Shown here one piece after another: positions 1-64,000 of a stretch of 64,000 bases of DNA. The notes beneath the pieces were generated by a model, which saw only the letters and a program-made list of their open reading frames with translations, was not told the DNA's origin and made no database searches. The stretch comes from Selaginella moellendorffii (Eukaryota > Plantae > Lycopodiophyta): assembly GCF_000143415.4 (NCBI RefSeq), contig NW_003314297.1:620001-684000 (forward strand), in the 5' to 3' direction. Positions within the stretch are counted from its first letter, which is position 1; every line of letters starts with the position of its first letter. Position numbers and translations under genes: made by a program.

Positions 1-787
1 TAATGAAAAACTAAGAAGAAATCACTCCTGTTCCAGGTCAAACAGTCCTTTGCTTAGAATGATCTTGTCACCACAACACAAAAATCACCAACAGTGGCTG
101 ATATTCAGAAATCACTGGACCACATAAGAGCTCCATGTACTCTAATGAACTGCTGAAGTAACGGGTCAGGATGTACGATAGGACAGACGTTGAGCGTCCA
201 TTTGGTTGAGAAGAACTCAAATCTTGTCATCGTTCCCTCTAAGAATTAGTTCATCACTAAAAGCAAAAACATCATATCCGAAGACAGTGGTAGCTGTGTT
301 GCGTGTCTGACAGAACTCCAGGCGTTGACGTCATTCAGTAGCTGCGAAACATGTCCATCATGTTCAACTTCCAAGGGCTTCAGAGATGATAAAAATCGTG
401 GACAGCGCCGGAAATTGTTCCAAGATCCTAAGCTTTAGTAATAAGAAAAGAAACGTAGTACAAACCGAACACGTGTCCTTTAAATATCCTCTTCCTTTTA
501 GTTTTTAATTCAGTGTCGCGTTCTTCGTTTTAGAGAGAGCCAGCATTTTGTGTGTTTATAATTTGCAGAGTGACCGTTTTGGGGTCGGCGCGCGCCCCCT
601 CAGCCCTGGGAGGGAAGCTCAGCTATCGATCGGTCGGCAGGAAATCGGTGAGTGGATCCATGCGATTCTGGTTCTAGGGTCCGAAATCGACTCGTTTCTC
701 TCCAAATAATCTCATGCGCTTATCGGGAGATTTTTTTCCAGGTCGTGACACTTGCATGCTCGCGATTGCCCCAGTCGGACGCTTGCA

Positions 788-1625
788 ATGCAAGACGAGG
801 AGGTAAATTTTGCTGCTCTAGATTCTGGATTGACTGATGGGGGTTTTTCGGGCAGATTTTCGTCAAGGAGCAGCAGCCAAAACTGCTCCAGAATTTGGGG
901 AAGAAAGCGTTTGTCCTGGCGCGATATGCCGCCACCAAAGCTGTCGAGCTTCCCAGGCCTCTGGGTTCGTCCATCGCCTTGGCCGAAAATTTCCTAGAGC
1001 CGATCTTCCATACTGCGGAGACCCAAGGGCTCGATCTTCTCAAATTCCTGGATGATCGAGTAATTTCTTTTGTCTTTTTCGTATGGAAGTTCGATTCATT
1101 GTCTTCCATTTTTTTTCTTCTTTTCAGATCTATGTCGTTGGCGAGGCCATCGAGACATGCCTCCACAGCGCGATCGATGTGATCAACTACCCCAGGAAAA
1201 TCGCGGGTGAGTTTCAGAAACGAGGGATCGTTGGCTCTGCCGCCGACATCTGGGTGGAATACAAGGATCCCGTGACGAACATTGTCCACAAGCTCCCGGG
1301 CTCGGGCTTGGTCTCACCTGTTTTCCATGGACTGGGCGAGGCCCTGGCACTTGACCGGATCTCCAAGTGGCTGGTGGAGCACAGCGAGGTGAGAAACCAT
1401 GATCTCCAGGGAGGGAAGCTCAAAGAAGAATCAGAAGAAGAAGAAGTAGAAGAAGAAGAAGAAGAAAACCACGCGTTTGTGGAAGCAAAGGTTGCGGATC
1501 ACGAGTTTGTGGCGGACAAGATTGTCGAAGATCATGGCCACGACAAGGAGGAAGAAGACAAGGAGGAAGAAGACGATGAACTTACAAAGTTGCTAGATGC
1601 TGGCTGGGGACTAGGAGGTGTCTAG
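788..1625 (+). CDS. REF/SRPP (rubber elongation factor / lipid-droplet-associated protein)-like gene with Glu-rich tail; exons ~788-802, 856-1059, 1128-1625
   Basis: GT-AG introns 803-855 and 1060-1127 join ORFs 895..1182 and 1083..1625 in frame. EPIFHTAETQGLDLLKFLDDRI resembles the REF-family P..LLKFvDrk segment. Confidence 0.6.
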
Positions 1626-1764
1626 TAGGTAAAGTTATATTTTCTAGCTCACCTTTTGTGCATAGTACAAACTTTTAAGGAATATATTTAGAATATTGAG
1701 ATATATTTTAAAATATTCCTTTTAAGCTTTTTTATTTGAAATAAATTTTTATTTATTATTAATA

Positions 1765-3498
1765 TAATATGTGTTCATGGAACAGGGAAATGGAATATAG
1801 AAATGTGCATATTAATTAGCCCAAAAACCCTAATTTATATACAAAAGCGAGTGGTCTAGATTTAAATTAATCCGATGGCTACCAAAATCCCACTATACTA
1901 ATATTAATATATGGCATCATAGTTATACATTTGGACTTCACATCATCCCCTCTTCTTGGAATGATGGAAAACCGTCAGGGTTCTCGTGGATAGGCCAAGA
2001 TTTAAAGGAACATTAAAAAGAGGCATTAGTGGATCTATAGATAGTGTTAGTTGTTTCTGATCCCTTTGTACGAAGCATTTTAACCATTGCACATGCATAA
2101 TTTATAAAGGATTAATTTGTTAAATGTCATATTGAACCTCATAAACTTGCAGTCAAACTTGCTGTAACACCTAATATGGTCCTTTATACTGAGCAAGAAG
2201 CCTTTTAGATAAACCATAAAAACAGATTAACACCAAGTCATCTACTTTGTATTTCGCAAGTGGACGATGATGGAACTTGTAATGCTATTATTTATTCCAT
2301 TTGTACATGAAAAGACGGCAAATAACCATCCCAATCTAAATGCTAAAAGTTCATGTACTTTGCAATCATTTTTTTAAAGGTCCGAGTGAACATTCCACCA
2401 AACTGTTTGAGTATGGATGATAAACACTCAATGAAAGTGTGGCATATCCCTAACTGAGACGTCAAAATATAAAATGGCTTTGCCATAAATGTGGGATCAT
2501 TATAAGAATTTGCTCCAAATAAAAATGTTAGAACATCACTCAATTGAGGAGGAAGAATTTAACAACTGTTATAAATGCCCTAACAAGAGCATCAACTTCC
2601 ACCCAACAAGTCAAGTAGTCAGAAGCAATAATGACATACTTATTGCTAACAGTCGATCGTGGAAAAGACCCTATCAAATTAAATGCCACAAACTCAAATA
2701 AATGGGAAACTGCAATTAACTTTAACTATCCTTTTGTAGCACAAGGGGGAGTATTATGAGCTTGGCACCAAATGTAGCTACATACATACTAGATAACATC
2801 ATGTTGCATCTTCGGCCAATAGAAAGACTTACGCAACTTTTCAGTCATACGGTGATGTATTATATGCCCATCTAAAATAGGAGAATCATAGTAAGTGTGG
2901 AGAGAGCATGGAATAAAGATTGAAGGCACCACCAACTGTAAATGATCATCAAAATCCATCCCCACAAAATAAAGAAGACCGTACTCATGCTTTATTTCGT
3001 TAAAGTGGAACTTTTCATTATCCCACTTATGGTGTGTGGCCACATGCCATTTTTATAACAACAATAAAAAATTGAAGTTTTAGCTTTATAATTTATAAAT
3101 TAAAAACTTTTCATATGATTTTGTGTTATAATATTGTGAAATATAAAAAATAAATTAAAAAACTGATAGAAATATTAATAAATATTAATTAAGTAATAGG
3201 AAATGGCATGTGGACACATGCTAATTAATGTCCCACTTTACTGAATAAGTTCCACTTTAACGAAATAAAGCATACTCAAGGCAATATTAAAAATGTAAAT
3301 GTTGAAATAGCAAGTCATCAACAAGTAATACAAAATTCTCAAACCCATCGTGAAGCCTTTGAATTCATAACTCAATCTTTTAGGCCTCAAGAACCTTGTT
3401 AAGAAAAGGGAAATCTTGTTTTGCACCTTGTGAATACTGAACATCAAGTATAACAATCACTGATAGTATGGAATCCTCATCTAAAAATTTCATAGATG
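1765..3498 (-). mobile_element. Degenerate Ty3/Gypsy pol (integrase) relic, left arm of an inverted pair
   Basis: Minus-strand fragments HTYYDSPILDGH...TEKLRKSFYWPKMQHDV (integrase zinc-binding region) and RTFKKMIAKYMNF*HLDWDGYL (integrase core), with many stops. Confidence 0.75.
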
Positions 3499-4750
3499 TG
3501 TAAGACATAAATCTTTATGCCCCAAAGTGGAGCCAAAAGTGTACCATATAATAATGGTTGAAGCAGAAGTCCAATGAGCATAACATGTTTAAACAAAATG
3601 CTTCAACTTAGAAAGTTAAAAGCAAGAGTGGAACTCCAAACAAACTGCTCAAGGAATGAGCATGAAATAATTGGTGAATGAGTCTTTAAAATTAGACATA
3701 AAAAAAATTGACATATGGCAAGTGTTGTGACATATGGAAGTGTCGGGATCGAGTCTAAAAAAAGTCCGAGATGGAGTATAAGAAGGAGTCTGAGATGTGA
3801 TTGTCTCCTAGACCTTGGGGGGTTTACTGAGCTCCAAAGAATAGTAGAGAAGACTTCAATGGAACTAGTTTGGCCAAGAAAAGCCAGTGTGACCAAAGAA
3901 GGCTATACTTATGTGAGGGGTGATGATATAATCATTAAGGAGTTTAAGGTTAGAGTGAATACAGACAGACAAACAAGGTAACTTAGTGAAGTGTTCAAGA
4001 GCCAACTCTAGCTCCTTTAGGAGATCAAATGGTCGATACTTCTAATCTAAATGTGGGTGGCATTACTTACTTGGATATTTAGTATGGCTTATTAGAATCT
4101 CGCTCTAACCAAATGGCTGAGGCATCCAAAGGTGGAAGGTGGGGAGAGTACCCATGAGACTCACGTAGGGCCATGGTATTTCGAAATATTGTCCCAAGGT
4201 CCCAACGTGAAAAGGAAGAGGAAGAATCCTCTTGTGTAAAAACCAAGGATGCAGTCATGTGATGAGGAAGTCCCAAAGGTAAATAGAACTTAGTGGTTAG
4301 GCCTTTAAAACCAAACCCAGTGGCAATGTTGGCAAATATTGTTAAGGATAGAGAGAGACTTGATAGGGACTAAAAAAAGGATATTGGGGAAGGGTGTTCC
4401 CTATATCTTTAGGCATCTTGAAGATGTTATGGTGTGGTCATAGGATGACCACTCATGGACGGATGGTTTAGTTTTTGGGAGATAAGATTGTGGTGTATAG
4501 TCTTGGATTACCAGTGCGATAAAGGGGAATAGATATAGTCTTAGCATAATAAGCAGATATATGTTTGTTATGGGATCAAACACATGGAGCACTTGGACCA
4601 AGTGATATGGCAAAGTGGTATAAAGGCCATTCATGGGGCTAATAAGTCCCTAAGTCAGGAATAGGACTTATGAAAGTTGTAAGTGAGACACTTTTAAATG
4701 GTTGAAGGTGTGGTTAAGTAATTAAAATAGAATGGAAAATTTAGTCGCTC
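3499..4750. repeat. Dispersed repeat, probably LTR-retroelement derived; inverted copy at ~35290-37224
   Basis: ORF segment MELVWPRKASVTKEGYTYVRGDDIIIKEFKV matches MESVWPRKATVTKEGYTYVLGDDISINESKV at 36444..36782(-). 4400-4740 is the reverse complement of ~35300-35660. Confidence 0.7.
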
Positions 4751-5048
4751 ACAATTTCATTATTAAAGTAAAAAAACTTAGTTGTACTGCTCGGTTGCCC
4801 CTAAAGCTTTACATATATGGTTATTCATCACATAAGGAGTTTTATGGTTGATATTGATGCCCTTTTATAAGTTCTTCTCCCTTCTTTGATCTCTTTTTTT
4901 ATTCCTAACGAGCTCATTGTTCCAATATCTATGGATTTTTTTGAGAAGGATTCTATATCATTAACAATTGTTATTCAGTATTCATAAGGTACGGAGCAAA
5001 ATTTGCCTTCTCTTGACGAGGTTTGTGAGGCTCAAAAGGTTGAGCCGT

Positions 5049-6144
5049 TGTTACGAATGTGACCGGGTATCGAAAGTTACCTATCGGTTAGTCTTTACAG
5101 ACACTCTTACCTTACTGCCACGATGGCAGGAGGTCGGTATTGCTGGACCCTTTATCAATCCCTCTTGTTCAAGTGTTAGTAAACTAAACTTTGCATCTGT
5201 ACTTGGCCGGATGAGCATAAGGAAGGAATTCCTAGTGTTTATTTAGCTGAGCATACTTGGCCCGGCTTGTTAGTTCTCTTTTGCTCTGTCTTGCACTGGC
5301 TTGACAAGAACCCTCGCGTATTGAGATTGGTCCCTCAATATCGCTACATGATAGCTTACTGTATCTGCCAAACACTTTCATTATCATGCCCTTTGTGTTA
5401 GTCTCAATTTGGTCCCAAATACTATTTATGGAAAGTATCCAGATTTGCTTATTTGGCATATGTACGGAATGTAGAGATTGTCTTGAACACAACGGTGTTC
5501 GTTCCATATCCAAATTCGCAATCTAGGGACATTCCATATTTAGTAAGTTTCGAGCTTGTCCCAGAGACTAACTCCTGATACTAAAGGAGGCNNNNNNNNN
5601 NNNNNNNNNNNNNNNNNNNNNNNNNNNNNNNNNNNNNNNNNNNNNNNNNNNNNNNNNNNNNNNNNNNNNNNNNNNNNNNNNNNNNNNNNNNCAGCTAGCA
5701 TGGTGTGGAACTTGGGCTTAGACCCAGGCCGGACGCAGAACAAAGACAGGCATGCAAGTGGGAGCTAGACTATGCCTCAGGTTAGTCGGCTATGCCAGGG
5801 CTCCGTTCTGCGTGCTGGTCTTGGCATTGGGATACAGGTTACTCTAGGATTGTTCCAAGTTGCTCCAGGCTCTTGTCCCTTTGCTCCTTGGGCTTTATGC
5901 TCGGGAGTTGCTCTGTGGTTCGGTTCTATCACTCCTTGGCTACGTGTTTGGAAGTTTGGCACCGTTCCTTCATTCAGTGGCCCAAGGCCCTGAACCTTGG
6001 GTTCCTATGGACACGTGGCATGGACACGTGGTATGTGACATGTGGCATCTGTCACGTGGCACAAAGAGGGTTTAGGTTCCGCTTTGTGGTGTTATCCTAT
6101 GGTAAATCACCATAGGATAAAAGGTCAAAACCACGTGCGCTACA
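5049..6144. mobile_element. Solo LTR (TG...CA) with 5-bp TSD GCCGT; contains an assembly gap
   Basis: gccgt|TGTTACG...GCGCTACA|gccgt. It splits the host repeat (KRLSR | GFEGFVMGL). A second copy lies at 37648-38656. Confidence 0.8.
5592..5691. other. Assembly gap (100 N)
   Basis: Run of n in the sequence. Confidence 1.
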
Positions 6145-9100
6145 GCCGTGGATTTGAAGGTTTTGTGATGGGTTTAAAAATTCTGCATTACTTGCTAATG
6201 GCTTACCATTTTGGCATTTATATTCTCAATATCACCTTAAAGACGACTTTTTTTATTTTATAAGGATGAATCTTAATGATCATTTATGGTTGGGTGGTGC
6301 TTTCAATCTTTATTCCATGCTTTCTCCACGTCTACCATGATTCTCCTATTTTATATGGGTATATAAAACATCATCGTATGATTGAAAAGCTGCATAAGTC
6401 TTTTTATTAGCCAACGATGCAATATGATATTATTCAGTATATATGTAGTTGTATTTGGTGTAAAGTTTGTAATACTCTCCTTTGTGTTGTGGAAGGATAG
6501 TTCAAATCAATTGCAATTTTTTGTTTGTTTTAGTTAGTGGTGTTTGATTTGATAAGTCGATTACTAACAATGAGTATATTATTATTATTTCTAACTATTT
6601 GACTCACTTGGTGGAAGCCAATGCTCTTACTAATGTGTTTGCAACTACTATTGGCTACTTTCTCCTAAATTGTGTGGTGTTCTAGCATTCTTTTCCGAAA
6701 CAAATTCTCTTAGATAATGATTTTATATTTATAATTGAGGTATTTCACATTTTAACATCTTAGTAAGGGACTTTTGCAAGTGTTTATCAGTCTTAAATAA
6801 ATTGTTTGGTGGAATGGCTCATTTGAACTTTCAAAGGATGATCATAAAATACATGAACTTTTAGCATTTGGATTGGGATGGTTATTTGCTATTTCTTTAG
6901 TATGTATATATAATAGGGGTACAAAATTTTATTGGTACTTTACCATATAAACTCTTATATGGTTAAAATCTGATACTGCCAATAGAGTTGAGTTTACTTT
7001 CATAATTGTCGTAAGTTGCCAATACTAGATCTTGGGATCATTATTTGACAAGAATTCTTCCATTTATCTAAGTAAAGCTTCTTGAACACTTAGGCTACAT
7101 ACAAGTGGAATAATAACAATGCTACAACTCCCATCATTGTCCATCCGCAAAATACAAATTGAATGATTTAATGCTAGTCTATTTTCCCAATCTTACAATA
7201 TGTGGTTTATCTAAAGGGATCATTGTTTAGTAGAAAGGACCATATTGGATGTTACGGCAAGTTGGAGATGGTACATAATTTGTTTAAAGGGCTTTTTGTT
7301 CAATGTAAGAGACCATATCATGTATTGCAACAAGTTGAATCACAAGCATGACATTCAATAAATTGATCCTCTAAAAATTATGCATATGTAGCAACTAAAA
7401 CACTTAATACAAAGGGATTAAGAATAACTAGCACCATCTATAAATCCACCTGTGCCTCTTCTTGATATTCCTTTAGATCCCAACTTATCAACTAGAGAAT
7501 TCTAACGGCCTTCCATCATTCCAAGAGCAGGGGATGATATGAGCTCCAAGTGTATAGTTATGATGCCGTATACTAATATTAATATAATGAATTTTGATAG
7601 TCATTGGATTGGTTTCAATTTAGACGATTTACTCTTGTATATAAGCTAGGGATTTTAGGTTAATTAATATGAACATTTCAATATTCTATTTTCATCTTCC
7701 ATGCACTCACAAATATATATTTTACTATGTATTGCCCAACATATGCTGCCCAGCTAGTAAAATATTGTTTTTAATTATTATAATTTTTTATATTAAAAAC
7801 TAAATTGGAATAATATCAAAAAAATAAATATTGTATTCCAATTTGAAAGATATGAAGGGAATTATACTCAGAAAATGCTAGATAAATATAAAAATCAATA
7901 ATTTTATACAAATATTTTACTCTTATAAACTTGATAATATCTAGGCATAAGTACGAATAAATATTCATTAATAAAAAATATTAGATACAATTTTTTTGGA
8001 AATATAAATATTTAGAAAACTACCCAACTCAAAAAAATATAAAATTGGAATTTTTATTATTAATTATATGTTATATGGAAATTATATTTTTACTTAAGAT
8101 AAAATTGTATTAACATTTTATTAAATAAGAGATTAATTACTAAGAATAATTATTACTAGTTTATTTATTAGCAAGACATTACTTAATTATACATTTTTCT
8201 TAGAATATAAAACAATAAATGTGTAGGAACATTAATATATTACTACCCAGATCCATCTACAAAAACAATTATTAATAATATATTTTATATATATATATGT
8301 TATAGAAACTGTAAATTCAAATATTTTATTCCATAGTATTATGTTCAAATAAACTATGTTTGCAGTTAGGAAATATCTAAGTCTACATTTAAAAATATAA
8401 TAAATACTTTTATTATTAAAGTTGTTTATTTTGTTTGTATTAACAATTAGAGCTTTGATCGTCCTACACACTGATAAAAATAAACCAACCCACATTTTGT
8501 ATATCAATCACTTGGTGTTTGATTCCATATGTTTTAGTGATATCTAAACAGGCCATCTTATATAAAATATAATTTTCTTATTATATTTATAAATACTGTT
8601 ATATTAAATTATAAAAGTTAATTTTGACCTAAAATATTCAAATATTATAAGCTTAGGTGTATTTTATTCATAAAGCATTAAAAATAAATTTACTCTCTTG
8701 GGAAACAATTAAACAAAATGCGAATCTCTGCCAATTTTGGATTTTGATCTGGTGATGCCACCAAAGACATACATAATTTATCACCTCATAGTACAACTTG
8801 GATTAACAAGAGCACTGTGCATTGCCACAAGATCTTTTAATACCACACTTCCCATCACCATGGGCATCACAATTAACAAGAAATAGAACCTACTATCAAA
8901 GTCAAGCCAGCACCCAACATGCAATGTCCTTATCTCTGCACCCATGAATTCACCTAATAAAGAAAGTAAAAACCTTACATCCTGATGACCATGTGGATTT
9001 GCCACAATGAGGAGCAGGTAAGCCATGAATGCCCCTCCTCTAGTGCCAGTGGCTGAAAAACTACATGCCAAGCAATTTTTCATTATGATGCCCAACATAA

Positions 9101-9616
9101 ATCCTCTTGGCATTGGGCACAACAATAGGAGTGCCAATCTTTGGGTTTCTGGAGCAATGCAAGCTTCTAGGCCTCAGCAATGCTAGTCAGTGGCCACCTC
9201 CTGTCCTGCTTCCCTTGGAAACTTCGTGGCTGAGGAATTGCAGTAAAAGGAGAGTTTTATCCCTCTTGCAGTGCACAAAGAAACAGGTGTAGCTCACACC
9301 TTTTCCCCCAGCCCAGCCATGCCATGTGCCCATTGGCCAGCCCAAACTTTGCAAAAATATTTCAGGACACATAGTTAAAAACTGATATTTACCAAATTAC
9401 CCCCCATCAGATGGCTTTGATTGGCTGGATTTGGCAGCCAACTCCTCTTTATTATTGTAGATTTTGTAATTATATTTAAAAATTATGTATATTAATATAA
9501 ATATATGGTATTTATCTTCTAGAAAATAATTAAATCTCATTGACATTAATTTTTAAAATCGGTAAAATATTTAATTATTTAGGTTTTACATGTAACCCTA
9601 AGCCTTAGGGTTCTTA

Positions 9617-10891
9617 ATGGCGAGGAAGACGCTGGTGCTAGACGTGTGCGGCACGCTCATGTGTGAGATCAATGCCCGTGTAAGTCCCGAGCTGGTGGGA
9701 TCCGCGATCCGTCTCCAAGGCGACGAGCTCGGGCGATCGATGATCCTCAAGCGACCGCATCTTGGCAAGTTTCTCGAGAGAATGGCAAAGCTTTTTGATG
9801 TGGTGGCCTTCACGTCGCGCGCGCAGCGCCGCGCAGAGACGATTCTGGACGTGCTAGATCCCGCGAAGGAGTTCTTCAGCCGCAGGCTCTACCTGGATTC
9901 GTGCAAGAAGGGGGGCAAAGTGAAAGACTTGGCGGTGCTGGAGCGGCCCCTAAATCGAGTGATCATCGTCGACGACACGAGCTCCAAGTGCGTGCTGAAT
10001 CCGGACAACTTGGTCCTCGTCTCGCGATTCAAGAGGCACAATCTCAGTACTGATCGCGGGCTTTTGGATCTAATTCCATTCCTCGAGGAGCTCTCCAAGG
10101 AAGAAGTAGAGGACGTGCGACCGGTGATCCATGCAAGGTTTGGGAAGAAGGTGATGAATGTGCTCAAGCAGCAAGAGCGAGATAGCGATCATCAGACCGG
10201 CGAAACCAAGATGAAAGGCCACCAGGTGGAGGGAAGTGGCCGGATCAACGCTCTGGGTCGGGCACTGACCAAGATCTTGAGGCACCGAGCTGCGGAGCTC
10301 AACCTGGAGATGCGCAGCGATGGCTTTTGCAAGGTGGCGGACCTCCTCCGGCTGGATTTCACAACGCGGTCCAAGGTTCCACTGAGCGCGCACACTGTGG
10401 AGGAGGTGCTCCAGGCCGTGGAGCAAGACTCCAAGGAGAGGCTCGCGACGATGGTGGACGAGAGTGGCGAGCTTCTGATTCGAGCAAACCAGGGGCACAC
10501 GCTGCTCGATGCCGTTTGTAGCGACGATCTGCTGGAAGAGATCTCCATAGACGATAACTTGCTGGCGGTGTGTGTCCATGGAACTTTCAAGCACGCGTTG
10601 CCGGGCATCTTGCGGGATGGCCTCAAGACGATGGGAAGGAAGCACGTCCACTTTGCGGCTGGCCTGCCCGGAGCCGGAGAAGTCGTGAGCGGAATGCGAG
10701 GCAACTGCGATGCTCTCGTCTTTGTAAACGCTGCTCGAGCTATGGCGGACGGGATGAAGTTCTACGTCTCGAAAAACGGGGTGGTGCTCACGGAAGGCTT
10801 TGAGCAGTGTGTCCCTGCCAAGTACTTCGACAAGATTGTGGAGTGGCCGAGCAATGTCCTCCTCCACGATCGCGAAGAGATCACCGAGTAG
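9617..10891 (+). CDS. Intronless fusion protein: FCP1/SCP (NIF-type) HAD phosphatase-like domain + tRNA 2'-phosphotransferase (Tpt1/KptA)
   Basis: The N-half has KTLVLDVCGTL, KRPHLGKFL, FTS, ILDVLDP, RLYLDSC and VKDL...RVIIVDD. The C-half has ALTKILRH, KERL, IRANQGH, VHGT, GLKTMGRKHVHF, SGMR and SKNGVVLTEG. It is a single 424-aa ORF. Confidence 0.9.
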   Translation: MARKTLVLDVCGTLMCEINARVSPELVGSAIRLQGDELGRSMILKRPHLGKFLERMAKLFDVVAFTSRAQRRAETILDVLDPAKEFFSRRLYLDSCKKGGKVKDLAVLERPLNRVIIVDDTSSKCVLNPDNLVLVSRFKRHNLSTDRGLLDLIPFLEELSKEEVEDVRPVIHARFGKKVMNVLKQQERDSDHQTGETKMKGHQVEGSGRINALGRALTKILRHRAAELNLEMRSDGFCKVADLLRLDFTTRSKVPLSAHTVEEVLQAVEQDSKERLATMVDESGELLIRANQGHTLLDAVCSDDLLEEISIDDNLLAVCVHGTFKHALPGILRDGLKTMGRKHVHFAAGLPGAGEVVSGMRGNCDALVFVNAARAMADGMKFYVSKNGVVLTEGFEQCVPAKYFDKIVEWPSNVLLHDREEITE

Positions 10892-10917
10892 AGCAAGTTC
10901 TCGGTTGCTAAAGAAAA

Positions 10918-13080
10918 CTAAACGATTTCTTGACTACAAAGGTTGGAAGCCATAACATAAGTTTGCGGCTTGTGCAGGTCGAGCTTTCTCGTAGCACCGC
11001 TCCCTCGATGCTTTTGGGTCTTGCAAGCTCCCAGAAAGCACGTCCACTCCACGAGATCTGGAACAAACGGCATCGTCTCGACGAGCTCCTCAGCGTCTCT
11101 CAAGTATCCGGCCCGACCCACGAGATCCACCATGCAGCAGTAGTGCTGCTTGGTGGCTGGCACTTCAAAGTCGAAGCCCATGGACACGAAGCACTGGCGC
11201 GCGTCGTAGAGGCGGCCTCCATGGCTGGAGCCGAGAAGAACACAGATGAAAGTGGCGTCGTCGGCTGGGACGGCATCCACGGACATGCTGCAAAACAGCT
11301 CCATCGTTTGCTCGAAGCTACCTTCGCCAACCTTGTGAGAATTCGCCGCAAGGATGGAGTTCCAGGAGATGGTGTCGCGGTCTGGCATTGCGAGCAGGAA
11401 GGCCTTTGCTCTGGAGAGGCTTTGGCTGTGGCTGTAGGCAACGAGCATCGAGTTCCAGGAGACGATGTCCTTCTCGGGCATGGCGGCGAAGAATTCCTCG
11501 GCCTGCTGGAGATACCCGTTCCGGGCATACGCGAAGAGCATCGCCGTCGAGGCGACCGTGTCTTGCTCGGGCATTCCATTGAACGCGCTCTTTACCTCGT
11601 CAATATGCCCGCTCCGGGCATATGCCACCAGCATGGAGGTCCATGCGATGGCATCTTTCTCTGGCATCTCATCGAATATTTTCTTGGCCTCTTCCAGGTT
11701 GCCTCGCTCGGAATAGGCGTCGATCATAAAGGTGGCGCTCCCGGCGCTCCTCTCGGGAATATTCTCAAACAAATGTTTTGCCTTGTCAAGATGCCCGGAT
11801 CCGGCATTTGCAGCCAGCATGGCAGTCCACGTCGCTAAGTTAGTCTCCGGCATGGACGAAAAGAGACGCGTGGCATCATCCTGGCGCTTGGTTTGCAAGC
11901 ACGCTGCTTGCATGGAGTTCCACGACAGCACATCTCTCTCGGGCATTTTGTCAAAAAGGCTCTTTGCCAAGGCAAACTCCTTGTGCTCGGCATATGCCAT
12001 GAGCAGGGAGTTCCACGAGATTAGATTCTTTTCGGACATACCGTCAAACACCCCCTTGGCCTGGTCTAGCTGAGACCTGCCGGCATATGCCGCCAACATG
12101 GCGTTCTTGGCGATCATGTCCTGCTCCGGCATGGAATCAAACATACGGCGCGCTGCCAGAATATCCCCGAAATGGGCATATGCCGTCAGCATGCACGTCC
12201 AGCACACAAGATCCCTCTCGGGGATGCTGTCGAATATCTCTTTTGCCTGGTCGGTTCTGCCCGCCTCCGCAAGCGCGCCCAGCATCACCGTCCACGACAC
12301 GATGCTTCGGGCGGGCATTTGCCGGAAGACGGTGCTACCTTCCTCAAAACGCCCTCCCTCGAGTAGAGCCGTCAGGCAAGTATCCCAGGTGATCTGGTTT
12401 CGATTCCTGGCCGGCATGGATTTGAAGAGGTTCCACGCGGCATCCAGTTGGCCGTTTTGGGAATATCCTGCCAGCAGCGCGTTCCACGAGAACACATCCC
12501 TCTCGAGCATCTCGTCAAAGATTCGTTTTGCCTGTGCGATCTTTCCCCGCTTGGACAGCGCGGAGAGCATCATTGTGGAAGATACCGTGTCAAGCTCAGG
12601 CATCCTGGGGAAGAGATTCATAGATTCTTTCAGATGCCCTCTTTGGGCATATGCCGAAAGCATGGCTGTCCACGAGATAAGCGTCCTCTCCGGCATCGCG
12701 TCAAAGATATTCCTGGCATCTTCCAGATGCCCTCGCTGGGCATACGCGCTGAGCATGACATTGAAGGTGACCACATCCCTCTCGGGCATCCGGTCGAAGA
12801 GATTTCTGGCATCGTGGAGATTCCCGTTCTGGGCATAACCCGTGAGCATCAGCGCCCAGCTGTAATCATTCCTGGACGGAATGGAATCGAAGACTCGCCT
12901 CGCGAGGTCGACGCTCCCGCATCGCGAGTACATTTGGAGCAGAAGATTCGAGAGGAAAGTGTTTGTGATCCCGGGTGATGATTTAAGCAGCTCGGCGTGC
13001 AGATCTTTGGCCTGTGACAGCGTCCGGCACGATCGAATTCGCGAAACCGCGCTCGAATCTCCGCTGTGCTGCCCATTCAT
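10918..13080 (-). CDS. PLS-class pentatricopeptide repeat protein with tandem ~31-aa repeats and truncated E domain (no DYW)
   Basis: Repeated SW(N/T)xMLxAYAxxGxLxxAxxxFxxMPERD motifs. The C-terminus has HYCCMVDLVGRAG..AEELVETMPFVPD..WTCFLGAC. Confidence 0.95.
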   Translation of the reverse strand: MNGQHSGDSSAVSRIRSCRTLSQAKDLHAELLKSSPGITNTFLSNLLLQMYSRCGSVDLARRVFDSIPSRNDYSWALMLTGYAQNGNLHDARNLFDRMPERDVVTFNVMLSAYAQRGHLEDARNIFDAMPERTLISWTAMLSAYAQRGHLKESMNLFPRMPELDTVSSTMMLSALSKRGKIAQAKRIFDEMLERDVFSWNALLAGYSQNGQLDAAWNLFKSMPARNRNQITWDTCLTALLEGGRFEEGSTVFRQMPARSIVSWTVMLGALAEAGRTDQAKEIFDSIPERDLVCWTCMLTAYAHFGDILAARRMFDSMPEQDMIAKNAMLAAYAGRSQLDQAKGVFDGMSEKNLISWNSLLMAYAEHKEFALAKSLFDKMPERDVLSWNSMQAACLQTKRQDDATRLFSSMPETNLATWTAMLAANAGSGHLDKAKHLFENIPERSAGSATFMIDAYSERGNLEEAKKIFDEMPEKDAIAWTSMLVAYARSGHIDEVKSAFNGMPEQDTVASTAMLFAYARNGYLQQAEEFFAAMPEKDIVSWNSMLVAYSHSQSLSRAKAFLLAMPDRDTISWNSILAANSHKVGEGSFEQTMELFCSMSVDAVPADDATFICVLLGSSHGGRLYDARQCFVSMGFDFEVPATKQHYCCMVDLVGRAGYLRDAEELVETMPFVPDLVEWTCFLGACKTQKHRGSGATRKLDLHKPQTYVMASNLCSQEIV

Positions 13081-13160
13081 GAATCACACTCGCTACTAGC
13101 AAATCTGGACCGTATAATTCGAAAGCTTAACGGATCGAAGCCGTCCATTTATATGAAAGT

Positions 13161-13427
13161 TCAAGACCCACAAGCACACTTGGTCGTGGCGCATCGAGTC
13201 GTGATCTCTCTCACCGCTTTCTTGTCGCAGTAGAGCGAATTTCCACCTGGAAGCCCACCATTGCAGCACGCGCACTCGCAAATCCCATTGTAATTCCCTG
13301 TCGCGTCCTTTCGGCACGCGAATGGAAGATCCTTGCAGCGAGGGGGGCGAGTGTAAGCGCAATGGGCGATCTCACTCGCGAGCAAAGCAAACAACAAAAC
13401 AAGCGCTACCCTCCCAAAACTTGCCAT
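13161..13427 (-). CDS. Small secreted cysteine-rich (defensin-like) peptide, 88 aa
   Basis: Signal-like MASFGRVALVLLFALLASEIAHC, followed by a mature part with 10 Cys including CxxxC and a terminal CxC. A TATA-like ttataag lies ~60 nt upstream. Confidence 0.75.
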   Translation of the reverse strand: MASFGRVALVLLFALLASEIAHCAYTRPPRCKDLPFACRKDATGNYNGICECACCNGGLPGGNSLYCDKKAVREITTRCATTKCACGS

Positions 13428-13618
13428 GGATCGCGATCGATCCTTTCCTGTAGTGCGTCGAGATAAGATCAAACGAGCCCAGTTCTTATAAGAACTCCCA
13501 GAAACATGAATCGTGGCACTAACGTGGCACCCTCTTTGACTATGGCGCTCTTTCTTTCTATCTCGAGATATATTCTAGTGTTTCTCGCAATGATAGTTTT
13601 TAGCTCTAGCAATGGATG

Positions 13619-15021
13619 TTACAGCGCTTCTAGCGTGTAGCTCTCGAGATTATCGTACACCTTGCTCAAGCTCTCGTCCGAAAGTTCCATCTCCTTTTGC
13701 GTCTCTGGGATCACTGGCGCTTGCTGCTTTTGCTTCATGAGAATGGTGACCAATCTTCGCACTGGCGGAATCTTCGCGCTCTTCTCCTCCATGGCACCGC
13801 TCGCAGCGGGATTTACTTGCTCGCCTTTGCTCGCTTCTCTCGTCGAGAACTGCTCCAGGTAGTTCCTCATCTCTCCGGAGCTGGAGAACGACCCGATTCC
13901 CTGGAAGAGATCCTCCCACGCGTTGATCCGACGCAAGCACTCCTTTCCATCCGGAGTCTGGACCTTCATTCGTTTCGTGTCCCTGCGGCCGATCCCTGCC
14001 TGCTGGTTGAACTCGCGAATCTCTAGCATGCTCTCCGACTCCGACTCCTTCTTCCGGAGCTTTGAGAAGCTCTTGGCGATGGCCTTTTGGAGCTTTTGTC
14101 TCTGGAGTTCGCTGTTCCTCGAGTCATGCCTGGCCAAGACTGCGGCCTGTAGCGAATCTTCCTGTCTTGTATCCGCTATGCCCTCCGTTACTGTGTCGTT
14201 CCTCTCGTCGAGTCCTACCACGCCTTCCAACAACGTAGAAGCTCGCATGTAACGATCGAAGGCCTCGTCTTCAAAGGAAAGATCTGCGTCTGCGTACGCT
14301 CTCATCTTGATCATTCTCCACGAGTTTATCATGAGCGCTTCCTAGAAGAAAACAACGTAAAAACTCGGTGGTCAAAGTGATACAAGCTTACCTTCTGTGC
14401 GTAGATGAAATTCTTTCGAGCTTTCTCCAGCCGCGCCTCTTTCTGATCTTCGGTTTCCACTGGAGGAGGCGCCGGCATCCGGACGATCGGAGACGTGTAA
14501 GGGACACGGTATCGCATCATCTGGTTCATGTAAGGAGATGAAACTTGTCCATTTGGAGGCCTCATGTATGGTGACATTCCCCTGAGCAAACCACCTTGAG
14601 TCCTTCTAGTTCTTTGGTTTCAGCAGACAAGAAATGAAACTTACATTCCAGGAGCCCACTGAAACTGCGCTGGACGAGGCTGTGGAACCTCCGGCGTAGG
14701 AGTCATTGGCCCTGTAGCTTGCTTAAATCCTGAGAGGAAGAGAAGAAGAAAAGATTTTTAAAAACATACTTCCCAAGTTCCCACCAAGAGAATTTTCAAC
14801 TTACCGTGAGCTTGGCAGGGGTTCTTAGCCCTCACACAGCACGTCCCGCAAGCTCGGAAATCACATCTAGAAGAGAGAATCCCTGAGAAATCACCACACT
14901 GAGCTAGAGAAATTTTCGCATACTTGCCCATTGCCGTGTTGCCGCAGGTCACACACTTGGTCAGCTTCCTCTCCTGCTTGAAATTTTGGATCTGTGCAAC
15001 GGCCGGCCGCGGCGTCGCCAT
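13619..15021 (-). CDS. Conserved plant protein of unknown function with an N-terminal Cys/His cluster (CxxCGN...CxxxxCxxCC...CxxH); multi-exon
   Basis: Spliced TKCVTCGNTAMGK|CDFRACGTCCVRAKNPCQAH and last-exon EAFDRYMRASTLLE. Resembles the AT1G32730-type family (from recall). Confidence 0.7.
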
Positions 15022-15200
15022 CGCTGCTCCTCGGGCTCCCGGACTCGCCACGAAGACGAAAGAAGAATCGATTAGGGCAAAGAGCGCCCAAAGCGATCCT
15101 AGCCGTTAGGACCGAATTAAATCCTGGCCGTCCGTTTAAAAGCGCTCTGTCTCTTGGAGCCCTAGAATTTGATCGATTCGCGCGAGAAGAAGAAGAAGCA

Positions 15201-16956
15201 ATGGCCGATTCCAGCAGCGACAGGACGGCGAGCAGCCGCAGTGTTCGTATCGCATCTCGGACGGCGTCGCTGCGATCGGCGTCCTCGGCAGGGTCGAAAA
15301 AGTCGCGATTCTATGGGCGGCGGAGCCTCAAATTCAGTCTCAGCGATGTCCCCAGCGTCGCCAGCCTCCGGATGTGGAGCTTCGGGCGGCCCGCCACCGC
15401 TGAGGCATCGGATGAGGCCAAGAATGTCCGGGATTGCTCCAGGAGCCTCCAGAAGCGAAAGACTCACATCATCGTCAAGGTTCGTGAAACTTTACTTTTC
15501 CTTCTTTGCTGGTTTTTATTTCTATGTTCAGGCTGTGCTACTGTAAATTTGGTCTCGGCTAGAAAGGGTGTCACTCCATTCCCACGAACAGGAGTTCTTG
15601 TCAAAAGTTCCAAAGCTATCTAGGCAGCAAAGTTTTCATCCAGAGGGTTTGCAGATAGTGTGTGCCTGATTCTATGATGTCTAGATTTCGTTGGATTGGA
15701 CATTCACTATCTGCAAACACCTCTGATGGAATTCGTGAGTTTCATCAAGGTCCAGTCACTGGAGAGGACTAACGAGTGAGTTTGTTTACTAGACATGCTT
15801 CCCGACGCGTTTCAGGCCAATGAAAGGTAGTAGTGAGCGATCTGATTTGAAAATCGAATTCTAAAGGAAATGCTTTGAACAGAGAAGGAATATGAGCTGA
15901 AAGTGAAGCAGAAGAGAGCTGAGAAAATACTGGAGAAAGAGAGGTTGGAAAATTATAAGAAGAAGGACAGGTTTAAGTCGTTTGCAGCGCAACGGGCATC
16001 AGTTCGCAGGTAAGCATCTAAAGTTCTTTTAGTTCTGGGAGGTGATGGATTATGTTTGGTGGTTTTCTCGCTTAGATTCTTGAACGACACAGGATTTCGC
16101 CAGTCGATCACAGGAACTTTCCTTGACAACTCCGATGCTTTTCGTCGGAAGAGAGATGTACGCCAATTGATGTCTATGTCAAGTTTTTCATTGTTCCTTT
16201 TCAGGAAATGGAGGAGGCAGAGCCTGAGCCTCCAAGCGAGGAGGAAGTTGCGGAGGAGAAAAAGGTAAGACGATAAAAGTGTCACTTTTGTTGATTGAGA
16301 TGGAGGCTGTTCTCGAAGATAGACGAAGACAATGCGTGGATTGTGAAAACTTTGGAAGATCACGACACGAGGGAGGATCTCGAGCAGCGAGTCATCCAGC
16401 ATATAATGCAAGATCCCATCATCTTTAGATCTCTTCGGAACACTTTACGGATCGCTGAAGGAAACCGGCTAAGGCATCGCAAGGTAACCATTGATTTGAA
16501 AAAGCTTTGAAGCTCTAAAATCATCTCTGCGGCCCTGGCAGTCTCTAAAGAAAGAGTTTTACGACATGGAGAAAGTTTGGTCGACAGCAGATCTTATGAA
16601 GGAAACCGAGAACGCTTTAGTTCATTCGGACATGAGGCATAGAATTTACCAGCTCTACTGTGAACTCCGGGTAAAAAGTTCCATCTTTTCAACAATCTCT
16701 CATACAAGTGTTCTTCTCAGGCTGCTCAATCGAACAAAGTTCCAAGATTTTCATCAGCGTCGAGGGATCCAACTCCCACAAGTTTGTGCTACTGGGAATC
16801 CAATGAAAGGTGAGATAGATCTAAACAACCTGGAATTTTCTAGCATAGGAAGGTTCTGATCTTTCCGCGTTCTTCAGATATAAAATGGAGTGCTCGCTTG
16901 AGAAAGAACTACTGTCAGATCTCACAGTAAATCGATTGCGCAGTAAAGAGAGTTAA
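15201..16956 (+). CDS. Multi-exon hypothetical protein (Ser/Arg-rich N-terminus, charged coiled-coil middle)
   Basis: A chain of short GT-AG-bounded open exons from ATG 15201 to TAA 16956. No family recognised. Confidence 0.5.
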
Positions 16957-17009
16957 ATGCTAGAGTTCATACAAAGGGTTCAGATTTTAGGGCTAGCTAG
17001 GGTTTGTAG

Positions 17010-18449
17010 ATGGGCATGGAAGTAGCGGAGAGTGGATTCGCAGCTGCCTCGCACGAATCCTCGGCGACGGCAAATGGCACGGCGACGACGGCGAATGGAA
17101 CTGTAAGATTCTCAATCTCCAGTCGCAAGCGGCAGCGAGTGATCGGCACCGGCAACTCGTCCGATCGCGAGCACGAGGCCGTGGAATTCGTGCGGTCGGT
17201 GGACGAGATTGGGATCCAGGTAGTCGGCGAGCCGAGCTCCAGCGGCGCGGCCATGGTGATCCCGCGCCTGGAGAACTCGTGGAAGCCGGAGAAACGGATG
17301 AAGAATCTCATGAGCGCGCCGGAGGACAGCGTCCAGGAATTCGTGGGGGAAGTTCTTCCCGCCGGCCCCGTTGAGGGCGTCCAGTATGGATTGTCGGTAA
17401 GATCGTCCAAAGCAGGAGGAGGAGGGAGCGTCAAGATGGATATTATGGAAGCTCGCGAGCTCCGCGCGAAGCTGGACAAGGAAGCGCTGGTGGATCACCT
17501 GGAATTCCTCCCCGAGTCGGCGTCTCTGGCGGCCTACGATGCGATGCCGGTGGAGAAATTTGGGCAGGCGCTGCTGCTGGGGATGGGCTGGAGAGATGGG
17601 CGAGGGATTGGGCGGAGAGCCACCGAGGACGTCAAGGCCACCGAGTTTGTGAGGAGGCCCGAGCGGCTGGGACTCGGGGCAGTGCCAGCTCCAAAGGAGG
17701 AGAAGAAGAAGAAGGTCATCAAGCCGGGCGAGAGCCGGGAGGCCAAGCCAGATCTAGTAGCTCCGGTTGGGCCGGATGGGAAGGTTCGTCACAGGGTTGA
17801 GATTGGCGAGAAGCTCGTCGAGAGGGCCAAGAGGGGAGTTTACGGTGGCAAAGTCATGACCATCGTCTCGGGGAGGCACGCTGGGCTGAGGGGCGAGGTT
17901 CTGGGTCGCAAGGACAAGGTGGCGAATCCGGGAGAGGTGGTGGGGGTGAAGCTGGCTGGTAGCGGCGAGACGGTGGAGGTGGATGCCAAGAACTTGGCGG
18001 ACGTTGGCTCCGTCGAGGAGGAGAACGCGATGAAGAGGCTCAAGGAGCTGAGGATCCAGAGGGGCGATGGTGGTGGTGACGACGAGAGAGCGAGGCCCTG
18101 GCTGAGGAGCCAAATACGAGTGAGGGTCGTTAGCAAGCGGTTTCAAGGCGGGAGGCTCTACCTCAAGAAGGGGCGCGTGATCGACGTGGTGGCTCCGACG
18201 GTGTGCCATATTGTCTTGGACGAGAGCGGTGATCTTGTGGAGGAGGTGAAGCAGGAGTACTTGGAGACCGCGATTCCAAAGCCGGGCGGGCGTGTGATCG
18301 TCGTTGGAGGGAAGCTGAGGGGATCCATTGGGAAGCTGCTGGAGCGGGACAGTAAGAAACAGGTTGCGGTGGTCCAGATGGAGGAGAGCTTTGAGATGGC
18401 CACTCTCGACTTGGACCACCTTGCGGAGTTTACTGGCGATGGCGCTTGA
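17010..18449 (+). CDS. MOS2: MOS2/GPKOW (Spp2-type G-patch + KOW) splicing factor, intronless
   Basis: YDAMPVEKFGQALLLGMGW..GRGIG...RPERLGLGA G-patch, KOW motifs and the WL...IRVRVVSK..GGRLYLKKG C-terminus. Confidence 0.92.
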   Translation: MGMEVAESGFAAASHESSATANGTATTANGTVRFSISSRKRQRVIGTGNSSDREHEAVEFVRSVDEIGIQVVGEPSSSGAAMVIPRLENSWKPEKRMKNLMSAPEDSVQEFVGEVLPAGPVEGVQYGLSVRSSKAGGGGSVKMDIMEARELRAKLDKEALVDHLEFLPESASLAAYDAMPVEKFGQALLLGMGWRDGRGIGRRATEDVKATEFVRRPERLGLGAVPAPKEEKKKKVIKPGESREAKPDLVAPVGPDGKVRHRVEIGEKLVERAKRGVYGGKVMTIVSGRHAGLRGEVLGRKDKVANPGEVVGVKLAGSGETVEVDAKNLADVGSVEEENAMKRLKELRIQRGDGGGDDERARPWLRSQIRVRVVSKRFQGGRLYLKKGRVIDVVAPTVCHIVLDESGDLVEEVKQEYLETAIPKPGGRVIVVGGKLRGSIGKLLERDSKKQVAVVQMEESFEMATLDLDHLAEFTGDGA

Positions 18450-18562
18450 TCTCTACTGAGAACTGGTAAGAAAGAAAAGCAGCAAAGAGAAAGAGAAATA
18501 CTTCATACGCTTACTAACTGCGTTGTGCTTGATCAGATGTTTCGCTCTTGGACTAGAAACCG

Positions 18563-19539
18563 TCATTTCTTTGGCCACTGGGGGCACACTATCTGCGCAA
18601 AATCGAGCCGGTTTGATTGCCAGTGGTGAGCTAAAGATTTATCATACCTCTAAGGTTGTGAAAGCTAATCGCATCCGATCGGCCACTAGCGATGCTTCCT
18701 CGGCTCGTCCTAACACCGCCATTTGTTCCAGCTGCAGTGTTTTCACTGGTAGCCTAGAGAAGAGAATAGAAGAGAAGAGATGAGAGATTGAAGTTATGGA
18801 GTTTATTTACCAGGCCATTCCCCGGTTGTAGTACGCGTTGGCGATAATGGAACAAAATCCTTTCCATTCTAAAAGAGACTCGGCTGTGACTGCCGAAGTT
18901 GTGGACCATCGTATCACTGTGGGTGGCGGGCTTGACATGATCGATGTAAAGACGATGATCACCCAAAGTATACATTCTTCTACCTGGGAAAAGATTTGAG
19001 GAACACAAGAAATATGTGAAGAACAATGGCGAGAACTTGTTCTACCTCTTTGGAAGTGATATTGGAATTCAAGAGCTCTTTTCTCAGGCCCTCTTCCGTG
19101 CAGCCGATCGCGTAAGCGGTCACTACAGCAGTTATGAAATCCTGCGCATAGGATAGTCCTGATCGATTGATTGATCGTGCTTTTGATCTTCTCGTTCTTT
19201 ACCTGGAGATTGTTGCTGAATCCTCCTTGCACGACTTTCTTGTAGCGCTGGTGGAGTCCCAACGCAATGCTTGCCGTGGAGCGAAATTCATCGTCGTAGG
19301 CTCTTTGCGACCGCTGCCGAGAAGCAATCACGAAATATGGATGAGATTAGCGGAGAAAATCTTCGTACCGAGACGATCAAGCCTCGCAAGTCGTGCTGGC
19401 GGAGCGTCGAGAAGAGCCGGCTGTTGACGAGGAACGCGGCGGGGATCTTCCGCCTAGGGCAATTCTCCTGGAGCATCGACCATCGCGCGGCGCTCGCGAA
19501 TTGGAGGCGGCCGCAGCATTGAAGAGCGGCGATTTGCAT
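18563..19539 (-). CDS. Conserved plant protein of unknown function, probably organelle-targeted; multi-exon
   Basis: Spliced exons AYAIGCTEEGLRKEL | VEECILW...WKGFCSIIANAYYNRGMAW | LPVKTLQLEQMAV..ADRMRL | IVCPQWPKK*, with canonical splice sites. Confidence 0.75.
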
Positions 19540-19726
19540 ATCTTCTCCTCAGCAAGAATTTCTCTACCATTCCACACCTCGAAGTCCATTTTAAATTGGT
19601 GTCCATGTTTATCCGTACGCAGCTAGGGTGGCCACTGGCCCATTCGTACATGGCGCCAAAATGTTGGCGGGCGCTAGCTTTAGCAGCACAATCTCAGCTC
19701 TTCGAAAGTGCCCTAGTAGCGCTCGC

Positions 19727-19730
<4 letters not shown>

Positions 19731-19769
<39 letters not shown>
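19731..19769 (+). repeat. (CT)n microsatellite in the CDKB 5' region
   Basis: About 19 CT units. Confidence 0.95.
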
Positions 19770-19772
<3 letters not shown>

Positions 19773-19863
19773 CTCTGGATTGATTTGTAGCGCCCGTCTA
19801 GCTATCGATCCACAGCTGCTTGGGCGCTTCTTGATGGGATTTTGATTCGTCTGGGCGATTTCG

Positions 19864-21167
<1,304 letters not shown>

Positions 21168-21259
21168 TCGCTAGGAGGGAAAACACTCTTAAATGTTTAT
21201 GGATGGATAGAAAGGAAATAAAGGTTAAAAGGGGGTTTTCCAAAACTTTCTAGGGTTTG

Positions 21260-22808
<1,549 letters not shown>

Positions 22809-22882
22809 TTACTTTGGTCTGTGTGTTTTACTTGTACAAAATGCGTAAACAAAGTAAGGTGATTAAAAGAAAATGAAGAAAA

Positions 22883-22945
22883 TCAAGATGGGATTCGAAC
22901 CTGCACGGGCAAGCCCACATGATTTCTAGTCATGTCCACCTTGGC
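22883..22945 (-). pseudogene. tRNA-Ser(AGA) relic (anticodon arm, variable arm and T arm; D arm missing)
   Basis: The reverse strand reads CATGACTAGAAATCATGTGGGCTTGCCCGTGCAGGTTCGAATCC, like plant tRNA-Ser(AGA). The 5' half is not intact. Confidence 0.75.
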
Positions 22946-23031
22946 GAAGGTCAAGAAGAATGAAGAGTTCAACTCTTGTAAATATTATTGCATTTTGAAA
23001 AGCAAATTATTTTCTATTCAATAAGACAATT

Positions 23032-23913
23032 CTAGCTTAAGCAGCCAATATGTTTAGAATAATCTAATGTCCACCAGGCTCTGCTTGGATATGTTGTCAA
23101 GTAGCTTACCAGTTTACAGTTATCTTCAATTGTAATATAAGTTAAAAGTAAACAGTTTGGTTTGTCATAACAATACATATTCGGAGACCATAATACATTT
23201 CGTTTAGAAGTATATAACACTAAATTTCCATCATTTTGCAAATCTAAAAAACACTCTCCAAAATATTCATTATTTGGAGATTCCCATAAATTAGTTTTTC
23301 CAGAAAAAAGTGCAAGTTTACAATTCATTTTGATATATAGTATATTCATACGATTTGGGGATTGTAAAAATTTACCTTTATATAAAATATGATCAGAGAA
23401 ACCAGCATTTAAAGTAGTCAAAGTAATATCACAATTTTCAAAATATCTGAAAACTATATTTATATTTTCTAAATAATTTAGTGGTTTCCAACGAGTTACT
23501 AATATATATCGAATAAGATAATTATTAGACACAATTCTACATTCACTAGAAAGTGCTTGTAATAAATCATTTATTACCTTTTTAATTATTTCATTTATTG
23601 ATTTTTGGAGAGAACCACCTAAAACTGGTTTTCCAGTTGAAATTCCTGTAGAACAATATAGAGTACTTCCAGCTAAACGTTGAATTCTTATAACAACACC
23701 TCCTCCATCAATATCTATTAAATCGGTATCAATATAATTTTGTGGATAAAGATGAGATTCATGTAATTTTAGTGCAAGTCTTTTAATGTGACCTAAAATT
23801 GTATTAATATCTTCCTCAGTAAGTGAATTATTTTTACCCCATTCTATATCTATTTTACCAAATACAATTCCATAATATATAATTAAAATAAAAAGAACTA
23901 AAATTATAGACAT
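23032..23913 (-). CDS. Secreted protein: unknown N-terminal domain + C-terminal GNA/bulb-type lectin domain (copy 1); very AT-rich, intronless
   Basis: Hydrophobic signal peptide and LQNDGNLVLY (QxDxNxVxY), with LWES/LWS strands. The 293-aa ORF is intact in both duplicates. Confidence 0.8.
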   Translation of the reverse strand: MSIILVLFILIIYYGIVFGKIDIEWGKNNSLTEEDINTILGHIKRLALKLHESHLYPQNYIDTDLIDIDGGGVVIRIQRLAGSTLYCSTGISTGKPVLGGSLQKSINEIIKKVINDLLQALSSECRIVSNNYLIRYILVTRWKPLNYLENINIVFRYFENCDITLTTLNAGFSDHILYKGKFLQSPNRMNILYIKMNCKLALFSGKTNLWESPNNEYFGECFLDLQNDGNLVLYTSKRNVLWSPNMYCYDKPNCLLLTYITIEDNCKLVSYLTTYPSRAWWTLDYSKHIGCLS

Positions 23914-24664
23914 TAAAAATGAATTTCAAATAAAATTTAGAGTTATTTTTATATATAAGGAAAATAAAACAAAAATTAAATTTTTTAATTATGATATAAC
24001 TTTGTGATTGTCACAACTTAGAAGCCACTAGCTGTATGAGAGATTCGTTTATCTTTATATATATTAATATGATATAGCCTAGACTTGAGTAATATTATTT
24101 TTTATTTTTTATTTTTTTTAAAATATATAAACTTTTACCAATGTATTACCACATGGCACCATTCTTATAAGCTTGGGTTTAGATGGCATGGTCAATCCAT
24201 TTCTCTAAAAACCAAAATGTTGTTCAACAGTCATCAGGAACATTTATCAGATGTCCTCTATTTCTTTAACTACAGCTCTAACTCTACAATATTTTTCCAC
24301 TCCAAGATTGCCACTTGTGCAAGGAGTGCTTCCAAGTTGATGCAACAAACAGTCCAAGCCACACAGTCGTGCCACCATCCTTTGTGGAATTCATAATCGA
24401 AGTGGATAAAGTCAATCATCAGTGCTTTGTCTATGGTTACTTTCTGGGTGGTAAAGATAAATTGCATGGTTTCATTCCATGCTTGCGCTTTCACCAGTAA
24501 TAGCCCTGTCTCAATACAGAGAATTCCTTTGTGCATTCAGTTTTGAAGGCAATGTAAGTGTGTTCATTTTATATATTTTCTGAAAAAAACGTAGAATAAA
24601 AACAATGTAAATTTCATTTGACATTGTGATGTCTAAGTGCGTACGAAGTACGAAGTTGCGATGC

Positions 24665-26796
24665 TTACTGGGATTTATCCCACTCCGTGTTTTGCAGGCA
24701 CGCCGGATCGAGATGGTCGGGCCCCAGCCTGACGCAGTTGATGTAATTCACCAAGCTGTGCCCGGCGATCCCAGGCACGAGCAAGCCTGCAATCCTTGCC
24801 ACAGTGGACAACCTCGTCTCGCTAAACTCCCCGCCATATCTATAGCTCATGAAGAAGCTCTGGACGAGCTCGAACAGCGCGTAAAGCCGGGACAGCACCA
24901 TGTAAACCGGGGAGAAGAAATTGGGAAATGGCTCGTCCGGAAGGATCTGCGTAGAAAGTTAATATGGATCCTACACAGAGAGCGGTGTCTTGAAGTAAAG
25001 TACCTGGAGGGTGTAGTTGTAAGTGAAGTAGCAGCAATTCCCGAAATGCTTGAAGCCAAACAAAGAGTTGTCGAAGGGAACTCGAGCTACCATGTCGTTA
25101 TTGTAGACAACTCTAAAGTACCTCATGGTTGGCTTGTTTAAGCTGGTGTCCATGAAGGACGCAAAGCTCTTGTCTCCAACGCGGGGCTGGCCAAACGTAT
25201 AGAGCGCCGCGAGCCTCCTGGCAACGTCGTCCTCGGTGTTGTAAAAGACTCGATTCTCTTCCCGGTTGTAGAAGAGCATGGCGGTGAAGAGCGTTGCCAG
25301 AGCGCCGCCGAGGCTGTGACCGGTGATGTAGAGCTTTGCGTTTCTGTGGTTCCGGAGGATGGTGACGAGCTCCGCACTGATGTGGTCGTACGCGAGCAGC
25401 TTCGTCTCATCGCTGAGGACAAAGTCGGGTAATCCAGATGTTGGAGTCTGTGGCAACGGAGTCCTCGAGTTCTCGTAGATGTTCTGCTTCAACCTCTGGA
25501 AGCTTTGCATCCTGTTCCTGTCGCCCAGCCCCAGTGCTTCGAGGAATCCGAGATGGACACGGCCGAGCTGCGGGAGCTCGTACCAGGAGAAATCCAAGTC
25601 TGTGCACCAGTCGTATGCATTGAAGGCTTCCGTTCCCCGGAAGGCAAGAACGATGGCTCCGGCATCAGTTTCCCGGTCCGCAAAGATGAATGCTTGAGTC
25701 GAGTTGTTTTTCTGAAACTCTGTAGCATGAAAGGGTGAGGGCAACGTCAGATGAAACTGGATAGCGACCTCTTACCGTTCCAACAGTTGTAAGTTCCTAG
25801 TAGATGCATCTGCAAAGGAGAAGCTGATGGAGTCAGAGGTTGTGCAAGGCTTGGACTTACCTTCCAATTCTGATTCACGACAAATTCGATGAACTTCGGG
25901 TTCTCATACGCAACCTTAGACGCCATAGCACAAACATCTGCTACCGCTTTGGAGTCTGGACATGAAAGACACAGACGCTGAGACGAAGGGGCTTGGAGGA
26001 GGCTGATTCTTGGTTCCATGTGGCCGTTGAAAGTTAGGTAGCTCTCCGAATCCTCGGAAGGATCAACAAGCGCTGGAAGAACAGCACACAATCAAAAGTC
26101 AACACCGTGAAATCAATTCTAGTTACCTTGTGGATCCATCGAAATAGTATACAAGGTCCTGAGAATTCCTCCATTGGATGCACAAAGGTTAATTGCCTTC
26201 TCCACCCATCTTCCAAAGTGCTTCAGCGGTTGAGAGACAGACCTCATGCTCCAGAGCATAAACAGAGAAAATCTCGCCCTCCAATCCAAGTTCACACTCC
26301 CGACGTCCAAAGAATGCGAGATGTGAGGCCACAGGTACGACCACACGCTCGTATAGTGTGCTACGAGATAGCATCGATCATCTGCGACACGAGTGCCCAT
26401 ACTGGAAAAAGCCTCACAATGTCGAAGTTCAAGAGCGAAGAGAAGAATAAGAGGATAGCTTTAAAACATGAAATTCCGACTTACCACAACTCCTTATCAA
26501 CAGAGGATTTTATAGAGTGATAAGTCTTCTGGAAACAACTCGGCAACCGCGGAAACTTCAATCCCGCACGTATCCTCCTGCAAGTTTTTGCAAAAACACG
26601 AGGTTAGCGCCCACACTGTGTACTTTGCCTGCTAGCCTTCCACGCCGATCTCAACGTCCTGGCCGTCGTCTAGTTGCTTCTCCCGATTCCGGACGCTGAT
26701 CTTTCGGAACTTTCGCTGCCACCTCTGTTGTTGCGTTTGAATTCCTGAGTCACGACTCGGCCTTCCCTGTGTTGATACACCTGCTTTCCCGGACAT
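24665..26796 (-). CDS. Class 3 triacylglycerol lipase (oil-body lipase-like), copy 1; 5' end uncertain
   Basis: MASKVAYEN, IVLAFRGTEAFNAYDWCTDLDFSW, VHLGFLEALG, GHSLGGALA, YTFGQPRVGD, RVVYNNDMVARVP and HSLVNYIN. Confidence 0.85.
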
Positions 26797-27479
26797 GTCC
26801 TCATTTTCGCGCCTCCGTGATAAACATCCGGAAGATTCGGACCACTTCCTTGTGCAACGAGGATATAGAAAGGACAGCAGAAGCAACTACGCCACAAGTT
26901 CTTGCTCTTCTACAAGAACAAGATCAAACAACAGCTAGGGGCTTCTTCAATGTGGATGCAGAGAGCAGCAGTCAGTAAATCAGATCTCTCAAAGTAAACT
27001 CCCAAGTACGTTTTTTCCTTTGAAGAACTTTGATTAATTTGGCAGGAACCACCTCCATTTTTTAGCATGACACCTTCAAAAAGACACAAGGTCGGCCAGG
27101 ATTTTTTTCGCCCGGAAGACTCGCACTTCTTCTGGCCTTTTCACCGATGTAGTTTTGGAGGCAGTCAGTGCTCTGATTCTCTTCTCAACGTTAACCAGGA
27201 TGATATGAAGGTCGGCCATATCGCTTTCAGATGGTAGTTCGTGTGGCACGGGATCGTGGCAAGCAACTCTGAAAAAATATCACACAAGAAAAGAAAAGGA
27301 GAAAAGGTTCAGCTTCCAGCCATCTTCTACGATGGAAATAAAAGCAAGGCACTCACCGCTCGGTTGGATTCGCTTTTAGGCTTATTGTTTTTCGACAGCT
27401 GAAGTTTCCGGTAAGTTGAAAACGGAGCGCGTAATCGAACCGAGCATCTTCGCAGGAGACGAGCGGAATCAAACTTAAC

Positions 27480-28469
27480 AGTTTGTCTTTAACCGCATCG
27501 GGACGAGGCGTCCCAGACCTCTTCCTCTTCCAGATTCTGCAAACAAAGCCGACATGAGGGCACATACAACTATGGAATCTCTTACCAAAAGTTTTTGTCC
27601 AATTGAGTTCAGTGATTTTGGAGTCATCTGGTCGATGTAAAGGACACCCTGTGCGAACAAATACCATGGCCACCTTGATGTTTGCACAGAAAAAAAACAA
27701 AGGAGACATTACCTCCATGTCGGAAAATTCGAGCAGTCCAGCCCCTGAAGGCGGTACCAAATTTCTTCCCGTTGATGTCTTGAGCTTTCAACTCGGATCG
27801 ATATCGGTCTCTGGAAACAAAGACGCATGCTATAAAAGAGAATCTCTATGTACAAAGGAATAGTACCTAGACATCGGCTTGAGCGCCGTAAAAAGGTAGG
27901 CATCCTTCTAGAGTATCAGCTTCTCGCTCTTTCCCAAACTTGACGATCAAAACGTACCCTTTGCCTTTGCCTCTTTCGCCCTCGGGATTAAAGACCATGA
28001 GCCTGGCATTGATGCATACTTGTGGAGCGGACAAGCCTACTCCATCTCTCCTGGCAAAAACGAAAAGAAAGATAAGGATGCCAACGTTGGACAGTGATGA
28101 AATTCGCAAGGAACATGCCTGTAAGTCACGTCATTATCATCGAAGGAATTGATGCGGATGTTCCTTGCGCGGAGCTTGGGATCGGGATACAAGACAATGC
28201 TGAGATTGGAATTGAATTCCACAGGGCCAGCTGCGAGGAAACAAGAAAATCAGGAGGCAAGAACCCTATACCACGCAATTTCACCATCGGCTTCCGCTCT
28301 CTGTGAACAGTCGTGTAGCTGCCGTTATCACTTGAAATCCTCGCTGCTGCTGCTATTGCCGGAATGTGCCCGCATTCAATCTCGATCGTGCTTCCAGGAA
28401 TCCATTCCGAGCATTCGATGGCGCCACGGATTTCCGCCACGCGACGGCATCACCGCCAGTTGCCGCCAT
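27480..28469 (-). pseudogene. PDF1B: Peptide deformylase 1B pseudogene, copy 1
   Basis: YPDPKLRARN, DGVGLSAPQV, EGCL and GVLYIDQM are present. It has deletions (LKKLVDEML, VNPM), a frameshift, and HExxH reduced to RHG. Confidence 0.85.
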
Positions 28470-29129
28470 TACCCAAATCACCAGAAATTAGGGTTCTTGC
28501 AAGGTTTTATATTGGCTGCTTGTATGGTAAAATTTGCCAAGACAAAGCGCGGCTCTAAGATAGTCAAAGGCATTCTAATTGAGTTGACTTATACAAATGT
28601 GCTATAGAATTTATCTATATTTCAAAACCGAACACTTCGATTTCAAGATATAGGTTTGTGAATTACTTGGATTTCAATATCAACAGAATATTACTGTATC
28701 TTGACATTAGCAGAAGAGAATGTTTGAAAGAACTGATTGATAAGTATTTGAATGTGATTTCAGGTAAACAATTATGTGATACACTTCCCCCTAGTAAACT
28801 GACAAGGAAAAAATTAATAATTTGCACACTTTATAAAAACTTAAATGAGTGGGTGGATAGCCACGCTTCTCTCCAAAACTTCCAGCTTGGAAAGTCCGGA
28901 AGCCTATTCTCCAGTTGCTACTCAAGCAAGTAGCAAGCATTGGAGCATCGGCCACTTCAATATGGTTCTCCAATTCAGGTAGGACCTCTAGCACTACCTG
29001 TCTCTTCTGCTCTCCACATATCCTGAGCACAGTCCAAAAGAGCCCCGGAATTTCATCTTGTCGAACACTTTTATATTCCCCTCCATTAGGAAACAAAACT
29101 CATGAAAGATCACGGTAAAAAAGTTAAAA

Positions 29130-30250
29130 TCAAGCATCAGATGCCATACGATAGGTTTGCTGCCGTGGAGATGTCAGGCTCTTCATTGCGTCAACAAGCT
29201 ACTCGTGATGTGGCCTACTCGTGATTGCAAAGAAGAGATGCAGGTCGCACCGATACTGGACAGGATGCTACGGAACCTTGGCCGCTTTACAAGGCCCCGT
29301 GAACTTGAAAAGGAGCCCCCGTCATCGCCATCTGACAAAAAAGCGGACTTTGTGCTCCAGTATGAGGTTGACAAGGAAGACAGGAGACCCAGGTAGACGC
29401 GGAAAACCTTCCCAACTCTGAGAGTCTTTGGACTCTTCAACAGATGACCTGCTGATAAAACCTCAGTCTGCGAGCAATTCTTCTCCGAGGCACTATTCAG
29501 ATGTACGTGTACACTAAACGCTACACGCTTCGTGGCCTGCGGCTCAAGGTGACGTTGGATTTCAAAAGCAACGCTCTCAGCCTGCTATGTACGCCATATA
29601 GGAACTCCTGGAGACAGCAGCGCGTCCGAAGAGCTACAGACCGCCAGTTACCATCATGGTAAGAATAGTTAGTCACTTGGATCATGAGCGCTGACATATC
29701 GTCTTCTAGGCCGGTGACAAGGATGACTGGTATTACGGAATCCTGGAAATAGATGGTTTCGTTTGGGTGGAGAACCATCAGGTTGATCAGGCCAGCTTGC
29801 AAGGTAAATGACTGCAAAAACGGCTGCCCGTCTAGCTATTTGTGGTCGTGTGCGCAGAGTTCCCGGAAGAAAAGATGGAGGTGAATCCGAAGAAATTCAC
29901 TCCAAGCTTCACCCGCACCGAATTACAGAACAACTTCGAAACGTGGAAGAAGGACTTCGCTAAGATCAAGATGAGAATCCCCAATGGTCTTCACCCGGTT
30001 GGCCGCTTCTTCATCAAGCGCTTTGGTATTGACAGACTTGCAGGACGGTACAAGGGTATATAACAAGATGCCTACCCTTGGCGGTGAAGCGGAGCTTGCC
30101 AGGGGGGCAAAAGAGGTTCTACGATGGCATGCTCAAGACTCTTGTTGGTCGTCAAGTCACCAACTGGAGTCCCCAGGATGCGCTCCATGCGTGGAACGCA
30201 CGCAAGTGCCTCCTAGAGATGACTTAGGTGCTCAGCCAACGATAAACACT
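29130..30250 (+). pseudogene. Disrupted intron-containing gene of an unknown lineage-specific family (copy 1)
   Basis: Fragments EMQVAPILDRMLRNLGRF and EFPEEKMEVNPKKFTPSF...LHPVGRFFI, paralogous to 45668-46994, with stops and frameshifts. Confidence 0.5.
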
Positions 30251-30409
30251 TGAGAAATGTCGGTGTTTTCAGGTTTTCCAATTTTTGATAGCTGTGCTGG
30301 AAGTATATGTAAAGATCTTTTTGCGATCTCTTGAAACTATACCTCGATCTTCTCTCTACTCCCACGCTGCACTGCCGATCCCTTTGGTCACTACTCAAGA
30401 GGATTGAGT

Positions 30410-30600
30410 GTAGCCACTACAATGCCACCTGTTTGCTTGTCCATTGACAATCCAGGAAATGCCAAACTTGGCTGCCATGGTTTGCAAAACGAGCGATTGC
30501 TCCTTCCACAGGCCTGCACTGCAATAGAGCTTGACCATGAGCATGTCACAAGCCAAGTCACTGGAGCCACTGTCCAGACTCCACGAAGCGATCAAACACA
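30410..30600 (-). pseudogene. PPR E-motif relic (copy at ~47130-47300)
   Basis: MLMVKLYCSAGLWKEQSLVLQTMAAKFGISWIV resembles the E-domain consensus YvLlsNiYasaGrW...PG.SWI. Confidence 0.45.
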
Positions 30601-30954
30601 CCTTTATCCTTTTGGTAATAATTTTAGCATTATGTATAAATTTTCATTTTCATACATAAGATAGTGTATAGTTTTTCAAATAAATTATTTTTCACTGAAA
30701 CATTGTTATCAAAATAGTTTTCTAGAGTTTATATGCTATATAATTATTCATATAGATTATAGTTTGATCAAATTATTCATGTCATATAATCTACCCAGTT
30801 TATTATAAGCCTATATTATCCAATATCAAACTGCAATGTCTTTAACTCATCCATCCTTGAAAGTGTTTACTTGCCAATGTAAGTAAACAAAAAACTCAAT
30901 ATTATTCACTAAGAATTGCAAGATGGATCTTTCAAGTATGAATTTTTTGGAACA

Positions 30955-31775
30955 TCTATAATAATAAGAACAAAGAACCCACACCCCCGCAGCCATCCGA
31001 TCCCAGGCCCGGGGCAGCCTCAGAAGCCATGGTCCTCGGGAAGGGGAGGCCAGCCCAGGCTCGAGCCAGGGCCTATGGCCATGGTTAGCAGGAATATCGG
31101 CTCAATGTTGTGGCGGCCAATGGGTAGGATGCACGCGTGGCCGGGAAGGGAAGAGGGCGTGGTGACAGGTGTTACACCATGCACTCCTAGGGCTCCAAAA
31201 AATTCGTCTGCCACTCATCAATTCGATTGCCAATGGCCCATGGCCGATGTAATTAGAGCAGCAGTGCCATCTCCAGCACTCCAGGTTCCTTTCAAGAGTT
31301 TTTTACTTCTTATCCTTGGTTCTTCGATCGTTCTTCCTTTTTGATTCGTTTTTGCGACTGATGGATTGGTTTCTCTCGCAGGCAGTAGCTGTTCTAGGCT
31401 ACGCTTCTCTTTTTTTTTTTTGCATTTCAGCCTTTGATGCCATGGGCAGCCGGTAAGATTTTGTATTCTATGATGAGATTGTTTTTTTATCCGATACTGC
31501 TTCTGTTGAATCTAAAATTTAGTTCCAGTTTCCGAGAGTTTGAGGGCCGGTTTCAACGATGCTGTGCCAGGTAACCTGATGCTGGCGTAGGAGCAGCACT
31601 TGGGGCTGCAGCTCAAAATTGCAAAGCTGTGGATTATGAGGCAGAGATTGGTAAACAAAACATTGGAGTTATTTTGTTGTTCTTGAGTGTGCTTTGCAAA
31701 AGTCTAATATTTTCCTTTCAGATCATTACATAGTTGTGAAATTTATATATAGTCTGCATTTCTATTCTGCATAAA

Positions 31776-31841
<66 letters not shown>

Positions 31842-32931
31842 CAAACCTATAATTGAAGTGACTGAAAATGCCTTGCCTCTGCCATCTTTTGAGAACCATA
31901 CGACATAGTAAACAATCTAATGGAGATTTAGATGCCTCTGAAACTATGATTGATCATGATACACATACTATAACTGTTCAAAATAATCATGATAATGATT
32001 CTATACACCAAAATTAATCATGATAATGATTATATACAGCAATCAGTTGGACACTCAGAAGCATTTGGAACCTTACATGCATGTCATTATGACAATTACA
32101 TATATCAAGAAATATTAAATCCACCACTCCCACCCATGAATACCACACTAGCAAGCCATAGCATTTATAATGACTTTAACATAATAAATTTTAATATTGG
32201 TAGTTTATCATTTGTTTGTACTTTTTGTAATGCATTGCATTTTAAAGATGAAAACTCTTCAATATGTTGCCAGAATAACCAAGTTATATTACCTTCAATT
32301 TCACCTTTACCATTTGATTTACTTTCACTTTACAAGCAAAATAAGAACTCTAATTTTAAAATAAATATTAGACACTATAATAGTACTAAATTCTATCACA
32401 CCTTCTGGTCTCCCACCACATAAACTCTCTCTCAAACAAGGAGCTATTCTTATCCTCCTAAGAAATATGTCTCCATCAGTAGGACTATGCAACGGCACAT
32501 GTTTCATCCTGAAAAATGCACTACCAAATGTTTTAGATTGTGAAATTGTGATGGGGCAATTTAAAGGGACAAGAGTTTTTATCCCACGTATCACACTAAT
32601 ACCATCAAATACAAAAATTCCATTCAAAATGTCCAAACGACAATTTCCAATTCGTTTGGGTTACTGTTTAACAATCTCCAAATGCCAAAGACAGACATTT
32701 GACCGAGTTGGAGTTTACTTGCACCACCCAGTTTTCACTCATGGGCAACTTTATGAGGCTTTATCAAGATGCATATCACCACATGGACTTGGAATTAAAG
32801 TTCAAAACACCACACACCAAGGCCACCTCCTTCCTCAAGATCCTTCTGTTTTTACAATTAACACTATCTATAAAGAGGTTATATATTAAACCTCTTTGTA
32901 AACCACCCAGCATTTGCTAGGTAAGTACTCG
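30955..32931 (+). mobile_element. Non-autonomous, internally deleted Helitron
   Basis: 5' a|TC; 3' hairpin ACCCAGCATTTGCTAGGT then CTCG|t. It has a RepHel N-terminal CxxC..CC fragment and a PIF1-helicase C-terminus (LCNGT, RQFPIRL..TISKCQ.QT, VFTHGQLY.ALSR). An empty site is present in the duplicate at ~47733. Confidence 0.9.
31778..31837 (+). repeat. (TA)n microsatellite inside the Helitron
   Basis: About 30 TA units. Confidence 0.95.
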
Positions 32932-35289
32932 TTATCAATGCTCTCCAACAATTTGATCTATATAGTTTGCATTAATGTAACCTCCACAATATGGGCAAGC
33001 CTTCCTTAAAGTCCTATTATGTCCTCAACTAAAATTTATATTGCTGTTGTTGGAAAATACTTCTGGAAATTGATGTGAAACCATATCTAAAATTATATAA
33101 AAACACCACCAAAAAGTGTTATAGTGAGGGAGAATATAAACTTCCCTCAGCAAACTCCCAATAGGAAGATTATATATATGATCAGAATGCATAAAATCAA
33201 GAGTTAAAATATGCCATCTAGTGTATTTATCTACCTCTAGCCTACCTCTAAAAATGTGATATTTAAGAAACAAAAACAGAAACAAAGTGCCTTAAACATT
33301 GTAATTAGAATTCTTATACTACTTTGCTATTAAATAAGTCTCATTAATATAAATTTTCTGATAAGTAAAATTATAATAACTTGCTGCATGTTGCATGCAG
33401 CAACATTTGGTTTGCTTAATAGTATTTCTTATTATTTAATAATATAATTGATTAACTGGAAGTTAATAAAGACTAATCTTATTACATATCAACCATTAAA
33501 TAAACTAGAATATACAAGGAAGTATTTAGAAAAGTTTATAAATTATAATTATATCTATAAAATTACAAATACGAGATTAATCTAAGTGAATAACAATCAT
33601 TAGGTAGTAGAATATCCTAGAATATCAAAGTATATTCTACACTACTCTAAGCAAACCAAAACTATAATAAAAACTATATAGTTTAACATATTTAAATTAT
33701 TCAAATTGTATTTGTGTTGGCATCGAAGATGGGGCCATTTTTGTTTTCTATGAGTTCCCCTCCAAACCGAAAATAACTCTACATTTTGTAATCATTGGTA
33801 TTAAATGGCTAACAATGATTTTAGTTTTTTGTAAACATAAGCTAAGGATCTCTTGTTTCTTTCGACAACAAGGCTATAAGTTGTAAGGGCACAATTTTTA
33901 TATTATTTATAGTGTAACAAAGTAAGATCCTAAGATCTTCTTCAGACTTTCTAGTGGTAGTAGCCTATTAGTTTCTTTGATCTTTAGAAAATTCATACTT
34001 TTGAAGAATGATCTGTAGAAAAAAAAGTTTAAGTAAAAATCATACCAAAAATTAGTTTGCACCTCTTATGATGTTTCAACCATGTTATTTTCAATTAGTG
34101 GGGATTTCATACAAAACCTGGAACTCACTTTTATCACTATATGCTCTTCATAAATAAAGATGTTATCAGTGAGATTTATCCCAAATATTACTCTAATATA
34201 GACATATATGAATTGCCATTCAATAGCTTTAATTGTCCATATGGTCTCAAATGTCAATCTCTGGCTTATAGAAGATGGTCATAATATTTAATATGAGCCT
34301 CAACTATTCTATCAAGGCATCTCCAACCAATATAGCTATCACATATAAAGTATACCATTGAAAGAAAACCTTATTCATTTGCATGAGCCAAGAAAAATAT
34401 TTTATGGTGGTTAACATTATATCATCTTGTTAAAATGGTGAGTGAATAGTCATCATCCTTACCTTTGTTTTAATTTTAATCATGACTCTAAAAATCTCTT
34501 TACTGATTTTCTTGCAGTTGTTAATTGCAAGAGTATGTATTGGTTCCATGATGCATGCTTCTAAAATATAGAGCCTGCAAAAACAAGTTACAAAAATAGT
34601 AAGAAAAATATCTAGTTATAAATATGTATTTTTAGTTTCAATAGTAATGACTTTCCTTGAATCCCTTTATTTTATTGTACTTCTCTTAGATTGACTCGTA
34701 AACCATCAAGCTCTATAGTTATAATTTTTCAAACACCATTCTTTCAATCCTTTTATGTAGCTTTATGAATTTAAATAAAATACTAACATTAGTTGTCTCC
34801 TAATGGCATCTCCTATATCTAATTTTATCACTATTTGACATCTTGAAAATCTTGCATTATACAAAATGATTGAATTCAAAACTCACATAAATAACTCTTT
34901 GATTTAGCATAATTAGCAATACTCAAAACCTCCTGGAAAACTATATATGACTTCCCACACCTTCTTTGAAGAGAAGCTCTAACTCTTACAGAAACGGCTA
35001 AAGAAAAGTCGTCCCTGCAGCTAGGATCTTACTTTGTGCAGAGTTAAAACTATCCTAATGTAAAAGCAATATCAAATTTCAATAATCCCTTAAAACACTA
35101 GTTGGACATGCATAATTATACTATATGGTGTAAACCATGCTCATCCATATATATGTTTTCATGTGGTTTTGGTTAACATGTGATTTTTCAAAGATAACTT
35201 AGGCACTATAATAGCAATTTGAAGTGTTGGCTTGGATCAACAAACTCCTAATGCTATTATTATATAACTCACTCCCAGATTGTTTTGAA

Positions 35290-37224
35290 TAATTCTAATT
35301 TTACTTTAGTTACTTAACCATACTTTTGACCACTTGATTGAGTCTTGGTCACCACCTCCATATGTCTTATTCTTGACTTAGAACATGCTAGCCCCGTAAA
35401 TGGCATTTATGCCACTTAGTCTTTACACTTGGTCCAAGTGCTCCACATATCTAATCCCATAATTGACACTCAAAGGTATTATTAAGATATCAAACCATTA
35501 TGCTAAGGCCATGCCCATTCACCTTTGTTATATTGGTGGTCAAAAACCACCTACATCACAAACCCATCTCTCAAAGACTAGGTTATCTATCTATGAGTGA
35601 TCATCCCACGACCACACCTTAACATCTTTAAAATGCTAGAAGACATGGGAAACACCCTTCTTTATGTAGGTAGTTGTAGCACACCTTATCTCTCTCCCCT
35701 TAAGCCAACTGGAAAAGGGGCAATTGCTTGATGAGAGAGCCCTTAGTGGCTATTTTATCCCCATTTATCCCCCAAGGTTCCAAGGATCCACGGTGACAGT
35801 ATATCCAAATCTCATCCCATGATCATATGCGCTACACTCACCCCCCCTTAAGAGATGTCAATGTCCTCATTGACTATTGACTAGCAACCCCTACTGAGCC
35901 AAGGGGAACCAGCACCTCCATTTTCGTACTCAATCTATCAATCCTTCCATTGTGTAGACCAGCTATTCCATGTGAGGCAACTAGTCATCCACCCGTACCG
36001 CAGTCCCACAGTGGATACCTTCGTCCGTGGATACACCACACAAGAGGAAGGACGTACGCACGGATGCCCAATACGTACGATTTCAAATTTAGGGGTAGGA
36101 ATATACCTTTCTCAAGGGTATATTATACTTTTAAGTAGCCACTAATCAATGGGAATCGAACCCGTGCCATTTCCTCTGATACCAACTGTAGCACACCTTA
36201 TCTCTCTCCCCTTAAGCTAACTGGAAAAGGGGCAATTGTTTAATGAGAGAGCCCTTAGTGGCTATTTTATCCCCATTTATCCCCCAAGGTTCCAAGGATC
36301 CACGGTGACAGTATATCCAAATCTCATCCCATGATCACATGCGCTACAATAGTGCTACCCATATTTGGATTAAGAGCATTGACCATTTAATTTTCTTAAG
36401 GGAGCTAGTGTTGGCTCTTGAACATTTCACCAAGCTACCTTGTTTATTTATTTATATTTACTTTAACCTTAGATTCGTTAATGCTTATATCATCACCCAA
36501 CACATAAGTATAACCTTCCTTAGTCACAGTGGCCTTTCTTGGCCAAACTGACTCCATTGGAGTCCTCCCCCTTACTATACTTTTGGAGCTCACCAAACCC
36601 CCTAGGGTTTTGGGAGACAAACACTTTGGGCTTTCACTATTTGACTCAAACTTAGACTCGGACTCGGACTTGGATTCGAATTCGGTCTCAAACTCAATCT
36701 TGGTCTCAGACTTAATCTCGATCTTGGACTTAGTCTTGGTCTTGGTCTTAGTCTCTTTCTCGGCCTTGACCTTGTACTCCATCTCATGTCCATCTTAGAC
36801 TCAATCTCAAATTCCATCTCAGACTCGACCTTAGACTCCATCTCAGGTCCATTTCGGACTCAATCTCGGGTCCATCTTGAACTTGATCTCAAGTCCATCT
36901 CAGACTCCATTTTGGGTCCATCTTGGACTCCATCTCAGGTCCATCTTGAACTCCATCTCGGATTCATCTTGGACTCCATCTCGGATCCATCTTGGACTCC
37001 ATCTCAAGTCCATCTTAGACTTCATTTTGGACTTTTTATATCCCTTTTTAGAGACTCATTCACCAATTTTTTCGTACTCATCCCTCGAGTTCTACTCCTA
37101 TTTTCAAGTTTCCAAGTTGAAGCCTTTCATCCATTCATGTTATGCTTATTGGACTTTCGCTTCAACCACTACCATGTGGCACCCCTTCTAGTTGACTTTG
37201 GGGCTTAGGGATTTATGTCTCACA
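35290..37224. repeat. Inverted copy of the 3499-4750 repeat, carrying a TRIM insertion and an expanded short-period tandem array (~36650-37020)
   Basis: Shared sequence with 3499-4750, plus recurrent gactcg / ccatct(t/c)ggact units. Confidence 0.7.
35675..36348 (-). mobile_element. TRIM (terminal-repeat retrotransposon in miniature)
   Basis: 162-bp direct repeats at 35675-35836 and 36187-36348 (TGTAG...CTACA). PBS TGGTATCAGAG on the minus strand at 36174-36184, polypurine tract GGGGGGGTGAGT, near-perfect TSD gtagt/atagt and a non-coding interior. Confidence 0.9.
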
Positions 37225-37647
37225 ACTCCACCACCCATATACAAAGTTCGATGTTCTTATTGAATGATAAACCATTTTATAAAATAAACCCATCATAGAT
37301 TACCATTTTTCATCTTTGATATTTAACCAATATTTGTCAACAATTTGATACTGAAGGCTCACTACATCTTGCCCATCCTCTAAGGAACATAGTCTCTCCA
37401 ACTTAAAGAATTATTAGACCACTTGTGGTGGTTCTCTCCCTTTATTTGGTTTAATTCTCGCTAAACCCATTAGAGAGAATATGAATACCATAGAGGAGAT
37501 TGATTTGATTGAGCACCTTAAGCAAGTTAGATGTCTATTGGTTGAGGGAAATGCCACTAGAACTCGTATCGCGCTTGCAAAAACAATGAAGACTTGATGC
37601 TGGCAGATTTTTTCCTCCCTTCTGTTTCCTTCAAAGAAGAAGGTAAG

Positions 37648-38656
37648 TGTAGCGCACGTGGTTTTGACCCTTTATCCTATAGTGATTCACCATAGAATAA
37701 CACCACGAAGCGGAACCTAAACCCTCTTTATGCCATGTGACACATGCCACGTGTCCAAAGGATAGTGGTGCGAAACCCGAGGTTTAGGGCCTTGGGCCAC
37801 TGAACGAAGGAACGGTGCCAAACTCCCAAGCATGGAGCCAAGGAGTCACGGAACCGGACCACAGAGCAACTCCTGGACATACAGCCCATGGAGCGAAGGA
37901 ATAGGAGCCCGGAGCGACTTGGAACAGTCCTGGAGCAACTAGCATCCCAATGCCAAGACCAGCACGCAAAACGGAGCCAAACGGAGTCTAGTGCTATTTC
38001 GGCATACCAATGGCTTAACGCAAGGACATGGGTACTCCACCAGCTAGCATGGAATGGAACTTGGGCTTAGACCCAAGCCGAATGCAGAACAAGGACAAGC
38101 ATGCAAGTGAGAGTTAGACTATGCCTCAGGTTGGTCAGCCATGCCCAACCTACCCACTATCCCTACTATACATTTGGAACCCCCCACAGCACACACCCCC
38201 CCCCTCCTTTGAGGAACACACGCTTTGGGCTTTCACCCAAGCCTCCCTTAGTATCAGGAGTTAGTCTCTGGGACAAGTTCGAAACTTACTAAATATGGAA
38301 TGGCGCTAGATTGCGAATTTGGACACAGGACGAACACCATTGTGTTCAGGACAATCTTTACATTCCGTAGATATGCCAAATGAGCAAATTTGGACACTTT
38401 CCATAAATAGCATTTAGGACCAAAATGAGACTAACACAAAGGGCATGATAGTGAGGGTGTTTGGCAAACACGGTAAGCTATCATCTAGCGATATTGAGGG
38501 ACTAGTCTCAATATGTGAGGGTTTTTGTCAAGCCAGTGCAAGATAGAGCAAAAGAGAACTAACAAGCCAGGCCGAGTATGCTCAGTTAAATAGACACTTA
38601 CAAATTCCTTCCTTATGCTCATCCGGCCAAGTATAAATGCAAAGTCCAGTTTACTA
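37648..38656. mobile_element. Truncated LTR copy, mostly the reverse complement of the 5049-6144 LTR
   Basis: Starts TGTAGCGCACGTGG, the reverse complement of the 6144 end. PPLVSGVSLWDK(F/L)ETY is shared. Confidence 0.85.
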
Positions 38657-38660
38657 TGCC

Positions 38661-39158
38661 ATGGAAGACTACTACGAGAACTTTCACACCGAGCTTGCGA
38701 ACACTACAGCGTGTCACTTCTCTTCGTCGCATGCATTGTTTCCCGGCTTGGCTCCTCCGCCGGATGGTTTCCAGAGCGGGGATTATCCAGAGTGGATTCG
38801 CAGGAGGGCCGGCAAGCTTCTGGAGAAGAATGCGCGCAGCAGCAGCTGTGGTGAGGAAGTTGGAAACAAGGATGCGGATCAAGGGACAAATCTCTGGCAC
38901 AAGATCATGAGCTTTACGAAAGTCAAGACGAAGAACTCGAGAGATTCAAAGACGAAGGAGCCCGCTCAAGCTCCAGGAGAAGATCTAGAGCAGCTATGGC
39001 AGCAAGTGTCCACCGTGCTTCAAAGCTCTCCAACAACCTTGGCTCTTGCGACACAAAAGGTACTTGCTACGAACTTAGATGATTCATTGATCCACTTAAG
39101 AAGGGCTGATAAAGGAAACCAGCAATACCGACCTCCTGCCATCGTGGCAGTAAGGTAA
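38661..39158 (+). CDS. Hypothetical GC-rich exon/ORF of unknown family abutting the truncated LTR
   Basis: Open frame MEDYYENFH...AIVAVR ending at a candidate GTAAG donor. No family recognised. Confidence 0.35.
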   Translation: MEDYYENFHTELANTTACHFSSSHALFPGLAPPPDGFQSGDYPEWIRRRAGKLLEKNARSSSCGEEVGNKDADQGTNLWHKIMSFTKVKTKNSRDSKTKEPAQAPGEDLEQLWQQVSTVLQSSPTTLALATQKVLATNLDDSLIHLRRADKGNQQYRPPAIVAVR

Positions 39159-39369
39159 GAGTGTCCGTAAGGACTAGCCGACATATAATTTTCAATACCC
39201 GAAGTCACATTCACGACAGTAAGCCATCATCACCATCGTTGTCGTTGCCTTGTCACTTGTGTCTTGCTGTTTGTACATCCTGGAATTCTTCAGATGCTAC
39301 TCAGATCATGTCTGTTGTTCAGAAGAGAATGAGTGTACATCAAGTCCCTTCCCAGCTTTTCTCTAACAA

Positions 39370-39666
39370 CCAGCAGCAGCAGCAGCAACTGGCGACAGTC
39401 AACCATTCACATGCCCTTACAAAGGTTGTGACAAGCACTACTTCTACGAGTACAAGCTCAACCTCCATCTCAAGAGGGGGCATGTCAAGGAGGAGATGGT
39501 GGTGGTGGAGACGAACTTGGTGGGGAGGAAAGTGATAATCAAGCACGAGATCCAGGAAGATAGCGAGGAGACCAAAGACGAGGGGCGAGATGATCTGATG
39601 GACGATGCAGGGGGGAACGATGAAGTGTTTGAAGATGATGAAGAAACTGAGGACGATGTGGACTAG
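39370..39666 (+). pseudogene. Duplicated last-exon fragment of YY1 (last zinc finger + acidic tail) with an in-frame deletion
   Basis: Near-identical to 22300-22430 joined to 22640-22808. Confidence 0.85.
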
Positions 39667-39750
39667 TTACTTTGGTCTCTTTACTTTTGTGTGTTTTACT
39701 TGTACAAAATGTGTAAACAAAGTAAGGTGATTAAAAGAAAATGAAGAAAA

Positions 39751-39812
39751 TCAAGATGGGATTTGAACCTGCACGGGCAAGCCCACATGATTTCTAGTCA
39801 TGTCCCCCTTGG
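39751..39812 (-). pseudogene. tRNA-Ser(AGA) relic, duplicate copy (T-loop mutated to GTTCAAA)
   Basis: Paralogous to 22883-22945. Confidence 0.7.
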
Positions 39813-39918
39813 TTGCTAGTTCTGAAGGTCAAGAGGAATGAAGAGGACGGATTCTTCAATTCTTGTAAATATTATTGCATTTTGAAAAGCAAATTATTTT
39901 CTATTCAGTAGGACAATT

Positions 39919-40800
39919 CTAGCTTAAGCAGCCAATATGTTTAGAATAATCTAATGTCCACCAATCTCTGCTTGGATATGTCGTCAAGTAACTCACCAGT
40001 TTACAATTATCTTCAATTGTAATATAAGTTAAAAGTAAACAGTTTGGTTTGTCATAACAATATGTATTGGGAGACCATAATACATTTAGTTTAGAAGTAT
40101 ATAACACTAAATTTCCATCATTTTGCAGATCTAAAAAACACTCTCCAAAATATTCATTATTTGGAGATTCCCATAAATTAGTTTTTCCAGAAAAAAATGC
40201 AAGTTTACAATTCATTTTGATATATAGTACATTCATACGATTTGGGGATTGTAAAAATTTACCTTTATATAAAATATGATCAGAGAAACCAGCACTTAAA
40301 GTAGTCAGAGTAATATCACAATTTTCAAAATATTTAAAAATCATATTTATATTTTCTAAATAATTTAAGGGTTTCCAATGAGATACTAATATATATCGAA
40401 TAAGATAATTATTAAACACAATTCTACATTCACTAGAAAGAGCTTGCAATAGATCATTTATTACCTTTTTAATTATTTCATTTATTGACTTTTGGAGAGA
40501 ACCACCTAAAACTGGTTTTCCAGTTGAAATTCCTGTAGAACAATATGGAGTACTTTCAGCTAAATGTTGAATTCTTATAACAACACCTCCCCCATTAATA
40601 TCTATTAAATTAGTATCAATATAATTTTGTGGATAAGGATGAGATTCATGTAATTTTAGTGTTAGTCTTTTAATGTGGCCTACAATTATATTAATATCTT
40701 CCTCAGTAAGTGAATTATTTTTACCCCAATCTATATCTATTTTACCAAATACAATTCTGCAATGTATAACTAAAATAAAAAGAACTAAAATTATAGACAT
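39919..40800 (-). CDS. Secreted unknown-domain + bulb-type lectin protein (copy 2)
   Basis: 293-aa intact paralogue of 23032..23913. Confidence 0.8.
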   Translation of the reverse strand: MSIILVLFILVIHCRIVFGKIDIDWGKNNSLTEEDINIIVGHIKRLTLKLHESHPYPQNYIDTNLIDINGGGVVIRIQHLAESTPYCSTGISTGKPVLGGSLQKSINEIIKKVINDLLQALSSECRIVFNNYLIRYILVSHWKPLNYLENINMIFKYFENCDITLTTLSAGFSDHILYKGKFLQSPNRMNVLYIKMNCKLAFFSGKTNLWESPNNEYFGECFLDLQNDGNLVLYTSKLNVLWSPNTYCYDKPNCLLLTYITIEDNCKLVSYLTTYPSRDWWTLDYSKHIGCLS

Positions 40801-41646
40801 TAAAAATGAATTTTAAATAGAATATAAAGTTAATTTTATATATAGAAGAAAATAATAATAATTAATTCTTTAATTATGATAAGCCACTAGCTATATGAGA
40901 GATTGGTTTATCTTTATATATATTAATATTATATAGCCTAGACTTGAGTACTATATTTGTTTAAAATATAAAAACTTTTAACAATGTATTACCACATGGC
41001 TCTTGTAAGCTTGGGTTTAGAGGCAATTCCTTCATGGACGTTCTAGCCTCCAAAGAATGAGCTTGTTTGTCGCAGTTCTTTGAGACATCTTGCTCTCCAA
41101 ATGCCACAGGCAAGTCACAGCCGGCATGCCCGATCAGATTGGTAGAAGAAGACAAGTGGATGGCACTGTGTGATGACCTCTTTTCCATTTAATCCATTTC
41201 TCTGAAAACCATGGGATTGAATGTTTGAATCAATGTTGTTTGACAGTCATCAAGAACATTTTCAACTTGGAAGCACTCCTTGCACAAGTGGCAATCTTGG
41301 AGTGGAAAGATATTGTAGAGTTAGAGCTGTAGTTAAAGAAATAGAGGACATCTGATTGCAACAAGCAGTCCAAGCCACACAGTCATGCCACCATCTTTTG
41401 TGGAACTCATAGTTGAGGTGGATAGAGTCGATCATCAGTGCTTTGTCTATGGTTCCTTTCTGGGTGGTAAGGATAAATTGCATGGTTTCATTCCATACTT
41501 GCACTTTCACCAGTAATAGCCCTGTCTCCATAGAGAGAATTCCATTGTGCATTCAGTTTTGAAGGCAATGTAATTGTGTTCATTTTTTATATTTTCTGAA
41601 TGACACCATGTGTAAGTTTTATTTGACATGTACGAAGTTGCGATGC

Positions 41647-43710
41647 TTACTGGGATTTATCCCATTCCGTGTTTTGCAGGCACGCCGGATCGAGATGGTC
41701 GGGCCCCAGCCTGACGCAGTTGATGTAATTCACCAAGCTGTGCCCGGCGATCCCAGGCACGAGCAAGCCTGCAATCCTTGCTACAGTGGACAACCTCGTC
41801 TCACTAAACTCCCCGCCATATCTATAGCTCATGAAGAAGCTCTGGACGAGCTCGAACAGCGCGTAAAGCCGGGACAGCACCATGTAAACCGGGGAGAGGA
41901 AATTGGGAAATGGCTCGTCCGGAAGGATCTGTGCAGAACGTTAATATGGATCCTACACAGAGAGCAGTGTCTCGAAGTAAAGTACCTGGAGGGTGTAGTT
42001 GTAAGTGAAGTAGCAGCAATTCCCGAAATGCTTGAAGCCAAACAAAGAGTTGTCGAAGGGAACTCGAGCTACCATGTCGTTATTGTAGACAACTCTAAAG
42101 TACCTCATGGTTGGCTTGTTTAAGCTGGTGTCCATGAAGGACGCAAAGCTCTTGTCTCCAACGCGGGGCTGGCCAAACGTATAGAGCGCCGCGAGCCTCC
42201 TGGCAACGTCGTCCTCGGTGTTGTAAAAGACTCGATTCTCTTCCCGGTTGTAGAAGAGCATGGCGGTGAAGAGCGTCGCCAGAGCGCCGCCGAGGCTGTG
42301 ACCGGTGATGTAGAGCTTTGCGTTTCTGTGGTTCCGGAGGATGGTGACGAGCTCCGCACTGATGTGGTCGTATGCGAGCAGCTTCGTCTCATCGCTGAGG
42401 ACAAAGTCGGGTAATCCAGATGTTGGAGTCTGTGGCAACGGAGTCCTCGAGTTCTCGTAGATGTTCTGCTTCAACCTCTGGAAGCTTTGCATCCTGTTCC
42501 TGTCGCCCAGGCCCAGAGCTTCGAGGAATCCGAGATGGACACGGCCGAGCTGCGGGAGTTCGTACCAGGAGAAATCCAAGTCTGTGCACCAGTCGTATGC
42601 ATTGAAGGCTTCCGTTCCCCGGAAGGCAAGAACGATGGCTCCAGCATCAGTTTCCCGGTCCGCAAAGATGAATGCTTGAGTCGAGTTTTTTTTCTGAAAC
42701 TCTGTAGCATGAAAGGGTGAGGGCAACGTCAGATGAAACTGAATAGCGACCTCTTACCGTTCCAACAGTTGTAAGTTCCTAGTAGATGCATCTGCAAAGG
42801 AGAAGCTGATGGAGTCAGAGGTTGTGCAAGGCTTGGACTTACCTTCCAATTCTGATTCACGACAAATTCGATGAACTTCGGGTTCTCATACGCAACCTTA
42901 GACGCCATAGCACAAACATCTGCTACCACTTTGGAGTCTGGACATGAAAGACACAGACGCTGAGACGAAGGGGCTTGGAGGAGGCTGATTCTTGGTTCCA
43001 TGTGGCCGTTGAAAGTTAGGTAGCTCTCCGAATCCTCGGAAGGATCAACAAGCCCTGGAAGAACAGCACACAATCAAAAGTCAACACCGTGAAATCAGTT
43101 CTAGTTACCTTGTGGATCCATCGAAAGAGTATACAAGGTCCTGAGAATTCCTCCATTGGATGCACAAAGGTTAATTGCCTTCTCCACCCATCTTCCAAAG
43201 TGCTTCAGCGGTTGAGAGACAGACCTCACGCTCCGGAGCATAAACAGAGAAAATCTCGCTCTCCAATCGAAGTTCACACTCCCGACTTCCAAAGAATGCG
43301 AGATGTGAGGCCACAGGTACGACCACACGCTCGTATAGTGTGCTACGAGATAGCATCTATCATCTGCGACACGAGTGCCCATACTGGAAAAAGCCTCACA
43401 ATGTCGAAGTTCAAGAGCGAAGAGAAGAATAAGAGGATAGCTTTAAAACATGAAATTCCGACTTACCAAAACTCCTTACCAAAAAGAGGATTTTATAGAG
43501 TGCTTTCTGGAAACAACTCGGCAACCGCGGAAACTTCAATCCCGCACGTATCCTCCTGCAAGTTTTTGCAAAAACACGAGATTAGCGCCCACACTGTTTA
43601 CTTTGCCTGCTAGCCTTCCACGCCGATCTCAACGTCCTGGCCGTCTAGTTGCTTCTGCCGATTCCGGACGCTGATCTTTCGGAACTTTCGCTGCCACCTC
43701 TGTTCCGTGA
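41647..43710 (-). CDS. Class 3 lipase, copy 2 (5' exon partly deleted; possibly a pseudogene)
   Basis: Core exons are nearly identical to copy 1. The region matching the copy-1 candidate start (~26730-26815) is absent. Confidence 0.7.
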
Positions 43711-43933
43711 TAAACAACTCGGACCACTTCCTCACCCGGAGCGCTGCACTTTCTTTCTGCCGCAACGTTGCTCGAGTATCTTGCGTGAATTAAAGCACCT
43801 GGAGAATATCTCTCTTCTTGAGAAAAGGTTCAGCTTCCAGCCATCCTCAACGATGGAAATAAAAGCAAGGCACTCACCACTCGGTTGGATTCGGTTTTAG
43901 GCTTATTGTTCTTCGCCAGCTGAAATTTCCGGT

Positions 43934-44965
43934 GCCTTCAGGGCTGGACTGCTCGAACTTTCCGACATGAGGATGATCACCTGAAGGTAATGTCTCGTTT
44001 GTTTTTTTTTTCTGTGCAAACATCAAGGTGGCCGACTCCAAAATCACTGAACTCAATTGGACAAGAACTTTTGGTACTTTTGCCTGTAGAGATTCCATAG
44101 TTGTATGTGCCCTCATGTCGGGCTTTTTTTGCAGAATCTGGAAGAGGGGTTTGAGAAGAGGACTGCCTCGTCCCAAGTCGGTTGAAAACAAACTGTTAAG
44201 TTTGATTCCGCTCGTCTCCTGTGAAGATGCTCGGTTCGATTACGCGCTCCGTTTTCAACTTGGAAGCTATAAAAGAGAATCTCTATGTACGAAGGAATAG
44301 TACCTCGACATTAGCCTGAGCGCCGAAAGAAGGTAGGCATCCTTCTAGAGTATCAGCTTCTCGCTCTTTCCCAAACTTGACAATCATTGGATTCACAAAA
44401 ACGTACTCTTTGCCTTTGCCTCTTTCACCCTCGGGATTAAAGACCATGAGCCTGGCATTGACGCATACTTGTGGAGCGGACAAGCCTACTCCATCTCTCC
44501 TGGCAAAAAAGAAAAGAAGACAAGAAAACAAAGCATGCCAGCGTTTGGCAGTGATGAAATTCGCGAAGAACATACCTGTACATCACGTCCAGCATCTCAT
44601 CGACAAGCTTCTTGAGATTATCATCAAAGGAATTGATGCGGATGTTCCTCGCGCGGAGCTTGGGATCGGGATACAAGACAATGCTGAGATTGGAATTGAA
44701 TTCCACGGGGCCAGCTGCGAGGAAACAAGAAAATGAGGAGGCAAGAACCCTATACCACGCAATCTCACCATCGGCTTCCGCTCTCTGTGAACAGTCGTGT
44801 AGCTGCCGTTATCACTTGAAATCCTCGCTGCTGCTGCTGCTGTTGCCGGAATGTGCCCGCATTCAATCTCGATCGAGCTCCCAGGAATCCATTCCGAGCA
44901 TTCGATGGCTGATGGCGCCACGGATTTCCGCCACGCAACGGCACACCACCGCCAGGTGCCGCCAT
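43934..44965 (-). pseudogene. PDF1B: Peptide deformylase 1B pseudogene, copy 2; 3' exons inverted
   Basis: 5' exons are on the minus strand (YPDPKLR, GVGLSAPQV, EGCL). The exon with RHEDDHLK lies on the plus strand at ~43940-43986. Confidence 0.85.
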
Positions 44966-45667
44966 TGCCCAAATGACCACCAGAAATTAGGATTCTTGCG
45001 ATCTGTTTGAAAATTCTCTATGGTAAAACGCGCCAAGAGCGAAAATAAAGCGGAACTTCTCTCGGCTCTAAGATAGCAGCTCAAAGGCATTCTAGTTGAG
45101 TTGATTTACATGTCAAAAAACACGCTTACAAATGTGCCATTATTTCAAAACCAAACACTTCGATTTCAATATATAAATTTGTGAATTATTTAGATTTCAA
45201 TATTAGCAGAATATTACTGTATCAGTAGAAAAGAATACTGATTGAATGTGATTTCAGGTAAACAACTATGTGATACATTCCCCCTTAAGGAAATAATTTT
45301 GAAAATTAATAATTTGCACACTTTAATAAAAATACACCAACTTAAATGAGTGGGTGGATAGCCATGCGTCTCTTGAGAACTTCCAGCTGGGAAAGTCTGG
45401 AAGCCTATTCTCCAGCTGCTACTCAAGCAGCATTGGAGTGTAGAACACTTTTATATTCCCCATGAAAGATCACGGTAAAAAAGTTAAAATCATTTCTTCT
45501 CAACAAACATTTCTAGAGACATAATGCGCCCTGATATTGCGCTGCTGGGCACCATCGCGCTCTCCACTTAGCGTGACCAAAACCATTCAGCACCAAGCAA
45601 CAGATCAAACTATGTTAGATTGGACGAAGACTAGGGCACCAAGGGGCAAAAGCTCAACAAGCTGTCC

Positions 45668-46994
45668 ATGAAATCGGTAAGCTCTCCCTGCCTTGTCTGG
45701 TCATGCTCGACATGTCACTCTGGAGGACAGCTAGAAGCCATGATCGCTGGGGCGCGGGAGGAGCAACTCTTCGCAATTCCTCCAAGTGACGTCAAAGAGG
45801 CCGACTTTCGCATGCGCTATGGCTTGATCGAGATCAAGCATCACATGCCCTCAAACGATAGGTTTGCTGCCGTGGAGATGTCAGGCGAAACTCTTCATTG
45901 CGTCAACAAGCTCATCGCCAACGATGTGGCCTACTCGACTGCGTTCCAAAAGAAGAGATGCAGGTCGCACCGATACTGGACAGGATGCTACGGAACCTTG
46001 GCCGGTTTACAAGGCCCCGCGAACTTGAAAAGGAGCCGGCTTACGGCCAAGCACCAGACCCGCCATTCGCCGTCTGACAAAAAAGCGGACTTTGTGCTCC
46101 AGTATGAGGCTGACAAGGAAGACCTTAAGACCCAGGTGACCCAGGTTGACCTTCCCAACTCTCAGTCTCTGGACTCTTCATCAGTCTGCGAGCAATTCTT
46201 CTCCGAGGCACCATTTAGATTGTAAGATGTACCTGTACACTAATCGCTACACGCTTCGTGGACTGTGGCTCAAGGTGACGGTGGATTTCAAACGCGACGC
46301 GGGCGTCGAGAATCTCTACCAGCCAGCTATGTACACCATACAGGAACTGGTGGAGACAGCGGCGCGTCCGAAGAGCTACAGACCGCCAGTGACCATCATG
46401 GTAAGAATAGTGAGTCACTTGGATCATGAGCGCTGACATATCGTCTTCTAGGCCGGTGACAAGGATGACTGGTATTACGGAATCCTGGAAATAGATGGTT
46501 TTGTTTGGGTGGAAAACCATCAGATTGATCAGGCCAGCTTGCAAGGTAAATGACTGCAAAAACGGCTGCCCGTCTAACTATTTGTGGTCGTGTACGCAGA
46601 GTTCCCAGAAGAAAAGATGGAGGTGAATCCGAAGAAATTCACTCCAAGCTTTACCCGCACCGAATTACAGAACAACTTCGAAACGTGGAAGAAGGACTTC
46701 GCTAAGATCAAGATGAGAATCCCCAATGGTCTTCACCCGGTTGGCCGCTTCTTCATCAGGTAAGAGCCGCGTTTCCAAGCGCTTAGGTATTGACAGACTT
46801 GCAGGACGGTGCAAGGGTATAACAAGATGCCTACCCTTGGCGGTGAAGCGGAGCTTGCCAGGGGGCAAAAGAGGTTCTACGATGGCATGCTCAAGACTCT
46901 TGTTGGTCGTCAAGTCACCATCTGGAGTCCACAGGATGCGCTAAATGCGTGGAACGCACGCAAGTGCCTCCTTAGGTGCTCCAGCCAACGGTAA
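45668..46994 (+). pseudogene. Disrupted gene of unknown family (copy 2, more complete)
   Basis: Overlapping ORFs 45668..46225, 46146..46436 and 46809..46994 with frameshifts; paralogous to 29130-30250. Confidence 0.5.
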
Positions 46995-49969
46995 ACACTT
47001 GAAAATGTCTGTGTTTTCAGGTTTTCCAATGTGCTGGAAGTATTATGTAAAAATCTTTTCGCGATCTCTTGAAACTATGCCTCGATATTCTCTCTACTCC
47101 CACGCTGCACTGCCGAGTGTAGCCACTACAATGCCACCTGCTTGCTTGTCTAGTGACAATCCAGGAAATGCCAAACTTGGCTGCCATGGTTTGCAAGACG
47201 AGCAATTGCTCCTTCCACAGGCCTGCACTGCAATAGAGCTTGACCATGAGCATGTCACAAGCCAAGTCACTGGAGCCACTGTCCAGACTCCAAAGCAATC
47301 AAACACGGCTTCTCCCACAGCAAATTGGTGCACGGTTATCCTTTTGGTATGGTTTTTTTAATATAATGTTGTATAAATTTTTATATGGTTATTTTACTGT
47401 AGTGCACTAATACATTCTTTCATTTTCATATGGATTTTTCACATAATTTTCTTATAGCCTAGATAGTATTTTTCACTGAAACATTGTTATCCAGAGTTTA
47501 TATGCTATATAATTATTCATATAGATTATTGTTTGATCAAATTATTCATGTCACAGCCGACCATCGAATCTACCCAGATTATTATAAGCCCATACTATCC
47601 AATACCACGCTACAATATCTTTAACTCATCCATCCTTGAAAGTGTTTGCTTGCCTATGTAAGTAAACAAAGAATTTAATATTATTCACCAAGAATTGTAA
47701 CATGGATCTTCCAAGTATGAAGTTTTTGGAACAGTATTAATGCTCTCCAAAAATTTTATCAATATAGTTTGCACTACCACAATATGGGTAAGCCTTCCTT
47801 AAAGTTCTACTATGTCCCCAACTAAAATTTATATTGCTTTATTGTTGTTGGAAAATATTCCTGGAAATTGATGTGAAACCATATCTAAAACTATATAGGA
47901 ATACCACCAAAAAGTATTATAGTGAGGGAAAATGCAAACTTCCCCCAACAAACTCCCAATAAGAAGAATGTATATATGATCAGAATGCATAAAACCAAGC
48001 TAAATTATGCTATCTAGTGTATTTATCTACTTCTAGCTTACCTCTAAAAATGTGATACTTGAACACTGTAATTAGAATTATTATACTTATGAAATAAGTT
48101 TTAATAATATATATTTTCTGAGAAGTAAAATTATAATAATTTGTTGCATGTAGCAACATCTAGTTTACTTAATATTATTCCTTATTATTTAATAATTTAA
48201 TTGATTAATTGATAAAGACTAATCTTGTTACATATTAACCATTAGATAAACTAGATATTTAGGAAATTTTATAAATTATAGTTATATCTATAAAATTACA
48301 GATACAAGATTAATCCATGTGAATATCAAGAATTAGATAGTAGAATATCCTAGAATATCCAAGTATATTCTACACTACTCTGCTTTAAAACATAATAAAA
48401 ATATATACTTTAACATACTTACATTATTTAAATTGTATTTGTGCTGGCATAAACCAAATATAGCTTTATATTTTGTAATCATTGGCATTAAATGGTTAAC
48501 AATGATTTCAGTTTTTTTAAACATAAACTAAGGATCCTTTTTTTTTCACAACTCTAAGGCTATAAATTGTAAGGGCATGACAACAATACCTCCATATATT
48601 TTTGTGTTATTTATGGTGTAACAAAGTAAAATCATAAAATCTTCTTTAGAGTTTTTAGTGGTAGTAGCCCATCAATTTCTTTGATCTATAGCAAATTTAT
48701 AATTTCGAAGAATGATCTATAGAAAAAAGAAAGCTAAGTAATTAAAAATCATACCAAACATTAGTTTGTACATCTTATGATATTTCAACTTCAATTAGTG
48801 GGGATTTCATGCAAAAATCAACTACAAATAGGTCCATCAACTGTTTCAATACCTTAGATCTTTCTAACATTTATTTTTAACTCTTGTTTGAATTTTAAAT
48901 TTGTTAGACAATGGTATTTGATTAATTTGCACTTTATCACTAGTGCCACTATAGGAAAAACATATATAAAACTATATTGTTAGACATTTCTATAAATATT
49001 TTAATGACATTCTCAACAACCATCAACATTTTGTAAACTAAATCTATACAATAGCTTATTCAAAACTCTAGATGTGGATCAACCAATCTATTATTGATAG
49101 ATTTGAAAGTTTGAAGAATCTTTACTTATGTTACTTCCAAGATCTATCTTCCATCAAAGAATGAATGTACCTCTAATAACAACTTCAAAACTCTAGCTTC
49201 TCATATTGATGCATCTACTGGGGCTAAATGATCTTTATCTTTCATAGATATCATCTTCTTCTTATATATTTTTTTTCCAACTAACTTATCCTTACTAAGT
49301 TTAAGTCTTGTTTAAGATTGTAAAACTACTATTGCAACATGTTAAAGTTATTTTTACTCTTTAATGGTTTTGGGGTGTGTATGGTATCTAGACTTCATAC
49401 TACATTTTCAAACACAAATTTGACATTGACTGTTTAATCATTCTATCTGTGAGTCTAGTTTGAGATAAATGCTATTTTCTTTAAGTTTTTATGACCTCAA
49501 TTTTGAAATAGACATGGCAATCCAACTTACAAAGCACATGCATTGTTATATGCTTCATGTCAAAAAAATCATATGGAAAACCATACTATAAATGAAATCT
49601 TTGACAAGATTATATACATGGTTTCACTATATTGTATTAACTTGATGGCTACATTCTTTTTTGGTTTGGTGTAGTTTTGGTAAATGCTATAGTCATGTAG
49701 TTATATATATAATTTTCTAGCCCTTGTATCATCTTGTGCATAATAGAGTCCTTATATAATTAAGCATGGAACCTCATATTTAACAAGCACTCTTAGATTG
49801 GAGTTTTATACAAAAAAAGAATGTGTGAAATATGGAAAGTTCATTACTCTTTATAATCTTTATTTTATTGATAAATCTTTTAAAACAAATTGTGTTCTTT
49901 CATAAAATACATTGAATTCTTCTATCTTAGAAAGGGTTTGTTTGCAATTGTCCATAGCTTCTCACCAAA

Positions 49970-50130
49970 TGTAATGCACCATATCTCTTTCCCTTTAAAG
50001 TAGGGGTAATTTTTTGCTAAAATAACTCCCTTTAAAGTAGGAGTTATTTTATTTTTATTTATCTTCTAAGGTTTCAAAGATCCACAGTAATAATATATCT
50101 AAATCTCATCTCATGATCATATGTGTTACA
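49970..50130. mobile_element. Old solo LTR of the TRIM family
   Basis: TGTAATGCACC...GATCCACAGTAATAATATATCTAAATCTCATCTCATGATCATATGTGTTACA is a decayed match to the 162-bp TRIM LTR. Confidence 0.7.
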
Positions 50131-51079
50131 TAAAAAACAAGAGAATTGCACTTAAAATCTAAAGAGTAAGAAGAACTTACAAATTTAATTCTTCTTCCCA
50201 TTTTTTCTTCTTTAAATTGATTTCTAGTCTTGAATTTCCCTTAGAGTAGACAATATATAGTTCAACTTAGATATTTACAGACTAAGGGTCTTTAGGGCGC
50301 TAGAGGATGGAAATTTATCAATCAGCTGTGGTTTAGCCACTTTTAACTTAGTGTTTCCATGTAATTTGTGCTGTAAGAAAAACTATATAATTTTTTTATT
50401 ATCTAAACATAAAAAATCATGTACATTCATAAAACCAGATAAACCATTCATTTGGCCAAAGCCACCTAAATAGGCCCACTTGGGACACCTTTCTCACACT
50501 CTTGACGTAGTATCTGGAGTAGAACCACTGAAACCATCACGGTCAGGATTCAACACGAAGAGGTAGTGGTTTAAGAAAGAGAGCTTTGAGTAGATTGCTT
50601 CTTCTTTTTTCGTGAAGAAAGACGTCAAACTCGTATCTGGAACAAGGAAAAGCGAGAAGATGAAGACTTACAATTAACTAGTTCATTCATCTTGCAAGGA
50701 ACATTGGGGAGCACGATCCAAGTTTCAGTGCTCTCGGCCAGCAACTGAAGACGTGAATCAAACCAACAAAACAGTTGGACGACGGATTGTGAGCGAATCC
50801 ACCTCTAGATTGTCAAGCTCAGATTGGTCGATTTGTAGAAACTAATCAAAAGGACACCTTTGCCAAGATCCCTTACATAATTATAATTTCTGTTCTTACT
50901 GTGCATGGAGGCCGAAGCTTCGTTTTGGATTTGATGACATGCTTGCATGTTCCAAAAAGTTTGGTCACCTTTAGCTAGCAGACGGCCAGCTGTATATACT
51001 TTTTTTTTTTCTAAATTTAAAAGAAAAAAGGAAGGACATGATAAATTGGTGGAGTATAATTGAGCGATCCATCGCAAGC

Positions 51080-52098
51080 ATGGGGTCTGGATCGACGGAT
51101 TACGCTCTGATCCAAAACGACGAGGAGGCGGGGACAAGTTTGGAGCCCGTGAGTGGATACAGTCCCAGCTTTACAATCTCAAAAAAGGTAAGCAAGAAGA
51201 ACAGGCTTCATTGATCTTGTCGCTCGAGGGGATCTAAGCGATCTCTTATTGGTATAGCTCCTGTGTGAGTTCCTAGGCAGCGTGGTCCTCTTGCTTGGAG
51301 GAGCTGGAAGCGCCATTATCAACACCCAAACGAATGGAGCGCTGGGAATTCACGGCCTGGCGGGAGGATCCGCGATTGCAGTGGCGATTGTCATCATGTC
51401 CACGGGACACATCTCGGGCGCTCACATCAACCCGGCAGTCACTCTTGCCTTCGCCACATTCAGGCATTTCTCATGGATCCAGGTAAAAATCAAGTTTTTC
51501 CTCTCTCCTTTGGTATGATCAAAGATGGTGGCTCTTTGAAGGTGCCTCTCTACATAGTGGCGCAATTGGCTGGATCCCTGGCTTGTGCTTTCCTCCTCAA
51601 AGGGATGTATAATCCCGATCACCTGGCAACCGGCGTCACTGTTCCAGCCGGGTCAACGCTCCAGTCGCTCCTCTTTGAGATTGTTCTCACGGCGGTCCTC
51701 ATGTTCGTCATCACCAGCGTCGCCACTGACACACGAGCAGTAAGAACATATCTGTTGCTTGCAAGCTTCTATGGTTTCTTACGCTACAACCAGGTTGGAG
51801 AGTTGGCTGGAATCGCCGTTGGCCTGGCTGTCTACTTGGACATTTTGCTTGGGGGGTACGTAAGAAGCGCGTGTTTGTTGGCTATGGCGAGCTTATATAC
51901 TTGCAATGCAGCTATATCTCTGGAGCTTCCATGAACCCCGTGCGAACGCTTGGGCCGGCGGTGGCGGCTAGAGACTTCAGGGCATTGTGGATCTATTTCG
52001 TTGGACCGGTGGTGGGAGCTCAGATTGGAGGTGGTCTCTACACGCTCATACGCTTCAAAGACCATACCGAACGCAGGAAGGTGTTCAGGAAAGAGTAA
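51080..52098 (+). CDS. NIP: NIP-subfamily aquaporin (NPA/NPV), 5 exons
   Basis: [21 protein letters not shown]|[10 protein letters not shown] and [14 protein letters not shown], with canonical splice sites. Confidence 0.93.
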
Positions 52099-52243
52099 GA
52101 AAATCTGGAATGAAAGTTCATGCTTAAGGTTTTAGAAATTTGTGTAAGCATGGCATGTAGTAGCAAAATGATCCGGCTTGCGACAGCTGTGGTAGCGTGC
52201 TCGAGGGGATCAAACAAAAAGGAAATCAAAGAAAAGGAACTCG

Positions 52244-54147
52244 CTAGGCTGCCTCTGCGGCGGCTTGCGATTTTATATAGTTGTCTGATGCTGTTGCCAC
52301 CGATTGGATCGTCACTGGTACGCCGGGTCCCATCTGCAAATTTTGCAGCCAGCGAGCGAGATCGTCAAGCTGTCTGTCGAGAAAATTAGAGAACTCACCG
52401 TGGACGAGAGGTAGAACTTGTCAAAGAAACCAGTATACCTGGAGCCTGCATCACAGCATTCCATTGAGTTTGTGGATTAAAAAGTATACGACGCTTACTT
52501 TTCTTGAATCCTGCTGGTTTCGCACCAAGAACTGCTGCCGAGAACGCGGCGATGTTTTGGAACAGGTGCTCGTCCGGAAAATTGACCTGTGAGTTTGAAG
52601 TTTGAAGCGGATGAGTCGAGCAAAATACAAAGAGTTTCTCGCTACCTTTCCGAGCCCGGCATGAATGATAGCGGTTTTGTCTGCTCGAAAGTCGACACGT
52701 CCCTGCTTTGCGGCTCTCACCGCGTCGGCTACCATAACAGTCACGGTCCCCGTCTGAAGTAGAGAACAACGCTCTTGTTAGAGTAAAAGCTCAGCTTTTT
52801 CTCCCTACCTTGGGATTTGGCATCATGCCTCGCGGTCCCAGTATACGCGCAATCTACGAGTGGATCACTTCGTAGTAAGGAATAGCATGAGGAAAACGAT
52901 TACCTTTCCGAGCTTTGGCATAATGGAGGGGATGGCAATACATTTGTGGAAGTCAAGTTTTCCTCCACCTGTAAGTCCGGGACCTTAGCGAAAAAGAGAA
53001 ACGGAATAAAGCTTAACGATCGCTTACTGGCAAGAACTTTCTCAACCAGATCGTCAGTTCCAACGACGTCCGCTCCAGCCGCTAATGCCTCTTCCGCCGC
53101 CAGCCCGTCAGCAAAAACAGCGACTTTGACAACCTACGCTACGATCCACCTTCACATAAATCGCATGATGCTGAAGAGGAAACAAATGCACCAAGTCTCA
53201 CCTTTCCACTCCCGTAGGGAAGCGTCACGGCACCACGAACTATCTGCAACCAAAAAAGAGAAAAACAATACAGTCATAACAGGAGCTCCGATGCACTACA
53301 AAATCGTCCGACCTGATCAGACCGTTTCGGGTCGACTCCCAACTGGATGTGTACTTCCACTGTTTCGACGAATCTGCAGTGAGCGGATTTCTACAGAAAA
53401 AGAAAAAAGCGAAGAAAGAAAGATCAGACCGAATGAACTTAAAACTTAACATCACGTTACCTTGACAAGTCGAATGGCTTCTCCCAGGCTGACAAGTTCC
53501 TTCTTCTCCTTCGTCGCCGTCTCCTTGATGATCTTCGGTAGAGGGAGCGTGTAGTCGTAGGCCATTTGTGATGGCATATAAGGTCTCCTTGGTGGAGCTT
53601 TTCTCACTGCTGGAGCTGCCTGGGCCTCGACCTCCTCGACCTCCGGAGCTGGCCTATCTTCCGGGAGCGGCATTGTGCGTCGTTTGGGATACGCCACCTC
53701 TTCCACACTCTCGCTGGGAGCTGGCGTCGACTCGGCTGGCGGAGCTACATCCCCCTCGCTAGCTGCTGAAGCCGTTTGAGGAACTTTGTCATCCTCTAGA
53801 GCTTGTTTCCCAGCATCTTTGGTCCCAGCGTCCTTGGAAGCCTTCGCAGAAGTTTTCTTGGCATAGCCACTTTCAGATGTTGGCGCTGCTTTCTCTTCCT
53901 GCTTCGATCCGGGAGCTTTCTTCGCATAGCCGACAGTGGCATCTTCTACACTGGCGACTGCTGGTTCCTTCTTTGATCCGGCTTTCTCCTCTTTCTTCGA
54001 TGAGCCGGGAGCCTTTTGCTTGTCACCTGGCTTCTTGGAATCCGAGGACGCATACCTCAAGGAGACTCCAATGCCGCATTCGGTGTTGCTGTTCCTTGTC
54101 AGGCCCAAGAACCCACCACTCCTCACCAGCCGACGAAGAAGCGCCAT
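52244..54147 (-). CDS. RPL1: Organellar (likely mitochondrial) ribosomal protein uL1 with a long low-complexity N-terminal extension
   Basis: Presequence-like [11 protein letters not shown], then [45 protein letters not shown] and LSST|MGPG. Confidence 0.88.
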
Positions 54148-54157
54148 AACCTCATCA

Positions 54158-54165
54158 AAACCCTA
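54158..54165 (+). promoter_or_regulatory. Telo-box (AAACCCTA) upstream of RPL1; others at 16998-17005 (MOS2), 21251-21258 (YY1) and 56361-56368 (TIC110/SET)
   Basis: Exact AAACCCTA/TAGGGTTT within ~25 nt of start codons. Confidence 0.6.
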
Positions 54166-54195
54166 TACCCCTGCCTCAGCGTTAAACCCCTTCGT

Positions 54196-56274
54196 CTAAA
54201 CTCCCATCATCCTCTTCACCCCTTCGTCCGTCCCGAACGCCTCGGCTATGTGGAGCAGCGTCTTCACCTGGAGCTTCCCATACGCCGCCGTGATCCCTCT
54301 CACCAAGATCTTCATCGCCCTCTCCTTGTCTCGCTCGGGGCACGTCAAGAACAGCCGAGCCAGGAGAAATCTCGTCTTGAACCATCCCGGGGCCGTAAAC
54401 TGCAGCATCTCCATCACCTGGACGTGCCCCACGAACGCCTTGCCGCGGAAGGACCCCACCTCGTTGATCGCGTAGTTGCAGTAGAGCTCGGCTCCCCCGG
54501 CGCGTATCCACACTTTCTCGAGCTCGGCGATGTCGAGCTTGTCCAGCACCTGTTCGAGCTGCGAGACCTGCGCAGCCATCGCCAGGAGCTCCAGCGACTT
54601 GTCGATCACGTCCACCTGCTGGAGCGAAACCGTCTTGAGTTGCTCGTGATGCCTGCTCTCCAGTTCGCACCGCTTGCACTTGCAGGTGAATCTCCAGTCG
54701 ATGAAGCACTCGTCCCTCCGGTGCTCCCACCACGATGCCAGGCACTCGACGTAGCACAGAACAATCTCCTCGCCAGCCTCGAGATCTCTGGCTGCTCGGA
54801 TCATCATGGCTCGGCCAAACACGTCCGAGGCGACGTTTGGCAGGCACGAGTGATTGATCAATCCTGGAAGTCCCCAGATGCCGGCGAACTTCGGAACGTC
54901 GCCACCAAGCCTGGGCCCGAACGACGACATCTCGATAATCTGTCTCGCCCTGGCTGGAGAGATGGAGCTCGCCTGCTCCTTTATATCGAGCTCGCTGTTG
55001 CTACCGAAGTTCGCCAGCTCGGGAACTCCGGTCATGTTGTGATGAATCGCCAGCGCGTCCATCTGCTTCAAAGCCCGGGTGCTGGAGTTCCCAACCCGGA
55101 CGGTCTCCACCACCAAGTTTCCCTGCAGCTCCGCCTCGCTCAGCTTCCTGTCCAAGTTGGGGACGTAGACGATGGGATTCGCGACGACGAGGAGCTCTCC
55201 GCAGTCGACTCGCCGAGTCACAAACACTCCCCTTCCACGCCCGTCTCCAGTCATCCGAATCTCCACAGGTCCGACGAAGTCGGCACACTCGGGAGTTAGA
55301 TCCTGGCGGCAGGAGCTGAGAAGAAACTCTTCCAGATCGTAGACTCCACTCTCGGACTGCTTGAGCAGCTTGGAGCATCGAGAGATGGCGGACTTGATCG
55401 CCACCTTTCCGGAAGGCGAAGAAGAAGAAGAATGATCCTCAGTCAAGGCCTTGTTGAGCAGTTCCAGAGCTTGCCGGTGCTGCTGGAGCGCAGAGAGCGC
55501 CATTGCTTTCCTGTAAAGGCACTTGGAATGCCGTGGATCGATGCCCAGGGCCTGGTTGCAATCGGCTATGGCTTCCTCGTACCTCTGGCACCGCAGAAAA
55601 ACTTCCGCCCGGTTGGACGACGCGAGCACAAACTCCTCGTCGTCGCGCTTCCTGGTGATCTTCTTGGAGCTCCTTGCGATGGAAGCATCGTAGCACAGCC
55701 TCGCAAGGACGTAACTCCCAGCCGCGAAGAACTCGTTGCCTTTGAACCTGATCTCTCGAGCTTCCTCCTTCCTGGAGAATAGATTCTTCCTCGCCTCGAC
55801 GATCTCCACCGACAGTGGCGACTGGACGAAGAGCAGCGGGAAATGCGATCCTTCCACGGTGGAGAGAACCGGCTCTTTGAGCACAACCTCCACATCCCTG
55901 GGAAACAAGGAGCAAACCTGGCCAGCGCTGGAATCCGACACCACGGCATTGAAGATCACGATGAAGATGACACAGCCGTCGCAGGCCTCGATCGCGGAGA
56001 CGACAGTGTGCCCGGATCGCACGGGATCGGTGCCAAGGAATCCTGCGACGCCATAGCCCTCGTAGCACTTGAGCTTCCGGCATTTCGCCCGATCTTTCCC
56101 GGGCTGCTGCTGCTGCTCAAAGCGATCCTTGAATTCCCTGATCACTTCCCGGAGCGGCAGCGTCTTGAGACGATCCAGACGAGGGATGCGATCCTTCCAT
56201 CCCTGTGTCATTGCCCGATTCTCCATGATAGATGCCAGCATTCTCACGCCGCGGTCCATTGGAGACTGGTCCAT
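54196..56274 (-). CDS. TPR + SET-domain lysine methyltransferase (ATXR1/SDG35-like) with an extra N-terminal domain; intronless
   Basis: TPRs (KGNEFF, SNRAEVFL, KCLYRKA), GRGRGVFVT, LINHSCLPN, GEEIVLCY and post-SET FTCKCKRC. Confidence 0.88.
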   Translation of the reverse strand: MDQSPMDRGVRMLASIMENRAMTQGWKDRIPRLDRLKTLPLREVIREFKDRFEQQQQPGKDRAKCRKLKCYEGYGVAGFLGTDPVRSGHTVVSAIEACDGCVIFIVIFNAVVSDSSAGQVCSLFPRDVEVVLKEPVLSTVEGSHFPLLFVQSPLSVEIVEARKNLFSRKEEAREIRFKGNEFFAAGSYVLARLCYDASIARSSKKITRKRDDEEFVLASSNRAEVFLRCQRYEEAIADCNQALGIDPRHSKCLYRKAMALSALQQHRQALELLNKALTEDHSSSSSPSGKVAIKSAISRCSKLLKQSESGVYDLEEFLLSSCRQDLTPECADFVGPVEIRMTGDGRGRGVFVTRRVDCGELLVVANPIVYVPNLDRKLSEAELQGNLVVETVRVGNSSTRALKQMDALAIHHNMTGVPELANFGSNSELDIKEQASSISPARARQIIEMSSFGPRLGGDVPKFAGIWGLPGLINHSCLPNVASDVFGRAMMIRAARDLEAGEEIVLCYVECLASWWEHRRDECFIDWRFTCKCKRCELESRHHEQLKTVSLQQVDVIDKSLELLAMAAQVSQLEQVLDKLDIAELEKVWIRAGGAELYCNYAINEVGSFRGKAFVGHVQVMEMLQFTAPGWFKTRFLLARLFLTCPERDKERAMKILVRGITAAYGKLQVKTLLHIAEAFGTDEGVKRMMGV

Positions 56275-56383
56275 GGGAAACGAACAAAGAGCCCTAAATT
56301 TTCAAGAATATCCTCATTACAAGCGGCCTAAATCCCTTGGAATATTCTCTCTCGATGAATTAGGGTTTATCAGGGCAAGAGCA

Positions 56384-59300
56384 ATGCTCCCGACGCCGTG
56401 TCTCTCGGCCGGATGCCGCCGGCACGCCAGATTAGCGCCCGGCAGCGTCGATAGTGGATTCTTCGCGTCGCGGCAGCTGCACAGGGCTCACATTTCTTCT
56501 CGCAGGAGGAGATTGCGAGCTAGAATCTCCGGGTCTGTTGCTTCCTCCTCCTCCTCCTCCTCGGCATCGGCCGCGGAGAAATCGAATGTTTTCGGGAGTG
56601 AGAAGCGGCTGTCGGGGCCCAAGAAGCTGCTCGAAGGCATGCCTGCCCCGACGAGGTATGTGACGTGCACGGCGATTGTTGCTGGAGCTCTCATGGCTGG
56701 CTATGCAGTGGGAAGCCAAGCCAAAGGCACTCCCAACGCTGCATTGGCCGGGGCAATCGCCCTGGGCGCTGTTGGAGGAGCTACAGCGTTTGTCGTGAAT
56801 TCCATGGCTCCCGATGTAGCGGCAGCGCAGGTGCACAATCTACTCGTCAATCATCCCGATCCAAGGTCGCTGCGAGGGGAAGAAATCGAGGGGATTCTCA
56901 AAAAGTATGCTTTTTTCGTTTCGCTCTTTCATCTTGCTGACTTCGATTCTTCTTTGCTCGCTCAGGTTTGGGATCAACAAAACGAATGAGAAGTTTAATA
57001 CCGAGCTTCGCAATCTGTACGATAGTTTTGTGAGCTCTGTTATTCCTCCTGGCAACGAGGATCTCAAAGGCGATGAGGCCGCGACGATTCGGAAGTTCAA
57101 GGAGGCTTTGGGATTAGACGATCCGGATGCTGCTGCTGTTCACATTGAGGTAAAATCGCTTGGGTCTCCGGTTGCCGGTTGTCTCAGCTTTTCTTGCCTC
57201 TAGATATGCAGGCGAATTGTCAGGCAACGACTTGAAACTGGTGATAGAGACACTGCTGTTGAAGAACTTCGGGTAAGATTTCTTCTGCTTTAATATTTCC
57301 TGCGATGCTGACGCTGTCTAATTTTCAGGCATTCCAAAAGCTTGTATACGTTTCGAATCTTGTTTTTGGCGAGGCCTCGAAGTTTTTGCTACCTTGGAAG
57401 CGAGTTTTCAAAGTTACCGATTCTCAGGTTTGTTTTGGATGTTGTCTGTACACTGCTCTGACTCATGTTGTGTACAAAGGTTGAGATAGCAGTTCGAGAC
57501 AATGCTCAGAGGCTATTTGCAACAAAGCTAAGCTCAATTGGAACAGGCAAGTAATCTTCATATAGAACTTGTATATTTTTGTTCTAATTACTTTGCTTGC
57601 TATAGATGTTAATATTGACCAACTCAAAGAACTGCGGCGAATCCAGCTCAAAGTCCAGCTCTCTGACGAGGTAACACTTGCATACACTAAGAAATATAGT
57701 TCTGATCTGTTTGTAGTAGATTACGAGTTCCCTTTTCAAGTCGCACACTCAAAAGCTTCTTGAAGGATACATTTCTCGAGCTTTGGAGGTCTTGAAAGCT
57801 CGAACCAGAATCAAGTAAGTTTTAATGATTCTCTGTACAGACTAAATTCAGACTAAGTTACTTATAACCTGTTTCCAGGGATACAAAAAAATTGGTGATG
57901 GAGCTAGAAAACATGCTAGCATACAATGATTTACTGTCCGCCCTTGCTAAGGATGCCGATTCTTCAAGCTTGGTACCAGGCCTGGGCCCAGCATCGGTCA
58001 TAGGTTTGAGTGCATACACTATTCTTTGTTTCTTACACTTTTCATGGATCAGGAGGTGTCTATGACAGCGATCGGGCAATGGATGACCTTAAACTGCTGT
58101 ATCGAACATATTTGAGTGAAGCTGTAGTATCAAATGGTCAATTGCTCAAAGAGAAGGTATGACTCGCTCGGTTACAGACGATCCCATCTTAAGCAATAAC
58201 GTTTTATTTTTATTGTAGCTGCCCTTGCTGGCTCAGCTGAAAAACACATTTGGCATTGGAAATCGCGAGGCCGACGATATCATGCTGGATATCACAACGA
58301 AAGTCTATCGCCGACGGCTATCACTAGCAGTTACAGACGGCGATCTTGATGCCGCAACCAGCAAGGCAACATTCTTACAGAATCTCTGTAATAGTCTTCA
58401 ATTTGATCCTGCAAAGGCAAGCAAAGTGCACGAAGGTTTGTAAATTTCTATCGGTGTCATCTTGTTGACTTAATTCTCGTTTCATTTCCAGAAATATACA
58501 GGCAAAAACTTGAGCAATGCGTAGCTGACGGTAGTTTGAGTGACGAGGATATTTCAGCGTTGCTGCGACTGCGTGTTCTTCTGTGCATTCCTCAGGAAAC
58601 TGTTGAGACTGCCCACGCAGACATCTGTGGTCGTATTTTTGCAAAGGTATTCATACTTCCCTTCGTGTACTTTTCTTACTAAAAATTCCTCTCTCAGGTC
58701 GTCAATACTGCCATTTCTTCGGGAGTTGATGGCTACGATCCAGAGACGACAGCCACTGTTCGGGCAGCCATTAAAGGCCTTCGTTTAAGCCAAAAAGCGG
58801 CTATGGATATCGCAAGCAAAGCGGTACTGTCACGCAGAATCTTTAATTTCTAGAGTGTTACTGAATTGGCTGAATGCAGGTTCGTACTATGTTCATGACG
58901 TATGTGAAGAGATCAAGAACAGCAGACAACCGGACCGAGTCGGCAAGAGAGCTGAAGAAAATGATCCTCTTCAACAACCTTGTGGTCACTGAGCTGGTGG
59001 ACGATATAAAACAGGATCCCAACGTCGTCAAGGCTGAGTTCGTGGAAGAGAAAAAAGTGGAGGAAGTCGACTACATTGACGATGGCCTGGAAATGCTACA
59101 GTCTCTCAGAAAGACGAAACCGGACCAGACCAGGGAGACAAGTGGAAAAGAGCCACAGAAAGAGATAACTCTGCGTGACGACCTTCCAGCCAGGGATCGA
59201 ACGGATCTATATCGGCTCTACCTGATATACTGCCTCACCGGAGAAACGACTCACATGCCGTTTGGGTCCTCGATCGTGGTACAACGAGACAGCAGCGAAT

Positions 59301-60170
59301 TCGAAAGGCTTGGTGAACTGGGAATCATCCTTGGCCTCACACCGATGGAAATCGGCACCGTTCACAAGGGGCTGGCAGAGCAGGCTTTCAAGCAGCAAGC
59401 CGAGGTGATCCTTGCAGATGGCAAGCTCTTGCCGCAGAAGATGGAACAGCTCGTCGAAGTCCAAAAGCAGCTCGGCCTCCCATCCGATTCGTTCCAAAAA
59501 GTCGTGCACAACATTGCAACGACAAAGATGGCGGGAGCCATCGATGCTGCTGTGAGGAGCGGCGAGCTCAAAGTGGAGGAAATCAAGGAAATGCGGGATG
59601 CGGGCGTGAAGATCGACAGCATGATATCCAAGGAGCAACGAGAGAAGATGTATAGGAGCCTGGTGGATAGGGAGCTTTCATCCGGAAAGGGAGAGTTCGA
59701 CGAGGACAAGTTCTATACTTCCATGCCCGCGGAACTGGAGCTCGATCCCGCGAAGTGCCGGAGCATGGTGGACGATCTCGCCAAGCAACGGTTGAAGAGC
59801 TCGCTGATTCAAGCCGTGGCCTTGTTGAGGCAGAAGAACGAGACAGGAGTGGTAAGTTCTCTCGAAAGCTTTTCTTTTCTGTTTCCTTGGTGAGATTCGT
59901 GACAACGTTTTCTTCTTGTTTCAGGTGTCTCAGCTTACAAATCTTCTGCTGTGCGACAAGCTTGTAAGATCAGAGAAGCTGTCGTGGGCAGTGAAGGACG
60001 AGCTGAAAGATCTCTACTGCATCTACGTAAAGACGTCTCCTCCGGCGGAGAAGCAGCAAAGGCTGCAAGAGCTGTTTGGATTCAGCGCGTCCATGGCCAA
60101 GTCGCTCGAGGACTTTGTCGCGGCCAACGGATTCAGCCTCGCCGGAGACGAAGAGGAGCTCAAGTTTTGA
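56384..60170 (+). CDS. TIC110: Chloroplast inner-envelope translocon TIC110, multi-exon
   Basis: Transit peptide and two TM helices, plus SSVIPPGNEDLKGDE, LGLDDPDAAAVHIE, FQKLVYVSNLVFG, LPWKRVFKVTDSQ and QAEVILADG. Confidence 0.93.
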
Positions 60171-60419
60171 GAGGCTGTTTGTTTGTACTCTACATAAAAG
60201 TTTTCGCGCTACCAACATATTCTCGGAATCTTACTAAATGGTCTAGGGTTCGAATCCTAGCACACATTCTCGAGTACTGGTCTGGGGTTCGAATCCTACT
60301 CGCGTTAGCGTTAGGGTTAGGGCGCGTGGGAGCGGGAAAGGAAGAATGAGGTAAGCGAGCGCTTGCTTGTGCGCAGCTCAGCTTTGTGTGTTTGCCTGTG
60401 TTCCAGTGGCGCGCGAGCG

Positions 60420-60802
60420 ATGGAGGAGGACACAAAGAAGGAGGAGGAGTTTAACATCGGGCCTCTCTCGGTTCTCACTTCGAGCGTCAAGCAAAATACC
60501 CAGGTTAGAATCACTATGGTGAAATTCTCTCTCTCTCTCGCGCGCGCGCGCTAAGCTTGTCTTCGTTTCTTTCCCCCCAGGTGCTGATCAACTGTAGGAA
60601 CAACAGGAAGCTGCTGGGGCGCGTCAAGGCATTCGATCGCCACTGCAACATGGTGCTGGAGAACGTCCGCGAGATGTGGACGGAGGTGCCCAAGACGGGC
60701 AAGGGGAAGAAGAAGGCCAAGCCCGTGAACAAGGACCGGTTCATCAGCAAGATGTTCCTCCGCGGCGACTCGGTCATCATCGTGCTCAAGAATCCCAAGT
60801 GA
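60420..60802 (+). CDS. SmD2: Small nuclear ribonucleoprotein Sm D2 (exons 60420-60503, 60581-60802)
   Basis: GPLSVL..SVKQNTQ|[35 protein letters not shown]...FLRGDSVI. Confidence 0.96.
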
Positions 60803-61895
60803 AGCCAGCCCCAGTGAGTTTCCAAAGTTCTCTCGAGTAGGCTTCTTTTATCGCGGCTAGCGCGGACTAAAATCTCTCTCGTTTCTTGTACACTTTGCTC
60901 AGAGAAAAGCAAAGCAAAGCAAAGCGATTTTGCCACTGCTCCTTGTGTCTTGTATGCTTTGTTGTCCTCGTCCTCGTCCGTCCGGAGCCAGGAAAAGGCC
61001 AGAGATCTTTATAAAACTCCTGGTAGCGATCTAATCTCATTAACTCTTGCTGCGCAGGACCGCCATCCATCCCGCGAATCCCGGAGCAGCAAAAACACAA
61101 AAACTGAAGTCCAAGCTAGCGCGAGTGACGTGAGAGATCCTGAGCAGCCCATCCCTGCCAGACTCGGAGGAAGAAGGAAGATCAGCATCAGCATCAACCA
61201 GAAAGACAAGTCTGTTCCACCAAAAGCTCATTCAAGCACTTTGGCTCGCATCAAGACAGCACAAGGAGTAAAGACTTGATAGCGAAAACCCGAGAAAAGA
61301 AAAGAAAAGAAAAAGAAATAAAGAGAGAAGGACCACTCTGGTTGATCGCCAGAACAAGAATTGTGCGTCTCTCTCGCGATATATACGTACCATAGCTTTG
61401 CATTCCCTTAAATTGGGCTGGAAATCGAGAGAATGCGGCGAGAGAGAGAGAGAGAGCGCGCACAGCCAGCCACGGAGCCTCGCCGCGCGAATGCAATGCG
61501 ACTGCCTCATAGAGAGAGAGGACCCGCGCACTAGAAATTCAAGTGACGGGAAAAATCAACCGCGTCGCCATGCAAGAATGGGCCTCCCTTCATGAAGTTG
61601 ACGCCTGCCGGAAGAGTTTATAAGATAAGATGGCATGCCTCTAGATATTCTCTCATCTCCGCGAGCGGCGGGCGCTTTCTTTTCCATGGAACCACTCCTG
61701 CGCAGGGATTCTCGTGTGTCGGAACGAAAAGAGGAGGAGAGAAAAGGATGTGGAAAGCGCGAAGCGTTGTTCCTCCGAGAGGAAACGCAAAAGAAAGAGA
61801 GGTCTGCAAGCATTGCTGTCTCTTCCAATTCGTCTTCCTCGGTTTTCTTTCTATATCTCTCTCTTTCCAGGCGGCTGGAGACGTCGAATCCATCC

Positions 61896-62637
61896 ATGGA
61901 GCTTCTACACCTCAACCAGCACGAGTTCACAGACGCGGGCCTGTCACTCGCGCCGCCTTCGTCCTTCTGCTTCCAGCCGATACCCTCCTTTGTAAGAACA
62001 CCCACCGCCGCCGCCGCCACGACCGAGGAGAGCAGTAGCAGCGCTGGCGCCGAGGTAATCAACAGCAGCAGCAAGAAGCGCAAGATCGACGACCACCGCA
62101 ATGCTGCTGCTGTGAACATTCCCGATCGTGATCTCCAGCTCGACGTTCATGGCGCGCGCAACGTTAACAGCTGGCCGATGCGGGACGTGAGCCTCCACCT
62201 CTCAGCGCAGCCGCTGCCGAAAGGCTGGGAGCAATGCTTGGATCTCAAGGTTACTTCCGCTCCAGAAGATTTTTCTCCAAAATATCAGTCACTCACTCTT
62301 GTCAATGCAGGCGGGAGAGATGTATTACTTCAATAAGGCGCTTGGGCTGCGAACCAGGGATGACCCACGTATGGGATTCGATTGGAGCAGCGGCAACAGC
62401 AGTCATTCCCTGGCGGCCACCAAGGACATGGCGTCGCTCCTCGAGATGAACAACACCTACAGGATGGCCTTGGCGCAGCTGCAGCAGCAGCGGTATCGAT
62501 ATCATCAAGTCGTGCAGCGGCATTTGGATCTCAGCCGCAACCTGTCTTGCACCTGTGCCTCTTGCTCTTGGAAGCGCCAATTTGGCCGTAATCTCCACGA
62601 CGCCTCGGGTGCTATGGTCCAGAGGAAGCGAGGGTGA
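61896..62637 (+). CDS. WW-domain protein, CURLY FLAG LEAF1-like
   Basis: PLPKGWEQCLDLK|AGEMYYFN...DPR WW domain and an N-terminal LSLAP. Start codon inferred. Confidence 0.7.
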
Positions 62638-63225
62638 TTGCATGCTTGTTTTCCAATTCAATTGCGAACCCACAACTTCGAGCATTCACGCTGTTTATTG
62701 CGAAAGATTGGCGGTGGATTGACAGTCTTTGGTCGTATTCATGGAGGGTGTAAAACATACGGGGAGGGAATCACTAGAATCAATCCCACATTCATGAACA
62801 GAGGCTTCCAAGGGATGATGCGGTGTCCGGACCAAGTGTGTGCCTGGAGCTCCATCGTAGCAATGGCAATACCCAAAGCGGGCAATTCGCATTTTGCTGT
62901 GCGCGGGCGTGGCATTCTTATCAGGAACAAGTCAGAGCTGGGATGTGGGGGATTACGTCACACTCAAGATTTAGCTGCTGTCATTAAATGGTGAAAGTAT
63001 GTAAGTTACCACATAGTTTTACCAGTGTTGAAAGTGAAAGTATACATTACTTTCATATAATATTTTATAGTTTGATTTGGTGCATTGACCATGTGTATTT
63101 TTCAGTTTTAGGATTTGGCTTTTTGTTTTTAAGACTCCTATACCCGTGATTAATGAAACAATGCTGGCATTATTATAGTTGATTTTTAAATTCTGATTTA
63201 CAAAGAAAAAATGTTTTAAAATAAA

Positions 63226-63298
63226 TGGAGACGCCGGGTATCGATCCCGGTACCTCTCGCATGCAAAGCGAGCGCTCTACCACCTGAGCTACACCCCC
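63226..63298 (-). tRNA. trnA-UGC: tRNA-Ala(UGC)
   Basis: The reverse strand GGGGGTGTAGCTCAGGTGGTAGAGCGCTCGCTTTGCATGCGAGAGGTACCGGGATCGATACCCGGCGTCTCCA folds as a cloverleaf with G3:U70. A T-rich terminator follows. Confidence 0.95.
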
Positions 63299-63406
63299 AA
63301 GACGTTGTAAACTTCCAAAATTTTGCAACATATTATTACAAAACTATACAATCTATATCCACAGTTCTTTCTCGCACACGACCAACACAATAAATAATGG
63401 ACAAGG

Positions 63407-64000
63407 CTACGCGGCGATCTTTTGTTTCTCGGCGGAGACAAGGGACGTGTTGGCGATCTTGCCCTGGAGATTGAGCGCGCTCAAAAGGCGAGGCCAAGTC
63501 TCCGGGATCCCGCCAAGGATCTCAAAGTCAAGCAGCTTCCCCTGTGCTCTATAGTAGTCCTCCACGGGTCTCGACTGCAAGCAAGACGATGAATCAATCA
63601 CAAAACTATGGAGTTCTATGGCGTTCTTAGAGCACAGACCTCCAGGGAGTAGATCCGGACCCTTTCCCTGATCACTTCTTCCGTGTCGTCGCTTCTCATG
63701 GTCATCTTCTTGAGGCACCGCGGGGGTGGCAAGATGGCCGGCATGAAGATCCGGGGGAGAGTCTCGGTTTCTGGGACGTCCACGTTGGCGACATTGAAGT
63801 TGCCGTGACACTGGCTGCAAATCCTCCGCCCCAGGCACTTTGCAACCAGGACGTCCTCCCGCAGTCGCAGGTTGACGACCAGAGTTATGCTCGCGATCGA
63901 GTCCAGCGTTTTCTGCAACGAGAAAACACTCGAGTTTTACGTAAGCTTGACTACTTGAGCTACATAGTTGGCGATGGATCTGAGGAGAAAACTCACGGCT
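63407..64000 (-). CDS. ADK: Adenylate kinase, 3' exons (5' part outside the window)
   Basis: LREDVLVAKCLGRRICSQC, RSDDTEEVIRERVRIY and GGIPETWPRLL. Confidence 0.88.
   Translation of the reverse strand, partial: SREFSPQIHRQLCSSSSQAYVKLECFLVAENAGLDREHNSGRQPATAGGRPGCKVPGAEDLQPVSRQLQCRQRGRPRNRDSPPDLHAGHLATPAVPQEDDHEKRRHGRSDQGKGPDLLPGGLCSKNAIELHSFVIDSSSCLQSRPVEDYYRAQGKLLDFEILGGIPETWPRLLSALNLQGKIANTSLVSAEKQKIAA

Follow-up and report, generated by a model that had tools for sequence, protein, structure and literature searches.

A transcribed fusion of an SCP-type HAD (NIF) domain with a Tpt1 RNA 2'-phosphotransferase in the lycophyte Selaginella moellendorffii

The roles of the RNA 2'-phosphotransferase Tpt1 (KptA) beyond tRNA splicing are an open question, and in many organisms that retain Tpt1 no source of 2'-phosphate is known. 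Tpt1 can also transfer ADP-ribose to the ends of nucleic acids. A domain to which Tpt1 is fused in nature offers a hint as to where, or on what, the enzyme works. One such protein, the Tpt1-Yae1 fusion of fission yeast, has been described in a paper that calls the effect of its own fusion obscure (PMC12810181). The catalytic tetrad of Tpt1 from C. thermocellum (6ede) consists of Arg18, His19, Arg68 and Arg121 (PMC6333775). In human SCP1 the nucleophile is Asp96, with assistance from Asp98, and the second Asp of the DxDxT motif is needed by the SCP/FCP enzymes studied (PMC7281111). The PDB also contains an entry for the D98A mutant of SCP1.

A different Tpt1 fusion was identified in Selaginella moellendorffii, in which the partner is a NIF domain, from a family whose members recognise or remove phospho-Ser on the tail of RNA polymerase II. 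As in fission yeast, Tpt1 and an unrelated domain are combined in one polypeptide in a lineage-restricted manner. The partner is N-terminal in S. moellendorffii, whereas Yae1 is C-terminal in fission yeast; the fission yeast fused gene encodes the essential tRNA-splicing enzyme (PMC12810181), whereas the S. moellendorffii fusion coexists with plain Tpt1 paralogs.

The fusion gene is located on scaffold GL377601.1, within a window (the whole stretch of DNA analysed) of 64,000 nucleotides. It is a single uninterrupted ORF that starts with ATG (Table 1). The ORF listing and two full-length Pfam matches bear out the original prediction of one intronless 424-aa frame joining a NIF/SCP domain to a complete Tpt1. 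GenBank cuts this frame into two models, a 131-aa NIF protein and a 245-aa Tpt1 that starts at Met180. The 131-aa model is partial and has no stop of its own, and no stop codon lies between the two. In RefSeq the allelic copy stands as a single protein of 423 aa, XP_002966730.2, and the same fusion ORF is present on GL377572.1, the scaffold of the second haplotype. Both partial GenBank models belong to one gene, and the annotation is corrected here. An assembly chimera, named beforehand as a way in which the prediction might fail, was ruled out by the ORF on GL377572.1 together with the contiguous cover by RNA contigs.

Table 1. Features of the NIF-Tpt1 fusion gene, with positions in the window
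Feature	Position	Strand	Basis or remark
5' UTR, minimum extent	9544..9616	+	RNA contig starts
Start-stop mini-uORF ATGTAA	9590-9595	+	In the 5' UTR; read from sequence
Telobox-like palindrome	9594-9612	+	In the 5' UTR; read from sequence
In-frame TAA closing the fusion frame upstream	9599-9601	+	Read from sequence
CDS of the NIF-Tpt1 fusion	9617..10891	+	Complete, intronless, 424 aa, stop codon included
NIF / SCP-type HAD domain, residues 4-168	9626..10120	+	Pfam E 1.4e-37
HAD motif I, D9-V-C11-G-T13	9641..9655	+	Same in both haplotypes
Linker, ~30 aa, residues 176-205	10142..10231	+	Includes Met180, start of the GenBank Tpt1-only model (10154)
Tpt1/KptA RNA 2'-phosphotransferase domain, residues 212-394	10250..10798	+	Pfam E 2.9e-52
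Tpt1 tetrad codons	R222-H223 10280-10285; R289 10481-10483; R341 10637-10639	+	Alignment mapping
33-nt identity with the plain 242-aa Tpt1 gene	10739..10771	+	Same-genome comparison

The fusion gene is genuine and transcribed. RNA contigs from four runs in four studies extend unbroken across the fusion ORF, from 9544-9625 to 10768, with no joints or splicing. The contigs start at 9625 (X1 and X5), 9578 (X7) and 9544 (X6), the last of which alone reaches back so far. RNA depth is zero over 8600-9455; the 940 bases upstream of the gene, with a depth of zero, form a silent control. Expression was seen in at least 13 RNA runs. The spike in RNA depth and the contig break at 10768 are due to the 33-nt identity with the plain 242-aa Tpt1 gene. 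These Logan contigs show contiguous coverage and not single molecules, and they are compatible with overlapping separate transcripts or with translation from Met180. Together with the GenBank models, this limit leaves some room for the view that a NIF protein and a 245-aa Tpt1 from Met180 are separate products and that their shared ORF is incidental. Such an arrangement is very improbable, as the frame is open between a partial model and its neighbour, RefSeq merges both on the allelic scaffold, and the continuous architecture is kept both in a second fusion of the same genome (paralog B, dS ~1) and across the junction of a fern gene from Adiantum.

The Tpt1 half matches the PTS_2-RNA profile (PF01885) over positions 5-177 of 177 with 177.7 bits (curated cut-off 26), and mammalian TRPT1 is among the PDB sequence matches (1.5e-32). 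In comparison with plant and mammalian Tpt1/TRPT1 (7yw2, 7yw3) and the C. thermocellum enzyme (6e3a/6ede), the C-terminal 230 aa of the fusion correspond to a full Tpt1; the identity between this domain and the plain 242-aa Tpt1 of S. moellendorffii is 63%. Unlike these enzymes, the fusion has an N-terminal NIF domain and an intronless gene. The tetrad was mapped by alignment to 6ede and through a 63-row Tpt1 alignment. The set of R222, H223, R289 and R341 is intact, as had been proposed, but the previously suggested 'KER' is not a member of it, since the fourth Arg lies in GRKHVHF. The HGT and RKHVHF motifs reported earlier were recovered at the conserved HGT and GRxHVH positions, and S358 and N387 are likewise common to the fusion and Tpt1/TRPT1. 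All 15 conserved positions checked, comprising the tetrad and 11 other near-invariant residues, are kept. An AF2 model shows pLDDT mostly >90 over residues 210-424 and contains both lobes of the fold, the winged-helix RNA lobe and the NAD+ lobe. The top Foldseek matches of this half in AFDB are mostly named 2'-phosphotransferase, with probability 1.00. The Tpt1 half is apparently intact and catalytically competent, and it would catalyze NAD+-dependent RNA 2'-phosphate removal or a related ADP-ribosyl transfer.

The NIF half matches PF03031 over the entire profile (1-160 of 160) with 129.3 bits (curated cut-off 21.8). An AF2 model of residues 1-192, which shows an SCP-like capless HAD fold, has a pLDDT of 89 and a pTM of 0.88, and Foldseek superimposes it on human SCP1 (4ygy) with TM 0.75/0.80, rmsd 2.7 and 36% identity. 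In the full-length AF2 model the pLDDT of this half is <50 because of a thin alignment. Motif I reads DVCGT in place of DxDxT in both haplotypes, as originally predicted, so that the nucleophile Asp9 is kept and Cys11 replaces the second Asp; the two-Asp DxDx(T/V) pattern of active phosphatases is absent. The remaining HAD motifs are present, also in agreement with that prediction, as T66 (II), K103-D104 (III) and D119-D120 (IV). The fold, the nucleophile and motifs II-IV are shared with human SCP1/CTDSP1 and the small CTD phosphatases. Unlike SCP1, the fusion has the altered motif I, starts at the motif I strand without an N-terminal extension, and is joined to Tpt1. UniRef assigns the automatic name 'TIM50' to the relatives. 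The NIF domain of the fusion is nearer to SCP than to TIM50, both in PDB sequence matches (SCP/CTDSPL 1e-22, TIM50 3e-17) and in structure (TM 0.75 versus 0.70). Unlike TIM50, it lacks a presequence and a transmembrane segment and still has the nucleophile Asp. The NIF half is a member of the fold family and, judged from its residues, not demonstrably an active phosphatase. Efficient phospho-Ser hydrolysis has probably been lost, because SCP/FCP phosphatases need the second DxDxT Asp. The working model is a degenerate motif I that serves binding rather than hydrolysis, as in TIM50 and other inactive NIF proteins. A caveat to this reading is that a Cys at D+2 might support some chemistry, and that the NIF half might bind no phospho-ligand.

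A bifunctional enzyme, in which the NIF half is an active phosphatase of non-canonical chemistry in the same pathway as Tpt1, is unlikely. Cys11 could take over as proton donor, or an aspartyl-phosphate of long lifetime could form as in HAD members without the D+2 Asp, and an RNA terminal phosphate or the ADP-ribose 1''-phosphate from the Tpt1 product are example substrates. The SCP1-like fold, the retention of Asp9, T66, K103 and D119-D120, and the lower allele pN/pS of the NIF half (0.16) are consistent with activity. Gene fusions often unite steps of one pathway, and some Tpt1 enzymes reportedly act on terminal phosphates (PMC6573784). Against activity, close NIF relatives vary freely at D+2 (D, N, K), and paralog B has lost the nucleophile in addition. 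Capless NIF domains, moreover, are known as phosphatases of macromolecules and not of small molecules. The dependence of SCP/FCP enzymes on the second Asp (PMC7281111), with the D98A mutant of SCP1 in the PDB, is a further argument against this reading.

Paralog B (LOC9662741, XP_002987040.2; locus L002, 8001-9593) is an intronless 530-aa ORF with the same NIF-linker-Tpt1 order. It is 48% (NIF) and 38% (Tpt1) identical to the fusion, and its linker is expanded by acidic METKVSDQ-like repeats. Its motif I reads EVWDL, without the nucleophile, in contrast to DVCGT in the fusion. Only one Arg of the tetrad is left (H to Q, R to G, R to S), HGT has become YGT, and 8 of the 15 checked Tpt1 positions are lost. 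Paralog B is predicted to be catalytically dead in both halves. In S. moellendorffii the tetrad is also intact in at least two plain Tpt1 genes, which encode 242 and 290 aa. The search for a separate intron-bearing Tpt1, recommended with the original prediction, led to the 242-aa gene, the nearest plain relative, which has one intron of 46 nt after codon 13, at a position matching the fusion junction. The intronless state of the fusion says little, because this relative has only that one intron. An intron-bearing NIF parent of the fusion was not found.

The fern evidence consists of one 151-aa gene model of Adiantum. This fragment is 58% identical to the fusion over 137 aa and covers the NIF C-terminal end, the linker and the start of Tpt1. 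At the junction, 36 of 44 residues (82%) are identical to the fusion, compared with 24 of 42 or fewer for any other Tpt1, and the C-terminal part of the linker, KMKGHQ-V/I-EGSGRINALGR, is conserved. The tail of the Adiantum sequence diverges after RSDGFSK; therefore the fern locus may be truncated or decayed.

The fusion had been thought young and possibly retro-derived. The first of these views is not supported, since dS amounts to 0.89 in the comparison with the plain 242-aa Tpt1 and to 1.06 and 1.34 in that with paralog B (about 0.9-1.3 overall), paralog B is so divergent, and Adiantum shares the junction. As to a retrogene, neither a recent origin nor a poly(A) remnant was found: no A-run follows the stop codon, and the ORF of a convergent PPR gene terminates 27 nt beyond it. 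On these comparisons, the NIF-Tpt1 architecture predates a duplication within the lineage and has a specific fern relative. In a Tpt1 tree, a constraint uniting all vascular-plant Tpt1 other than the fusions in one clade was rejected (AU p 0.008), and keeping the fusions and the 242-aa gene apart from other Tpt1 was not rejected (p 0.15). An origin before the lycophyte-fern split was considered, and the tree neither supports nor excludes it. All Selaginella copies group together in this tree (92/90), a grouping that, if true, would be awkward for such an early origin.

Between the fusion and its allelic copy there are 7 synonymous and 5 non-synonymous differences (pN/pS 0.22, binomial p 0.010). 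The ratios for the NIF and Tpt1 halves are 0.16 and 0.30, respectively; the counts are small (12 differences), and the Tpt1 half by itself falls short of significance (p 0.14). The dN/dS of the fusion against its paralogs is about 0.35-0.39 in both halves. Neutral evolution of one half had been put forward as grounds for abandoning the prediction, but the values against paralog B are 0.39 (NIF) and 0.36 (Tpt1). These ratios indicate that the fusion is selectively maintained, with both halves under purifying selection. They argue against a neutral or decaying chimera, in which a redundant Tpt1 and a NIF exon, functionally uncoupled, are heading to the dead state of paralog B. That course, for which the intact plain Tpt1 genes, the loss of the D+2 Asp and paralog B itself could be cited, is quite improbable, since the 15 Tpt1 positions are intact, at least 13 RNA runs show expression of the gene and the junction is conserved in a fern.

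The product of this transcribed and maintained gene is probably an active Tpt1 joined to a NIF module that binds phosphate but is catalytically impaired. In this proposed role, the NIF half would serve mainly in docking or substrate trapping that depends on phosphate and Mg2+, and would guide Tpt1 to a partner carrying phosphate: a phosphoprotein, for instance the Pol II CTD, or an RNA end with a phosphate. The coupling of phospho-recognition to RNA end chemistry, as originally suggested, is a putative function. Housekeeping tRNA splicing is probably the task of the plain 242-aa and 290-aa paralogs, which would leave the fusion open to specialisation. The doubly dead paralog B suggests that the scaffold can persist without catalysis. 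The genome contains a matched natural series of two plain Tpt1, a fusion whose Tpt1 looks active and whose HAD site is altered at one residue, and a doubly dead fusion. The scope is modest, covering one lycophyte genome and one fern fragment, and the functions given are predicted.

The NIF-Tpt1 architecture is rare and is described in no searchable paper. The earlier statement that no such fusion was known stands as far as the searchable literature is concerned, where no paper combines a NIF/FCP1-homology term with a Tpt1/KptA term; it does not hold for databases, in which the architecture exists as the RefSeq predicted proteins XP_002966730.2 and XP_002987040.2. Among the best 150 of 10,466 matches in a search of 1.84 billion cluster representatives, no NIF-bearing Tpt1 was found other than paralog B and the Adiantum fragment. 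Matches with several stretches in this exhaustive search were mostly tandem Tpt1 or tandem NIF and not fusions. A word search with the whole protein gave Tpt1-only proteins in all of the best 120 matches, and the word-indexed search gave one weak TIM50-like match for NIF region 1-185 and none for the 185-aa piece alone; this method needs shared 5-mers and missed the 48%-identical paralog B too, so its blanks are not evidence of absence. The AFDB cluster search with the full-length model matched the Tpt1 half only, because of the low pLDDT (<50) of the NIF half, and no fusion was found. A feature search of the ESM Atlas returned clusters with NIF alone, at scores <=0.69. Exact look-ups for P0002, P0277 and P0281 gave no match. 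Long N-terminal extensions of Tpt1 in Diphasiastrum, Psilotum, Riccia, Marchantia, Closterium and Digitaria were considered as hidden fusions, and none has a Pfam NIF match.

A broader and rather unlikely reading is that NIF-Tpt1 proteins form an old, overlooked family shared by lycophytes and ferns as spore-bearing vascular plants. In this family the altered Asp-x-Cys HAD site would have a new job, and paralog B would be a regulator or decoy. One possibility within it is that the site captures a phosphorylated partner, e.g., the Pol II CTD, and so places RNA 2'-phosphate removal or ADP-ribosylation; the other is that its direct substrate is a phosphate carried by RNA or by the ADP-ribose product. 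A minor observation recorded with the 5' UTR of the fusion gene concerns the sequence AACCCTAA, which occurs in 6 copies in the window compared with 1.44 expected.

A single open reading frame joining an NIF domain to a Tpt1/KptA domain was identified in Selaginella moellendorffii (fusion A; see the table), and the ORF list and Pfam agree with the original prediction on this point. The frame cannot be extended in the 5' direction unless spliced, because an in-frame TAA lies six codons before its start. In sequence searches against solved structures, the C-terminal half matched mammalian TRPT1 (E 1.5e-32). The first match of the N-terminal half was human CTDSPL/SCP1 (E 1e-22), followed more weakly by TIM50 (3e-17), CTDNEP1 (1e-13) and FCP1 (0.006). 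The two halves do not differ in GC or GC3 (GC3 0.74 vs 0.73).

Features of the fusion gene, its relatives and the flanking DNA
Feature	Position	Strand	Description
Fusion A ORF	window 9617-10891	+	single ORF, 424 aa
NIF domain	fusion A residues 4-168		Pfam PF03031, E 1.4e-37, profile 1-160 of 160, complete
Tpt1/KptA domain	fusion A residues 212-394		Pfam PF01885, E 2.9e-52, complete
GenBank NIF model	window 9740-10132		partial, 131 aa, without its own stop
GenBank Tpt1 model	from window 10154		245 aa, begins at Met180
In-frame TAA	window 9599-9601		upstream of fusion A start
Mini-uORF	window 9590-9595		ATGTAA start-stop, 22 nt before main ATG
Palindrome	window 9594-9612		perfect, just 5' of start codon
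PPR ORF	window 10918-13080	-	intronless, 720 aa, convergent to fusion A
Inverted segments	window 1891-2933 and 6293-7589		four co-linear, 64-262 nt, 78-83% complementary
Paralog B	locus L002, 8001-9593		intronless 530-aa ORF
Plain 242-aa Tpt1 gene and PARG gene	locus L003, 3001-5711		tail-to-tail overlap

The GenBank annotation splits the fusion A ORF into two models, and the 245-aa Tpt1 part is present as an exact protein in GCA_000143415.2, scaffold GL377601.1. The same ORF occurs in the same gene neighbourhood on the other-haplotype scaffold GL377572.1, where RefSeq annotates it whole, including both domains, as XP_002966730.2 (423 aa, 'putative tRNA 2'-phosphotransferase'). A predicted protein with the NIF-Tpt1 sequence is therefore already in the databases. 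No paper pairing NIF/FCP1-homology with Tpt1/KptA was found in the searchable literature. The architecture is confirmed as real, rare and undescribed in searchable papers.

At least 13 RNA-labelled runs contain 65-86% of the sampled words from 9400-11000. Contigs of four runs from four studies (X1, X5, X6 and X7) were placed on 8600-11800. Each run gave one contig ending at 10768 and beginning at 9625 (X1, X5), 9578 (X7) or 9544 (X6). RNA depth was zero over 8600-9455, which served as the silent-DNA control, and X6 alone extended back to 9544. A depth spike at 10739-10771 and the break at 10768 are both accounted for by 33 nt at the spike that fusion A shares without mismatch with the plain Tpt1 gene of this genome. 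One rival explanation is that NIF and Tpt1 are separate products, as the two GenBank models have it; the contigs of the four runs, which represent contiguous coverage and not single molecules, showed no joint, gap or unaligned overhang.

The RNA runs vary at 10 sites inside the ORF, most of which match the other haplotype. The 5' UTR contains a mini-uORF, which lies within the X6 and X7 contigs; AUG-stop uORFs of this minimal kind are known to have regulatory roles in plants. X6 also carries a 10-nt insertion, AAACACTCAC, at window 9556 in the 5' UTR. The palindrome before the start codon, AACCCTAAG-C-CTTAGGGTT, is built from two telobox-like AACCCTAA motifs; the window contains six copies of AACCCTAA, where 1.44 would be expected.

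When 1.84 billion cluster representatives were scanned exhaustively with HMMER, 10,466 matched, and only two proteins among the best 150 contained both parts. Other multi-stretch matches were rejected as fusions, being tandem Tpt1 or tandem NIF proteins. Paralog B (SELMODRAFT_424529, RefSeq XP_002987040.2, 521 aa) is a second S. moellendorffii fusion, whose NIF and Tpt1 halves are 48% and 38% identical to those of fusion A. Its GenBank model (450 aa) adds an intron, which is unnecessary because the ORF is continuous. The linker is enlarged by acidic METKVSDQ-like repeats. Both active sites are degenerate: EVWDL stands at motif I, and of the 15 Tpt1 positions checked, 8 have been lost. KAI5083648.1, a 151-aa gene model of Adiantum capillus-veneris, covers the NIF C-terminal end, the linker and the start of Tpt1, with 58% identity to fusion A over 137 aa. 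At the junction it is identical at 36/44 positions, as against no more than 24/42 for any other Tpt1, and no neighbouring gene model completes it. The long Tpt1 N-termini of Diphasiastrum, Psilotum, Riccia and Marchantia contain no NIF domain.

In the Tpt1 tree, fusion A and paralog B are sisters (91/93) and are joined successively by the plain 242-aa (94/89) and 290-aa (92/90) Tpt1 proteins of S. moellendorffii. In the AU test, a position of the fusions outside all non-fusion vascular-plant Tpt1 is rejected (p 0.008); a fusion-plus-242 lineage apart from the remaining Tpt1 is not (p 0.15). NG86 estimates of dS and dN/dS between fusion A and paralog B were 1.06 and 0.39 for the NIF half and 1.34 and 0.36 for the Tpt1 half; against the 242-aa gene they were 0.89 and 0.35. 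The haplotypes of fusion A differ by 7 synonymous and 5 non-synonymous changes, for a pN/pS of 0.22 (NIF half 0.16, Tpt1 half 0.30) and a binomial p of 0.010 against neutrality. By these measures fusion A is neither young nor drifting, which argues against the rival explanation of a decaying chimera such as the degenerate paralog B might suggest. The two-domain protein fusion A is thus both expressed and constrained; its Tpt1 site is intact and its SCP-like site is altered at one residue.

The only intron of the plain 242-aa gene, 46 nt long, follows codon 13, at a position matching the fusion junction; the intronless state of the fusion is for this reason weak evidence of retroposition, and an origin by exon joining is equally plausible. 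No remnant of a poly(A) tract was seen 3' of the fusion A stop codon. At dS of 0.89-1.34 the fusion is not young, and the original view of a young, possibly retro-derived chimera is not supported.

The essential tetrad of Clostridium thermocellum Tpt1 consists of Arg18, His19, Arg68 and Arg121 (PMC6333775). Mapping through a HMMER alignment to 6ede and a 63-row Tpt1 alignment placed the equivalents in fusion A at R222, H223, R289 and R341, all four present. The predicted Arg-His-Arg-Arg set thus stands, with the correction that 'KER' lies outside the tetrad and the fourth Arg is in GRKHVHF. Q292-G293-H294, H321-G322-T323, H343, H345, S358 and N387 are also kept. The AF2 pLDDT is mostly >90 for residues 210-424, and most AFDB Foldseek matches of the model are named 2'-phosphotransferase. 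We infer that the Tpt1 half is an active NAD+-dependent RNA 2'-phosphotransferase. Since there are also two plain Tpt1 genes whose tetrads are intact, fusion A is probably a specialised copy and not the housekeeping tRNA-splicing enzyme.

Motif I of the NIF half is D9-V-C11-G-T13 on both haplotypes, and motifs II (T66), III (K103-D104) and IV (D119-D120) are retained, as originally described. An AF2 model on a 20-row NIF alignment (pLDDT 89, pTM 0.88) matched human SCP1 first in Foldseek (TM 0.75/0.80, 36% identity), followed by SCP2/3, CTDNEP1, TIM50 and FCP1. The second Asp of DxDxT (D+2) is the general acid/base of the HAD superfamily, and members with another residue there, e.g., P-type ATPases (Thr), form long-lived aspartyl-phosphates. 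For SCP1, Asp96 at the first position serves as nucleophile, and catalysis is assisted by Asp98 at the second (PMC7281111). The closest NIF relatives found outside the fusion's own family are the tandem-NIF proteins P0137, P0273 (Cryptomeria japonica), P0163 and P0259, with two or four NIF domains each (four in the Cryptomeria ones). They share a 'D-x-D-G-T-L' flavour but have D, N or K at D+2 and D, E or N as the nucleophile residue, so loss of catalytic residues is common in this branch; within the tandem proteins, intact versions of motif I (DLDGT/DLDET) alternate with degenerate ones (DLNGT, ELKGV, NLNGT). Judged from its sequence, the NIF half is probably a poor phospho-Ser hydrolase because the D+2 Asp is absent. 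Its probable role would be to target Tpt1 through phosphate/Mg2+-dependent docking or trapping. A third rival explanation, an unconventional active phosphatase in the same pathway as Tpt1, would draw on the retained D9 and motifs II-IV and would have to work with Cys at D+2.

The region 5' of fusion A (1700-9600) is AT-rich, lacks any ORF of at least 120 aa and contains an inverted duplication of ~1 kb with ~80% identity. Its inverted segments flank ~3.4 kb of AT-rich DNA, also without an ORF of at least 120 aa, and suggest a decayed inverted duplication. The region is compatible with decayed mobile elements and is uninformative on the origin of the fusion. On the 3' side, 26-27 nt separate the stop codons of fusion A and the PPR ORF, for which the GenBank version has 787 aa. 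RNA contigs over this ORF contain numerous jumps and loose ends, the pattern to be expected where PPR units are repeated and paralogs exist. The overlap of the plain 242-aa Tpt1 gene with the PARG (poly(ADP-ribose) glycohydrolase) gene makes two ADP-ribose-related neighbours, with a PPR gene head-to-head upstream.
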